From assembly GCA_965279525.1 (NCBI GenBank), contig CBDIIB010000004.1, positions 544,001 through 608,000 of the forward strand: DNA of 64,000 nt, in the 5' to 3' direction. The first letter of the stretch is position 1, and each line of letters begins with the position of its first letter. The DNA is from Tagaea sp. Its GTDB lineage: Bacteria > Pseudomonadota > Alphaproteobacteria > CACIAM-22H2. Position numbers and translations under genes: made by a program. Of the stretch, positions 1 to 64,000 are shown one piece after another. The notes under the pieces were generated by a model, which worked only from the letters and a program-made list of their open reading frames with translations, was not told where the DNA came from and did no database searches.

Positions 1-1254
1 GTGACGCGCGAGCGTGCGCTCGCCAGGGCGCGCGACATCGATGCACGGCGTGCGACCGGCGGCAGGCTTGGGTCGCTCGCCGGCGTGCCATTCGCGGTCA
101 AGAACCTGTTCGACGTCGCCGGCCTGCCCACGCGCGCGGGATCGAAGATCAACCGCGACCGGGCGCCCGCCGAAACAGACGGCCCGCTCGTCGCCCGCCT
201 CGACGCCGCCGACGCCGTGCTGCTTGGCGCGCTCAACATGGGCGAATACGCCTACGATTTCACAGGCGAGAACGCGCACGACGGCCCGTCGCGCAATCCG
301 CACGACGTTTCCCGCATGACTGGCGGTTCGTCCGGCGGCTCGGGTGCGGCGGTCGCTTCGGGAATGGTGCCGCTTGCCCTGGGCTCCGACACCAACGGTT
401 CGATCCGCGTGCCCTCGTCGTTCTGCGGCCTGTTCGGCCTGAAGCCGACATTCGGGCGACTGACGCGGGCCGGGTCCTTCCCGTTCGTCGCGTCGTTCGA
501 CCATCTCGGGCCGTTCGCGCGCAGTGCGGCCGACCTCGCCCTCGCCTACGACATCCTGCAGGGTCCCGACCCGGCGGATCCGGCCTGCGCCCAGCGTGCC
601 GTCGATCCCGCCTTCCCGTCGGTCGAACAGGGCATTGCCGGGCTTCGGATCGGGGCGCTCGGCGGCTATTTCGCGCGCGGCGGCGATCCGGTCGTCTATG
701 CGGCGGCCGACAAGGTCGCCAAGGCACTGGGTGCCACGGCGGGCGTCGAGCTGCCGGAAGTCCATCGCGCGCGCGCCGCCGCGTTCGTGATCACCAATGT
801 CGAAGGCGCGCAGTTGCACATCGACCGGCTGCGCACCCGGGCCGCCGATTTCGATCCGGCAACGCGCGACCGCCTCATCGCCGGCAACCTGCTGCCGGCC
901 GCGTGGTACGCGCAGGCCCAGCGCTTCCGCACTTGGTTCCAGCGCGAGACGGAAAAAATCTTCGAGAAGTTCGATATCCTGCTCGCCCCGTCCACACCAT
1001 GCACGGCACCGCTGATCGGCCAGCAGACATTCGTGCTCGACGGCAAGGAAGTGCCATTGCGCCCCAACATCGGCATCTACACGCAGCCGATCTCGTTCAT
1101 CGGCCTGCCGGTCGCGGCCGTCCCGGTGCGGGGCATTTCTCCACTTCCGGTCGGCGTGCAGGTCATCGCCGCTCCCTGGCGCGAGGATCTTGCCCTGCGC
1201 GTCGCCCACGAACTCGAACGGACCGGCATCTGCGCCGCTCCCGTCGCACGGTAG
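1..1254 (+). CDS. atzE: AtzE-family amidohydrolase (amidase signature), 5' end probably outside the window
   Basis: [15 protein letters not shown] and GSDTNGSIR Lys-Ser-Ser triad motifs; [13 protein letters not shown]; followed by an AtzH/HpxZ gene. Confidence 0.85.
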
Positions 1255-1261
1255 GAACAAC

Positions 1262-1644
1262 ATGCCCGAGATCAACATCCCCGAAATCCATGCCGAGATG
1301 GTCGCCGCGTTCGAACGTTACGAGGGGGCGCTGACCACGAACGATGTCGCCGTGCTCGACGAGCTGTTCAAGGACGCGCCCTATACGGTTCGCTACGGCG
1401 CCACGGAAAATCTCTACGGCTATGCCGAGATCCAGGCATTCCGCGCCTCGCGTCCTGGGCAGGGCCTGCAGCGCAAGCTCGAACGCACGGTCATCACCAC
1501 GTTCGGACGCGATTTCGCGACGGCATCCACGCTGTTCCGCCGCGTTCCCGGCAAGATCGGCCGCCAGCAGCAGACATGGGTGCGCTTTGCCGAAGGCTGG
1601 CGCGTCGTCGCCGCCCAGGTCTCGCTGATGGAAGATCCGAAGGC

Positions 1645-1648
<4 letters not shown>
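1262..1648 (+). CDS. hpxZ: Oxalurate catabolism HpxZ / AtzH-like (DUF3225, NTF2-like) protein
   Basis: [24 protein letters not shown]...[13 protein letters not shown]...GRQQQTWVR; ATG at 1262 after AGGA. Confidence 0.85.
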
Positions 1649-4389
<2,741 letters not shown>

Positions 4390-4421
4390 GCGGCTGTCTT
4401 AAACGGACGCGGGGCTATCGC

Positions 4422-5072
4422 TCAATAGTCCTGCGACTCGCGGGTGATCCGGCGGATCTCGCGCTGGACCATCCGCTCGACGAGATCGGGCAGATACTGG
4501 TCGAGCCACGCCTTCAGGATCGGACGCAGTTCGGCGCGGACGAGATCCTCGATCGTGAGATCCGAGTTTCCGAGCAGCAGGTTACGCGGCACGCGGGCCT
4601 GGAGACCCTGCAACGCGTCGGAAGCCTGACGCGCCGTGTCGTCGGACATCAGGCGCCGCGGCTCCTCGGCCATGATCGGCGGCGGCTTGTCCACCACGTT
4701 GGTGAGCTCGAGAACGTCGTCCATCTCCGGTTCCGGCATGGGCATGCGCGGACGCGGCGGCGGAGGGGGCGGCGGCGGCGGGGGTGGTGGAGGCGGCGGA
4801 GGCGCCTCCATCATCATCGGCTCGGGTTCAGGCTCCGGTTCAGGCTCCGGCTCCGCCATAGGTGGCGGTGGCGGCGGAGGTGCTGCAGCAGGCGGAGGCG
4901 GCGGGGGTGGCGGCGGAGGGGGTGGTGGCGGAGGAGGCGGGGGTGCTGCTTCGGCGGCGGCAGGCGCCGCTGGCGGCGCCTTACCGGCGTCTCCATCTTC
5001 CGAAATAATTCGACGGATGGAGGCGAGGATCTCCTCCATCGACGGTTCTTGTTGGTTCTTTGGGTCCGTCAT
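4422..5072 (-). CDS. popZ: Pole-organizing protein PopZ (DUF2497)
   Basis: N-terminal EPSMEEILASIRRIISED; Pro/Glu-rich linker; C-terminal TIEDLVRAELRPILKAWLDQYLPDLVERMVQREI; valS-popZ-tolC-pcm context. Confidence 0.93.
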   Translation of the reverse strand: MTDPKNQQEPSMEEILASIRRIISEDGDAGKAPPAAPAAAEAAPPPPPPPPPPPPPPPPPPAAAPPPPPPPMAEPEPEPEPEPEPMMMEAPPPPPPPPPPPPPPPPRPRMPMPEPEMDDVLELTNVVDKPPPIMAEEPRRLMSDDTARQASDALQGLQARVPRNLLLGNSDLTIEDLVRAELRPILKAWLDQYLPDLVERMVQREIRRITRESQDY

Positions 5073-5081
5073 CGTCGTGCT

Positions 5082-5089
5082 TTAACCAT
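5082..5089. promoter_or_regulatory. Possible CtrA half-site (TTAACCAT) upstream of popZ
   Basis: Exact TTAACCAT octamer 10 bp upstream of the popZ start codon. Confidence 0.35.
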
Positions 5090-5162
5090 TCCAAGTCCAG
5101 AGCTTAGGCGACGAATCGCTGTCACGCCAGAGATATCCGCCAAGGCAGTCGCTCATCCTACC

Positions 5163-6590
5163 TTACCGGCGCGGCGCCTCGTCGGGTATGTCAGTACCCG
5201 ACCAACGATTCCGCGTCGCCTCGAGATATGCCGTCGGATCGTATAGTTCGACCTTCAGCGCAAGGTCCCGGGCCGTCAAGCGACCCGTCGCGGACAGGAG
5301 CTGGAAGGACGCCAAGACCTGATCGCGCTGTGCCTGGACAAGACTGACCCGGCTGTTGAGCAGTTCCTGCTCGGCGTTGAGGACGTCGAGAACGGTCCGC
5401 GACCCGACCCGGGCTTCCTGCGACACGCCTTCGAGGGCGATTTCATTGGCCCGGATCTGCGACTGGAAGGACTGGATCTGCGCCCTGGCCGTGGTGAGCT
5501 GCTGCCATGCGCGATTGGCTTCGTCGACGACCTGACGCTGCGAAACGTCGATCTGGGTCCGGCGCTGGCCTTGGGTCTGCTTGGCTTCGCGCACCCGCGC
5601 GTCCGTCAGGCCCTGCTGATAGATCGGCACGGTCACGGTAAGCAGCAGGTCGACGGTGTCGCGGCGGACGCCACGGCTGCCCGCCGGCTCCTGCGAGCGG
5701 ATCGCGTCGGCCTGAAGACCCACGGTCGGCAGCTTTTCGCCCTCGATCAGCGACACGTCGTGCCCCGATGCCTCGTGCGTGTAGCGTGCCTGGTTGACCG
5801 TCGGATTTACGGTGAGCGCCATGTCGCGCGCCTCGGCATCCGAACCCGGAAGAAGGCCGACCGGAACCGCGGGCACGGCCGGACGACCGGCCTGCTCGCC
5901 CACGACACGCAGATAGGCGGCGCGCGCGGTATTCACGTTGCCTTCGGATCCGGTCCGGGTCGCCTGCGCCTGGGCCAGTCGCGCCTCGGCCTGGCTGACG
6001 TCGGTGCGCGTGATTTCGCCGACCTGGAAGCGGTCGCGCGCCGCATCGAGCTGGCGCTGCAGGACCTGCACGTTGTTGATGTTGAGATCAAGAACGGCAA
6101 GTTCGCGCGCGAGATTGATGTAGGCCGTCGCCGCGTCGAGAAGGACGCGCTGCTCCGTCGCGGCAAGCTGCGAACGGGATGCCTGGACGTTCGCCTCGGC
6201 CCGCGCGAGTTCGGCCGTCGAGCGGCCGCCGCGGTAGAGCGGCTGCGTCATCTGGAGCGTAGCCGTCGCCTGGCGGCGGTTACGCTCGTTGGTCGTCGTG
6301 CCGCGATCGGAGCTTCCGTCGCCGTTGTAGTTGGTGGTCGTGACCGCGTTGTAGTCGCGCGCCGGGCCGGCATTGCCGGTTACCTGCACCGTCGGACGCC
6401 ACTGCGAAAGCGCGCGCGGCACCTGCTCGTCGACCGCGCGAAGCGCCGAGCGCTGCGCGAGCAGCTCGGGATTCGAGCGGTAGGCGCTGGCAAGCGCGTC
6501 ATCGAGCGACTGGGCATCGGCAGGCATGGCCGCGATCCCGATCGCGAGCGCAATTGCCGCCGTCGCCGTCCGCCGCATCAACATATTCAT
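5163..6590 (-). CDS. tolC: TolC-family outer membrane channel
   Basis: Signal peptide; AY.SNPEL.AQR; RFQVGEITRTDVSQAEARL; VGSRTVLDVLNAEQEL; GAGGAG upstream of ATG 6590. Confidence 0.92.
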   Translation of the reverse strand: MNMLMRRTATAAIALAIGIAAMPADAQSLDDALASAYRSNPELLAQRSALRAVDEQVPRALSQWRPTVQVTGNAGPARDYNAVTTTNYNGDGSSDRGTTTNERNRRQATATLQMTQPLYRGGRSTAELARAEANVQASRSQLAATEQRVLLDAATAYINLARELAVLDLNINNVQVLQRQLDAARDRFQVGEITRTDVSQAEARLAQAQATRTGSEGNVNTARAAYLRVVGEQAGRPAVPAVPVGLLPGSDAEARDMALTVNPTVNQARYTHEASGHDVSLIEGEKLPTVGLQADAIRSQEPAGSRGVRRDTVDLLLTVTVPIYQQGLTDARVREAKQTQGQRRTQIDVSQRQVVDEANRAWQQLTTARAQIQSFQSQIRANEIALEGVSQEARVGSRTVLDVLNAEQELLNSRVSLVQAQRDQVLASFQLLSATGRLTARDLALKVELYDPTAYLEATRNRWSGTDIPDEAPRR

Positions 6591-6673
6591 TCTCGCCGTG
6601 CTCCTCGAACTCATTTCAGTACCTACCGGATTTCCAACACCGCACGGGGCGTGCAAAGGTTGCGCCGAAGCCG

Positions 6674-7327
6674 TCAAAACACGAACCCCGGTTCAAGGGC
6701 AAGACCCGGCAGCATCGGCGTCCCTGCGTCGAAAACGATGCGGCTGGTCAAGGTCGCGCCGAACTTCCGCCAGATCGTGGCGCGTCCTGGCTGATCGGGC
6801 TGCGCGACGACGCCGACAATGTGCCCGCCTTCGGCGAGCTGGCCGGCATATGCCGACGGAAGTTGCCCGGTCGCACCTTCGAAGATGATGGCGTCATAGG
6901 GTGCAGCCGACGGCCAGCCCTTTTCGAGGGGGCCTTCGACGACGATCGCGCTGCCGTAGGTTCCTCTCGATAGCGCGATCTTGGCGGCGGCAACGAAATG
7001 GCTGTCGCTTTCGAGCGCGAAGACCGTGGCTCCGGCAGCCGCAAGGACGGCCGCCCCGTAGCCGCAACCGGCGCCGACCAGAAGCACGCGTCCGCCGTTC
7101 GGGATCTGCGCGTACTGCGCAAGGCGTGCAAACACCATCGGTTCCATCAGGTAGCGGTCGCTGCCCAGCGGAATATCCTCGTCGACATAGGCGATCGACC
7201 GCAACGCGTCGGGCAGGAATGCTTCGCGTGGCACACGCGCCATCGCCGCGACAAGGCGCTCGTCGATCACCTTGTTGGTGCGCAACTGGCTTTCGACCAT
7301 GTTGTGACGTGCGGCGGCGTAATCCAT
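6674..7327 (-). CDS. pcm: Protein-L-isoaspartate O-methyltransferase
   Basis: MDYAAARHNMVESQLRTN..VPREAF; VLLVGAGCGY SAM motif; APYDAI. Confidence 0.9.
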   Translation of the reverse strand: MDYAAARHNMVESQLRTNKVIDERLVAAMARVPREAFLPDALRSIAYVDEDIPLGSDRYLMEPMVFARLAQYAQIPNGGRVLLVGAGCGYGAAVLAAAGATVFALESDSHFVAAAKIALSRGTYGSAIVVEGPLEKGWPSAAPYDAIIFEGATGQLPSAYAGQLAEGGHIVGVVAQPDQPGRATIWRKFGATLTSRIVFDAGTPMLPGLALEPGFVF

Positions 7328-7506
7328 CGCGGCAGAGCTTCCGGTTAGAACCATGCGACATGCGCTGACTGTCGAATCGACAGCCAAACCGCCGCAGGTA
7401 ACTTTATAAGTCTGTCTTGCCCGCGTGACAATCAAAGCGCAGCTAGACCGTTGAATCGGTGTCCTGACCGAGACGTCATCCGGAGCCGGCAGAGGATACC
7501 GGCCTG

Positions 7507-7535
7507 TTGACCCCCGGGGTCGGCCTCACTATACG
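7507..7535 (+). promoter_or_regulatory. Sigma70-type promoter of tRNA-Cys
   Basis: TTGACC-N17-TATACG ending 17 bp before the tRNA. Confidence 0.6.
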
Positions 7536-7552
7536 TCCTGCCGTCGCCCGGC

Positions 7553-7627
7553 GGCCGGGTAGCAAAGTGGTAATGCAGGGGACTGCAAATCCCCTATACG
7601 GCGGTTCGATTCCGCCCCCGGCCTCCA
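7553..7627 (+). tRNA. tRNA-Cys (GCA)
   Basis: GGCCGGG/CCCGGCC acceptor stem, GGGGA-CTGCAAA-TCCCC anticodon arm, GGTTCGATTCC T-arm, encoded CCA. Confidence 0.96.
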
Positions 7628-7687
7628 CCTCGCCTTTTTTCGACTGGCGCACCGGCCGGATTTTGATATAAGCCTGCCTCGTTTCGT

Positions 7688-7762
7688 TCCCTGGTAGCTC
7701 AGCGGTAGAGCAGCCGACTGTTAATCGGCTGGTCGTTAGTTCGAATCTAACCCAGGGAGCCA
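7688..7762 (+). tRNA. tRNA-Asn (GTT)
   Basis: TCCCTGG/CCAGGGA acceptor stem, GCCGA-CTGTTAA-TCGGC anticodon arm, GTTAG-TTCGAAT-CTAAC T-arm, CCA. Confidence 0.96.
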
Positions 7763-7833
7763 TTTTCTCGCCAACTGCAGGGGCCGTTCCGGGCGGAATG
7801 CCCGCCCCTCGCCGGCCGTTGTCGGGCGGCCAT

Positions 7834-8151
7834 ATGCGAAATCCGCTGCTCATCTCCGTTTTCATCGCCGTCCTCGCCGGGGGATGCACGCCGATGCGCT
7901 GGGAACACCCGGCCTTCGGTCCGGACGATGCCGGGCGCGAGGCAAGCGAGTGCCGGCAGATGGCCTGGGCCGAGGCGCAGCGCCAGTCTTTCATGTTCGG
8001 CAGCTTCGCAAGGCGGTCTGTCTCGCGCGACCGGTACGGGCGCATCCACTACACGCCGTTTTCCGATTTCCACGAGCGCCAGATGATGGAGATGCAGCTC
8101 AACGATTTCTGCATGCGCAGCAAGGGCTTTGCCCTCGTACCGGTCGGCTAG
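7834..8151 (+). CDS. Small lipoprotein, hypothetical
   Basis: Hydrophobic signal with LAGGC lipobox; ECRQMA and FCMRSKGF cysteine motifs. Confidence 0.7.
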   Translation: MRNPLLISVFIAVLAGGCTPMRWEHPAFGPDDAGREASECRQMAWAEAQRQSFMFGSFARRSVSRDRYGRIHYTPFSDFHERQMMEMQLNDFCMRSKGFALVPVG

Positions 8152-9191
8152 AACTTGATCGACATCGAAAGCGCCCCGAAACGGTCGGGGCTGCCCTGGC
8201 TTTCGAACTCGCGCGTGCGCATCACATAGGTGAAGGTGACGCGGACCGGCGCGTAGACCATCGCCATCCCCATCTGCAGGTCGCCGACGAGCGGACGGCG
8301 GTCGACCGAATGGCTTCGCGCGAACGTGTTTCCGTCGAGCGTTATGTCGCGCGCGACCGCCCTGCCCTCGAGGCCGATGAAGGCATAGGCGGCAAACGGC
8401 TCGCCTTCGTCCGTGTCGAAATGCATCGATCCCGCAAGGCCCGGACGGATGCGCGGCGGCCCGTAATCGACGCCGAGATTGTGGCCCACGCGCAGCGTGA
8501 CCCCGGTGCCGGCATAGGTGAACACGTTGCCGAGCGATCCGCCGACATGCGGCGAGAAATCGCCCTCGATGCCCGGCAGGATGCTGGAGCGCGCGACATT
8601 GCGCCACTTGCGCTCGTAGAACAGCACGATCCCGGGTTCGTTGCGCAGCTGGTTGCCCCACCCCTGGGGCAGCGGCGACCCGATGAGGCGATGGTATTCG
8701 CGCTGCGTCTCGGCGGCATAGCTCTGCGGGCCGATGATGCCGAGATTGAGTTCGAGCGTGTCGAGGCGCGCGGCATCGCCGGCTTCCCGGCTCGACGTGA
8801 TCGCAGCGGCGACATAGGTCCAGCCCGAATAGGGCCGGTCGTTATAGATGCGCTCGCGCGTGCGGGTATTCTCGGGCGTGTACATGTTCTGGCCGACGGC
8901 GTAGCCGACGCGCGTGACGCCACCATCCGGAAAGACCGGGACCCATGCCGCAAGCCTTCGGCCCCATTCGGGCGTTTCGCGCGGTTCGGATATCCAGTTC
9001 AACCGGACGCCGTTGGTGAAATTGCGGTCGGTCTGCCGCTCGGTGTTCGGGGAATTGAACTTGTCGTTCTCAATGACGACCGACAGCGTGCCCCGCGGCT
9101 CGGGCTTGCTTTCCTGTGCCGGTGCCTGTGCACCCGCGATCGCCGGAAAGGCGGCGCACAGGACAATCGTCGGCAGCATTCGAATTCGCAT
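8148..9191 (-). CDS. lpxR: Lipid A 3'-O-deacylase LpxR family (DUF2219) beta-barrel
   Basis: ENDKF..DRNFTNG, GQNMYTP, DRPYSGW, GWGNQL motifs; terminal Phe. Confidence 0.88.
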   Translation of the reverse strand: MRIRMLPTIVLCAAFPAIAGAQAPAQESKPEPRGTLSVVIENDKFNSPNTERQTDRNFTNGVRLNWISEPRETPEWGRRLAAWVPVFPDGGVTRVGYAVGQNMYTPENTRTRERIYNDRPYSGWTYVAAAITSSREAGDAARLDTLELNLGIIGPQSYAAETQREYHRLIGSPLPQGWGNQLRNEPGIVLFYERKWRNVARSSILPGIEGDFSPHVGGSLGNVFTYAGTGVTLRVGHNLGVDYGPPRIRPGLAGSMHFDTDEGEPFAAYAFIGLEGRAVARDITLDGNTFARSHSVDRRPLVGDLQMGMAMVYAPVRVTFTYVMRTREFESQGSPDRFGALSMSIKF

Positions 9192-9228
9192 CCCGTTCCC
9201 TTACCCGAATTCGTCCTGCGGTACTACA

Positions 9229-9576
9229 ATGACGGTCATGGCCTTGCGGATCACAACCCTACTCGTGACTTTGGCTTATGGCGTTTTTGTGGCGTCCTGC
9301 AGCCCCGGAACGGATGCCCTGTCCTTGAAGCATCCCACGCTTGCACCGGCCGAGCAGTCGGCGATACGCAACGCGTGCGCGATCGAGGCGCAAGGACGGC
9401 TTGGACCCGCCCCGCTCTCCGCGTCGCCCGCGCCGTGCCGCGAGGACGGCGATGCGTCGGCACGCGATCGCTGCCGCGCGCAGGCCGACTTGGCGCTGAT
9501 GGCCGAAACACGCTACGTCCGTCGCCTCGATTCAGAGACGGCCGCCTGCCTGCGCGCCAAGGGCTTCGGCGACTGA
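9229..9576 (+). CDS. Small Cys-containing lipoprotein, hypothetical
   Basis: Hydrophobic N-terminus with VASC lipobox; RCRAQA and ACLRAKGF motifs; start could be 9229 or 9238. Confidence 0.6.
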   Translation: MTVMALRITTLLVTLAYGVFVASCSPGTDALSLKHPTLAPAEQSAIRNACAIEAQGRLGPAPLSASPAPCREDGDASARDRCRAQADLALMAETRYVRRLDSETAACLRAKGFGD

Positions 9577-9618
9577 AGGCTTCCCTGCCGTGCTTTTATG
9601 GCTATTCTGCGCTCCATC

Positions 9619-11160
9619 ATGAATACGGATTCTCCTTACGATCTTCTCGTCATCGGTGGCGGCGTCAACGGCTGCGGCATCGCGCGCGATGCCGCAGGCC
9701 GCGGCCTTTCGGTCCTGCTTGTCGAACAGAACGACCTTGCCTCGGCGACGTCATCTGCTTCGACCAAGCTGATCCATGGCGGGCTTCGCTATCTCGAGTT
9801 CTACGAGTTCCGGCTGGTCCGCGAGGCGCTGTCCGAGCGTGACGTGCTGCTCGACGGGGCGCCGCACATCATGTGGCCGATGCGCTTCGTGCTGCCGTAC
9901 GATCGAAGCCAGCGCCCGGCCTGGATGATCCGCGCGGGCCTTTTCCTCTACGACCATCTCGGCTGGGTTCCGGGCCGGAAATCGAAACTGCCGGGCTCGC
10001 ACAAGGTCGATCTGCCCGGAAACCCGTATGGCCGGGGATTGCGCGCCGATATCGGCGTCGGCTTCGTCTATTCGGACGGTTGGGTCGACGATGCGCGTCT
10101 GGTCGCGCTGGCGGCGCGCCATGCCGCGGATCTCGGCGCGGACATTCGCGTACGCACGCAGGCGACGTCGGCCAGGCGCGAAGGCGGCCTCTGGCATGTG
10201 TCGCTCTCGGACCGCATTTCGGGACAGACGGCCGAGGTCAAGGCGCATGCGGTCGTGAATGCCGCAGGGCCCTGGGTCATGCAGACGCTGTCCGGCATCC
10301 TCGGCGCCAATGCGCCGGCGTCGGTCAAGCTGGTCAAGGGCAGCCACATTGTCGTTCCGCGCCAGTACGAGGGCGAGCACGCTTTCATCCTGCAGAACGA
10401 AGACCGGCGCATCGTCTTCGTCATTCCCTACCAGGGGCAGTTCACGCTGATCGGCACGACCGAGGTGGCGCATGACGGCGATCCTGGCCGCGTCTCGATC
10501 ACGTCGGCCGAGACGGAATATCTTTGCACGGCCGTCAGCCGGTTTCTTGCAAAGCCCGTTTCGCCGTCCGATGTCGTGTGGAGCTATTCGGGCGTGCGGC
10601 CGCTCTACGATGACGGCGCCGACAATGCGACCGCGACGACGCGCGACTATGTGCTGTCGCTCGATGACGGCGGCGGCCGTGCGCCGGCGCTGTCGATCTT
10701 CGGCGGCAAGATCACGACGTTCCGCAGACTTGCCGAGCACGCGCTGGAAAAACTTGCCCCGTTCTTCCCGAAGATGAAGCCTGCCTGGACCGCCGGCGCG
10801 CGTCTGCCCGGGGGCGAACTTGACGGTGTCGACGGCAATTTCGAGCGTTTCACCGGCGCGCTGGCCGCACGGTTTCCGTTCGTGCCGCCCGAACATCTTC
10901 ATGCGATGGCACGTCGACAGGGCGGCCGCGTGTTCCGCTTTCTCGAAGGGAAGTCAAAACTCGAAGATCTCGGTGCGCATTTCGGCGCAGGTTTGTATGC
11001 CGCCGAAGTCGATCTCATGGTTGGCGAGGAATGGGCGCGGACGGCGAACGACATCCTGTTCCGCCGCTCGAAGCTGGGCCTGCATATCGGACTGGCGGAC
11101 CAGGCCGCACTCGGGAGCTATCTCGCCGACAAGCACGGTCTGGGACGTGTCCTGGCCTGA
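9619..11160 (+). CDS. glpD: Aerobic glycerol-3-phosphate dehydrogenase
   Basis: VIGGGVNGCGIARDAAGRG, TSSASTKLIHGGLRYLE, GVRPLYDD, GGKITTFR. Confidence 0.96.
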   Translation: MNTDSPYDLLVIGGGVNGCGIARDAAGRGLSVLLVEQNDLASATSSASTKLIHGGLRYLEFYEFRLVREALSERDVLLDGAPHIMWPMRFVLPYDRSQRPAWMIRAGLFLYDHLGWVPGRKSKLPGSHKVDLPGNPYGRGLRADIGVGFVYSDGWVDDARLVALAARHAADLGADIRVRTQATSARREGGLWHVSLSDRISGQTAEVKAHAVVNAAGPWVMQTLSGILGANAPASVKLVKGSHIVVPRQYEGEHAFILQNEDRRIVFVIPYQGQFTLIGTTEVAHDGDPGRVSITSAETEYLCTAVSRFLAKPVSPSDVVWSYSGVRPLYDDGADNATATTRDYVLSLDDGGGRAPALSIFGGKITTFRRLAEHALEKLAPFFPKMKPAWTAGARLPGGELDGVDGNFERFTGALAARFPFVPPEHLHAMARRQGGRVFRFLEGKSKLEDLGAHFGAGLYAAEVDLMVGEEWARTANDILFRRSKLGLHIGLADQAALGSYLADKHGLGRVLA

Positions 11161-11182
11161 AAAATAGAAGTCAGTCTGAAAA

Positions 11183-11212
11183 TGCAAAAGGCCACGTCCA
11201 TTCGACGTGGCC
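11183..11212 (-). terminator. Intrinsic terminator oriented for the minus-strand microprotein gene (may also serve glpD)
   Basis: GGCCACGTC-5 nt loop-GACGTGGCC stem (11190-11212) followed by TTTGCATTTT on the minus strand. Confidence 0.7.
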
Positions 11213-11235
11213 CTGATTTCCGGTCGTTCCGGAAT

Positions 11236-11379
11236 TCAGTGCTTTGTGTGCGGCAGCAGCCCGTCTTCGACCAGGATCTTCTTGAGGCTGGCGAGCACTT
11301 CGGCGATGTCCGGCGTATCGGACTTCGTGCTGCTGCCCTTGCGGCGGCTGGTCGGGAGCGATGCAATCTTGCGGGGCAT
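11236..11379 (-). CDS. 47-aa microprotein containing a PopZ N-terminal-helix-like motif
   Basis: MPRKIASLPTSRRKGSSTKSDTPDIAEVLASLKKILVEDGLLPHTKH; codons strongly G/C-ending like host genes; own promoter-like and terminator signals. Confidence 0.7.
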   Translation of the reverse strand: MPRKIASLPTSRRKGSSTKSDTPDIAEVLASLKKILVEDGLLPHTKH

Positions 11380-11423
11380 GATTTTCACGTGCTTCCGGGG
11401 TTTGTCTTGTAGTCTGATAACTG

Positions 11424-11452
11424 AATATCGCATTCGGCTTTGCAAATTGCAA
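11424..11452 (-). promoter_or_regulatory. Putative sigma70 promoter of the microprotein gene
   Basis: Minus-strand TTGCAA-N17-GATATT; -35 overlapped by an AATTG-N6-CAATT inverted repeat (11445-11460). Confidence 0.45.
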
Positions 11453-11483
11453 GATCAATTTTTCTAATGGTAGAGACGATCGC

Positions 11484-11539
11484 TTGACGCGTATCCTACA
11501 AAAATATAGAACAAACCGAGAATTGAACAAAAGACGAAC
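11484..11539 (+). promoter_or_regulatory. imuA promoter with tandem alphaproteobacterial LexA (SOS) boxes
   Basis: TTGACG -35 at 11484; GAAC-N7-GAAT (11509-11523) and perfect GAAC-N7-GAAC (11525-11539) over the -10/+1 region. Confidence 0.85.
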
Positions 11540-11554
11540 GCCAAGGAGCCGCCA

Positions 11555-12472
11555 ATGTTCGAAGCGACTTTCTCGCCCCCGCCGATCGATGGTTTCTTTC
11601 CGGAACATATCGTGCACGAAAGCTTTGCGCGAATGCCGCGGCTTGGTCTTGCCAGCCTGCCGAGCCGGAACCAGTCGAGCTTCGGAAAGATCCGCAACCC
11701 CTTGATCAGAAGCACCATGGCAACCCAATCCGGCATCCTGCGTCGCCCCGCCTCGACCACGGTCCAGGAACTGAAGGCCCGTCTGGCGGCTTTCGGCGAA
11801 CGCGTGCCGCCCGGCCGCGGTCCGCTTGCCTTCGGGATCCCGGCGATCGACACGGCCCTGCCTTGGTCGGGCCTGCCACGCGGCGCACTGCACGAGATCG
11901 CCGGCGCTTCGAACGACGGGGCCGCCGCGGGCTTCGCGACCGCCCTGCTCGCCCGGCTCGCCGGCGACGGCCCGGTGCTGTGGATCGCGCGCCGCCCCGA
12001 TCTGAGTGCGGCCGGTCTCGCGGCACTCGGGCTTGAGCCTGCGCGCCTGCTCATCGTCAATGCGCCCAAGCGCGCCGATGCGCTGTGGGCTTTCGAAGAA
12101 GCGCTGCGCAACCCCGCACTTGCCGGAGCGGTCGCCGAAATCGACGGCGTCGATCTCACGCAGTCGCGCCGCCTGCAGCTTGCCGCCGAGATGGGTGGCA
12201 CGACGGCCCTGCTGCTGCGCCCGCCGGGCGAACTCGACCAGGCGAGTGCCGCGCGCACGCGCTGGCGTGCCGCCGCCCTTCCCGCCGACGCCACGGATGG
12301 CGAGAGCCGCCGCTGGCGCCTGACGCTCGCGCGCGCGCAAGGCGGCACGCCGGGCGAATGGAACATCGAACACCGTCGCGACGGATGGACACTTGCCGAT
12401 GACGAGCGGCCGGCGATTTCTCTCGATCTTCCTGCCGCATCTGCCGACCGACCGGTGCGCGCGGCAGGCTGA
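11555..12472 (+). CDS. imuA: ImuA RecA-like mutagenesis accessory protein (alternative start 11717)
   Basis: FGIPAIDTALP..GLPRGALHE, DALWAFEEALR, SRRLQLAAE, SAARTRW; AAGGAG before ATG 11555. Confidence 0.9.
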   Translation: MFEATFSPPPIDGFFPEHIVHESFARMPRLGLASLPSRNQSSFGKIRNPLIRSTMATQSGILRRPASTTVQELKARLAAFGERVPPGRGPLAFGIPAIDTALPWSGLPRGALHEIAGASNDGAAAGFATALLARLAGDGPVLWIARRPDLSAAGLAALGLEPARLLIVNAPKRADALWAFEEALRNPALAGAVAEIDGVDLTQSRRLQLAAEMGGTTALLLRPPGELDQASAARTRWRAAALPADATDGESRRWRLTLARAQGGTPGEWNIEHRRDGWTLADDERPAISLDLPAASADRPVRAAG

Positions 12473-13969
12473 CGACGCGATCGATCCGGTCGCGCGCGCG
12501 ACATTCGCGTCCGTCCAGGGCGGCCTGCAGCTTGCCGCCGTGTGCCCGCGTGCCAAAGATGCGGGCCTGCGGCCCGGGCTGGCATTGGCGGAAGCGCATG
12601 CGCGGGTTCCGGACCTGCGCGTCGAACGCCACGCGCCGGAAGCCGACCGCGCCTTGCTGCGCCGGCTCGCCGAATCGGCGCAGCGCTGGTCGCCTTGCGT
12701 GGCGATCGAAGACGACACCAGCGGCCTGCGCCTCGATGCCAGCGGTGTCGCCCATCTGTTCGGCGGCGAGGAAGCGCTGCTCGCGGACGTCGCCACGCGG
12801 CTGAAGCACCAGGGTCTCGTCGTGCGGGCCTGTCTTGCCGACACGCTGGGGGCGGCATGGGCCGGCGCGCGTTTCGCGCCGACGGCCGTGTCGATTTTCG
12901 CGTCAAGCACGACACGCGAGGCGATCGCCGGCCTGCCGGTCGCAGGCCTGCGCCTTGCGGTCGAGGATCTTGCAAACCTCGACCGGCTCGGCCTGCGGCG
13001 GATCGGCGATCTCCATGCGCTGGCCGATGCCGCCGGAGGCCGTGCCGCCCTCGCCCGGCGCTTCGGCCCGACGATCGCGCGCCGGCTGCTCCAGGCTCTG
13101 GGCGCCGAAGCCGAGCCACTCTCCCCGGATGCACCACCGCCGGCCTTGCGGTCACGGCTTTCTTTCGCCGAACCGATCACGGCTCCTGCCGACATCGAAC
13201 GCACGCTTGAACGGCTTGCCCGCGAATTGTGCGCGCGGCTGGAAAGTGCGGCTCTCGGTGCGCGACGGGTGGCGCTCGTCTTCCATCGCGTCGATGGCGT
13301 TGCGACACGCATGGCGCTCGGCACCAGCCGGCCGACGCGCGATGCGCACGCACTATGCCGGCTGTTCGCCGAACCGATCCAGCGCATCGATCCCGGTTTC
13401 GGCTTCGAACTCGCAACGCTCGACGCCGAACTCGTCGATACGCTCGATCCCGAGCAGCAGCGCTTTGCCCGCTCGCTGCTGCCCGACGGCGATTGCGCGG
13501 CAGCCGAACTCGCCAAGGCGCCGCTGATGGCCCCGCTCGTCGACCGGCTCGCCAACCGGCTGGGGGCCGCGAACGTGGTGCGGCTGGCGCATGTCGAAAG
13601 CCATGTGCCCGAGCGCGCGCAGGCTTTCGTCGCACCGTTTGCCCCGCTGCCCGCGTTGTTGCGCGGCGCGCGGGCACCGGCTTCCCCGCGCCCGCTGCGC
13701 CTGTTCGTGCATCCCGAGCCGATCGACGTCGCGGCCGAACTGCCCGATGCGCCGCCGCTGCTGTTCCGCTGGCGCCGGCTCGTCCACCATGTCGCCGCCG
13801 CCGCCGGCCCCGAGCGCATCGGCACCGAATGGTGGCGCAAGCGCGGCGAACCTCGCGACTATTACCGGCTCGAGGATCGCGACGGGCGGCGCTTCTGGGT
13901 TTTCCGCGAAGGGCTGTGGACGCCCGGGCGCGCACAGCCGCCGCGCTGGTACCTGCACGGGCTGTTCGC

Positions 13970-13973
<4 letters not shown>
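12399..13973 (+). CDS. imuB: ImuB inactive Y-family polymerase
   Basis: LDASGVAHLFGGEEALL, IDPGFGF, SHVPER, RPLRLF, GPERIGTEWW, RDYYRLED, WYLHGLFA. Confidence 0.93.
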
Positions 13974-17122
<3,149 letters not shown>

Positions 17123-17452
17123 TCAGTCGACGATGAACAGCGTGGCGCCAGTCGCGGTGCGCGAACGGTGCGCCTCGGCGCCGTCGGCCACCTGGTAGCT
17201 GTGCCCGGGTCCCATCTTGAACACGCGTCCGTCGGCAAGCTCGGTCTCGAGTTCGCCCGTCAGCACGAACAGCACGTGCCCCTTCTGGCACCAATGGTCG
17301 GCAAGATAGCCCGGCGAATACTCGACCATGCGCACGCGGATGTCGGCGAAGTGGCGCGTGCGCCAATGCGCGACACCGGTCTCGCCCTTGTGCTCGGTGC
17401 GCTCGACGCCGGACCAGTCGACCGTCGCGAACGGGATTCCCTTCATTTCCAT
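17123..17452 (-). CDS. DHCW-motif cupin-fold protein
   Basis: RMVEYSPGYLADHWCQKGH...HRSRT..GATLFIVD. Confidence 0.88.
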   Translation of the reverse strand: MEMKGIPFATVDWSGVERTEHKGETGVAHWRTRHFADIRVRMVEYSPGYLADHWCQKGHVLFVLTGELETELADGRVFKMGPGHSYQVADGAEAHRSRTATGATLFIVD

Positions 17453-17543
17453 CGCTTGATCCTATCGCGTCGAGTCGAGCTTGGGCGACTCGGAAGCGAT
17501 GTGAGACGGTCCCTGTGGATATTCCGAATCGAGTTGGTGTCAC

Positions 17544-18635
17544 ATGGTCTTGCGCGCATTTTCCACAACCCTCCTCACGCTCGCCCTGGCGGTCACGACG
17601 GCCCAGGCGCAGAAGCGGCCCGACTATCTCGACGGCATCTATGTCGGCGGAAATGTCGGCGTGCACAAGCCGCAGAACTCGAGCATGAGCCGCGGCGGAC
17701 AGAGTTCGACCGTCAGCATCGGCACGGGATTGGCCGGCACGGCTTCGGTCGGCTACGGCTTCGGCAACGGGCTGCGCGGCGAACTGGAACTAGGACATCG
17801 TGCGGGCAGCGTGCGCAGCGTGGACAACGCGGCCGGAACCAGCGGCGGCGGCCGGCTCGACGTGACGAGCCTGATGGGCAACCTCCTCTACGATTTCGCG
17901 AACGAAACGTCGTTCGTTCCCTATATCGGCGTCGGCGCGGGCGGTGCGCGCCTGCGCGCAAAGGACGTCGGCCCCGATCAAGGCAATGCGATCGTGTCGG
18001 GAAGCGCCAACGTGTTCGCCTATCAGGCCATCGCCGGTCTCGACTACCGGATCGGCACGAACACGGCGCTGGGTGCGAGCTACCGCTATTTCGCGACACA
18101 GTCGGCCAGCATCGGCAGCAGTGCCGGCGATTCGGCATCGATCCCGTATCGCGACCATTCGATCATGGTCGGCATGCGCTATGCGTTCAATCCGACACTG
18201 GCCGTGCCCGCCGCGATGCCGGCCGCCATGGCAATGCCCGTCGCCGCACCGGCTCCGCCGCCGGCTGCACCCGCTCCGGCACTTGCGGCCGCGGCGGTTG
18301 CCGGCCCTCGGGCCTTCACCGTCTTTTTCGATTTCGACAAGTCCGCCATCAGCGACGATGCCAATCGCGTACTCGTCCAGGCGGCGGATTCGGCGAAATC
18401 CGGTGTTTTCACCCGAATTCGCGCGACCGGGCATACCGACACGATGGGCGCCCCGCGCTACAACATGGCGCTCTCGATCCGGCGTGCGAATGCCGTGCGT
18501 GATGTCCTCGTGCGGGAGGGGATACCGGCAACACAAATTGTTGTGATCGGCCGCGGCGAGACCCAACTCCTGGTACCGACCCCGGATCTGGCCAACGAGC
18601 CGCGAAATCGACGCGTGGAAATCGTTATAGAATAA
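17544..18635 (+). CDS. OmpA-family protein (outer-membrane beta-barrel plus peptidoglycan-binding domain)
   Basis: Signal peptide; PYIGVGAG barrel strands; Pro/Ala linker; VFFDFDKS, GHTD, LSIRRANAV, NRRVEI. Confidence 0.9.
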   Translation: MVLRAFSTTLLTLALAVTTAQAQKRPDYLDGIYVGGNVGVHKPQNSSMSRGGQSSTVSIGTGLAGTASVGYGFGNGLRGELELGHRAGSVRSVDNAAGTSGGGRLDVTSLMGNLLYDFANETSFVPYIGVGAGGARLRAKDVGPDQGNAIVSGSANVFAYQAIAGLDYRIGTNTALGASYRYFATQSASIGSSAGDSASIPYRDHSIMVGMRYAFNPTLAVPAAMPAAMAMPVAAPAPPPAAPAPALAAAAVAGPRAFTVFFDFDKSAISDDANRVLVQAADSAKSGVFTRIRATGHTDTMGAPRYNMALSIRRANAVRDVLVREGIPATQIVVIGRGETQLLVPTPDLANEPRNRRVEIVIE

Positions 18636-18817
18636 ATAGATAAATGATACTCTTCATCTGAATTGGTGTGTGTGTCCCATCAGCCACAGCCTCACGAAAC
18701 ATGTCGGATGAGCATCCACATTCCGCCACGCTGTGGTATGTAACTGATTGAGCGATTCCCGGGAAACCGGAATCACCCCTAGTTCTTCCGACTTCGACGA
18801 CAAAAGGATTAACCCTC

Positions 18818-19930
18818 ATGCGTTTGCGCACCGTTCTGCTTTCAGCAGCAACCCTTCTGGCTCTGGCCGCTCCGGCAGCCGCCCAGAACGTGGCCGGCTT
18901 TTACATCGGCGGCGGCGCGGGCATTAACTGGTTGCAAGACCAGGGCGGCAGCGCCAGCCCGGGCGCATCTTCGATCGATACGGACTACAAGATGGGCTAC
19001 GCCCTTGTCGGCGCGCTCGGCTACGGCTACCGCAACGGCTGGCGCACGGAACTCGAACTCAACTTCCGTGACAACAACGTCGATAGCATCAAGCGCAACG
19101 GCACCGCCCTGACCGGGCCTGGTGGCAACCTCCATCAGTATGGCGTCTTCGGAAACGCGCTCTACGACTTCAATGCCGGCCTGCCCTTCACGCCGTATCT
19201 CGGTCTCGGCCTCGGCTGGCTGCGTTCGGACCTGACGGCCAAGGGCAACGGGATCACGGCGGTCGACGACACCGACGATCTCGTCGGCTACCAGCTGATC
19301 GCCGGTGCGGCTTACCCGCTCGCCCCGCAGCTGAAGCTCACGCTCGACTATCGCTTCATGTCGACGTTCCAGAAGCCGAAGTACAGCACGACGGCAGCGT
19401 ACAGTGCGGCTTTCGCCGGCGAAAACTCGATCACGATGGATCGGCCGATGAACCACGCAGTCCTGCTCGGCCTGCGCTGGGAATTCGGCGCTCCGGCACG
19501 TCCGGCCCCTGCCCCGATGGCAACCCCGGTCGTGGCACCCATGCCGGCACCTGCGCCGGCGCCTGCACCCGCTCCGGCGGCTGCACCTGCCCCGCAGATC
19601 CAGCGCAACTTCCTGGTCTTCTTCGACTTCGACCAGTCGGTCCTGACGCCGGAAGCAGCCCGCATCATCCAGCAGGCGGCGACCACGGCCAAGCAGGGCA
19701 ACGTGACGCGCATCACGGCGACGGGCCACACGGACACGTCGGGCTCGCCGCAGTACAACCAGCGCCTCTCCGAGCGTCGTGCAGCTGCCGTCCAGGCGGA
19801 ACTCGTCCGTCAGGGCATCGCGGCGAACCAGATCGTCACGGTCGGTCGCGGCGAAGGCGAACTGCGCGTCCGCACCGCCGATGGCGTGCGCGAGCCGCAG
19901 AATCGCCGCGTGGAGATCGTCCTCCAGTAA
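18818..19930 (+). CDS. OmpA-family protein, tandem paralog
   Basis: GFYIGGGAG, PYLGLGLG, (PA)n linker, VFFDFDQS, GHTD, LSERRAAAV, NRRVEI. Confidence 0.92.
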   Translation: MRLRTVLLSAATLLALAAPAAAQNVAGFYIGGGAGINWLQDQGGSASPGASSIDTDYKMGYALVGALGYGYRNGWRTELELNFRDNNVDSIKRNGTALTGPGGNLHQYGVFGNALYDFNAGLPFTPYLGLGLGWLRSDLTAKGNGITAVDDTDDLVGYQLIAGAAYPLAPQLKLTLDYRFMSTFQKPKYSTTAAYSAAFAGENSITMDRPMNHAVLLGLRWEFGAPARPAPAPMATPVVAPMPAPAPAPAPAPAAAPAPQIQRNFLVFFDFDQSVLTPEAARIIQQAATTAKQGNVTRITATGHTDTSGSPQYNQRLSERRAAAVQAELVRQGIAANQIVTVGRGEGELRVRTADGVREPQNRRVEIVLQ

Positions 19931-19956
19931 ACGACCCAGCCTCGGCTGGAAATGCG

Positions 19957-19989
19957 AAGGGCCGGTCGAAAGACCGGCCCTTTTCTTTT
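19957..19989 (+). terminator. Intrinsic terminator
   Basis: AAGGGCCGGTC-GAAA-GACCGGCCCTT followed by TTCTTTT. Confidence 0.9.
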
Positions 19990-20022
19990 GGGGAGTTCTC
20001 TACCGGAAAACCGGGGGCACGG

Positions 20023-20526
20023 TCAGCGCGCGAGCACGTATTGCATCGCCGGATCGCGTCCGCACAACTCGCCGAACCGTTGCGGCGTATGCTTGGCCCG
20101 CTCCTCGACCGCCTCGCCCAGCTTGCCCCGCTCGATGCGCACGATGCTTTCGAAAAGTTCGGTCGTGTCGTGGCAGAAGGTAGGATTTGCCATCGAACGA
20201 TTCGACGCGTCGTTTGCCAGGGCCGTCGTGAACGTGTCGTAGCGGCGTTGGGGGTTGCCCCCGCCGATGCGCGCGAAATGCTGCTGGATGAGGCGGTTGT
20301 ACCGCTGGATCTCGGCGGAGTGCCGCTCGACGAAGGCGTTGTATTTCGAGCTCTGGTCGACCGCCCGGACACATGAGAGCGTTGCGACCATCAACTCGGT
20401 TTGCATGACGCGCGCCTTGACAGCGACGGCTTCATCGCGCGTCAGGCAGGCCTGCTGGGAAAAAGCGGTACCAGCGCCGACACTCAGCGTCAGCGCGGCG
20501 ACGGCGGTAGCAAGTCCGAAACGCAA
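20023..20526 (-). CDS. Secreted Cys-containing hypothetical protein
   Basis: GGAGG then TTG start; signal peptide; QTELMVATLSC...YNAFV...YDTFTTALAN...FC pattern. Confidence 0.7.
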   Translation of the reverse strand: MRFGLATAVAALTLSVGAGTAFSQQACLTRDEAVAVKARVMQTELMVATLSCVRAVDQSSKYNAFVERHSAEIQRYNRLIQQHFARIGGGNPQRRYDTFTTALANDASNRSMANPTFCHDTTELFESIVRIERGKLGEAVEERAKHTPQRFGELCGRDPAMQYVLAR

Positions 20527-20645
20527 TTTTGCCTCCGTCGAAATTCGTATCAAGGACTTATATACGATGCGGCGGGTCAACCGAACCCTTTTCAAGGCAT
20601 TGCTAGGTGCTTCGAAAATCTGGAAATTCCGCCATAATCGCGTCC

Positions 20646-21446
20646 ATGAAGATCGGAATTGTGGGACTCGGGGCAATCGGCAGCAAGGTCGCGTCAATGC
20701 TTGCGGCCGGTCGGCCAGATCTGACCCTGACTGCCGTGGCCAGCCGCGATGCCGGCAAGGCGGCACGACAGGCAATGGATCTGAAACTCGGCGTGCCGGC
20801 GGTTCCGCTGGCCGGGCTTGTCGAGCTTTGCGAAACCGTCGTCGACTGTGGCCCGTCCTCGGCCCTGCGCGACACGGCTGCCGCCGCTTTCGCGCGCGGA
20901 CGCACGCTGGTGACTGTCAATGCCGCGGCCCTTCTGGATAGTCCGGATGTCATCGCTTTGGCAGCCTCCTCGGGTGCGCGCCTTGTCGTGGCGACCGGCG
21001 CCTTGCTGGCACTCGATGCGGTCGCGGCGGCAGCACTCGGGCGGATCGAACGCGTGACGATGCGCAACCGCAAGCCGCCACGCGGCCTCGCCGGTGCGCC
21101 ATACATCATCTCGTCCGGAATCAATCTCGATGCGATCCGCGAGCCCACCTGCATTTTCCGGGGGGCCGCCCGCGCAGCGGCGAAGGGTTTTCCGGCGAAC
21201 GTGAACGTCGCCGCAGCCTTGAGCCTTGCCGGAATTGGCCCCGACCGGACCGAGGTCGAGATCTGGGCCGACCCGACGATCGAGCGCAACATCCACGAAT
21301 TCGACCTGGTATCCGACAGCGTCAGCTTCTCGGTCCGGACCGAGGGCCTGCCCTCGCCCGAGAATCCGAAAACCAGCGCGATCGTTCCGCTGTCGGTCGT
21401 CGCCACGCTGGATCGACTGGCAGGCCCCGTCAGGATCGGGACGTAA
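20646..21446 (+). CDS. nadX: L-aspartate dehydrogenase (DUF108)
   Basis: GIVGLGAIG Rossmann fold; RKPP; FPANVNVAAALSLAG; NIHE; NPKTS. Confidence 0.85.
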   Translation: MKIGIVGLGAIGSKVASMLAAGRPDLTLTAVASRDAGKAARQAMDLKLGVPAVPLAGLVELCETVVDCGPSSALRDTAAAAFARGRTLVTVNAAALLDSPDVIALAASSGARLVVATGALLALDAVAAAALGRIERVTMRNRKPPRGLAGAPYIISSGINLDAIREPTCIFRGAARAAAKGFPANVNVAAALSLAGIGPDRTEVEIWADPTIERNIHEFDLVSDSVSFSVRTEGLPSPENPKTSAIVPLSVVATLDRLAGPVRIGT

Positions 21447-21855
21447 GCGCGCGCGTCTCGATCCGCTTTTCGGCGGACAGGAACTTGTGGACCGGACAGT
21501 GCTCGGCGATCGCCAGAAGGCGCTGGCGCTGTTCGGCATCCAGATCGCCTTCCAATTCGATTTCCCGGACGATCCGGTCGATTTTGCCCTTCCCGTCGGC
21601 CGCTTCGATCTTGTCCATGTCGAGCCTTACGGAGACACGGTTAAGCTTCCAGCCCTTGCGGTCGGCGTACATGCGGATCGTCATGCTGGTGCAGGCGCCA
21701 AGTCCGGACAGCAGGAACTCGAACGGCTGCGGTCCGCGTCCGGCACCGCCGGCGACGGCCGGCTCGTCGGCCGTCAGGCGATGCGTACCGATCTCGACGC
21801 TGTTCTCGTATCTGGGGCCTGTCTCGCGCACCCAGACGGTTTCAGGTTCGGCCAT
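21430..21855 (-). CDS. OsmC-family protein
   Basis: ADEP..GG...GPQPFEFLLSGLGACTSMT..YADRKGW; AEHCPVH. Confidence 0.9.
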   Translation of the reverse strand: MAEPETVWVRETGPRYENSVEIGTHRLTADEPAVAGGAGRGPQPFEFLLSGLGACTSMTIRMYADRKGWKLNRVSVRLDMDKIEAADGKGKIDRIVREIELEGDLDAEQRQRLLAIAEHCPVHKFLSAEKRIETRALTSRS

Positions 21856-21988
21856 GTCGCCCTCTCGATCCGTTGCAGGTTGAGATTTGGCGCTCCTGGC
21901 AACCGACTTCAAGCGTCATGCGAATGCGCTTTCGAAGTGGCTGACGCCACGATATGCCTGTCTTGCCCATGCCTTGAGGACGAATCGG

Positions 21989-22600
21989 ATGACAAACGAC
22001 GATGTCGAGATCCTCTCCCGGGAAAGGCGATATGCCGGATTCCTGAAGGTCGACGAGTTCCGGCTGCGCCACCGCCTTTTCGCCGGCGGGTGGAGCCCGG
22101 TCCTGTCACGCGAGTTGATGGAGCGCGGCCATGCGGTAAGCGTGACGCTCTATGATCCGGATCGCGATTGCGTCGTGCTGATCGAACAGTTCCGCATCGG
22201 CGCCTACGTGGCCGGCAGTCCGGCATGGATGGTCGAGTGCGTCGCCGGCATGCTCAAGCCCGGTGAAGATCCGGTCGAAGTCGCCCGCCGGGAGATTGCC
22301 GAGGAGACGGGATTGACCGCATCGGAGATCGTCCCGGCCGGCCGGGCGTTTGCGTCGCCGGGAGGGACAAGCGAAATGGTCGAGATGTTCGTCGCCCGGG
22401 TCGACTCTTCGGCCGCAGGCGGAATCCATGGTCTCGCCCACGAGGGCGAGGACATCCGCGTGCTGGTCGAGCCCTTCGACGGGGCGCTCGCAGCATTCTT
22501 CGATGGCAGACGCATCGGGAGTTCCTTTACCCTGATGACCCTGCAATGGCTCGCCCTCAACCGGGCGCAGCTCCGGACGAAATGGGAGACACGGACTTGA
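21989..22600 (+). CDS. nudF: ADP-sugar pyrophosphatase (NUDIX)
   Basis: LIEQFR, AGMLKPGEDP..VARREIAEETG Nudix box, SPGGTSE, GGIHGLAHEGEDI. Confidence 0.85.
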   Translation: MTNDDVEILSRERRYAGFLKVDEFRLRHRLFAGGWSPVLSRELMERGHAVSVTLYDPDRDCVVLIEQFRIGAYVAGSPAWMVECVAGMLKPGEDPVEVARREIAEETGLTASEIVPAGRAFASPGGTSEMVEMFVARVDSSAAGGIHGLAHEGEDIRVLVEPFDGALAAFFDGRRIGSSFTLMTLQWLALNRAQLRTKWETRT

Positions 22601-23649
22601 ACGAGATCCGGAACGGCTTTGTCGGCGCCATCGGCAATACCCCCCTCATCCGCCTGCAGAAGGCAAGTGCCGCGACCGGCTGCGAGATCCTCGGCAAGGC
22701 CGAGTTCCTCAATCCCGGCGGGTCGGTGAAGGACCGTGCGGCCCTGCAGATGATCCTCGACGCCGAGGCCAAGGGCCTGATCAAGCCCGGCGGCACGATC
22801 GTCGAGGGCACCGCCGGCAATACGGGCATCGGGCTTGCCCTCGTCGGCAACGCGCGCGGCTATCGCAGCGTCATCGTGATGCCGGATACGCAGAGCCAGG
22901 AGAAGAAGGACTTCCTCCGCCTGATCGGCGCCGAACTGCGGCTGGTGCCGGCCGTGCCCTATGCCAATCCCAACAACTACGTGAAGGTCTCGGGCAGGCT
23001 TGCGGAGGAGATCGGCCGCTCGTCACCCGGCGGCGCCCTGTGGGCCAACCAGTTCGACAACGTTGCCAACCGCGAGGCGCACGTGCGCACGACAGGTCCC
23101 GAGATCTTCCGCCAGACCGACGGCAAGGTCGACGGCTTCGTGTGCGCCGTCGGCTCGGGCGGAACGCTTGCCGGAACGGCACAGGCGCTGCGCCAACTCA
23201 AGCCCGGCGTGAAGATCGGGCTTGCCGATCCCTTCGGCGCAGCCCTCTACAGCTACTTCACCGACGGCGTGCTGAAGTCGGAAGGCAGTTCGATCACTGA
23301 GGGGATCGGACAGGGCCGCATCACGAAAAACCTCGAGGGCCTCAAGGTCGATCACGCCTTCCGCATTCCGGACGCAGAAGCAGTTCAGATCGTCTTCGAC
23401 CTGCTGATCGAAGAAGGGCTGTTCGTGGGTGCATCGACCGGAATCAATATCGCAGGCGCCATCGCACTGGCGCGCAAGCTCGGGCCGGGCCACACGATCG
23501 TGACGATCCTGTGCGACGGCGGCGCCCGCTATGCCTCGAAGCTTTTCGACCCGGCTTTCCTGCGCTCCAAGAACCTGCCTGTCCCGCACTGGCTGGACAA
23601 GCCGCAAGCGAATCCCGTTTCCACTCCGTTTGAAAAGGTCGCCACATGA
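22597..23649 (+). CDS. cysK: Cysteine synthase A family PLP enzyme
   Basis: IGNTPLIRL, KAEFLNPGGSVKDR, EGTAGNTG, NQFDN, GSGGT; TTG start overlaps the nudF stop (ATG 22582 possible). Confidence 0.9.
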   Translation: MNEIRNGFVGAIGNTPLIRLQKASAATGCEILGKAEFLNPGGSVKDRAALQMILDAEAKGLIKPGGTIVEGTAGNTGIGLALVGNARGYRSVIVMPDTQSQEKKDFLRLIGAELRLVPAVPYANPNNYVKVSGRLAEEIGRSSPGGALWANQFDNVANREAHVRTTGPEIFRQTDGKVDGFVCAVGSGGTLAGTAQALRQLKPGVKIGLADPFGAALYSYFTDGVLKSEGSSITEGIGQGRITKNLEGLKVDHAFRIPDAEAVQIVFDLLIEEGLFVGASTGINIAGAIALARKLGPGHTIVTILCDGGARYASKLFDPAFLRSKNLPVPHWLDKPQANPVSTPFEKVAT

Positions 23650-24491
23650 CGACCCCGCCCCTGGTCAGCACCGACTGGCTTTCCGAACGTCTGGGTGACG
23701 CAAACGTGCGCGTGCTCGACGGGTCGTACCACCTGCCGACCGCCAAGCGCGATGCAGCGGCGGAGTTCGCGGCAGCCCACGTTCCCGGCGCTTCGTATTT
23801 CGACATCGAGGCCGTCAGCGACCATTCGAACGACCTGCCCCACATGCTGCCGTCTGCCGAAGCATTCGCCGAAGCCGTCGGTGCAATGGGCATCGACAAC
23901 CAGACCCACGTCGTCGTCTACGACGCCTACGGGCTGATGAGTGCCGCCCGCGTCTGGTGGATGTTCCGGATATTCGGGCACGACATGGTTTCGGTTCTCG
24001 ACGGCGGCTTTCCCAAATGGACGAAAGAATCCCGGCCGACCCAGAGCGGGACGCCTTCCGTCGCGGCCCGCCGGTTCAAGGCAAACCTGCGCCCGGAGCT
24101 CGTCCGGACCAAGACTGACCTTGTGGCGAACATCGCGACCGGAGCGGTTCAAGTCATCGATGCACGGGCGGCCGGCCGGTTTGCCGGCACGGCGCCGGAG
24201 CCGCGCCCGGGCCTTCGCAGCGGCCGCATTCCGGGATCGAAGAACCTGCCCTTCACGCAGCTGCTCGATCCGGCAAGCGGCACCGTCCTGCCACCGCTCG
24301 AACTCGCCCGGCAGTTCGCGGCCGCGGGAATCGATGCCACCAAGCCGATCGTGGCGAGCTGCGGTTCGGGCGTGACGGCTTGCGTGATCGCACTCGGCCT
24401 CCACGTTCTCGGCGCCAAGGATGTGGCGATCTACGACGGTTCGTGGTCCGAGTGGGGCCTTGCCGACGGCCCGCCGATCGAAGCCGGATGA
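23646..24491 (+). CDS. sseA: 3-mercaptopyruvate sulfurtransferase
   Basis: Tandem rhodanese domains; PHMLPS; SCGSGVTAC; YDGSWSEWG. Confidence 0.93.
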   Translation: MTTPPLVSTDWLSERLGDANVRVLDGSYHLPTAKRDAAAEFAAAHVPGASYFDIEAVSDHSNDLPHMLPSAEAFAEAVGAMGIDNQTHVVVYDAYGLMSAARVWWMFRIFGHDMVSVLDGGFPKWTKESRPTQSGTPSVAARRFKANLRPELVRTKTDLVANIATGAVQVIDARAAGRFAGTAPEPRPGLRSGRIPGSKNLPFTQLLDPASGTVLPPLELARQFAAAGIDATKPIVASCGSGVTACVIALGLHVLGAKDVAIYDGSWSEWGLADGPPIEAG

Positions 24492-25045
24492 GCTTGCCCG
24501 TGGCTGACGAGCTTGACGTCGCCATAACGCATCTCGAGATGCGGGCGCGCCCGGCGCCGTCGGCGCGCGGACAGCGGCGCTATCCGTTTTCCGTCGCCAC
24601 CTTCCGCGTCGAACAATGCCCGCTCCCCTTCTACCGCTTCCTCTATGCCGAAGTCGGGCGGGAATGGCTCTGGTACGAGCGGCGAACGCTGTCGGACGCC
24701 GCACTCGCCGCTGCAATCCACGTCGAGGGAGTCGACATCCTCGTGCTCTATGCCGGCGGCGCTCCGGCCGGCTATGCCGAACTCGACCGGCGCGAGACCG
24801 ACGGGCCCGGAACGCAGATCCGGTATTTCGGACTCATGCCCGGATTTCTAGGCAAGGGACTTGGCGACATGCTCATGTCGGCCACGCTCGACCGGGCCTG
24901 GTCGGCCGATCCGGCACCTTCGCGCCTTTGGGTGCATACCTGCACGCTCGATCATCCCAGCGCGCTTGCCTTCTATCAGCGCTGGGGCTTCAACGTGTTC
25001 GCCCGCGAACAGACGCGGATCGTCGACCCGCGGCCGCTCGACTGA
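24488..25045 (+). CDS. GNAT-family acetyltransferase
   Basis: YFGLMPGFLGKGLG, RLWVHTCTLDHPSALAFYQRWGF. Confidence 0.88.
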   Translation: MSLPVADELDVAITHLEMRARPAPSARGQRRYPFSVATFRVEQCPLPFYRFLYAEVGREWLWYERRTLSDAALAAAIHVEGVDILVLYAGGAPAGYAELDRRETDGPGTQIRYFGLMPGFLGKGLGDMLMSATLDRAWSADPAPSRLWVHTCTLDHPSALAFYQRWGFNVFAREQTRIVDPRPLD

Positions 25046-25064
25046 CGGCGCTGCCTTACCTCAA

Positions 25065-25838
25065 TCAGTGATTCAGGATCTGCGACAGGAAGAGCTTCGT
25101 GCGCTCGTTCTGGGGATTCGAGAAGAACGCTTCCGGCTCGTTTGCCTCGACGATCTCGCCCTTGTCCATGAACACGACCTTGTCGGCCACGGCCTTGGCG
25201 AAGCCCATCTCGTGCGTGACGCAGATCATCGTCATGCCTTCGCGCGCCAGCGACACCATCGTGTCGAGAACTTCCTTGACCATTTCCGGATCGAGGGCCG
25301 AGGTCGGCTCGTCGAACAGCATGATCTTCGGCTTCATGCACAGCGATCGAGCTATCGCGACGCGCTGCTGCTGGCCGCCCGAAAGCTGGCCCGGATACTT
25401 GTTCGCCTGCTCGGGGATGCGCACGCGGTTGAGGAAGAACATCGCCGTTTCTTCGGCTTCCTTCTTCGGCACCTTGCGGACCCAGATGGGGGCGAGCGTC
25501 AGGTTTTCGAGCACGGTCAAATGCGGGAACAGGTTGAAGTGCTGGAACACCATGCCCACCTCGCGGCGGATCGCCTCGATGTTCTTGAGGTCGTTCGTCA
25601 GTTCGATGCCGTCGACGATCAGATCGCCCTTCTGGTGCTCTTCCAGCCGGTTGATGCAGCGGATCATCGTGGACTTGCCGGACCCCGAGGGACCGCACAC
25701 CACGATCTTCTGGCCGCGCCGGCACTCGAAATCGATGTCCTTGAGGACGTGGAATTCGCCGTACCACTTGTTCAGCTTCTTGAGCTGGATCATCGGCGGT
25801 TCGGAAGTCTTGGCGGCCTGGGCTGCGGTCATGTGCAA
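25065..25838 (-). CDS. aapP: General L-amino acid ABC transporter ATPase
   Basis: [33 protein letters not shown]. Confidence 0.92.
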
Positions 25839-25864
25839 GTCACTCCGTCAGTAGCGATTGAGGA

Positions 25865-26968
25865 TCAGCGATGGTGGCTGCGGTTGAGCTCGTGCTCGAC
25901 CTGCTGGCTGTATTTCGACATCGCGAAACAGAACACGAAGTAGATCAGCGACACCCCGAAATAGACATCCGGGCCGAATCCGCGCCAGGCGGGATCGCTC
26001 ACCGCGGTCTTGGCCGCGTTGAGAATGTCGAGAAGACCGATGATCAGGACGAGCGAGGTGTCCTTGAACAGGCCGATGAAGGTATTGACCATCGGCGGAA
26101 TGACCATGCGAAGGGCCTGCGGCAGGACGATCTTGCCGGTGGCCTGCCAATAGGACAGGCCAAGCGCGTCGGCTGCCTCGTACTGCCCCTTCGGGAGGGC
26201 CTGCAGGCCGCCGCGCACCACTTCGGCGAGATAGGCGCCGGCGAAGCCGATGATCGCGATCTGCGCGCGCAGCAGCTTGTCGATCGTGATGCCTTCCGGC
26301 AGGAACAGCGGAAACATGACCGATGCCATGAACAGCAGGCTGATCAGCGGCACGCCGCGGATGAGTTCGATGTAGACGACGCACAGCGTCTTGATCGCCG
26401 GCATGTGCGATCGCCGCCCGAGGGCCAGCAGGATCGCGAGCGGGAACGCGAGCGCGATACCGAAGGTCGACAGGATCAGCGTCAGGACGAGTCCGCCCCA
26501 ACGCTCCTGCGGCACGAAGCTGAGACCGAGGATGCCGCCCCACATGATCACGGCGATCGAGACGAGGCCGACGATCCAGACGAGCGGCAGGCGCGCGTTC
26601 CAGTTCACGCGCATCGCGCTGTAGATGTAGAGCGCGAAGAAGATCACGCAGGAGATCGCGGGCCGCCACTGCTCTTCGTAGGGATATGTGGCGAAGAGAA
26701 TGAACCGCCACTTCTCGGGAAAGACCGCCCAGCAGGCACCGATCCCCTTGACGGCGCGGCAGTCTGCGGCCGGGCCGTACCACACCGCATTGAAGACGCC
26801 CCAGCCGAGGAACCAGATCAGCGTCTTGCCGACCAGATAGAGCAGGACAAGCGAAAGGGCCGTGTTCCACCAGCTCGAGAAGAAATTCGCGCGCACCCAT
26901 TTGGCCGCTTTCGAATCCATCACGCCGCCGGAAGGGCCGCCGATCGTCGCGGTATGACCGTTCGCCAT
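25865..26968 (-). CDS. aapM: General L-amino acid ABC transporter permease
   Basis: IRGVPLI, AYLAEVVRGGLQALPKGQYEAA, FKDTSLV. Confidence 0.9.
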   Translation of the reverse strand: MANGHTATIGGPSGGVMDSKAAKWVRANFFSSWWNTALSLVLLYLVGKTLIWFLGWGVFNAVWYGPAADCRAVKGIGACWAVFPEKWRFILFATYPYEEQWRPAISCVIFFALYIYSAMRVNWNARLPLVWIVGLVSIAVIMWGGILGLSFVPQERWGGLVLTLILSTFGIALAFPLAILLALGRRSHMPAIKTLCVVYIELIRGVPLISLLFMASVMFPLFLPEGITIDKLLRAQIAIIGFAGAYLAEVVRGGLQALPKGQYEAADALGLSYWQATGKIVLPQALRMVIPPMVNTFIGLFKDTSLVLIIGLLDILNAAKTAVSDPAWRGFGPDVYFGVSLIYFVFCFAMSKYSQQVEHELNRSHHR

Positions 26969-26971
26969 CTC

Positions 26972-28171
26972 TCAGCGCTCCTTGAAGGCGATACGCTTGT
27001 TGTACCAGTTCATGAACACCGAGATCGAAAGACTGACGGTCAGGTAGGCCGCCATGATGATCGAGATGCCTTCGATGGCCTGGCCGGTCTGGTTCAAGGT
27101 CGTGTTGGCGATCGAAACGAGATCGGGATAGCCGATCGCCACGGCAAGCGACGAGTTCTTGGTCAGGTTCAGGAACTGGCTGGTCATCGGCGGGATGATT
27201 ACGCGCAAGGCCTGCGGCAGGATCACGAGTTGGAGCATCGGCCCCTTGCGGATACCGAGAGCCGAGGCGGCTTCGGTCTGCCCATGCGGAACGGCGAGGA
27301 TGCCCGCACGCACGATCTCAGCGATGAACCCGGCCGTATATGTGATGAGCCCGACCACCAGTGCGGCAAACTCCGGGGTCATCGTCAGGCCACCCTGGAA
27401 ATTGAAACCGCGCATGACCGGCCAGTCCATCGCGATCGGCGCACCGCCAAGCAGCCAGACGACGAAGGGCAACCCGAATATCAGGCCGATCGCCGTCAGA
27501 AATACCGGGAACTGCTCGCCCGTCGCCGCCTGTCGTGCAGCGGCCCAACGCTTCATGAAAAAGGCCGCCACAATGCCGATGACGAGTGCCGCACCCATCC
27601 AGACGTGGATCCAGTGTTCGGCCGGAATCGGAAGCTTGATGCCACGGTTGGAGAGGAACACGCCCGGAAGCGGCTGCAGCGCCTCGCGCGGCCCCGGAAA
27701 GGCATCCTGGAAAATCGCCCACCAGAAAAACAGCTGCACGAGCAGCGGAAGATTCCGCATGAATTCGACATAGACCGAGCAGGATTTGGCCACGAGCCAG
27801 TTCTTGGACAGGCGGCCGATGCCGATGACCGTGCCAAGGATCGTCGCGAAGAAGATGCCGACGACCGCGACGCGCAGCGTATTGAGGATCCCGACCCACA
27901 ATGCGCGACCATAGGAGTGTTCCGGCTCGAATTCGATTACGGACTCGCCGATCGCGAAACCGGCTTCGCGGGTCAGGAAGTCCCACCCCGTCGCGATCGC
28001 CCGGACTTCAAGATTGCGCAACGTATTGGAAATCAGCCACCAGACGATCAACCCGAAGCCGCCGATGACGACGACCTGCCAGAAAATCGCCCGGAATGTC
28101 GGATCGTTGAGCGACATGCGCATGGCGCTGCCGCTTGGCCGCCCACCGGAGCCTGCCGAAATTCCGGCCAT
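26972..28171 (-). CDS. aapQ: General L-amino acid ABC transporter permease
   Basis: GILNTL, RNLPLLVQL, AEIVRAGI..GQTEAA, KNSSLAVAIGYPDL. Confidence 0.9.
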   Translation of the reverse strand: MAGISAGSGGRPSGSAMRMSLNDPTFRAIFWQVVVIGGFGLIVWWLISNTLRNLEVRAIATGWDFLTREAGFAIGESVIEFEPEHSYGRALWVGILNTLRVAVVGIFFATILGTVIGIGRLSKNWLVAKSCSVYVEFMRNLPLLVQLFFWWAIFQDAFPGPREALQPLPGVFLSNRGIKLPIPAEHWIHVWMGAALVIGIVAAFFMKRWAAARQAATGEQFPVFLTAIGLIFGLPFVVWLLGGAPIAMDWPVMRGFNFQGGLTMTPEFAALVVGLITYTAGFIAEIVRAGILAVPHGQTEAASALGIRKGPMLQLVILPQALRVIIPPMTSQFLNLTKNSSLAVAIGYPDLVSIANTTLNQTGQAIEGISIIMAAYLTVSLSISVFMNWYNKRIAFKER

Positions 28172-28258
28172 CGCTCCACCCCTCCGCTCGCTGTTTACTC
28201 TCTACCGGTCGGACCTGCGGCTCTTGATCGGCCGCATCGGTGGTCCTTCAAGAAACGG

Positions 28259-28296
28259 GCCATCGGCGTCCGGGGCTGCCCCCGGACGCCGACGGC
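28259..28296 (-). terminator. Intercistronic stem-loop after aapJ
   Basis: GCCATCGGCGTCCGGGG / CCCCGGACGCCGACGGC near-perfect inverted repeat. Confidence 0.65.
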
Positions 28297-28303
28297 TGCC
28301 GTT

Positions 28304-29332
28304 TTAGCGCACCGGCGGAACGTACATGATGCCGCCGTTGGTCCACAGGTTGTTGACACCGCGCTCGATGCCGAGCGGCGTCACGTTGCGGGTGAAGCTT
28401 TCGCCGTAGTTCCCGACCTGCTTGACGATGTTGTAGGCCCACTTGTTGTCGATACCCATCATCGCGCCGAGGCCGCCCGTGGCGCCCACGAAACGCTGGA
28501 TGGCCGGGTTCGTCGAGGTGAGCTGCGAGTCGATGTTGGTCGAGGAAAGGCCGATTTCCTCGGCTTCCACCATCGCCGCGAGCGACCAACGCACGATGTC
28601 GGCCCAACGCTGGTCGCCGTGGCGGACCGACGGACCGAGAGGCTCCTTCGAGATCACTTCCGGCAGGATCACGTGGTCGGCCGGATTCGGCGTGTTCGAC
28701 GCGCGCACCGACGCGAGGCCCGACACGTCGGTCGTGAACGAGTCACAACGGCCGGCGAGATATGCCGCGATGTTCTCTTCAAGACGCTCGATGACGACCG
28801 GTGTGAAACGGATGCGGTTGGCGCGGAAATAGTCGGCGAGGTTGAGTTCGGTCGTCGTGCCCGGCTGCACGCAGATCGTGGCGCCGTTGAGTTCCTTGGC
28901 GCTCTTGATGTTGGCAGACTTCTTCACCATGAAGCCCTGGCCGTCGTAGAAGTTGACGCCGACGAAGTCGAGGCCGAGCGAGGTGTCGCGCGACAGCGTC
29001 CAGGTCGTGTTGCGCGCGAGGATATCGACCTCGCCGGACTGGATTGCCGTGAAGCGCTGCTGGGCGGTGAGCGCCGTGTAGCGGACCTTCGTGGCATCGC
29101 CGAAAACGGCTGCCGCGACCGCGCGGCAAGAGTCGACGTCGAGGCCGGTCCACACGCCCTGCGCGTTCGGCATGCCGAAGCCGGCAACGCTGCCGTTGGC
29201 GCCGCATTGGACGAAGCCGCGCGCCTTCACGGCGTCGAGCGTGGGCGAAGAAGCCGGCGCCTGCGCCTGCGCCGGAACGGCAGCGGCGATCGCAACGACG
29301 GCCGTCGCGAGAACGGTAGCCATGGTTTTCAT
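28304..29332 (-). CDS. aapJ: General L-amino acid ABC transporter substrate-binding protein
   Basis: Signal peptide; GLDVDSCRAVAAA; SGEVDILARNTTWT; YDGQG; ISKEPLGP; VGNYGE. Confidence 0.93.
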   Translation of the reverse strand: MKTMATVLATAVVAIAAAVPAQAQAPASSPTLDAVKARGFVQCGANGSVAGFGMPNAQGVWTGLDVDSCRAVAAAVFGDATKVRYTALTAQQRFTAIQSGEVDILARNTTWTLSRDTSLGLDFVGVNFYDGQGFMVKKSANIKSAKELNGATICVQPGTTTELNLADYFRANRIRFTPVVIERLEENIAAYLAGRCDSFTTDVSGLASVRASNTPNPADHVILPEVISKEPLGPSVRHGDQRWADIVRWSLAAMVEAEEIGLSSTNIDSQLTSTNPAIQRFVGATGGLGAMMGIDNKWAYNIVKQVGNYGESFTRNVTPLGIERGVNNLWTNGGIMYVPPVR

Positions 29333-29551
29333 GAATTGAACTCCCTGTCGGATCGGATGATTTCTAAGAACCAGCTCGGCGGAAGCGTTAACCCCGGAAA
29401 AGGCCGCTTTGCCAAGCCAAGAAGCAGGACGCTAACACGGCGTAGGAACCGGTCTCAATCGGTTTGTATCGATACGTTGTGGGGTTGGTCGATGCGTGCG
29501 GCCGGCGCTATAGTCGCGGGCTTTCCTCAAGAAAACAGGCGATTTGCGAAT

Positions 29552-30736
29552 ATGAAGCCCGAAACGAAGGTCACCACGCTCGGTCGCGACCCAGAAGCGA
29601 ATTTCGGCGTCGTCAATCCACCGGTCTATCACGCGTCGACGATCCTTTTCCCGACGCTTGACGCCCTCGATGCCGTCCAGAAGACGAAACACAAGGGGCA
29701 GATGCGATACGGCCGGTATGGCACGCCGACGACATTCGCCTTGCAGGACGCGATCGCGGAACTTGAAGGCGGCTACGCTACATTCGCCGTCGGCTCCGGA
29801 GCGGCCGCGATCGTTTCGACCCTGATGGCCTTCACCAAATCCGGCGACCATGTCCTGTGCGTCGATACGGCCTACGGTCCGACGCGGCGCTACCTCGACG
29901 TCGTCCTCAAGCGCTACGGCGTCGAGACCACATACTACGATCCGATGATCGGCAGCGGCATCGCCGCCCTCATCCGGCCGAACACGACTTTGTGCATACT
30001 GGAATCACCGGGCACCATGACGTTCGAGATACAGGACGTGCCGGCGATCGTCGCGGCGTGCAAGACGAAGGGTGTGGCGACCGCGCTCGACAATACTTGG
30101 GCAACGCCGCTCTACTTCCGTCCGCTCGATCTCGGCGTCGACGTGTCCGTGATGGCCGGCACGAAGTATGTCGGCGGGCATTCCGACATCATGATGGGGC
30201 TCATCACCGTGCGCGACGAGGAGGTCTACAAGACCATGCGCGCGGCGGTCGACGAGTTGGGCGCATGCACGGGCCCGGACGACCAGTACCTCGCGTTGCG
30301 CGGCCTGCGCACGCTCGGCGTGCGGATGCCGCGGCATTTCGAGACGGGCGTGACGCTTGCGAAATGGCTGCAGAACCAGCCCGAGGTATCGCGCGTGCTG
30401 CACCCCGCCCTGCCCGACTTCCCGGGCCACGCGCTGTGGAAGCGGGATTTCAAGGGCGCCTCGGGCCTGTTCAGCTTCGTGCTGAAGCCGCTTCCGCGTG
30501 CCGCACTCGCCGCGATGGTCGACGACCTCGAGTTCTATGGCATGGGATTCTCATGGGGCGGCTTCGAGAGCCTGATGGTCCCCTCCGACGTGCGTGCGAA
30601 CCGGACCGCGACGCCATGGACCGACGCCGGCCAACTCGTGCGCGTCCATGCCGGTCTCGAAGCACCCGAGGACCTGATCGCCGATCTCGACCGCGGTTTC
30701 CAGCGCCTGCGCAAGGTCGCGCGCGAACAAGGCTGA
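29552..30736 (+). CDS. metC: Cystathionine beta-lyase
   Basis: VNPPVYHAST, YGRYGTPT, DNTWAT, TKYVGGHSD PLP lysine, SWGGFES; divergent from aapJ. Confidence 0.93.
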   Translation: MKPETKVTTLGRDPEANFGVVNPPVYHASTILFPTLDALDAVQKTKHKGQMRYGRYGTPTTFALQDAIAELEGGYATFAVGSGAAAIVSTLMAFTKSGDHVLCVDTAYGPTRRYLDVVLKRYGVETTYYDPMIGSGIAALIRPNTTLCILESPGTMTFEIQDVPAIVAACKTKGVATALDNTWATPLYFRPLDLGVDVSVMAGTKYVGGHSDIMMGLITVRDEEVYKTMRAAVDELGACTGPDDQYLALRGLRTLGVRMPRHFETGVTLAKWLQNQPEVSRVLHPALPDFPGHALWKRDFKGASGLFSFVLKPLPRAALAAMVDDLEFYGMGFSWGGFESLMVPSDVRANRTATPWTDAGQLVRVHAGLEAPEDLIADLDRGFQRLRKVAREQG

Positions 30737-30739
30737 CGC

Positions 30740-31132
30740 ATGGAGCCGCTCGATGACCTGCTGGCAGAGATCGCGTTCGACGCGCAGGGGCTTGTCGTCG
30801 CGATCGCCCAGCAGCACGACAGCGGCGAAGTCCTGATGGTCGCGTGGATGAACCGCGATGCCGTGCGCGAGACGTTGCGCACCGGTACCGCGTGCTACTG
30901 GTCGCGTTCGCGAATGAAACTGTGGCGCAAGGGCGAGAGTTCGGGCCAGGCGCAGCGTCTCGTGGAACTGCGCATCGACTGCGACGGCGACGCGATCCTG
31001 CTGCGCGTCGATCAAACCGGCGTGGCTTGCCATACCGGGCGCCGGGATTGCTTTTTCCGCGTCGTGCGCGACGGACGGTTCGTCGTCGACCGTCCGGTTC
31101 TCGTCGATCCCAAGTCGCTCTATGGCGGGTAA
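30740..31132 (+). CDS. hisI: Phosphoribosyl-AMP cyclohydrolase
   Basis: YWSRSR..LWRKGESSG, DCDGDA, ACHTGRRDCF. Confidence 0.95.
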   Translation: MEPLDDLLAEIAFDAQGLVVAIAQQHDSGEVLMVAWMNRDAVRETLRTGTACYWSRSRMKLWRKGESSGQAQRLVELRIDCDGDAILLRVDQTGVACHTGRRDCFFRVVRDGRFVVDRPVLVDPKSLYGG

Positions 31133-31511
31133 GCGGCCGCCCGCCGCGCGTGCGGAGGGCCCGCGCCTGCGTATCCTGCTCGGCGAGGCGATCGCGCTCG
31201 GGCCAGGCAAGGCCGCCTTGCTCGCGGCGATCGGACAGACCGGCTCGATTTCCGCCGCGGCGCGCGCGATGGGCATGAGCTACCGGCGCGCGTGGACTCT
31301 CGTCGACGAGATGAACCGGGCGTTCCGGGCACCTCTTGTCGCCAGCGAGGCCGGCGGCCGGCGCGGTGGCGGTGCGGTCGTGACCGTACTCGGCAACGAC
31401 GTCCTCGCCCGATATCGCCGGATGGAAGCGATGGCGAGGCGCGCCCTGGCAGACGAAATTTCGGCTTTCCGGCGCCTGTTGCGGACCGACGCCGGCCCGA
31501 GCAGCGATTGA
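31122..31511 (+). CDS. ModE-family winged-HTH regulator lacking the molybdate-binding domain
   Basis: LGPGKAALL..I.QTGSISAAARAMGMSYRRAW.LV.EMN; GGRRGGGA. Confidence 0.88.
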   Translation: MAGKRPPAARAEGPRLRILLGEAIALGPGKAALLAAIGQTGSISAAARAMGMSYRRAWTLVDEMNRAFRAPLVASEAGGRRGGGAVVTVLGNDVLARYRRMEAMARRALADEISAFRRLLRTDAGPSSD

Positions 31512-31555
31512 AGGAAAATCCGTAAGTATCTGTAAAAAAATGCGTATATTTCGTT

Positions 31556-31571
31556 TTAACAAATTTTTACC
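31556..31571. promoter_or_regulatory. CtrA-box-like site in an AT-rich promoter
   Basis: TTAA-CAAATTT-TTACC, one mismatch to TTAA-N7-TTAAC. Confidence 0.5.
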
Positions 31572-31678
31572 AAAGTGCTTGTTTTCGTTGCGATACTCGA
31601 ATTTGGCGCTTATATTGCGAAGTAACTACGGATCGGTCGAATACCGTCCGCGAAATGGCTGTCAGAAGGACTGTCGCA

Positions 31679-32101
31679 ATGGTGGCTCTGCCGCCGATCA
31701 CCGCAACGTCGACCCTGCCGGGCTTTGCTCGGCCGGTTCCCGTTTCGCAGCCCACCCCGGCGGCGCAGGCCGCACGCGGCGGCGCTGGCGCGTCGATTGG
31801 TGGCGGTGCGGCGTCCTCGGCCATCGCCAACCAGTCGCGGCAGACCCTCGTTGAAGCTTCAAAGAAGGCAGTTGCAGGCGACCCCGCGGCGGAAACCGAA
31901 GCCAAGCCGCGCGCCCAGCTTCCGTCCCCGCCTTTCTCGCAGAATGTCGGGCTTTACGTGAATTCGACGCGCGTGTTCGTCGATATCGTCCTTTCCGGCG
32001 ACGAGAACCGGCGCGTGGCCCGGGTATTCGGAACGCCGCCGGCACCGCCGCCGCCCGGTCGCAGCGGCGCCACGCGCGATCCGATCAATTTCGTCGCCTG
32101 A
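31679..32101 (+). CDS. Hypothetical protein, low-complexity N-terminus, possibly FlaG-like C-terminus
   Basis: AGAAGGA RBS before ATG 31679; open frame filling the intergenic space. Confidence 0.6.
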   Translation: MVALPPITATSTLPGFARPVPVSQPTPAAQAARGGAGASIGGGAASSAIANQSRQTLVEASKKAVAGDPAAETEAKPRAQLPSPPFSQNVGLYVNSTRVFVDIVLSGDENRRVARVFGTPPAPPPPGRSGATRDPINFVA

Positions 32102-32228
32102 TTTCACGATTTTTCCTGCGGTCCCTTCGTCCCGACGACCCCGCGATTCCGGATTTTCGAAGCGAGACAGGGACGGATGAAATCGTCTAGGTTTTGCCCG
32201 GAACGACACTGACGCGGCGCACCAGACG

Positions 32229-32558
32229 ATGAACGAACTCGGCGACACGCTGAAAAGCCTAGATGCCGTAGGTCCGGAAAAAGCCCTAGGCGTATTCGTT
32301 GCCGCGGTCCGCAGCGCGGTACCCGACGCGCCCGCGTGCTATTTCGACCTCATGTCGGCAGAGGATGCCGAGCGCCGCCGCCTGCAGCGGCAGTGCGAGA
32401 CCCATTTCAAGTCGTTGCCGCTGTCGGTGCGCGAAGTCATCCGCCGCGAAGCGATCGTCAAGGCACAGGAGATCGTGCAGAGCCCGTTCGAGCGTCTCGC
32501 CGCATCGATGACGTCGTCGATGGAAGAGACGAGCCTGGACGACCTTTTCCCGAAGTGA
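32229..32558 (+). CDS. Hypothetical helical protein
   Basis: 109-aa ORF with host-like codon usage; acidic C-terminus SMEETSLDDLFPK. Confidence 0.65.
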   Translation: MNELGDTLKSLDAVGPEKALGVFVAAVRSAVPDAPACYFDLMSAEDAERRRLQRQCETHFKSLPLSVREVIRREAIVKAQEIVQSPFERLAASMTSSMEETSLDDLFPK

Positions 32559-32575
32559 TGTCCCGCCCGGGCGGC

Positions 32576-32652
32576 TGGCGAGCCCAGCTGGATTCGAACC
32601 AGCGACCTACAGCTTAGAAGGCTGTTGCTCTATCCAGCTGAGCTATGGGCCC
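32576..32652 (-). tRNA. tRNA-Arg (TCT)
   Basis: GGGCCCATAGCTCAGCTGGATAGAGC..ACAGC-CTTCTAA-GCTGT..GGTTCGAATCC..GCCA. Confidence 0.96.
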
Positions 32653-32668
32653 GTCCGGCGCGCGAAGA

Positions 32669-32968
32669 TCAGCGGATCCGGTCGAATTTGAAATTGTCGG
32701 CGTATGCCTTCGGTCTCACGCGAACCGAATTCGCCACGCCGATCTCGTAAGCGATCTCGTGGCGGCCGGCATAGGCGATGGCCTCGTCCTGGCTGGCGAA
32801 GTGCAGCTGGACCTGGCCTTGCGTGTCGGCCGATCCGGCCCAGCCCATCAGCGCATCGGGTCGCTTCGCGGCTGCCGGCTCGAACTCGAGCACCCACGCC
32901 TTGCACTTGGCGCGGCCTGACTGCATGGCGGTCTTGGTCGGCTTGAAGATGCGGGCGGGCTTGGTCAT
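32669..32968 (-). CDS. ETC complex I subunit (NDUFS4-like)
   Basis: ARIFKPTKTAMQSG..WVLEFE..DALMGWAGSADT..QV.LHF..KAYADNF. Confidence 0.92.
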   Translation of the reverse strand: MTKPARIFKPTKTAMQSGRAKCKAWVLEFEPAAAKRPDALMGWAGSADTQGQVQLHFASQDEAIAYAGRHEIAYEIGVANSVRVRPKAYADNFKFDRIR

Positions 32969-33133
32969 GGCGCGAAGAGTCCCCTGTCGATCGGCGGACT
33001 TTACCATCGTTTGCGCGGCAGGCAACTCGCCGGCCACAACCGCAAAGCACCGGGCCTTCCCGGCGTCGGGAAGGCACGAGAAACTCCGGGCATGGCCAAT
33101 TTTCGACCTCAACCAATCACTTATTAATCCTTT

Positions 33134-33150
33134 ACCATTCCTCCAATGGT
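33134..33150. promoter_or_regulatory. Palindromic operator-like site upstream of the GntR gene
   Basis: ACCATT-CCTCC-AATGGT; further CCAAT copies at about 33096 and 33113. Confidence 0.4.
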
Positions 33151-33212
33151 TGCCCGCATTTGGGGACTATGGTATTTCGGCCGTCGATCGATTTTTTGTC
33201 AGGGCCAAGAAC

Positions 33213-33899
33213 ATGGATGGAGACCAGACGCCCAAGGAACGCCCCGACGTGGTGTCGGCGCTGCGTGCGTTTCTGGCCAGCGTGCAATTGCCCGACAACG
33301 GCCGATTGCCCAACGAACGCGATCTGGCGGCAAGGCTCGGCATCACGCGCGCGGAACTGCGCAAGGGGCTGGCGGTCCTGGAAGGCGAAGGTCAGCTCTG
33401 GCGGCGCGTCGGAACCGGAACCTTCGTCGGCCCGAAGCCGCCGCAGATGCTCGACATCGCCGAACTGGCCGAGCGGACCAACGCGCTCCAGATGATGCGT
33501 GCGCGCATCGCGCTGGAGCCGGAACTCGCCCATCTTGCGGCCCTGAACATCTCGGCGGCCGAGATCGCCGAACTGCAGGCGCTGAACAAGGCCTGCCGGT
33601 CGGCGAAAAACTGGCGCGAGTACGAAGCCTTAGACGCGCGGTTCCATCACGGGATCGCCGAGGCCGCGCGCAACCCCGTCCTGCTGGCGATGCTGGACAC
33701 GCTCAACGGCGTGCGTCGTGCGGTCACGTGGGGGCGCCCCCGCCCCGAAGGCGACCGCCCGTCGACGGCTCACCACAGCTTCACCGACCACGACGCGATC
33801 GTCGACGCGATTTCCCACGGCGAACCGCTCAAGGCGGCGGAATCGATGCGGCGCCACCTCCAGACGGTCGAGGACCGGCTCGTCGGCCGCCTGCCCTAA
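33213..33899 (+). CDS. GntR/FadR-family regulator (FCD domain)
   Basis: RLPNERDLAARLGITRAELRKGL..LEGEG..GTGTFV; DARFHHGIAEAARN. Confidence 0.92.
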   Translation: MDGDQTPKERPDVVSALRAFLASVQLPDNGRLPNERDLAARLGITRAELRKGLAVLEGEGQLWRRVGTGTFVGPKPPQMLDIAELAERTNALQMMRARIALEPELAHLAALNISAAEIAELQALNKACRSAKNWREYEALDARFHHGIAEAARNPVLLAMLDTLNGVRRAVTWGRPRPEGDRPSTAHHSFTDHDAIVDAISHGEPLKAAESMRRHLQTVEDRLVGRLP

Positions 33900-35257
33900 C
33901 CGGCGAGTTCCGCGACTTCGCCGCCCTGCGGCACCGAACAGATCCATCCCAGCCGGCGTTCGATCTCGGCACGCAGGGCCTCGGCTGCCGGCGGCTCGCC
34001 GTGCGTGACGAAGCAGTGCTTCGGTTTCGCTTCGAATTTCGATAGCCAGGAAAGGATCTCTTCGCGGTCCGCGTGCGCGGACAGCATGCCGAGATTGAAG
34101 ACATCGGCGGCGATCGCCACCTGTGCCCCGTGGATCTTCACGCTTCGCGCACCCGCGACCATTGCCGCACCGCGCGTCCCGGCCGCCTGGAAGCCCGCGA
34201 ACAGGATCGTGTTCGCGGGATCGGGACCGAGCGACTTCAGGTGATGCAGGACGCGCCCGCCCGTCGCCATCCCGCTCGCAGACAGGATGATCCGTGGCAC
34301 GCGACTTTGGCCCAGCCGCTTCGATTCCTCGACGCTGTCGACATAGCGCGCCGTCGCGGCAAGGCCGGCGCATTCTCGCGCATCGAGACGGTGCGCGCCG
34401 AGATGGCTGGCGAAGACCTTGCTCGCTGCACTCGCCATCGGGCTGTCGACGAACACCGGAAGGTCGGGAATGCGGCCCGCCAGCTTCAGCCGATGGATAT
34501 GCAGAAGCAGCGTCTGCACGCGCCCCACCGCGAACGTCGGAATCAGGACGCTGCCGCCGCGAGCGGCAGTCCGGACGACGATGTCGGCGATCATGTCCTC
34601 GGGATCGGTCGTCTCGTGCATCCGGTCGCCATAGGTCGATTCCACGACGACAAAATCGGCCCGACGGACGATCTGCGGGTCCAGCATCGTCGGACTGCCG
34701 GGCCGGCCCAGATCGCCGGAGAAAAGGATGGTCCGCCCGGCAGCCGACAGTTCGACCGTCGCCGCACCCAGGATGTGGCCTGCCGGGCGGAAGCGCGCCG
34801 ATATGCCGGGAGCGGCTTCGAAGGCCCGCTCGAACGGTTGCGGTTCGAAGCCGTCGAGGCTCGAGATCGCCTCCGCCGCCGTATAGAGCGGCAAGGCGGG
34901 ATGATGCTTCGAGAAACCGTGCCGGTTGGCGTACTCGGCCTCCTTCTCCTGCAGATAGCCGCTGTCTGGCAGGAGTATCGCGCAAAGGTCGCGTGTGGGT
35001 GCCGTGCAATGGATCGGCCCGCGGAAACCGTCGCGAACCAACAGCGGCAGGTAGCCCGAATGGTCGAGATGGGCGTGCGTCAGCACGACCGCATCGATCC
35101 GGGCCGGCTCGACCGGAAACGGCGCGCGATTGCGAAGCCGGAGCTCCTTCAGACCCTGGAACAGGCCGCAATCGACGAGGACGCGCCGGCCCGAAACCTC
35201 GACCAAGCACTTGGAACCGGTGACGGTCCCTGCCCCGCCCAGAAACGTCAGCCGCAC
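33896..35257 (-). CDS. MBL-fold beta-CASP hydrolase / RNase-like (COG1236)
   Basis: GGAGTVTGS, DCGLFQG, THAHLDHSG, GHILG, ESTYG, SAHAD, HGE. Confidence 0.9.
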   Translation of the reverse strand: MRLTFLGGAGTVTGSKCLVEVSGRRVLVDCGLFQGLKELRLRNRAPFPVEPARIDAVVLTHAHLDHSGYLPLLVRDGFRGPIHCTAPTRDLCAILLPDSGYLQEKEAEYANRHGFSKHHPALPLYTAAEAISSLDGFEPQPFERAFEAAPGISARFRPAGHILGAATVELSAAGRTILFSGDLGRPGSPTMLDPQIVRRADFVVVESTYGDRMHETTDPEDMIADIVVRTAARGGSVLIPTFAVGRVQTLLLHIHRLKLAGRIPDLPVFVDSPMASAASKVFASHLGAHRLDARECAGLAATARYVDSVEESKRLGQSRVPRIILSASGMATGGRVLHHLKSLGPDPANTILFAGFQAAGTRGAAMVAGARSVKIHGAQVAIAADVFNLGMLSAHADREEILSWLSKFEAKPKHCFVTHGEPPAAEALRAEIERRLGWICSVPQGGEVAELAG

Positions 35258-35266
35258 TGCGCGGTC

Positions 35267-36289
35267 TCAGCGCTTCTCGTTCAGCATCGGGAAGCCGCGC
35301 TGATGCCAGACCGGATATGCGGGCGTGACGTCACTGGCGGCGTCGAGCGCAGCGCGATGTTCGGCCGACAGGTTCCAGCCGACAGCGCCCATGTTCTCGA
35401 CAAGCTGCTTCTCGTCACGCGCGCCGATGATCAGCGTCGAGACCGTCTTCTGCTGGAGAAGCCAGTTGAGCGCCACCTGCGGGATCGTCTTGCCCGTCGC
35501 CTTCGCGACCGCGTCGAGCGCGTCGACGATGCGGTAAAGGCGCTCGGGCTCGAACTTCGGTCCGGTTTCCGGAATCTGCGCGGCACGCGTTCCGGCCGGT
35601 GCCGGCTGGCCGCGCCGGATCCGGCCAGTGAGCTTGCCCCAGCCAAGCGGGCTCCACACGACCGCCCCCACGCCCTGATCCTGGCCAAGCGGCATCAGCT
35701 CCCACTCGTAGTCGCGGTTGAGCAGCGAATAGTAGGCCTGGTGCGCCACATGGCGCGGATAGCCGTAGCGGTCGGAGACGTTGAGCGACTTCATCAGATG
35801 CCAACCCGAGAAGTTCGAACAGCCGATGTAGCGGATCTTTCCGGCCTTCACGAATCCGTCGAGCGTGGCGAGCGTTTCCTCGACCGGCGTGTTGTAATCC
35901 TGACCGTGCAGCTGGAAGAGGTCGATATGGTCGACCGCCATCCGCTTCAGCGCCTTGTCGACCGCCTCGGTCAAATACTGGCGCGACGAACCGTAGTCGT
36001 TTGGTCCCGTCCCCGTCGGGAACGTCGCCTTGGTCGAGATCAGAACGCGCTCGCGTTTGCCCTTGATCGCCTGCCCGAGGATCGTCTCGGCAAGGCCGGC
36101 CGAATATCCCGAAGCGCTGTCGAACATCGAAACGCCGTGGTCGAGGCAGATGTCGACGAGGCGCGAAGCGCCCGCCGCGTCGGTCGATCCCCACGCCTTG
36201 AAGAAGTCGTTGCCGCCGCCGAACGTGCCGGTGCCGAAACTGAGGGCGGGCACGCGAAGGCCCGAATTTCCGAGGCGGCGATATTCCAT
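35267..36289 (-). CDS. Aldo/keto reductase
   Basis: YRRLGNSGLRVP.LSFGT, IDLFQLH, GKIRYIGCSNF, WSPLGWG. Confidence 0.92.
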   Translation of the reverse strand: MEYRRLGNSGLRVPALSFGTGTFGGGNDFFKAWGSTDAAGASRLVDICLDHGVSMFDSASGYSAGLAETILGQAIKGKRERVLISTKATFPTGTGPNDYGSSRQYLTEAVDKALKRMAVDHIDLFQLHGQDYNTPVEETLATLDGFVKAGKIRYIGCSNFSGWHLMKSLNVSDRYGYPRHVAHQAYYSLLNRDYEWELMPLGQDQGVGAVVWSPLGWGKLTGRIRRGQPAPAGTRAAQIPETGPKFEPERLYRIVDALDAVAKATGKTIPQVALNWLLQQKTVSTLIIGARDEKQLVENMGAVGWNLSAEHRAALDAASDVTPAYPVWHQRGFPMLNEKR

Positions 36290-36402
36290 GTGCGAGATCT
36301 CCTTCTTCGTGCCGAGCAGGCCAGACGGCCGGCGTGCTTGTCAACCCTGCGGCCGCAGTGCGAGAATCCGGCTCCCGACAACCGGCGGAGCGAATCAACA
36401 CG

Positions 36403-36882
36403 ATGACCGAATTTTTCTGGCGCTCGCTCGCGATCGGCATCGGTGCCACCGCACTCATGGATGTCTGGGCAATCTTCCTCAACCGGACTTTCGGAAAGCC
36501 GCTGCCGAACTGGGCGCTCGCCGGCCGCTGGTTCTGCCACATGACCAAGGGCAAGCTGTTCCACGACGACATCGCGGCGGCGGCGCCGTGGCCCAACGAA
36601 CTTGCCGTCGGCTGGATCGCGCACTATGCGATCGGCATCCTCTATGCCGGCATCCTGCTCGTTGTGGCGGGACCGGAATGGGCCGACGCCCCGACATTCC
36701 TGCCGGCCTGGATCCTCGGGCTTGTCACCGTGGGGGCGGGTTGGTTCCTCATGCAGCCCGGCATGGGTGCCGGCTGGGCGGCATCGAAGAAACCGAACCC
36801 GATGCAGATCCGTTTCCTCAACATCGCCGCGCACACCGTTTTTGCCGCAGGACTCTACGGGACGGCATTGCTGATCGCGTGA
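36403..36882 (+). CDS. DUF2938-family membrane protein
   Basis: GIGATALMDVW, GRWF.H, GWIAHYAIG, FLMQPGMG.G.AASK.P, AHTVF. Confidence 0.85.
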   Translation: MTEFFWRSLAIGIGATALMDVWAIFLNRTFGKPLPNWALAGRWFCHMTKGKLFHDDIAAAAPWPNELAVGWIAHYAIGILYAGILLVVAGPEWADAPTFLPAWILGLVTVGAGWFLMQPGMGAGWAASKKPNPMQIRFLNIAAHTVFAAGLYGTALLIA

Positions 36883-36895
36883 ACGCGGTTCGGCG

Positions 36896-38272
36896 TCAGA
36901 CGCTCGCCATCGCAGGAAGCCGCGATGCCGCCAGTGTCGGATCGGATGGCCCCTGGCATCTCAGATTGGTCGTCGTCGCCGAGACCATGTCGGTCCGCTC
37001 GAGGTCGGCTCCGCGCATGTCCGCATCCGAGAGATCGCAACCTCGCAAGATCGCGCGCCGCATCACCGCATCGCTGAGATCGGTATTCGAGAAATCGGCG
37101 CCGGTCGCTTGCGTATCGACAAAGCGTGTCGGCCATGTCGATCGGGCCGAACCGAGCGCGAGCGGAAGCGCCCCCAGGATCGCGCCGTTCAGGTCGGCTC
37201 CCATGAGATTGGCTTTCGAGAAGTTGGCGCCGCGCGCCTTGATGTTCCTGAGAACCGCTTCGGTGAACTGGCAGCCGATCATGCTTGCGAAGGCGAGATT
37301 GGCGCCGGTGAAGTCTGCCTTGCGGAACGTGCAGCGCAGGAACTTCGACACGGAAAGATTGGCGCCTGAGAAGTCGACATCGGAGAAGTCGTAGGATTCC
37401 ACGTCGAGCTGCACGCCCTCTTTTCCCGATGTGTTGACCCAGAGGGCGTGGGAGACAAGTGCTCCTGCCAGATCGAATCCCGCAGCCACCGGATCTATCG
37501 ACCGCTTGGTATTCGCCATGTTCACGACGGTCATGCTTGCCCCGTCGAACGAGGCGGCAACGAGGTCGGCGGACTCGAGGTTCGTACGCAACATCCGCGC
37601 CCCGCCGAATGTCGCACCGGCAAGAACGCAGTTTGACATGTTCGTGTTCGTGAGATCCGCGCCCTTGAAGATGGCGCCGGATAGATCCGAACCGCTGAGG
37701 TCAGCGCCGCTCAGGTTCGCGTTGGTGAGATTGCAGTTCGTCATGTCCGTCTTCGTGGCGAGAGCATGCCCGATACGCGCCTCGGTCATCGTCGTGCCGA
37801 CAAACCGGGCGTCGGATGCGTCGGTCACCGATTTCGTCGCCTTCGCATAGTCGAGTTCGCCGTGGGCGTCCTTGGAGACGAGCGTACCGTCGCGCATGTC
37901 GGCCTTGTGCATCGTTGCACCGCAGAAATCGGCCCCCCGGAGGCAGGCTGCGCGCAGGTCGACGCGCGTCATGTCGGCATCGACGAATGAGGACCGCTGG
38001 AGATCTGTTCCGTAGAAGCTCGCGCGCAGCAGCTTGGAACGGGTGAAGATGCTGTCGGCCAGGGAACTGCCGACGAACTCGGCGTCCGTAAGGTCGCAAC
38101 CCTTGAAGTCGAGCTTCTTGCCGTTGAGGAACTTGAGCACCATCCGCCTTCCACCCGACTTGCCGGTCAGCCAGCGCCCGTGTGCGGTCATCAATTGATT
38201 GAGGGCGACTTGGGTCAATTCGGGCGGGACAGGCGGTGCTGTCGCAACCGGATTGCGTTGTACGATCGTCAC
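36896..38272 (-). CDS. Pentapeptide-repeat protein (two repeat modules)
   Basis: Extensive A[DN]L[ST]x repeats; GGAGGT RBS before GTG 38272. Confidence 0.9.
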   Translation of the reverse strand: MTIVQRNPVATAPPVPPELTQVALNQLMTAHGRWLTGKSGGRRMVLKFLNGKKLDFKGCDLTDAEFVGSSLADSIFTRSKLLRASFYGTDLQRSSFVDADMTRVDLRAACLRGADFCGATMHKADMRDGTLVSKDAHGELDYAKATKSVTDASDARFVGTTMTEARIGHALATKTDMTNCNLTNANLSGADLSGSDLSGAIFKGADLTNTNMSNCVLAGATFGGARMLRTNLESADLVAASFDGASMTVVNMANTKRSIDPVAAGFDLAGALVSHALWVNTSGKEGVQLDVESYDFSDVDFSGANLSVSKFLRCTFRKADFTGANLAFASMIGCQFTEAVLRNIKARGANFSKANLMGADLNGAILGALPLALGSARSTWPTRFVDTQATGADFSNTDLSDAVMRRAILRGCDLSDADMRGADLERTDMVSATTTNLRCQGPSDPTLAASRLPAMASV

Positions 38273-38487
38273 TCGGCACCTCCGTCTCAGTCGCGAAGCG
38301 ATGCCGGTGGAAAGATCGAAGGAAGTCGCCGGCTTGCCGCGAGTTCTAGGCGGAAAGTGCAATTCCGGTCAGGGTCGGAATGTACTCAATTGATCCGGAT
38401 GCGCCTTCGGTTGCAGATCATCCGGGACAAGCTGGGCATGTCCGGCCACACAATTGCCGCATTGCGCCAACTTCAAATGAAGACCGG

Positions 38488-38561
38488 TCGGAGCGGAGGG
38501 ATTCGAACTCTCGACATCCAGCTCCCAAAGCTGGCGCTCTACCAGGCTGAGCTACGCTCCG
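38488..38561 (-). tRNA. tRNA-Pro (TGG), CCA not encoded
   Basis: CGGAGCG/CGCTCCG acceptor stem, CCAGC-TTTGGGA-GCTGG anticodon arm, TTCGAAT loop; followed by CCG. Confidence 0.9.
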
Positions 38562-38645
38562 GACCGGGCCTGTGAAGGTGCATGCCCCTTCGCGCGATGT
38601 GATACACGAACCGGACCCTGTCCGGCAACCTGAAGGAATCCCCCC

Positions 38646-39308
38646 ATGTCGCGCGCGATGTTCGGCCTGCCTGCGGAGATCCGCACCTATATCCAGTCCG
38701 TGTCGCTGCGCGAGACGCCGCTGCAGGGTCGCCTGCGCGCGGAGACCGCGAAGCTGCCGATGGGCGGCATGCAGATCAGCCCCGAGCAGGGCCAACTGAT
38801 GGCCCTGCTCGCCCGCCTGATCGACGCCAGGCTCTACGTCGAGGTCGGCACGTTCACCGGCTACAGCGCGCTCAGCGTCGTCCAGGCGATGCCGGCGGAC
38901 GGACGCGCGATCTGCTGCGACGTGTCCGAAGAATGGACATCGGTCGCGCGGCGATACTGGAGCGAAGCTGGCATCGCCGAGCGCATCGACCTGCGCCTTG
39001 CGCCCGCCGTCGAAACGCTCGATGCGCTGCTTGCCGGCGGATACGAAGGCAAGGTCGATCTCGCCTTCGTCGACGCCGACAAGACCGGCTATGCCGCCTA
39101 TGTCGAGCGCATCGCCCGTCTGCTGCGGCCCAACGGACTGCTGCTGATCGACAACGTGCTGTGGGGCGGCAAGGTCGCCGATCCGGCTGTGACAAGCGCG
39201 GATACGGTGGCACTGCGCGAACTCAACCTGCGCCTGAAGGACGATCCGCGCTTCGACATCTCGATGCTGCCCGTCGGTGACGGGCTGACGCTGGCGCGCA
39301 AGGTCTAG
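38646..39308 (+). CDS. Class I SAM O-methyltransferase (caffeoyl-CoA OMT-like)
   Basis: MQISPEQGQ, EVGTFTGYSAL, FVDADK, DNVLWGG, GDGLTL. Confidence 0.92.
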   Translation: MSRAMFGLPAEIRTYIQSVSLRETPLQGRLRAETAKLPMGGMQISPEQGQLMALLARLIDARLYVEVGTFTGYSALSVVQAMPADGRAICCDVSEEWTSVARRYWSEAGIAERIDLRLAPAVETLDALLAGGYEGKVDLAFVDADKTGYAAYVERIARLLRPNGLLLIDNVLWGGKVADPAVTSADTVALRELNLRLKDDPRFDISMLPVGDGLTLARKV

Positions 39309-39309
39309 C

Positions 39310-39771
39310 TCAGCGGAACATCGCGTGGACGAGCCTGTCGCCCTTCTTCAGGCCCAGGCGTGCCGCCGTGCCGCCGTTCAGTTCCAGTACGGCGCGCACG
39401 TTCTCTTCCGAGGAGATGATCGCTTCGGACATCGGCACCGCGCGCTCGTGGATGTGACGCACGATCCCGTCGCGGTCGACGAACAGCATGTCGAGCGGAA
39501 TGAGCGTGTTGCGCATCCACATCGCGACCGGCCCGTCGCGCTTGAAATCGAACAGCATGCCGGCATCTGCGGCCATCTGTCGGCGATGCATGAGGCCCAG
39601 CGTGCGCCGCTCGTCGTTGTCTGCGAACTCGACCGTGAAGCGGTGGCGCTTGCCTCCGCTCTCGATCGTCAGGTCCGACTTCTCGAAGCGGACCGTCGGA
39701 TTCTGCGCAGTCGCCGGCATGGCGAACGCGAAGGCCAGCACCAGTGCCACGAGGTTGCGTCGTGTCGTCAT
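39310..39771 (-). CDS. DUF192-domain protein
   Basis: Signal peptide; GLMHR, GMLFDF, MWMRNTLIPLDMLF, VLELNGG. Confidence 0.92.
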   Translation of the reverse strand: MTTRRNLVALVLAFAFAMPATAQNPTVRFEKSDLTIESGGKRHRFTVEFADNDERRTLGLMHRRQMAADAGMLFDFKRDGPVAMWMRNTLIPLDMLFVDRDGIVRHIHERAVPMSEAIISSEENVRAVLELNGGTAARLGLKKGDRLVHAMFR

Positions 39772-39785
39772 CTTTGTCCTTGCCC

Positions 39786-40892
39786 TCATGCGGCCCGGCG
39801 GACCATCTCGACGATCTCCGGACGGATCGGTCCGCCCGCAGGCGCATCGCGCAATGTCGTGAACCACGCTTCCGGCCTGATTTGATCCTTTCGCCGGTGC
39901 CAGTGCAAGGCCCGCAGGATCGCCTCGGCGGACTCCGGCAGACGATCCGGAATGTCGTGGCCGCTGAGCGTGGCCCACATGCCACTCCACGCGCGCGCCA
40001 CGCTCCAAGGGTTGTAGCCTCCGCCGCCGGTCATCAGCATCGGCCGGTCGAGCGACTTCAGTGCCGCGGCCGCGCGCCACAGCGCGTTGTTGGACAGCGA
40101 CAGGCCCGATAGCGGATCGTCGGCGAGCGCGTCCGCCCCGCCCTGCACGACCAGTGCTTCCGGACCGAACGCCGCCACGCGCGGCACCACGACTTCTTCC
40201 AGCAGCAAGGCGAACTCGTCGTCGTTGAAGCCTGCCGGTACAGGCAAGTTGACCAGCGTATCGCAGGTATCCGGATCGAATGCGCCCGTGTTCGGCCAGC
40301 GCCCGGCCTCATGGATCGAGACGATCAGCACGCGCGGGTCCTCGGCGAAGGCCGCTTCGACCCCGTCGCAATGATGCGCGTCGATGTCGACATAGGCCAC
40401 GCGTGCGACGCCGCGATCCAGCAAGCGCAGGATCGCCAGTACCGGATCGTTCAGATAACAGAATCCGCTCGCCGCCGCCTTGCGGCCATGATGGGTTCCG
40501 CCAGCCGGCGAATAGACCGTCCGCACCTGGCCGCCTGCCAGCAGGTCGGCCGCATGGAGCGAGGCGCCGCACGCGGTTGCCGGCCGACGGAAGATCTCGC
40601 CAAAGACCGGATTGCCGCCGCGCCCGATATTGAAGCGTACCGACGCCTCGGCGTCGATCGACTGCGCGGCTTCCGCCGCCTGCAGGGCCGCCACGTATTC
40701 CGGGTCGTGGAAGCGGGTCAGTTCGTCGGGTGTCGCGGTCGGGCTGTCGATATAGACGTCGTCCGGCAGCCAACCGAGCGCCCGGCAAAGGTCGATGCAG
40801 GTCGACACGCGCGGGATCGCCAGCGGATGGTTCGAGCCATAGCGCGACCGCCGGTAGATGTCCGAGCCGATGAAACGGGGGCGTGCCTGCAT
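39786..40892 (-). CDS. acuC: AcuC / histone-deacetylase-family amidohydrolase
   Basis: HPLAIPR, GGTHH, SGFCYLND, DIDAHHCDG, GADALADDPL, GGGGY. Confidence 0.88.
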   Translation of the reverse strand: MQARPRFIGSDIYRRSRYGSNHPLAIPRVSTCIDLCRALGWLPDDVYIDSPTATPDELTRFHDPEYVAALQAAEAAQSIDAEASVRFNIGRGGNPVFGEIFRRPATACGASLHAADLLAGGQVRTVYSPAGGTHHGRKAAASGFCYLNDPVLAILRLLDRGVARVAYVDIDAHHCDGVEAAFAEDPRVLIVSIHEAGRWPNTGAFDPDTCDTLVNLPVPAGFNDDEFALLLEEVVVPRVAAFGPEALVVQGGADALADDPLSGLSLSNNALWRAAAALKSLDRPMLMTGGGGYNPWSVARAWSGMWATLSGHDIPDRLPESAEAILRALHWHRRKDQIRPEAWFTTLRDAPAGGPIRPEIVEMVRRAA

Positions 40893-40945
40893 GCGAAGGA
40901 GTTAGTGCCGCTTGCCATCGGCGTCAACGAGGCGCTATATCGGGG

Positions 40946-41028
40946 CGTTCGCACGGGGTGCCGGCAGTGTGCCGGCTGAGATCACACCCGAGAACCTGAT
41001 CCGGTTCGTACCGGCGTAGGGATGCGCG
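40946..41028 (+). ncRNA. TPP riboswitch (THI box)
   Basis: GGGGTGC..GCTGAGA..ACCC..GAACCTGATCCGGTTCGTACCGGCGTAGGGA consensus upstream of a ThiY-type transporter. Confidence 0.95.
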
Positions 41029-41029
41029 C

Positions 41030-41788
41030 TTGACCTTCGACCGCTCTCCGCCCGTTTTCGACGTCGATATCCGTGCCGCTGGCGTGGCCTATGACGGCGT
41101 CGCGCTGTTCGACGGCCTCGACCTGCACCTCGCGGCCGGGCGCATCGTCTGCCTGCTCGGCCCCTCGGGCGTGGGCAAAAGCACGCTGCTGCGGCTCGTC
41201 GCAGGGCTCGCGCCCGCCTCGCCTGGAACGCGGATCGTCGCCGGCGACGGGCGGCCGCTCGACGGACGCATCGCGTGGATGGCGCAACAGGACCTGCTCT
41301 GCCCGTGGCTCGACGTGCTGGGGAACGTGTCGCTCGGCAGCCGGCTGCGCGGCACGCCGCCCGACCGGGACCATGCCCTTGCCCTGATCGCGCAGGTGGG
41401 GCTCGCCGACAAGGCCCGCGCGATGCCGGCAACGCTTTCCGGCGGCCAGCGCCAGCGCGTGGCCCTTGCCCGCACGCTGATGGAGGACCGGCCGCTCGTG
41501 CTGATGGACGAGCCGTTCGCGGCGCTCGACACGATCACGCGCTGGCGGCTTCAGGAACTCGCCGCCACGCTGCTCGCCGGACGCACCGTCGTGCTCGTCA
41601 CGCATGATCCGCGCGAAGCGCTGCGCATCGGCCACGAGATCCGCGTCATTTCCGGTCAGCCGGCGCGGCTGGGTGCACCGATCCATCCCGATGGTCCGGT
41701 TCCCCGCCCGCTCGATGATCCGGCCTTGCTCGCACTTGAAGCCCGGTTGATCGGCGAACTCGCGCATGCCGCCGGTGCGTCCGCATGA
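41030..41788 (+). CDS. thiZ: ABC ATPase of a thiamine-precursor (HMP) transporter
   Basis: GPSGVGKST, LSGGQRQRVALAR, MDEPF; downstream of the TPP riboswitch. Confidence 0.85.
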   Translation: MTFDRSPPVFDVDIRAAGVAYDGVALFDGLDLHLAAGRIVCLLGPSGVGKSTLLRLVAGLAPASPGTRIVAGDGRPLDGRIAWMAQQDLLCPWLDVLGNVSLGSRLRGTPPDRDHALALIAQVGLADKARAMPATLSGGQRQRVALARTLMEDRPLVLMDEPFAALDTITRWRLQELAATLLAGRTVVLVTHDPREALRIGHEIRVISGQPARLGAPIHPDGPVPRPLDDPALLALEARLIGELAHAAGASA

Positions 41789-42540
41789 TGCGCGCCGTTC
41801 GCCCCATTCTCGTGCTTGCCGGCGTGTGCGCCGTCTGGGAACTCGTCGTGCGCGCGACCGGCGTGCCGCATTACATCCTGCCCGGTCCGATGCGCGTGGC
41901 GAATGCGCTTGCCAGCCAATACGCCTTCATCCTCGAGAATGCGGTGATCACGCTGGTCGAGATGGTCCTCGGGCTGGCACTGGGCGTGTCGTGCGGCATC
42001 GTCTCGGCTTTGCTGCTCGCCCAGTCGCGCACGGCGCGGCGCTGGTTCCTGCCGCTCGTCCTGGCAAGCCAGGCGATCCCGATCTTCGCGATCGCCCCGC
42101 TGCTCGTGCTGTGGTTCGGCTTCGGCATCGCCTCGAAGGTGGCCGCCGCATCCCTCATCATCTTCTTTCCCGTCACGTCCGCCTTCTATGACGGACTGGT
42201 GCGTACCGAGCGCGGCTGGCTCGACCTCGCGCACGTGATGGGGGCACGCCCGCTTGCGGTCTTGCTGCGCCTGCGCCTTCCGGCGGCCCTGCCCGCTCTC
42301 GCTTCCGGCATCCGTGTCGCCGCTGCCGTCGCCCCCATCGGCGCCGTGATCGGCGAATGGGTCGGTGCGTCCGCTGGCCTCGGGTTCCTGATGTTGCAGG
42401 CCAACGCGCAGATGCAGGTCGACCTGCTGTTCGCCGCCCTCTTCGTCCTCGCGATCTTCGCGATCGCCTTCTATGCCGCCATCGACGCGGCCTTGCGCCG
42501 CCTCGTGCCGTGGCAGCCCGTCACCGCCCAAACCGATTGA
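41785..42540 (+). CDS. thiX: ABC permease of a thiamine-precursor transporter
   Basis: SQAIP..AIAPLL.LWFG, LPAALP, GAVIGEWVG..GLG. Confidence 0.85.
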   Translation: MMRAVRPILVLAGVCAVWELVVRATGVPHYILPGPMRVANALASQYAFILENAVITLVEMVLGLALGVSCGIVSALLLAQSRTARRWFLPLVLASQAIPIFAIAPLLVLWFGFGIASKVAAASLIIFFPVTSAFYDGLVRTERGWLDLAHVMGARPLAVLLRLRLPAALPALASGIRVAAAVAPIGAVIGEWVGASAGLGFLMLQANAQMQVDLLFAALFVLAIFAIAFYAAIDAALRRLVPWQPVTAQTD

Positions 42541-42562
42541 ACCACCGGAAGGACCTTCAAAG

Positions 42563-43525
42563 ATGATCTCCCGACGCACCGCGATCGCCAGTGCCCTTGC
42601 CGCACTCGCGGCCCCTGCCCTCGTCCGCACGGCGGCAGCGCAGGGCCAACCTTTCACGCTGCTGCTGGACTGGTTCATCAACCCGAATCACGGACCGATC
42701 CTGGCCGCACAGGAGCTGGGCTATTTCCGCGAAGCGGGGCTGGCGATGACCATCGTGCCGCCGGCCGATCCGAACGATCCGCCGCGTCTCGTCGCGGCCG
42801 GTCGCGGCGACGTCGCGGTCAGCTATCCGCACACACAGATCCGGCAGGCCGTCGACGATATCCCCACGATGCGCATCGGCGCACTCATCGACACGCCGTT
42901 GTCGACCATCACGGTGCTGGCCGATGGCCCGATCAAGACGCTGGCCGATTTCCGCGGCCGCAAGATCGGCTATTCGATTTCCGGCATCGAGGGCGCCCTG
43001 CTGCGCACCATGCTCGCCACAGTCGGCGTGGGTGCCAACGAGATCGAGCTGATCAACGTCAACTTCTCGCTGTCGCCGGCCCTGCTGAGCAAGCGCGTGG
43101 ACGGCGTCATCGGCGCGTTCCGGAACTTCGAGCTGTTCCAGCTCGAGATCGAGGGATCGAAGGGCCGCGCCTTCTTCCTCGAGGAGCACGGCGTGCCCAC
43201 GCACGATGCGCTCACCTTCACCGCCAACCGCGAGCGTGCCCGTGCGGGCGACCCGCGCTTGCGCGCATTTCTCGACGCGGTCGAGCGCGGCGCCCTCTAT
43301 TGCACCAACAATACCGACGCGGCCTGGGGCCTGTTCATCAAGGGACGCGGACAGCTCGACAACGAGCTCAACCGGCGCGCCTGGCGGGCGAGCGTGCCGC
43401 GCTATGCGCACACGCCGGGTGCGGTCGACAAGGCGCGCGAACTGCGCTTCGCGCGGTTCCTGCACGCCAACGGCATCATCCCGCGCATCCCGCCGGTGGA
43501 CAGTTTCGTCGCCCAGCTCGCCTGA
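42563..43525 (+). CDS. thiY: NMT1/THI5-like substrate-binding protein
   Basis: Tat-like SRRT signal; LLLDWFINPNHGP; GAFRNFE. Confidence 0.87.
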   Translation: MISRRTAIASALAALAAPALVRTAAAQGQPFTLLLDWFINPNHGPILAAQELGYFREAGLAMTIVPPADPNDPPRLVAAGRGDVAVSYPHTQIRQAVDDIPTMRIGALIDTPLSTITVLADGPIKTLADFRGRKIGYSISGIEGALLRTMLATVGVGANEIELINVNFSLSPALLSKRVDGVIGAFRNFELFQLEIEGSKGRAFFLEEHGVPTHDALTFTANRERARAGDPRLRAFLDAVERGALYCTNNTDAAWGLFIKGRGQLDNELNRRAWRASVPRYAHTPGAVDKARELRFARFLHANGIIPRIPPVDSFVAQLA

Positions 43526-43528
43526 AAC

Positions 43529-45391
43529 CTAGCGGGCGGCCTGCGGCGAGCCTTCGACGGCATCGGCTTCGATGCGCGCAAGTGCTTCGCGCGTCTCGAG
43601 CTGCCGGCGCCACATCTGGGCGTAGACGCCATCGGCGGCGAGCAGGCCCGCATGCGTGCCGCGCTCGACCACGCTGCCCTTCTCGAGCACGACGATCTGG
43701 TCGGCATCGACCACCGTCGAAAGGCGGTGCGCGATCGTCAGCGTCGTGACGCCGACGGAAATCTGGCGAAGTGATTCCTGGATCGCCTTCTCGGTCCGCG
43801 TGTCGAGCGCACTGGTCGCCTCGTCGAACACCAGCAGCTTGGGACGCTTCAGGATCGTGCGCGCGATCGACACGCGCTGGCGCTCGCCGCCCGAAAGCTT
43901 CAGGCCGCGCTCGCCCACGCGCGTCTGATAGCCGTCGGGCAGAGACAGCACGAACTCGTGGATGCGCGCCAGACGTGCCGCCTCTTCGACCTCTTCCTTC
44001 GTAGCGGACGGCCGGCCATAGGCGATGTTGTAATAGATCGTGTCGTTGAACAGCACCGTGTCCTGCGGGACGATGCCGATCGCCGCACGCACGGACGATT
44101 GCGTGACATCGCGCAGATCCTGCCCGTCGATCTTCACGGCCCCGCCTGTCACGTCGTAGAAGCGGAACAGCAGCCGCGAGATCGTGGACTTGCCGGCACC
44201 CGAGGCACCGACGATGGCCAGCGTCTTGCCCGGCGGCACGTCGAGATCGATGCCGTTGAGGATCGAGCGACGCGCATCGTAGCCGAACGTCACGTTCTCG
44301 AACGTCACATGGGCGCCGGCGACCTTCAGTTCGGCGGCGTCGGGCTTGTCGACGACCTCGGCGTTCGCGTGCAGCAGCTTGAACATCGACTGCATGTCGA
44401 TCAGGGCTTGGCGGATCTCGCGATAGACCATGCCGAGGAAGTTGAGCGGCAGATAGAGCTGGATCAGGTAGGCGTTGACCATCACGAACCCGCCCACGGT
44501 CATGGCACCCGCCGCCACGTCGAACGCGGCCAGCAGCATCACGAGCGTCAGGCCGATGGCGATGACGAATCCCTGCCCGACATTGAGGATCGAAAGCGAC
44601 GTCTTGGACAGCACCGCCGCGCGCTCGTATGCGTCGAGCGAACGGTCGAACCGGCGTGCCTCGTGCCCTTCGTTGCCGAAATACTTGACCGTCTCGTAAT
44701 TGAGGAGGCTATCGACTGCCTTGGTCGACGCCTCGCCCTCCGCCTCCAGCATCGCGCGGCGATAGCGCAGCCGCCAGGCGGTGATCGCGAAGGTGTAGGC
44801 CACGTACAGCGCGATGGTGACGAACGTGACCGCGGCGAAGCGCCAGTCATAGAGGTACCAGAGCATGCCGCAGACTAGCGTGATCTCCAGGAACGTCGGC
44901 ACGACCTGGAACAGCATGAAGTGAAGCAGGTTCTCGATGCCCGCCGTCCCGCGCTCGATCGCGCGGTTGAGCCCGCCGGTCTGCCGGTCCAGATGGAAGC
45001 GCAGCGACAGGCGATGCAGGTGCTGGAAGGTTTCCAGCGCCACCTTGTGCATGGCCTGGTGCGCCACGCGCGCGAACACGATCTCGCGCAGCTCGTTGAA
45101 AGCCTGCGAGCAGATCCGGGCACCGCCATAGGCAAGCACGACGCCCACCGGCACGATGACGGCAGCACCCCCGGCACTCGAAAGCGCGTCGACGGCGTAG
45201 CGGTAGAAGAGAGGGACGATGATCGTGGCGAGTTTGGCGCAGACGAGCAGCACGACGGCCGCAACGACGCGAACCCGCACCTCGGGCCGGTCCTTCGGCC
45301 AGAGATAGGGAAGCAGCCGCGCGATGGTGCGGACCTCTTGGTCGGCAACACCCGGGACGTGGAGTGGATCGGCGGGACTCGCTCTGCGCAT
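43529..45391 (-). CDS. ATM1/HMT1-type ABCB exporter (fused permease-ATPase)
   Basis: LSLRFHLDRQTG, DSLLNYETVKYF, GIVPQDTVLFND, GERGLKLSGGE. Confidence 0.92.
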   Translation of the reverse strand: MRRASPADPLHVPGVADQEVRTIARLLPYLWPKDRPEVRVRVVAAVVLLVCAKLATIIVPLFYRYAVDALSSAGGAAVIVPVGVVLAYGGARICSQAFNELREIVFARVAHQAMHKVALETFQHLHRLSLRFHLDRQTGGLNRAIERGTAGIENLLHFMLFQVVPTFLEITLVCGMLWYLYDWRFAAVTFVTIALYVAYTFAITAWRLRYRRAMLEAEGEASTKAVDSLLNYETVKYFGNEGHEARRFDRSLDAYERAAVLSKTSLSILNVGQGFVIAIGLTLVMLLAAFDVAAGAMTVGGFVMVNAYLIQLYLPLNFLGMVYREIRQALIDMQSMFKLLHANAEVVDKPDAAELKVAGAHVTFENVTFGYDARRSILNGIDLDVPPGKTLAIVGASGAGKSTISRLLFRFYDVTGGAVKIDGQDLRDVTQSSVRAAIGIVPQDTVLFNDTIYYNIAYGRPSATKEEVEEAARLARIHEFVLSLPDGYQTRVGERGLKLSGGERQRVSIARTILKRPKLLVFDEATSALDTRTEKAIQESLRQISVGVTTLTIAHRLSTVVDADQIVVLEKGSVVERGTHAGLLAADGVYAQMWRRQLETREALARIEADAVEGSPQAAR

Positions 45392-45434
45392 CGCGTCAAT
45401 CTAGGTATGCGGGCGGCGGGACGCCAGCCCCCCG

Positions 45435-48386
45435 CTAGTCGGCCGCCTGCCCGGCCCGGCTGCCCGGATCGGCAAGATGGCGCACGACGAGCGTAAGCAG
45501 CGCTTCCTTGCGGAACGGCTTGGAGATGAAATCGTTCATGCCGGCGGCGAGTGCAGCCTCCCGGTCCGTTTCGAAGGCGTTCGCGGTGACCGCGAGGATC
45601 GGCACGCCGGCGCCCTCGCCGTCGAGCGCCCGGATCGCGGCGGTCGCGGCATAGCCGTCCATCTCGGGCATGTTCACGTCCATCAGGATGAGGTCGTAGG
45701 GTGCCACGCGCTGGGCTTCGACTGCTTCCAGTCCATTGCCCGCCGTATCGACGCGCAGGCCGATCGGCTCGAGCATCGCCGACACGATCAGCCGGTTGGT
45801 CTGGTTGTCTTCGGCCAGCAGGATGCGCAGCGGCCGGTTGCGCGCGCGCGACAGCCGCTCGATCTCGCCCGCCCAGTCGATGTTGCCGGGCTTGGCATCG
45901 CTCTCGAGGCTCGCCTGGGTCAGCACGACATCGAACAGGAACACGCTGCCCCCGCCCGGCGTGCTTTCCGCCCGGAGCTCGCCGCCCATGCGCGCGACCA
46001 GCCGGCGCGAGATCGCAAGCCCGAGCCCCGTGCCGCCGAAGCGCCGCGCGATCGAGCCGTCGAGCTGCTCGAATTCGCGGAACAGGCGCGGCAGGCGGTC
46101 TTCCGGAATCCCGATGCCGGTATCGCGCACCGAGAACCAGCCGCGGATCCGCCCGTCGGGCTGCACGCGTGCCGACGCCTCGACCCGCACGCTGCCCCGC
46201 TCGGTGAACTTGATCGCGTTGGACAGCAGGTTAAGCAGCACCTGGCGCAGACGCCCGGGATCGCCGCGCAGGCGCTCGGGAACGTCGCCGTTCATCTGCC
46301 ATTCGAGCGTCAGGTTCTTCGCCTTCGCGCGCGCGGCGACGATCTCGATGGTCGAGCGGACGAGCGCGTTGAGGTCGAACGCGAGATCCTCGAACTCGAG
46401 CCGCCCGGCCTCGAGTTTCGAGAAGTCCAGCACGTCGTTGATGATCTGCAGGAGCGAGTCCGACGCGTCGCGGATCGAATGCACGTAGAGCCGCTGTTGG
46501 GAGTCGAGCGCTGTATCCAGCAGCAGGCTCGCCATGCCCATGACGCCGTTGATCGGCGTGCGCACCTCGTGGCTCATCGTCGCGAGGAAACGCGACTTGG
46601 CATCGCTTGCCGCCTCGGCCGTTTCCTTGGCCTGCGTCAGTGCCCGCGTCGCGGCGATGTCGGTCGTCACGTCCTGCAGCAGGTGGATCTCGCCACCGGA
46701 CGCGGTCGAGAACCCGATCACGCGGATCGTGCGGCCGTCGGCGAGCTGCCGGTCATAGGGCACGCCGCCGCGCACGACGAACGACAGACGGTCGACGACC
46801 CACGCTTCGCGCTCGTGGGCCGGCACGGCGAACAGCGGTGCAGCCGCGTGCAGGTGCATCAGGTCGTAGGCGAGCATGCCGATTTCGATCTGGCCGCGCA
46901 CGTGCGGGTACATCTCCTCGTATTTGCGGTTCCACATCAGGACCCGGCGACTGGCATCGAACATCAGGAAGGCGTCGCGCAGCGCCTCGATGCCGTCGCG
47001 CAGCGTGCGCTCGCTGTCTTCCGCGCGGATCTTCGCGATGGCCAGCGCCTGGCGCGCTTCCATCTCCTCGGTCATGTCGCGCCCGGAGCCGCGATAGCCG
47101 GCGAACTGTCCCGCGTCGTCGAAGATCGGTTTGCCGCTGATCGACAGGAAGCGGCGCCGCCCGATCGCGTCGAACCGCTCGTAGCGGAAATCGCGGAACG
47201 CCTCGCGCCGCTGGAGCTGGGCGCGATGTTCGGCCCATCCGGTTTCGTCCACGCCCATCACGCCGAGCTCGTCGCGCCGCATGCCGTACTGCGATTCCGG
47301 CTGCGAGCCGGAAAGCCGGTAGTTGGAATCCGACAGGAACGTGAAGCGCAGCTCGGCGTCCTGCTCCCAGAACCAGTCGGCCGTCGTCTCGGCGAAATCG
47401 CGGAAGCGCCGCTCGCGGTCCAGGATCGCGTGCTGGGCAGATTCCAGCTCGTTGAGCCGCCGGCGCAGCAGCCAGGCCATCGCGAAGACCGCTAGCGAGC
47501 CAAGCAGGGCGGCACCGACGATCGGCAGGTCCATGGCTTGCGCGTGAACGGCCATGTCGGCAGCGGCGGTCTCGACGAAGATGGCGATGGGCCATTCGCC
47601 GATCCACTCGAAGGCCGCAAGCCTGTCGACGCCGTCGATTGGCGAGGGTGCCCGCACGATGGCGCCGCCATCGGACACAAGTGCCGCCCACGCCGCATGG
47701 CCGGTGAGATCGTGGGCGGTGGCGTCGACATTGCCGCCGGTGGAGATGCGCACGCGCGTCAGGCCGTCCTGCCCGACCAACCCGATGGCACCGTCGTTGC
47801 CGAGATCGACCGCCCGCGCGATCGCGAGCAGGCGTGCCGGCATCATCGAGACGACGACGACACCCTCGAATGCGCCGGTCGGGCCGGCGATGCGGCGCGA
47901 CAACGGGATCGAATTGTTGTTCGACACGCGGCTCACCCGCGAGGCACCGAGGAACGGCACGTCGCCGGCACCGTCGCGGTGGAAGACGAAGAAGTCGCGG
48001 TCCGCGACGTTGACGGCGGCACCACCGGCACCCGACACGGCGACGAGATTGCCGGCGGCATCGGCGACGGCGACGAAATCGATCAGGCCCGGCGCCGAAG
48101 CGGCAAGTCGGTCGAGCAGGGCCGTGTCGAGCCCCGACATGCGCCGGTGGAAGGCGACGGCAAGCTGGGCGATGCGGTCGACCGATTCGAGCGTACGCTC
48201 GACGCTCTCGCGCGAGAGCCGGCACGTCTCCATCAGCGACAGCGTGGCGGCTTCGGCGGAATGCGAGCGCTGCGAATAAAGGGCGGCACCGGCAAACGCC
48301 CAGATCACGCCGGCGACGGCCAACGCGATCGCCAGTACCCGATCGACGCGCACATGCACGAAGGAGGCCCGGCGCGGAACGCTCAT
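45435..48386 (-). CDS. Hybrid sensor histidine kinase (dCache, two PAS, HisKA/HATPase, REC)
   Basis: Two TM segments; DWFWEQD PAS; [12 protein letters not shown]; GGTGLGL; LLAEDN..LMDVNMP..KP. Confidence 0.92.
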
Positions 48387-48572
48387 GATCGATGCACCCG
48401 CATAATCCCCCGCACGACGGCAAGGATAGGCTTTCGAGCCTAACGGAGCAAGTTCCGTAGCACCGCCCGTACTTGCACGCGATTTCCCCCTCCGCTACAA
48501 CCCGTTCGACAGGGGACGGCGCGAACGAACAGAAATCCGGCGCTCCCCGACGGCATAAAACGGGAGGAAAAC

Positions 48573-49553
48573 ATGACGATCCAGAACCTGAACCGGCGTT
48601 CGCTGCTCCAGTATTCGGCGGCAGCCGCGGCACTCGCAAGCGTACCGGGCATCGCCGACGCCCAGACGATCGACCGTCTGCGCATGTACATCCCCGCGGC
48701 TCCGGGCGGCGGCTGGGACCAGACCGGCCGCTCGATGGAGCAGGTGATGCGTGCGGCCGGCATCATGTCCAATTTCCAGTTCGAGAACGTGCCGGGTGCC
48801 GGCGGTGCCGTCGGCCTGCCCCGCTTCCTCGCCATGCGCGGCCAGGGCGACATGCTGATGGTCGGCGGCATGGTGATGGTCGGCTCGCTGATCGCGAACA
48901 AGAGCCCGGTCAAGATCACCGACGCGACCGCCATCGCGCGCCTGACCGGCGAGTTCCAGGTCGTCGTCGTGCCGCCCAATTCGCCGCACAAGGACATGAA
49001 GAGCCTCGCCGCCGCGGTGAAGGCGAACCCGGGTTCGGTCTCGTGGGCCGGCGGCTCGGCCGGCGGCACCGACCACATCCTCGTGGGCATGATCGGCCAG
49101 AAGCTCGGCGTCGAGCCCAAGGCGATGAGCTACGTCGCGTTCTCCGGCGGCGGTCCCGCCCAGGCGGCGATCCTCGGCGGCCAGACGACGTGCGGCGTGT
49201 CGGGCTGGGGCGAGTTCTCCGAGCAGGTGAAGGCCGGGCGCCTTCGCGCCATCGCGATCTCGGCACCCACCCGCCAGGCCGGCATCGACGTGCCGACGCT
49301 GATCGAACAGGGCGTCGACGTCGAGCTGTTCAACTGGCGCGGCGTGTTCGCCACGCCGGGCGTGTCGGCGGCCCAGCGTACCGCCCTTCTCGGCCTCGTC
49401 GACCGCATGGCCAAGAGCAGCCAGTGGAAGGAAGAATGCACCAAGCGCGACTGGACCCAGATCTACCAGGCGGGCGACGATTTCGGGAACTACGTGAAGG
49501 CCGAAGTGGCGCGCATCGAAGGCGTGCTGCGCGGTCTCGGCCTCGCGGCCTGA
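48573..49553 (+). CDS. tctC: Tripartite tricarboxylate transporter substrate-binding protein
   Basis: Tat NRRSLL; PAAPGGGWDQTGR; NVPGAGG; GGSAGGTDH; NWRG. Confidence 0.92.
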   Translation: MTIQNLNRRSLLQYSAAAAALASVPGIADAQTIDRLRMYIPAAPGGGWDQTGRSMEQVMRAAGIMSNFQFENVPGAGGAVGLPRFLAMRGQGDMLMVGGMVMVGSLIANKSPVKITDATAIARLTGEFQVVVVPPNSPHKDMKSLAAAVKANPGSVSWAGGSAGGTDHILVGMIGQKLGVEPKAMSYVAFSGGGPAQAAILGGQTTCGVSGWGEFSEQVKAGRLRAIAISAPTRQAGIDVPTLIEQGVDVELFNWRGVFATPGVSAAQRTALLGLVDRMAKSSQWKEECTKRDWTQIYQAGDDFGNYVKAEVARIEGVLRGLGLAA

Positions 49554-49577
49554 CCGGGATCGACTGAAGGCAAGTCG

Positions 49578-49614
49578 CGGCGCGGGTCGGGGGACGGCCC
49601 GCGCCGTTTCTTTT
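49578..49614 (+). terminator. Intercistronic terminator / stabilising hairpin after tctC
   Basis: CGGCGCGGGTCG / CGGCCCGCGCCG stem followed by TTTCTTTT. Confidence 0.7.
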
Positions 49615-49627
49615 CGGAGGGGATGGG

Positions 49628-50101
49628 ATGGGTCTGCGTCTGTCGGCCGAGTTCTGGTGCGGCCTGTGCGTGCTCGGCTTCGCCGCGATCGTCGGCTACG
49701 AGGCGTCGCTGATCCCGACATCGCTCTACGCGCGCGTGGGCCCGCAGGTGATTCCGTTCGCGGTCGCGGGCGGGCTGGCGCTGCTGGGCATAATCCTGCT
49801 GGTGCAGAACGCGCGCGGCAGCTGGGACACGTCGCACGACCCTGAACTCACGCTGCCAATCGACTGGCGAAGTGCGCGCTGGCTGCTGCTTGGCCTGGCG
49901 CTGAACCTGGCGCTCATCGCGGACGCGGGCTTCATCATCGCGTCGAGCCTGCTGTTCGCGTGCACCGCGCGCTGCTTCGGCAGCGAGCGTCCGCTCAAGG
50001 ACGTGGCGCTCGGCATCCTTCTTTCGGCGACGGCCTATTTCGGATTTTCACGCGGCCTCGGCATCAATATCGGTGCCGGGCCGATCGAGGCGCTTTTCTA
50101 G
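49628..50101 (+). CDS. tctB: TctB small membrane subunit
   Basis: Several TM segments; VGPQVIP; GFIIAS; lies between tctC and tctA. Confidence 0.87.
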   Translation: MGLRLSAEFWCGLCVLGFAAIVGYEASLIPTSLYARVGPQVIPFAVAGGLALLGIILLVQNARGSWDTSHDPELTLPIDWRSARWLLLGLALNLALIADAGFIIASSLLFACTARCFGSERPLKDVALGILLSATAYFGFSRGLGINIGAGPIEALF

Positions 50102-51598
50102 ATGGACACGCTCACGGCACTCGCCGGCGGCTTCGCGGTCGCGCTCACGGCCAACAACCTGATGTTCGCGTTGCTCGGCACGTTCCTCGGCACGGCAATC
50201 GGCGTGCTGCCGGGCCTCGGGCCCGCACTCACCATCGCGCTGCTGTTGCCGATCACCTACAAGGTCGACGCGACGGGCGCCTTCATCCTGTTCGCGGGCA
50301 TCTATTACGGCGCGATGTACGGCGGCTCGACGACGTCGATCCTGCTCAACACGCCGGGCGAAAGCGCCACCATCGTGACGGCCCTCGAAGGCAACAAGAT
50401 GGCCAAGCGCGGGCGCGCGGGTGCGGCCCTCGCCACGTCGGCCATCGGCAGCTTCGTCGCCGGCACCATCGGCACGATCGGCATCACGTTCCTGGCGCCC
50501 ATCGTCGTGGAACTAGCCCTCAAGTTCGGCCCGGCCGAGTATTTCTGCCTGATGGTGCTGGCCTTCGTGACCGTGTCGGCCGTTCTCGGCAACTCGACCT
50601 CGCGCGGCCTCACGTCGCTGTTCTTCGGCATCTGGCTCGGCCTCATCGGCATCGACCTGCAGACCGGCCAACCGCGCTTCACGTTCGGCCTGCTCGAACT
50701 GCTCGACGGCATCAACGTGATCGTCGTCGCCGTCGGCCTGTTCGCGGTCGGCGAGACGCTGTGGCTCGCCTCGCGCCACGCGCACGGCAATGACGAGCTG
50801 CTGCCGCTCTCCGGCTCGCTGTGGATGACCAAGGACGAATGGAAGCGCAGCTGGAAGCCGTGGTTCCGCGGCACCGGCCTCGGCTTCTCGATCGGCGCGT
50901 TGCCCGCGGGCGGTGCGGAGATCCCGACCTTCCTTTCGTACTATCTGGAGAAGAAGCTGTCGGTGAAGCCCGAGGAATTCGGCCACGGTGCCATCGAAGG
51001 CGTGGCCGGCCCCGAGGCCGCCAACAACGCGTCGGCCGCCGGCGTGCTGGTGCCGATGCTCACGCTCGGCCTGCCGACGTCGGCCACCGCCGCGATCATG
51101 CTGTCGGCCTTCCAGAGCTACGGCATCCAGCCCGGCCCGCTTCTGTTCCAGAATCAGGCCGCGCTCGTGTGGGGCCTGATCGCCTCGCTCTACATCGCCA
51201 ACGTGATGCTGCTGGTGATGAACCTGCCGCTCGTGCCACTGTGGGTTAAGATCCTCGCCATCCCAAAGCCGTGGCTCTATGGCGGCATCCTCGTGTTCGC
51301 GACGATCGGCACCTACGGCATCAGCCAGAGCGTGATCGACCTCGTGCTGCTCTACGCGGTCGGCCTGATCGGCTATGCGATGCGCCGGTTCGACTTCCCC
51401 TCGGCCCCGGTCATCATCGGCATGATCCTCGGGCCGCTTGCCGAGCAGGAGCTGCGCCGCGCGCTGACGATCAGCCAGGGCGACTGGACCGTGTTCCTCA
51501 CCCGCCCGCTGTCGGCGACGCTGATCGGCATCGCCCTGCTCGCCCTCGCCGGCCCGCAGATCTGGGCGGCGATGCAGCGGCGCAAGGCGATCGGCTGA
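50102..51598 (+). CDS. tctA: TctA large membrane subunit
   Basis: [40 protein letters not shown]. Confidence 0.93.
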
Positions 51599-51601
51599 CC
51601 G

Positions 51602-51813
51602 TGCTGGAAATAGGTTACATCAGGTTACGGTAACCTATTTAAGTCATTGAAACAAAACGAATGTAACGTCCGCGCGCTTCACGTGCTACGTGCCGTGCGA
51701 CGGGCGCGATTCCGCATCCGCCCCGACCGCGCGACTCATGTTCCCCCTTCACGATGTCAAACAGCACAGGCTTGCGCCCTGCACCGCATGATAGGGATGT
51801 TTGCTGAAATAGG
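51602..51813. repeat. Repeat-bounded non-coding element with an inverted/direct GGTTAC repeat cluster
   Basis: AAATAGGTTAC-N11-GTAACCTATTT inverted repeat (51608-51640); TGCTG(G)AAATAGG at both ends. Confidence 0.5.
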
Positions 51814-51840
51814 AATACGCACAATCGTAGGCGTCTTCCC

Positions 51841-52230
51841 TCAACGATGCGCGACGTCCGCATAGGCGTGACCGTGCCCCAGCGACCAGTCCTCGGCGCC
51901 GTTCTCGACCAGCGCGACGAAGATGTCGTCGCCCGCGAAGCCGGCCGCCACGGCACCGTCGGCGATGGCGCGAAACAGCATGCGCTTCTGCTCGCGCGTG
52001 CGTCCTTTCAGGAACGCGATCTCGACCACGCAGGCGTCGCTCGTTCGCGCGACGTCGGGGAATGTCGGATCGAGGATCATCATGCCGTCCGCGAAGCGCG
52101 TGACGAGCTGGAAGCGGTCCTTCTCCGGCACGCCGCACGTGCCGACGAGGCCGCGATGCACCGCGTCGGCGAGGGCGCGGACTTTCTCCGCCGGCAGATG
52201 GTGCGGGACGGCGATGCGGGCGAGCGGCAT
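51841..52230 (-). CDS. Tautomerase-family protein
   Basis: N-terminal catalytic Pro (MPLARI), VPEKDRFQ, GRTREQK, EDWSLG. Confidence 0.88.
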   Translation of the reverse strand: MPLARIAVPHHLPAEKVRALADAVHRGLVGTCGVPEKDRFQLVTRFADGMMILDPTFPDVARTSDACVVEIAFLKGRTREQKRMLFRAIADGAVAAGFAGDDIFVALVENGAEDWSLGHGHAYADVAHR

Positions 52231-52362
52231 GTTCGGTTCTCCTTCGTCGTTGCGTATCCGAAGGAGCGAGTTCTATCAGCGCGCGGCCCTGCGACTAGCC
52301 CGTGGCACGGCACTTCATCCGTGCCCCGGGTTCATTAATTCGCCGACGGCCTGCTTCCGGAA

Positions 52363-52941
52363 TCAGCCGATGCTGCCGGCGATATATCGCTGCACCGTCG
52401 GTCCGGCCGCACCGACGATTTCCGCGCGCGTCATCGCCACGACCGGGGGCAACTTCAACACGTAGCGGCACAGCGCCAGCCCGAGCATCTGCGTGGCAAC
52501 GAGGCCGGCCCGCCGGGCGGCTTCGGCGCGCCCCGCACCGGGCATCAGCGCCGGCGCCACCTGGCCCGCGAAGATCTCGCGCATCCTGTCGGCGGCCTCG
52601 ACGTTGGTCGCCGCCGCGCGCAGCAGGATCGTCAGACCGCCATTGCCGGCCGCCCCTTCCCACATATCGAGGAAATGCCCGACCAGCGCTTCGCCGCGCC
52701 GGCCCGCGGCGACCTTCGACAGGTCCGGCAGTTTCAGGTCGAACGCGCTCGCGCGGGCGAACAGCCCGTCCTTGCTGCCGAAATAGCGGATCACCATGGC
52801 GGCGTCGATCGAAGCGCGCGCAGCGATGTCGCGCACCGTCGCGCGTTCGTAGCCCATTTCGGCGAACAGCTCGCGCGCGGCCGCGAGGATCGCCGCGCGC
52901 GTCCGTTCGGATTTCGACATGCTGTCCCGCGTTTCCGGCAT
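52363..52941 (-). CDS. TetR-family regulator
   Basis: TRAAILAAARELFAEMGYERATVRDIA..YFGSKDGLF; start 52941 or 52920. Confidence 0.92.
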   Translation of the reverse strand: MPETRDSMSKSERTRAAILAAARELFAEMGYERATVRDIAARASIDAAMVIRYFGSKDGLFARASAFDLKLPDLSKVAAGRRGEALVGHFLDMWEGAAGNGGLTILLRAAATNVEAADRMREIFAGQVAPALMPGAGRAEAARRAGLVATQMLGLALCRYVLKLPPVVAMTRAEIVGAAGPTVQRYIAGSIG

Positions 52942-52953
52942 TGCTCCTTATGC

Positions 52954-53003
52954 CAACAAGCGTTGACAAATTCAAGTCTCCGGAATAAATCAACACTCGT
53001 TGA
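52954..53003. promoter_or_regulatory. Two palindromic TetR-type operators between divergent genes
   Basis: CAAC-AAGC-GTTG (52954-52965) and TCAAC-ACTC-GTTGA (52990-53003). Confidence 0.7.
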
Positions 53004-53037
53004 CTTATCTCGAACCCGGCCCAAGGAGCCGCTCCCC

Positions 53038-54270
53038 ATGCTTCCCACCGAAACCGATGTCCTGATCGTCGGCGCCGGCCCGACGGGCCTGGCACTCGCC
53101 ATAACCCTGCAGCAGGCCGGCATCCGGCACGTGCTTGTCGACCGGCTGGTGCAGGGCCAGAACACCTCGCGCGCGGCCGTGATCCACGCGCATACGCTCG
53201 ACATGCTCGCCACGATCGGCGTGGCCGACACGCTCGCCGCACGCGGGCTGAAACTGCCGGCCTTCAGCATCAAGGAGCGCGACCGCACGCTCCTCACCCT
53301 TCCCTTCGACACGCTGCCGGGCCGGCACAACTACCTGCTGATGCTTCCGCAGGACGCGACCGAAGTTGTGCTCGCTGAACGGCTCGAGGCGCTGGGTGGC
53401 CGCATCCATCGCGGCGTGGCGGTCTCGTGCGTTCGGCAGGACGCGAGCGGCGTGCAGGCGCTGCTTGAAACGTCCGATGGAACGCACGAAATCCGGGCAC
53501 GCCATGCGGTGGGTGCCGACGGGATGCAGAGCGTCGTTCGCAAGGCCGCCGGCATCGCGTTCGAGGGCGAGACGCCCGTCCAGCCCTTCGTGCTCGCCGA
53601 CGTGGCGATGGACTGGCCGCTGGGACCGCGCGAGGTCTCGCTGTTCTTCGCGCCCGACGGGCTGCTCGTCGTCGCCCCGTTGCCCGACGGAACCTACAGG
53701 CTCGTAGCACCCGTCGACGAAGCACCGGCGCATCCGACGGCCGGCGACATGCAGGCGCTGCTCGACGCGCGCGGCCCCGCAACACAGCCGGCCCGGATAC
53801 GCGACGTGACCTGGAGTTCGCGCTTCCGCGTTCATCACCGGCTCGCGTCGTCGTTCCGCAGCGGTCGGCTGTTCGTCGTCGGCGATGCGGCACACGTCCA
53901 TAGTCCCGCCGGCGGTCAGGGCATGAATTGCGGCCTTATCGATGCCTGTGTGCTCGGCCAGCTTCTGGCCGGCGTGCTGAATGGCACACGGCCCCAATCG
54001 GCGCTCGACGCGTATGGCGAAATGCGTCGCCCGGCGGCGGCACGCGTCCTTGCCCTTGCCGGCCGGCTCACCGCGATGGCGACACTGACCGGCACGCTGC
54101 GCCGCGCGATGCGCAACGCGGTACTTTCGGCAGTCGGGCACGTCGGTCCCCTGAAATCCCGGCTGCTGATGGAACTGTCGGGCCTGAGCCGCGCCCATCT
54201 GGCGCAGCTTCCTGTGGCTGCGCCAATGCGGACGCCGGCCTTGTCGACGGCCAAACGGGCATTTGCCTAG
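53038..54270 (+). CDS. FAD-dependent monooxygenase (UbiH/PheA-like)
   Basis: VLIVGAGPTG, VGADG..S.VRK, GDAAHVHSPAGGQGMN; AAGGAG RBS. Confidence 0.9.
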   Translation: MLPTETDVLIVGAGPTGLALAITLQQAGIRHVLVDRLVQGQNTSRAAVIHAHTLDMLATIGVADTLAARGLKLPAFSIKERDRTLLTLPFDTLPGRHNYLLMLPQDATEVVLAERLEALGGRIHRGVAVSCVRQDASGVQALLETSDGTHEIRARHAVGADGMQSVVRKAAGIAFEGETPVQPFVLADVAMDWPLGPREVSLFFAPDGLLVVAPLPDGTYRLVAPVDEAPAHPTAGDMQALLDARGPATQPARIRDVTWSSRFRVHHRLASSFRSGRLFVVGDAAHVHSPAGGQGMNCGLIDACVLGQLLAGVLNGTRPQSALDAYGEMRRPAAARVLALAGRLTAMATLTGTLRRAMRNAVLSAVGHVGPLKSRLLMELSGLSRAHLAQLPVAAPMRTPALSTAKRAFA

Positions 54271-54299
54271 TCCGGAGCGCGGCGCGTTTGCGGTTCTAA

Positions 54300-56660
54300 C
54301 TAACCCGCCACCCTTCGCGTCCGCATCCAGTGGATCCCGAGCCCGACCGCCAGCAGCACCGCGCCCGCGATGTCAGCACTTGTGTCGGCGGCGATCAGCA
54401 GGATGCCGCCGACGAGGCACAGCACGCGCTCGAGCGCGTTGGCGTGGGCGCGGGCATAGCCGGTGATGCCGGTGCACAGGCCGACGAGAGCCAGGCACGA
54501 GGTCAGCGTCGTTTCGGCAATACCCCACCAATCGCCGGCACTCGCGGGCCATTTGGCGTCGGGTGTCAGCATCAGGAGCTGCAGCCCTTCGGGCGTCAGG
54601 CAGAACATGATCGGCACGACGAACGCCGGCAGCGTGTATTTCCAGGCCTGCATCATTGTGGGGAACGGCCGCCCGCCGGTGATCGCCGAGGCGGCGAAGG
54701 GCGCGAGCGCCGTGGGTGGGGAAACGTCGGCAAGCACGGCGTAGTAGAACATGAACATGTGTGCGGCCGGTGCCGGGATGCCGACCTTGGCAAGTGCGGG
54801 CACGAGCATCACCGCCGCGATGATGTAGCTTGCCGTGACCGGTACGGCGAGGCCGAGCACCCACATGGCCAGCGCCGCCAACGCGATAACCGGCAGCCGT
54901 TCGCCGCCGCCCAGCGCCACGATGATCGACGACAGCGTCAGGCCGAGACCCGTGAGGTTGACGATGCCGACGATGAGACCGGCACACGCGCATGTCGCGA
55001 CGATGCCGAGCGTCGAGCGCGTGCCGTCGACCAGCGCTTCGATCATGCGCGTGGCGGCCGGGTCCGGTTCGCGGCCCGCGCGCGCGGCGGCAAGTGCCTG
55101 CGCGCCCGAAACTGCGATCGCCGCCGCCATGCCCCAGAAGATCGACGCGGAGATGCGCCCGTCGAACAGTTCGTGCAGGCCCATCGCCTCGGGCATGTCC
55201 GACACGCCGAAGGCCCACGCGGCGACGGCCGCCGCGCACCCTGCGAAGAAGGCCGGCACGGTGACGAGCCGGCTGTCTTCGCGGATCATCGACAGGCCGA
55301 ACGCGATCGCGATCGACCAGAACACCGCGAGGAACGACGTGAAGCCGAGCACGAGGAAGAACGCGATCGCCGCCAGCGACAGGAAATGGTAGCCGTGCCC
55401 GAGCGTGAGCGCCCACAGCGAGGCATCCGACGTCTTCATGGGTGCGATCCCGAGGCGGCGGGAGTCGGCCTCGGTCATCAGCCAGCACGACACGTAGTAA
55501 AGCAGCGTCGGGATCGTCGCGTAGACGAGGACAATCAGGTAGTCGATGTCGAGATACTCGGCGATGATGAAGGCCGCAGCACCCAGCGTGGGCGGCGACA
55601 GCGTGGCGCCGATGCCGGCCGCCGACAGCATGCCGCCGGCGACGGCCGGGGGATAGCCCGCCTTCTTCAGCATCGGCCAGGCGAGCGAGGCGACCGTCAC
55701 GGTTGTCGCCACGCCCGAGCCCGACACGGTGCCGAGCAGGAAGCCCGATGCCACGACCGCGCGCCCTGGTGCCGAGGCCGACGGCTTCTTGCCGAACAGC
55801 GCGAACGCCCAGTCGATGAAGAACTTGCCCGCCCCGCCCCGGTCGAGCACGGCGCCATAGAGCGTGAACAGGATGATGAAGGTCGCGGCCACGTCCATCG
55901 GAGTGGCGAAGATGCCTTCGAGCGTCAGGTAGTTCTGCCCGATGATGCGGTTGAGCGAGAAGCCGCGATGGTCGAACGGCTCGGGGATGTAGGGGCCGAA
56001 ATAGCCGTAGACCAGCACGAGGATCGTCACGAACGGCAGGATCCAGCCGATCGTGCGACGGGTTCCTTCGAGGATCAGCAGGGCGAGCGTGGCACCCAGC
56101 ACCAGTTCGTCGGCGGAAGGCCGCGTGGGGCGCGACTTGTATTCGTCGACATTCGCCGCGAGATACCATGCGGTCCACAGCGCGAAGCCGACGAAGATCC
56201 AGTCGACAAGCTGCGTGCGCGCGAGGAAGCGGTTCGACACGATCAGCGGATAGGCGGCAAAGGACAGCGCCACGACGACGAGCATGCCGCCGGCGAACGG
56301 GGCGCGCTCGAAGATGCGCCCCTCGGTATAGAGGGCGAACATGGCGCCGAGGCCCAGCGCCGCCACGCACCATTCCTCGATCGTGGCGCGGCGCAAGGCC
56401 GCATCGACGCGCACGAGCGGATAGAGGATCAGGATGAGGGCCAGCGCGACCGCAAGGAAGCTCGAGCGGTAGAAGGTCGTGTTGATCGCGAACTGGGTCC
56501 AGAACAGCGAATAGCCGCCAAGCCCGAACGCCACGGCGCCGGTCAGCCACCCCAGCCAGCCCGACAGGCGCTGGGCTGGCCCGCCTTCGCTGTCCGAGGA
56601 CAACCGCTCGAGTTCCTCGGCGGTCAGTTCGACCTTATCCAGTCCTGCCGTGTTCGCCAT
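54300..56660 (-). CDS. TAXI-type TRAP transporter fused permease
   Basis: LEGTRRTIGW, EGIFA, GTVSGSGVAT, PPTLGAAAF, ADVSPP; many TM segments. Confidence 0.9.
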   Translation of the reverse strand: MANTAGLDKVELTAEELERLSSDSEGGPAQRLSGWLGWLTGAVAFGLGGYSLFWTQFAINTTFYRSSFLAVALALILILYPLVRVDAALRRATIEEWCVAALGLGAMFALYTEGRIFERAPFAGGMLVVVALSFAAYPLIVSNRFLARTQLVDWIFVGFALWTAWYLAANVDEYKSRPTRPSADELVLGATLALLILEGTRRTIGWILPFVTILVLVYGYFGPYIPEPFDHRGFSLNRIIGQNYLTLEGIFATPMDVAATFIILFTLYGAVLDRGGAGKFFIDWAFALFGKKPSASAPGRAVVASGFLLGTVSGSGVATTVTVASLAWPMLKKAGYPPAVAGGMLSAAGIGATLSPPTLGAAAFIIAEYLDIDYLIVLVYATIPTLLYYVSCWLMTEADSRRLGIAPMKTSDASLWALTLGHGYHFLSLAAIAFFLVLGFTSFLAVFWSIAIAFGLSMIREDSRLVTVPAFFAGCAAAVAAWAFGVSDMPEAMGLHELFDGRISASIFWGMAAAIAVSGAQALAAARAGREPDPAATRMIEALVDGTRSTLGIVATCACAGLIVGIVNLTGLGLTLSSIIVALGGGERLPVIALAALAMWVLGLAVPVTASYIIAAVMLVPALAKVGIPAPAAHMFMFYYAVLADVSPPTALAPFAASAITGGRPFPTMMQAWKYTLPAFVVPIMFCLTPEGLQLLMLTPDAKWPASAGDWWGIAETTLTSCLALVGLCTGITGYARAHANALERVLCLVGGILLIAADTSADIAGAVLLAVGLGIHWMRTRRVAG

Positions 56661-56745
56661 GCGGCCCCTGTTCCCTGTCGCGCTGCTGCCACTGGACCGG
56701 GCTGCTTGACGCTATCGCACTCTAGCCTTTCGTGCCGCCGATAAG

Positions 56746-56775
56746 CAAAAGGCCCGGACGTTTCCGTCCGGGCCC
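56746..56775 (-). terminator. Hairpin/terminator after the TAXI receptor gene
   Basis: GGCCCGGACG-4 nt loop-CGTCCGGGCC followed by TTTT on the minus strand. Confidence 0.75.
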
Positions 56776-56800
56776 TTGCGGCAAACCGATCCGGCTTCGA

Positions 56801-57781
56801 TCAGCTCATCACGCCCTTGGCCTTGAAATAGGCCTCGGCCGCCGGGTGGTAGGGGATCGCGGCCTTGCCCGCCGCACCCGCCAGCGTCAGGCGGCGCGCT
56901 TCGGGATGGATCGCCTGCACGTCGGCGAGGTTGTCGAACATCGCGTTCAGCATCGCGGTCACGAGGGCGGCCGGCGCTTTCGACGAGACGACCAGCACGT
57001 TGGCCACGCCCAGGCCCGACACCGCTTCCGGCTGGTTGGCATAGGCGTTGGCCGGCAGCGTGATCGGGCGGTAGAGGTTGGGCCACTTGGCGTCGAGCAC
57101 CGCCAGTTCGCGCGTCGTGGGCACGAAGCGGATGGGCGGCTGGCCGCCGGTGGCGAGTTCGCGCACGGCCGCCGTCGGGATGCCGCCGATCCAGAAGAAG
57201 GCGGCGATCTTGCCGTCCTTGATGGCGCCGGCGGATTCCGCCACGCCCAGATTGTCGCGCGTGATGTCGCGCTTGAAGTCGAGCCCGCCCGCCTCGAGCA
57301 CGCGGTCGGTGATCGATTCCGTCGCCGAGCCGACTGAGCCCACGCCGATGCGCTTGCCCTTCATGCTGGCGATGTTGGTCACGCCCGACGACTGGCTGGC
57401 GACGACATGGAAGAACGAATCATAGAGCAGCGCCAGCACGCGCACGTCCTGCTTGCCGTCCTTGGCATAGGCCTCGACACCCATGAAGGCGTCGTAGGCG
57501 CTGTCCATCGTCGACAGGCCGAGTTCGGCGTCGCCGGCATGCAGCAGCTTGATGTTGTCGATCGACCCGCCGGTGACCTGCGCGGTCGCCTGCGTGTTCG
57601 CCATCTTCTCGGAGAAGAGCTTGGCGAGGCCGCCGCCATAGGGATAGAACACGCCGCCGGTCCCGCCGGTGACGACGGTGATGCGCTGGCGGCTCTGGGC
57701 GATCGCCGGGGCGGAGGCGGCGAAGGCCGCACCGGCACCCAATGCGAGGGCGGTGCGGCGGTTGATCGTGAGTTTCGACAT
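56801..57781 (-). CDS. TAXI-family TRAP solute-binding protein
   Basis: Tat NRRT; TGGTGGVFYPYGG; TGGSIDN; PYHPAAEAYF. Confidence 0.92.
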   Translation of the reverse strand: MSKLTINRRTALALGAGAAFAASAPAIAQSRQRITVVTGGTGGVFYPYGGGLAKLFSEKMANTQATAQVTGGSIDNIKLLHAGDAELGLSTMDSAYDAFMGVEAYAKDGKQDVRVLALLYDSFFHVVASQSSGVTNIASMKGKRIGVGSVGSATESITDRVLEAGGLDFKRDITRDNLGVAESAGAIKDGKIAAFFWIGGIPTAAVRELATGGQPPIRFVPTTRELAVLDAKWPNLYRPITLPANAYANQPEAVSGLGVANVLVVSSKAPAALVTAMLNAMFDNLADVQAIHPEARRLTLAGAAGKAAIPYHPAAEAYFKAKGVMS

Positions 57782-57954
57782 GCGGTTCTCTTGCTCCCTG
57801 TGAAGGCGCGAAACGCGCTATTGTTTGCTCTTCCACGTCGGCATTCCGGGGGCGCCGACGGCGTTGGTGCTAAATATGGTAAAATCGTATGGAATTTCCA
57901 TGTTTTTTTGCGTAACACCCTCCTTCCCAGACAAATCAAACCGGCGAGCGTGAA

Positions 57955-58548
57955 ATGAATTTGAGCGGCGAATATCGCCTCCCCCTGCCCCGCGAGACCG
58001 TCTGGGCCGGTCTCAACGACCCGGAGATCCTCAAGCAGTGCATTCCGGGCTGCGACGAGCTGGTCAAGAATTCCGATACCGAGCTTTCGGCCAAGGTCGG
58101 CCTCAAGATCGGGCCGATGACGGCGAAATTCACCGGAAAGGTCACGCTTTCCGATCTCGACCCGCCCAACGGCTACAAGATCGCCGGCGAAGGCCAGGGC
58201 GGCGTGGCCGGTTTCGGCAAGGGTTCGGCGGTCGTCACGCTGGAAGACGACGGATCGGGCGGCACGATCCTGCGCTACACGGCTGACAGCCAGGTCGGTG
58301 GCAAGATGGCGCAGCTCGGCTCGCGCCTGATCGACGCGACGGCCAAGAAACTCGCCGATGAATTCTTCGGCAAATTCGCCGAAGTGGTCGCGGTTCCGGC
58401 CGCAGGCACCGCTCCCGCACCTGCACAAACGCCCGACGCCGCCGTTCCCGCCGTATCCGGCGATGCGGGCGGCCTGCCGCAGACGGTCTGGATCGCGGCA
58501 CTCGTCGTCGCGATCGGCGTCGTCCTGTGGATGGTGCTCGGCAACTGA
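57955..58548 (+). CDS. coxG: CoxG / SRPBCC protein with C-terminal membrane anchor
   Basis: [18 protein letters not shown]; [14 protein letters not shown]; C-terminal TM. Confidence 0.9.
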
Positions 58549-58663
58549 AACGTCACGCCGGTTTGGCTTGACGTCCTACAGTGACGGGCGTGAAACTCGC
58601 GTCCAATCAATGCGGTCGGCCCGACTGGGCGCCCGCCCGATATCCAGACGAAGGGGAGAGACG

Positions 58664-59137
<474 letters not shown>

Positions 59138-59180
59138 GCACAATCGCGAAAACGCGAAACGCTTTACGGGAGGAATCACC

Positions 59181-61562
<2,382 letters not shown>

Positions 61563-61582
61563 TCCGAGGACGGAGAAACCCC

Positions 61583-62377
61583 ATGTACGATTTCGCCTAT
61601 CACAAGCCCGCTTCCGTCGCCGACGCCGTCAAGCTGCTCGGTGCCGACGGTGACGCCAAGGCGATGGCCGGCGGCCAGACGCTGATCCCGACGCTCAAGC
61701 AGCGCCTCGCCAAGCCGAGCGCCGTCGTCGACCTGTCGGCGATCAAGGACCTCGCGGGCATCACGGTTTCGGGCGGCAAGGTCACGATCGGCGCCATGAC
61801 GCGCCATGTCGACGTCGCAAGTTCGGCCGAGATCAAGAAGGCCCTGCCCGCGCTGGCCAGTCTTGCCGACAGCATCGGCGATCCGCAGGTACGCAACCGC
61901 GGCACGATCGGCGGCTCGATTGCCAACAACGATCCGGCGGCCGACTATCCGGCTGCGTGCCTGGCACTGGGTGCCACGATCAAGACGAACACGCGCGAGA
62001 TCCCGGCCGACGAGTTCTTCAAGGGCATGTTCGAGACGGCATTGAAGGCCGGCGAACTGATCGTGTCGGTGAGCTTCCCGGTCGCCGAGAAGGCCGCCTA
62101 CATGAAGTTCGGCCAGCCCGCGTCGCGCTACGCGCTCGTCGGCGTGTTCGTCGCCAAGGGTCCGGCCGGTGCGCGCGTTGCCGTGACGGGTGCTGCCGCC
62201 GCCGTGTTCCGCTGGAAGGAAGCCGAAGCCGCACTGGCGAAGTCGTGGTCGGCCGGTGCCATCGAAGGGCTCAAGGTCCAGGCCTCGGGCCTCAACGGCG
62301 ACATCCATGCGAGCCCCGAATATCGCGCCCACCTGGTCGGCGTGATGGCCAAGCGCGCACTGGCGGCGGCGGGCTAG
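61583..62377 (+). CDS. coxM: FAD-binding medium subunit
   Basis: AGGQTLIP, IGDPQVRNRGTIGGS, DPAADY. Confidence 0.9.
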   Translation: MYDFAYHKPASVADAVKLLGADGDAKAMAGGQTLIPTLKQRLAKPSAVVDLSAIKDLAGITVSGGKVTIGAMTRHVDVASSAEIKKALPALASLADSIGDPQVRNRGTIGGSIANNDPAADYPAACLALGATIKTNTREIPADEFFKGMFETALKAGELIVSVSFPVAEKAAYMKFGQPASRYALVGVFVAKGPAGARVAVTGAAAAVFRWKEAEAALAKSWSAGAIEGLKVQASGLNGDIHASPEYRAHLVGVMAKRALAAAG

Positions 62378-62919
62378 AACTCGCTGCCGTCGGCCCGGTA
62401 GATCACCGACAGGCCGAATATCATCTCGACGCTGCCGCCGGCATCGACGAACGGCAGCATCAGGTTCTCAATCGTGTCGCGTGTGTCGAAGCGCGACGCG
62501 ATCGCCGTTCCGCGCCGCCAGGTTGCCTGCCCGTTGCCGGCGATGAATTCGAGACGCTCCCACACCGCGCCGATCTCGTCGCGCATGTCGGGATAGACGG
62601 CCGACAGCGTCCGGCCGGTCGGATCGAACTTCATCGCCGCGACGATGTTGGTGCCGACGACGCGGTATCGGAAATCGAGCGGGTCGCGCAGCACGTCGAA
62701 CAGCCAGACGTGCGGCAGAAGGCGCGGAACGTCCATCGGATCGAAATCGGCGCGCCTGAACGGCGGACCCGACGGCCGCCGCGACCGCAGATAGCGCCAG
62801 AGCGCGTCGATCGACGCATGCCAGCCGGCACGGCCGTCACCCGCCACGAGTTCCCAATCCGGCTTTGCCAAGCGCCCGCCCCCCGGCTGCGGCACCTGCG
62901 AGTCTAGCGCGTCCTGCAA
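62374..62919 (-). CDS. PAS_5 (DUF1457)-domain protein; start uncertain
   Basis: RRADFDPMDVPRLLPHVWL.DV..FRYRVVGT..PTGR; LMLP. Confidence 0.8.
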   Translation of the reverse strand: MQDALDSQVPQPGGGRLAKPDWELVAGDGRAGWHASIDALWRYLRSRRPSGPPFRRADFDPMDVPRLLPHVWLFDVLRDPLDFRYRVVGTNIVAAMKFDPTGRTLSAVYPDMRDEIGAVWERLEFIAGNGQATWRRGTAIASRFDTRDTIENLMLPFVDAGGSVEMIFGLSVIYRADGSEF

Positions 62920-62936
62920 GCGGAATTCGATAGTAT

Positions 62937-63800
62937 TTACGACTTTCCGGCTGGCCGCTGCGCGTGGAACGCGACGATTTCGTCGAGCAGGCGCAGGCTG
63001 CCCGCGAAGTTCGTCGTCAGGCCCAGCATGATGTCCGCGTGGCCCGTCGACGGGTAGAGAATGTCGCGCGCCTGCCCCCCGCCGTCGCGGATCGCCGCGG
63101 CGAGTGCGACCGACTGGCGGGGCGCCACGACCACATCGGTCTCGCCGTGCAGCAGCAGGAACGGCGGCAGGTCGCCGGTTCCGCGGGCCCTGGCAAGGGC
63201 AAGCGGCTGCGTCGTCGTGTTGTCTTCGACATGGCCGAACGCGGCGAGCAGTGCGCGCCCCTTCTTCGGATCGAAGTCGGCGGGACCGGAAATCGCGACC
63301 ACGCCCGCGATGCGGGGCAGCGGCACCTTGCGTGCCAGCACGGCCATCGTCGCGTTATAGGCGCCGGCCGAATGGCCGATCAGCAGCACGCGCGCGTCCT
63401 GCCCGCCGAAGCGCCCGATGTTCGCGAGCGTCCAGTCGACGGCAGCGGCCGCGTCGTCGACGAAAGCGGGGAAACGGATTGCGGGCGTGAGCCGATAGTC
63501 CGGCAGCACCACGACGAACCCGCGGCGGACCAGCGCCTCGGCGACGAAGCGGTACTGCGCCTTGCTGCCGTAGGCCCACGACCCGCCGTACCAGAAGATC
63601 GCGACCGGTGCATCTGCCGCACCTTCGGGCGCGTAGACGTCCAGCGTCTGGCGCGGATCGGACCCGTAGGCGATATCGCGGCTGGCCACGTAGCCGCCCG
63701 TCGGCGTGAGGGCTTCGAGCACGCCAAGCCCCGAGCATGCCGACAGGAAAGCGGCACACAGCCCTGCAAACGCCACCCTTCCGAAAGCCCGCACGGTCAT
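62937..63800 (-). CDS. Alpha/beta hydrolase lipoprotein (esterase/lipase)
   Basis: LSAC lipobox; YGGSW; DYRL.P; GHSAG nucleophile; HGETD; GH. Confidence 0.88.
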   Translation of the reverse strand: MTVRAFGRVAFAGLCAAFLSACSGLGVLEALTPTGGYVASRDIAYGSDPRQTLDVYAPEGAADAPVAIFWYGGSWAYGSKAQYRFVAEALVRRGFVVVLPDYRLTPAIRFPAFVDDAAAAVDWTLANIGRFGGQDARVLLIGHSAGAYNATMAVLARKVPLPRIAGVVAISGPADFDPKKGRALLAAFGHVEDNTTTQPLALARARGTGDLPPFLLLHGETDVVVAPRQSVALAAAIRDGGGQARDILYPSTGHADIMLGLTTNFAGSLRLLDEIVAFHAQRPAGKS

Positions 63801-63851
63801 GCCATTCTGCCCCTTCGTTCCTGATACGATCCCGGACCCGAAGAAGATCAC

Positions 63852-64000
63852 ATGAATTCGAAGCCGACCCTGCCGGCAAGCGTCGATGCCACGCTCGCCC
63901 TGCTCGCCGACCATCGCTACATCGCCGACCGGAGCCTCGCGACGGCGCTCTACCTGTCGCTGAAGCTGGGACGGCCGCTCTTCCTCGAAGGGGAACCCGG
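63852..64000 (+). CDS. coxD: CoxD/MoxR AAA+ ATPase, partial (runs off the window end)
   Basis: MNSKPTLPASVDATLALLADHRYIADRSLATALYLSLKLGRPLFLEGEP, leading into the Walker A motif. Confidence 0.85.
   Translation, partial: MNSKPTLPASVDATLALLADHRYIADRSLATALYLSLKLGRPLFLEGEP

What the first reader, a model, noticed from the sequence alone, without database searches (positions are those of the whole stretch)
11236..11379. Microprotein carrying a copy of PopZ's client-binding helix: candidate PopZ decoy
Seen in sequence: the 47-aa minus-strand ORF contains PDIAEVLASLKKILVEDG (11260-11313). This aligns without gaps to PopZ residues 10-27 in this same window, PSMEEILASIRRIISEDG (4992-5045), with 9/18 identical and 6 more conservative (M/I, I/V, I/L, R/K, R/K, I/L). 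The ORF has host-like G/C-ending codons, a promoter-like TTGCAA-N17-GATATT and its own terminator, so it looks like a real gene. It has a basic N-terminal tail and none of PopZ's C-terminal self-assembly helices. Established: in Caulobacter this N-terminal helix is the hub through which PopZ binds clients such as ParB, ChpT and RcdA. The residues known to matter (E12, I13, I17, R19) correspond here to E, V, L and K. Inference: a soluble, non-condensing helix could titrate clients away from the polar PopZ condensate. I know of no described protein of this kind.
Basis: partly seen in the sequence, partly recalled or inferred. Interest (0 to 1): 0.85.

Follow-up and report, generated by a model that had tools for sequence, protein, structure and literature searches.

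The report
Genus-specific microprotein with PopZ-like helix
A real, conserved and apparently transcribed 47-residue protein gene found only in the genus Tagaea carries one helix that resembles the client-binding helix of the cell-pole organiser PopZ, but whether it acts on PopZ or its partners is unproven.

Summary
Window 11236-11379 (-) encodes a 47-aa protein whose residues 23-40 align without gaps to PopZ residues 10-27 (9/18 identical, 15/18 positive).

It is a real gene:
- It is present in the window's genome and in 19 of 20 other same-genus (Tagaea) genomes. It was found in 0 of 20 genomes outside the genus.
- It always lies divergent from imuA-imuB-dnaE2.
- Residues 23-47 have dN/dS 0.02.
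- It has its own terminator.
- Short contigs cover it in 4 of 4 RNA libraries laid. All 5 variants inside the reading frame are synonymous.

Anatomy: a basic disordered tail, one amphipathic helix (AF2), then EDGLLPxxKH ending in an invariant C-terminal His.

The PopZ likeness is family-wide, in register, and the best non-self match in the genome. Statistically it is borderline: HMMER E 1.2-5, hhalign 91%.

The two charged positions whose mutation abolishes ParAB/client binding in Caulobacter PopZ are not conserved in the family. Client recruitment by PopZ also depends on condensate avidity. A general client-decoy role is therefore doubtful.

Best guess (about 0.3): a short-lived H1-like peptide that acts on the PopZ system through its hydrophobic face.

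The parts
11236..11379 (-). Coding sequence of the 47-aa microprotein (stop codon at 11236-11238)
   Evidence: Orthologues in the window's genome plus 19 of 20 same-genus genomes. The ATG at 11379 is the only start shared by all 9 close relatives. dN/dS is 0.18 over the whole ORF and 0.02 over residues 23-47 in clade A.
11314..11379 (-). Basic, disordered N-terminal tail (residues 1-22); K4 is invariant
   Evidence: Net charge +5 and pI 11.7. pLDDT 56-61. dN/dS 0.43 in clade A. K4 is invariant in alignment A1.
11260..11313 (-). PopZ-H1-like amphipathic helix with a Pro N-cap and an E-D-G C-cap (residues 23-40)
   Evidence: BLASTP 9/18 identical. hhalign 91.4% over 20 columns. AF2 helix at residues 25-38 with block-mean pLDDT 88-95. 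P23, L29, K33, L36 and E38 are invariant.
11239..11259 (-). Conserved C-terminal tail LLPxxKH ending in an invariant His (residues 41-47)
   Evidence: P43 and H47 are invariant and L41/L42 at least 90% conserved in 20 sequences. Non-helical in the AF2 model.
11188..11214 (-). Intrinsic terminator hairpin followed by a T-run
11440..11452 (-). Palindrome TTGCA-N3-TGCAA, invariant in the genus, overlapping the putative -35 (TTGCAA at 11452-11447); likely promoter/operator
   Evidence: Invariant TTGCA and TGCA blocks in the alignment of 20 upstream regions. 6 exact copies in the genome against 1.2 expected.
11424..11429 (-). Putative -10 hexamer GATATT, 17 nt after the -35
   Evidence: Read from the sequence. 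Below the threshold of the sigma-70 scan.
11509..11539 (+). Context, not part of the gene: tandem LexA-type boxes (GAAC-N7-GAAT, GAAC-N7-GAAC) of the divergent imuA promoter
   Evidence: ATTC-N7-GTTC in 20 of 20 loci, 130-220 nt upstream of the microprotein start codon. imuA -35 CTTGAC at 11483-11488.
4992..5045 (-). PopZ helix H1 (residues 10-27), the sequence that the microprotein resembles; popZ itself is 4422-5072 (-)
   Evidence: H1 is identical in every Tagaea genome in which a PopZ N-terminus was recovered (loci L037-L055 and L057).

Best explanation
SHOWN. Window 11236-11379 (-) is a genuine gene under strong purifying selection, present in RNA libraries, for a 47-aa protein. The family is 47-54 aa and restricted to the genus Tagaea. 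The gene sits between glpD and the divergent SOS cassette imuA-imuB-dnaE2. The protein has a Lys/Arg-rich disordered tail, one 14-16-residue amphipathic helix, and a tail EDGLLPxxKH with an invariant C-terminal His. The helix shares register, Pro N-cap, hydrophobic stripe, one basic residue and E-D-G cap with PopZ helix H1. PopZ H1 is its best match in the whole genome.

INFERRED (about 0.3 for this whole mechanism). The protein is a monovalent, non-assembling copy or mimic of H1 that acts on the PopZ polar hub. What is conserved is the hydrophobic face plus K33 and the cap. The polar-face charges needed for ParA/ParB are not conserved. I therefore favour docking through the hydrophobic face onto what H1 contacts in that way. 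That means PopZ's own oligomerisation domain (the H1-OD contact that restrains condensation) or hydrophobic-face clients. I do not favour general titration of ParAB. The basic tail would help it enter the very acidic PopZ matrix.

The invariant terminal His suggests that it is kept scarce by Lon, as in terminal-His degrons, so that it acts as a pulse. Its expression is probably set by a dimeric regulator at the conserved TTGCA-N3-TGCAA palindrome over its -35.
For: Real gene:
- Found in the window's genome plus 19 of 20 same-genus genomes.
- 57 database proteins of 46-81 aa, all unnamed.
- Core dN/dS 0.02 at pS 0.42.
- Terminator.
- RNA-library contigs over the ORF in 4 of 4 runs from 4 studies, with 5 of 5 in-ORF variants at third codon positions.

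Helix: AF2 places a helix at residues 25-38 with block-mean pLDDT 88-95.

Likeness to H1:
- hhalign 91.4%, P 9e-7; 0 of 300 shuffles reach the score.
- Each clade alone aligns in the same register: 91%, 69%, 72%.
- Clade consensus sequences are 9, 8 and 8 of 18 identical to H1. The inferred central node is 9 of 18 identical and 15 of 18 same-class.
- PopZ is the first non-self hit among 76,676 ORFs, and among the 400 best candidates re-scored by hhalign (30.1 against the next at 25.1).
- popZ lies 6 kb away in this genome.

From papers:
- H1 binds the oligomerisation domain and restrains condensation (PMC12999525, section 15, read).
- A terminal His is the main determinant of a widespread Lon degron class (PMC11986505, passages; PMC10665427, passages).
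Against: - The likeness is not significant genome-wide by HMMER (E 1.2 and 5.1).
- With a PopZ N-terminal HMM, only clade A reaches about 10 bits. The other 11 sequences score -1.1 to 3.4 bits.
- Real helices elsewhere in the genome reach hhalign scores of 20-25.
- A PDB-wide search with the family profile did not return Caulobacter PopZ (3 hits at E up to 10, none PopZ).
- No intermediates link the family to PopZ among 1.84 billion representatives (6 hits, all the family itself).
- The positions equivalent to E12, R19 and S22 of the binding-dead KEP mutant vary.
- The two residues before the terminal His (T-K, Y-K, H-K, N-W) do not fit the published x-hydrophobic-hydrophobic-H degron.
- Strict linkage to imuA points elsewhere.
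- No binding, localisation or phenotype data exist.
Confidence: 0.3

Rival explanations
1. Catch-all rival: the PopZ likeness is chance or generic convergence between amphipathic helices. The microprotein docks on an unrelated partner, for example a ParA/MinD-type ATPase, a nucleic acid via the basic tail, or another regulator.
For: HMMER E-values of 1.2-5 mean that about one such hit is expected per genome. Other real helices score 20-25 in hhalign, against 30 for PopZ. The PDB search did not retrieve PopZ. The family has its own conserved features absent from PopZ: K4, LLP, terminal K/W-H.
Against: The top hit falls on a 20-residue functional motif 6 kb away. It is in the same register in three diverged clades, and conserved positions coincide: P, the hydrophobic stripe, one basic residue and E-D.
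Confidence: 0.4
2. One reading: a soluble decoy that titrates PopZ clients (ParB, ParA, ChpT, RcdA, CpdR) away from the polar condensate.
For: H1 is the client-binding element (passages in PMC9926476, PMC9512792, PMC11519897). In the window's clade the residues at the E12, I13, I17 and R19 positions are E, V, L and K. ChpT and ParB homologues exist in the genome.
Against: The E12- and R19-equivalent positions are D/E/G/M/V and D/E/K across the family. Clade C has E at the R19 position, whereas E12K/R19E/S22P abolishes ParAB and client binding (PMC5182065 passage). ChpT did not bind dispersed PopZ and needed the condensate (PMC12999525, section 15), so a monovalent competitor needs a large molar excess.
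Confidence: 0.12
3. A stress-induced protein aimed at Lon, analogous to LarA: a small protein whose C-terminal helix plus short His-terminated tail engages Lon as a substrate or activator.
For: The terminal His is invariant in 20 of 20 sequences. The helix-then-short-unstructured-tail layout matches that described for LarA (PMC10665427, passages). The promoter reads CTTGCA-N17-CGATAT, the same spacing as CTTGAT-N17-CCATAT upstream of the genome's HSP20-DUF1150 operon.
Against: It is not homologous to the genome's DUF1150 protein (hhalign 1.1%; no Pfam hit). The residues before the His are not the two hydrophobics of the published degron. The loose promoter pattern occurs 63 times in the genome, so it is not specific.
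Confidence: 0.1
4. An accessory or regulator of the ImuA-ImuB-DnaE2 mutasome or of the SOS response, co-controlled from the shared divergent promoter region.
For: It lies divergent from imuA in 36 of 36 loci examined (overlapping sets). Adjacency is kept in clade C, although another gene was inserted on the glpD side. LexA-type boxes are present in all 20 intergenic regions.
Against: The LexA boxes lie 57-87 nt upstream of its -35 in the window, beyond the imuA promoter. imuAB in 4 of 4 sister genera has no such ORF nearby. Gene order within one genus is weak evidence of a functional link.
Confidence: 0.08

Closest known systems
PopZ N-terminal helix H1 (client-binding MoRF of the alphaproteobacterial pole-organising protein)
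   Same: A Pro-capped amphipathic helix with the same hydrophobic stripe, a basic residue at the R18-equivalent position and an E-D(-G) cap. 9/18 identical and 15/18 similar. Flanked by disorder.
   Different: No acidic Pro-rich linker and no DUF2497 oligomerisation domain. The acidic pair and the second Arg of H1 are not conserved. It has a basic tail and an LLPxxKH-COOH tail of its own. It evolves much faster than H1, which is invariant in the genus.
Eukaryotic microProteins (small single-domain proteins that regulate the larger proteins they relate to; PMC7534434, abstract only)
   Same: A small protein that keeps one interaction element of a larger multidomain protein and lacks the rest.
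   Different: That class is known in plants and animals and acts by forming non-productive dimers. Here descent from PopZ and any binding are unproven.
LarA (Caulobacter heat-shock protein, allosteric Lon activator; PMC10665427, passages)
   Same: A small alphaproteobacterial protein with a C-terminal helix followed by a short unstructured tail ending in His.
   Different: No sequence relationship to the DUF1150 protein downstream of HSP20 in this genome. I recall, but did not check, that LarA belongs to DUF1150. The hydrophobic residues before the His are missing.
Terminal-His C-degrons of Lon substrates (SulA Sul20C and the x-L/I-L/I/V-H class; PMC11986505, passages)
   Same: Invariant C-terminal His.
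   Different: The penultimate residues are K or W and the antepenultimate are T, Y, H or N, not two aliphatic residues.

Membership tests
PopZ family (NCBIfam NF052660 / Pfam PF10691 DUF2497) | C-terminal DUF2497 self-assembly domain | tested here: not met
   Pfam and NCBIfam return 0 families for the 47-aa protein at E up to 10. The protein ends 7 residues after the helix cap.
PopZ family (NCBIfam NF052660 / Pfam PF10691 DUF2497) | Conserved N-terminal helix H1 motif | tested here: inconclusive
   hhalign 91.4% and best non-self hit in the genome. HMMER E is 1.2-5, and clades B and C score -1.1 to 3.4 bits with a PopZ N-terminal HMM.
PopZ family (NCBIfam NF052660 / Pfam PF10691 DUF2497) | Acidic, proline-rich disordered linker | tested here: not met
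   The only disordered part is basic, net +5.
H1-type client-binding helix (functional class) | Amphipathic helix flanked by disorder | tested here: met
   AF2 helix at residues 25-38 with the rest at low confidence. The hydrophobic positions 25, 28, 29, 32, 35 and 36 are conserved.
H1-type client-binding helix (functional class) | Charged residues equivalent to Caulobacter E12 and R19 (lost in the KEP mutant) | tested here: not met
   The family columns read D/E/G/M/V and D/E/K. E and K are present in the window's clade only. The KEP mutant is from a passage in PMC5182065.
H1-type client-binding helix (functional class) | Binds PopZ clients | not testable with these tools
   No client was tested in silico or otherwise.
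Terminal-His Lon C-degron (x-L/I-L/I/V-H) | Invariant C-terminal His | tested here: met
   H47 is invariant in 20 of 20 sequences.
Terminal-His Lon C-degron (x-L/I-L/I/V-H) | Two hydrophobic residues before the His | tested here: not met
   The tails end in T-K-H, Y-K-H, H-K-H or N-W-H.
Terminal-His Lon C-degron (x-L/I-L/I/V-H) | Lon-dependent degradation | not testable with these tools
   Needs an experiment.
LarA / DUF1150 (PF06620) | DUF1150 domain | tested here: not met
   No Pfam hit. hhalign 1.1% against the genome's DUF1150 protein.
LexA (SOS) regulon | LexA box overlapping the gene's own promoter | tested here: not met
   The GTTC-N7-GTTC type boxes lie at -130 to -160 from the start codon in the window, on the imuA side. 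None is found between -120 and the start.

The most novel reading that the evidence does not exclude
Tagaea evolved, probably by local duplication of the 5' end of popZ, a free-standing H1 helix. This helix acts in trans on the PopZ hub, either capping the oligomerisation domain to tune condensation or competing for hydrophobic-face clients. It would be held at low level through a His-terminated degron. This would be the first natural trans-acting peptide regulator of a bacterial condensate scaffold.
Probability: 0.25. Interest if true: 0.8.

Novelty: new variant of a known kind. Interest (0 to 1): 0.45.

Why it matters
PopZ is the model bacterial condensate scaffold. How its client-binding helix is regulated is an active question, including H1's newly described contact with the oligomerisation domain. 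A natural soluble H1-like peptide would give a ready-made probe and a new layer of control.

Even if the PopZ link fails, this is a clean example of a young, genus-restricted microprotein gene under strong selection. It has a conserved operator and a His terminus, and it is testable with simple assays.

Tried and rejected
- **Complex prediction**. The microprotein was folded against three copies of PopZ residues 113-216. Verdict: no answer (score 0.00, mark 0.32, controls not run). This is no evidence either way.
- **ESM Atlas**: no usable hit.
- **Rfam** on 11000-11700: 0 matches at E up to 1, so no known RNA family explains the locus.
- **PDB profile search**: 3 weak repeat-driven hits, none relevant.
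- **Stand-alone H1 proteins elsewhere**. A PopZ N-terminal profile against proteins of 22-70 aa gave 744 hits, of which the best 120 were listed. The 9 that I read are PopZ N-termini that run into out-of-frame-looking tails or are labelled partial. I found no general class of H1-only proteins. The microprotein family was not among the 120 listed.
- **Sigma-32 idea**. The loose pattern CTTGNN-N16-17-C[CG]AT[AT]T occurs 63 times in the genome, too unspecific to use.
- **Palindrome regulon**. There are 6 exact copies, one of them inside the 16S gene. The downstream genes (GH114, polysaccharide deacetylase, EamA, one unknown) give no clear theme.
- **De novo or duplication origin.** Nucleotide identity over the 54 nt is about half by eye, and synonymous sites are near saturation. 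I did not pursue this.
- **RNA runs.** Contigs show neither strand nor ends, and DNA may be present in the libraries. The X4 contig also crosses the intergenic region into imuA. I therefore count this as a hint of transcription, not proof.
- **Literature searches** for a described PopZ decoy, paralogue or microprotein. Four papers hold both 'PopZ' and 'decoy', and none is about such a protein by its title. These searches cover only the held library.
- **Not available.** Supplementary files were not consulted. The LarA alignment (Supplementary Fig. 5a of PMC10665427) could bear on the tail comparison.

Full report
**What is there.** The minus strand of window 11236-11379 encodes a 47-aa protein. 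PopZ lies 6 kb away at 4422-5072 (-). It is 216 aa, with Pfam DUF2497 at residues 140-211 and NCBIfam PopZ_fam at 108 bits, below the 125 cut-off. BLASTP aligns microprotein residues 23-40 with PopZ residues 10-27 without gaps: 9/18 identical, 15/18 positive, pairwise E 3e-5. GC3 is 0.85 in frame, against 0.57 and 0.49 out of frame. An 11-pair hairpin with a T-run follows the stop (11214-11188). The proposed TTGCAA-N17-GATATT promoter is present but matches only 8 of 12 consensus positions. The sigma-70 scan called nothing in 11050-11650.

**It is a real gene.**
- A six-frame search of 41 genomes found full-length matches in the window's genome and in 19 of 20 other genomes of the same genus, at E 5e-25 to 1.5e-3. 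The twentieth genome (74% complete) had only a weak match containing a stop, and it also lacks an imuA match. None of the 20 genomes outside the genus scored better than E 0.25.
- Record titles name the genus Tagaea in 8 of 16 loci from the species collection. The others carry vaguer or odd labels, and many are the same genomes as the handles.
- The 5.8-billion-protein collection holds 57 relatives of 46-81 aa, all without a Pfam domain and named only 'hypothetical protein'.
- A full HMMER pass over 1.84 billion representatives returned 6 clusters, all of this family. There are therefore no fused forms or distant relatives at E up to 0.001.
- The 20 sequences fall into three clades, A, B and C. 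K4, P23, L29, K33, L36, E38, P43 and H47 are invariant. I35, D39, G40, L41 and L42 are nearly invariant.
- In clade A (9 sequences) residues 23-47 have dN/dS 0.02 at pS 0.42, and the tail has dN/dS 0.43.
- Four RNA libraries from four studies were laid, and all four hold short contigs (158-384 nt) over the ORF: 11179-11372, 11229-11406, 11196-11472 and 11242-11399. The flanking genes are mostly uncovered. The 5 differences inside the ORF (11290, 11293, 11311, 11320, 11338) all fall at third codon positions and are synonymous by my reading of the codons. Contigs cannot show strand or ends, and DNA carry-over is possible, so this is a hint of transcription, not proof.
- No Rfam family matches the locus.

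**Context and control.**
- The gene is divergent from imuA in all 36 loci examined (20 from genome handles and 16 from named records, which overlap).
- imuA matches NCBIfam ImuA at 80 bits, below the cut-off. imuB is a Y-family polymerase homologue. The next gene is an error-prone DnaE2 at 1366 bits.
- glpD lies downstream. In clade C a dehydrogenase-like gene has been inserted on the glpD side, while the imuA adjacency is kept.
- An alignment of the 20 intergenic regions shows two invariant blocks. The first is a LexA-type box (ATTC-N7-GTTC, with a second GTTC-N7-GTTC in some loci) next to the imuA -35. In the window these boxes lie 130-160 nt upstream of the microprotein start codon, beyond imuA's promoter. 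The second is a palindrome, TTGCA-N3-TGCAA, that overlaps the microprotein's -35 (window 11452-11440).
- The gene is therefore probably not repressed directly by LexA. It probably has its own dimeric regulator.
- The exact palindrome occurs 6 times in the genome against 1.2 expected, once inside the 16S gene. The other downstream genes give no clear theme.
- In 4 of 4 sister genera imuAB is present without such an ORF nearby. The gene is young.

**Structure.** AF2 with the family alignment gives one helix at residues 25-38, with block-mean pLDDT 88-95. Everything else is disordered (mean pLDDT 75). The tail is basic: net +5 in clades A and C, and 0 to +2 in clade B.

**How PopZ-like is the helix?**

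In favour:
- Profile-profile comparison of the family with a 14-sequence PopZ N-terminal alignment gives 91.4% probability, P 9e-7, score 30.9 over 20 columns.
- 0 of 300 column shuffles reach that score (mean 7.8, sd 1.9, maximum 17.8). The reversed alignment scores 6.8.
- Each clade alone aligns in the same register: A 91%, B 69%, C 72%, B plus C 90%.
- Clade consensus sequences are 9, 8 and 8 of 18 identical to H1. The majority state at the centre of the tree is 9 of 18 identical and 15 of 18 same-class. The likeness is therefore ancestral and not a quirk of one clade.
- Conserved positions coincide: the Pro cap, the hydrophobic stripe, one basic residue and E-D.
- Among 76,676 six-frame ORFs of the genome, PopZ is the best non-self hit of the family HMM. 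When the 400 best candidates were re-scored by hhalign as single sequences, PopZ was again first, at 30.1 against 25.1 for the next.

Against:
- The HMMER E-values are 1.2 (family HMM to PopZ) and 5.1 (PopZ N-terminal HMM to the microprotein, rank 4 behind PopZ itself and two short exact-word matches of 7-8 residues). This is what chance gives about once per genome.
- With the sharply peaked PopZ HMM, clade A scores about 10 bits and the other 11 sequences score -1.1 to 3.4 bits.
- A PDB-wide profile search did not return Caulobacter PopZ.
- H1 itself is identical in every Tagaea genome in which a PopZ N-terminus was recovered, whereas the microprotein helix has diverged.

I put the chance that the likeness is biologically meaningful (common descent or mimicry) at a little under one half.

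**What it would do.** Papers state that H1 is PopZ's client-binding helix (passages in PMC9926476, PMC9512792, PMC11519897). They also state that the triple change E12K/R19E/S22P inactivates the sites for ParAB and other clients (passage in PMC5182065). Given the invariant motif, E, R and S fall at positions 12, 19 and 22 in only one register. That register maps these residues to microprotein residues 27, 34 and 37.

Across the family those columns read D/E/G/M/V, D/E/K and G/R/V. Clade C carries E at the R19 position. The conserved surface is therefore the hydrophobic face plus K33 and the cap, not the polar face used for ParAB.

A 2026 study (PMC12999525, section 15, read) reports two relevant results. 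H1 contacts PopZ's oligomerisation domain in the dilute phase and restrains condensation. ChpT did not detectably bind dispersed PopZ but was recruited strongly by condensates. Both results weaken a simple monovalent decoy. They make a trans-acting contact with the oligomerisation domain, or partitioning into the acidic matrix helped by the basic tail, at least as plausible. My one complex prediction gave no verdict and counts for nothing.

**The C-terminus.** The invariant terminal His recalls the terminal-His degrons of Lon substrates (SulA and the x-L/I-L/I/V-H class; passages in PMC11986505). It also recalls LarA, a small alphaproteobacterial Lon activator with a C-terminal helix and a short His-terminated tail (passages in PMC10665427). 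The genome has its own HSP20-DUF1150 pair whose small protein ends in His. The microprotein is unrelated to that protein (hhalign 1.1%). The residues before its His are not the two hydrophobics of the published motif. I treat Lon-dependent instability as a reasonable add-on, not as shown.

**Verdict.**
- The gene is real (about 0.95).
- The helix is the genome's nearest relative of PopZ H1, but on borderline statistics.
- The decoy mechanism as stated is possible for this clade but unlikely as the family's conserved function (about 0.12).
- My preferred specific mechanism is an H1-like peptide that acts on the PopZ system through its hydrophobic face and is probably short-lived. It stands at about 0.3. 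An unspecific 'other partner' reading stands at about 0.4.
- Nothing like a PopZ-mimicking microprotein turned up in the held literature, within the limits of those searches.

Noticed in passing
window 11483-17119 (+): A complete SOS mutagenesis cassette: imuA (11555-12472), imuB (12393-13973) and an error-prone DnaE2 (about 13970-17119, 1366 bits). Tandem LexA-type boxes at 11509-11539 sit just after a CTTGAC -35.
   Followed up: partly
window 11440-11452; G000 C2:126223, C3:17294, C4:813435, C5:1297703: The palindrome TTGCA-N3-TGCAA is invariant upstream of the microprotein in 20 loci. It recurs upstream of GH114, polysaccharide-deacetylase and EamA-transporter genes. There are 6 copies against 1.2 expected, one of them inside the 16S rRNA gene. 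The binding factor is unknown.
   Followed up: partly
window 5080-5095 (-), and loci L013, L015-L017: ATGGTTAA, the reverse complement of TTAACCAT, lies about 12 nt upstream of the popZ start. I recall TTAACCAT as a CtrA/SciP-type half-site. TTAACCAT lies about 15 nt upstream of the microprotein start in 4 of 6 clade C loci. This may be coincidence.
   Followed up: no
window 4422-5072 (-): Tagaea PopZ has unusually long pure poly-proline runs and (EP)n repeats in its linker. Their length varies between species, while H1 and the C-terminal domain are nearly invariant.
   Followed up: no
G000 C5:1784740-1785521 (locus L078 1300-2081): An HSP20 gene is followed by a 79-aa DUF1150 protein ending in ...GLEPVDAH. 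This is probably the LarA-type pair. A CTTGAT-N17-CCATAT promoter-like site lies upstream.
   Followed up: partly
proteins P0060-P0179: Public databases hold hundreds of 'PopZ' entries of 35-70 aa. The nine that I read are N-termini that run into out-of-frame-looking tails or are cut by contig ends. They are likely frameshift or assembly artefacts in the GC- and proline-rich linker.
   Followed up: partly
locus L031 4191-5036 (-): In clade C a dehydrogenase-like gene (its N-terminus looks like an NAD-binding GxGxxG motif) is inserted between glpD and the microprotein gene, convergent with the latter.
   Followed up: no
window 4422-4460 (-), PopZ residues 206-215: PopZ's own C-terminus (IRRITRESQD) weakly echoes the second half of H1 (IRRIISEDGD) in the HMM output. 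The score is far below significance.
   Followed up: no
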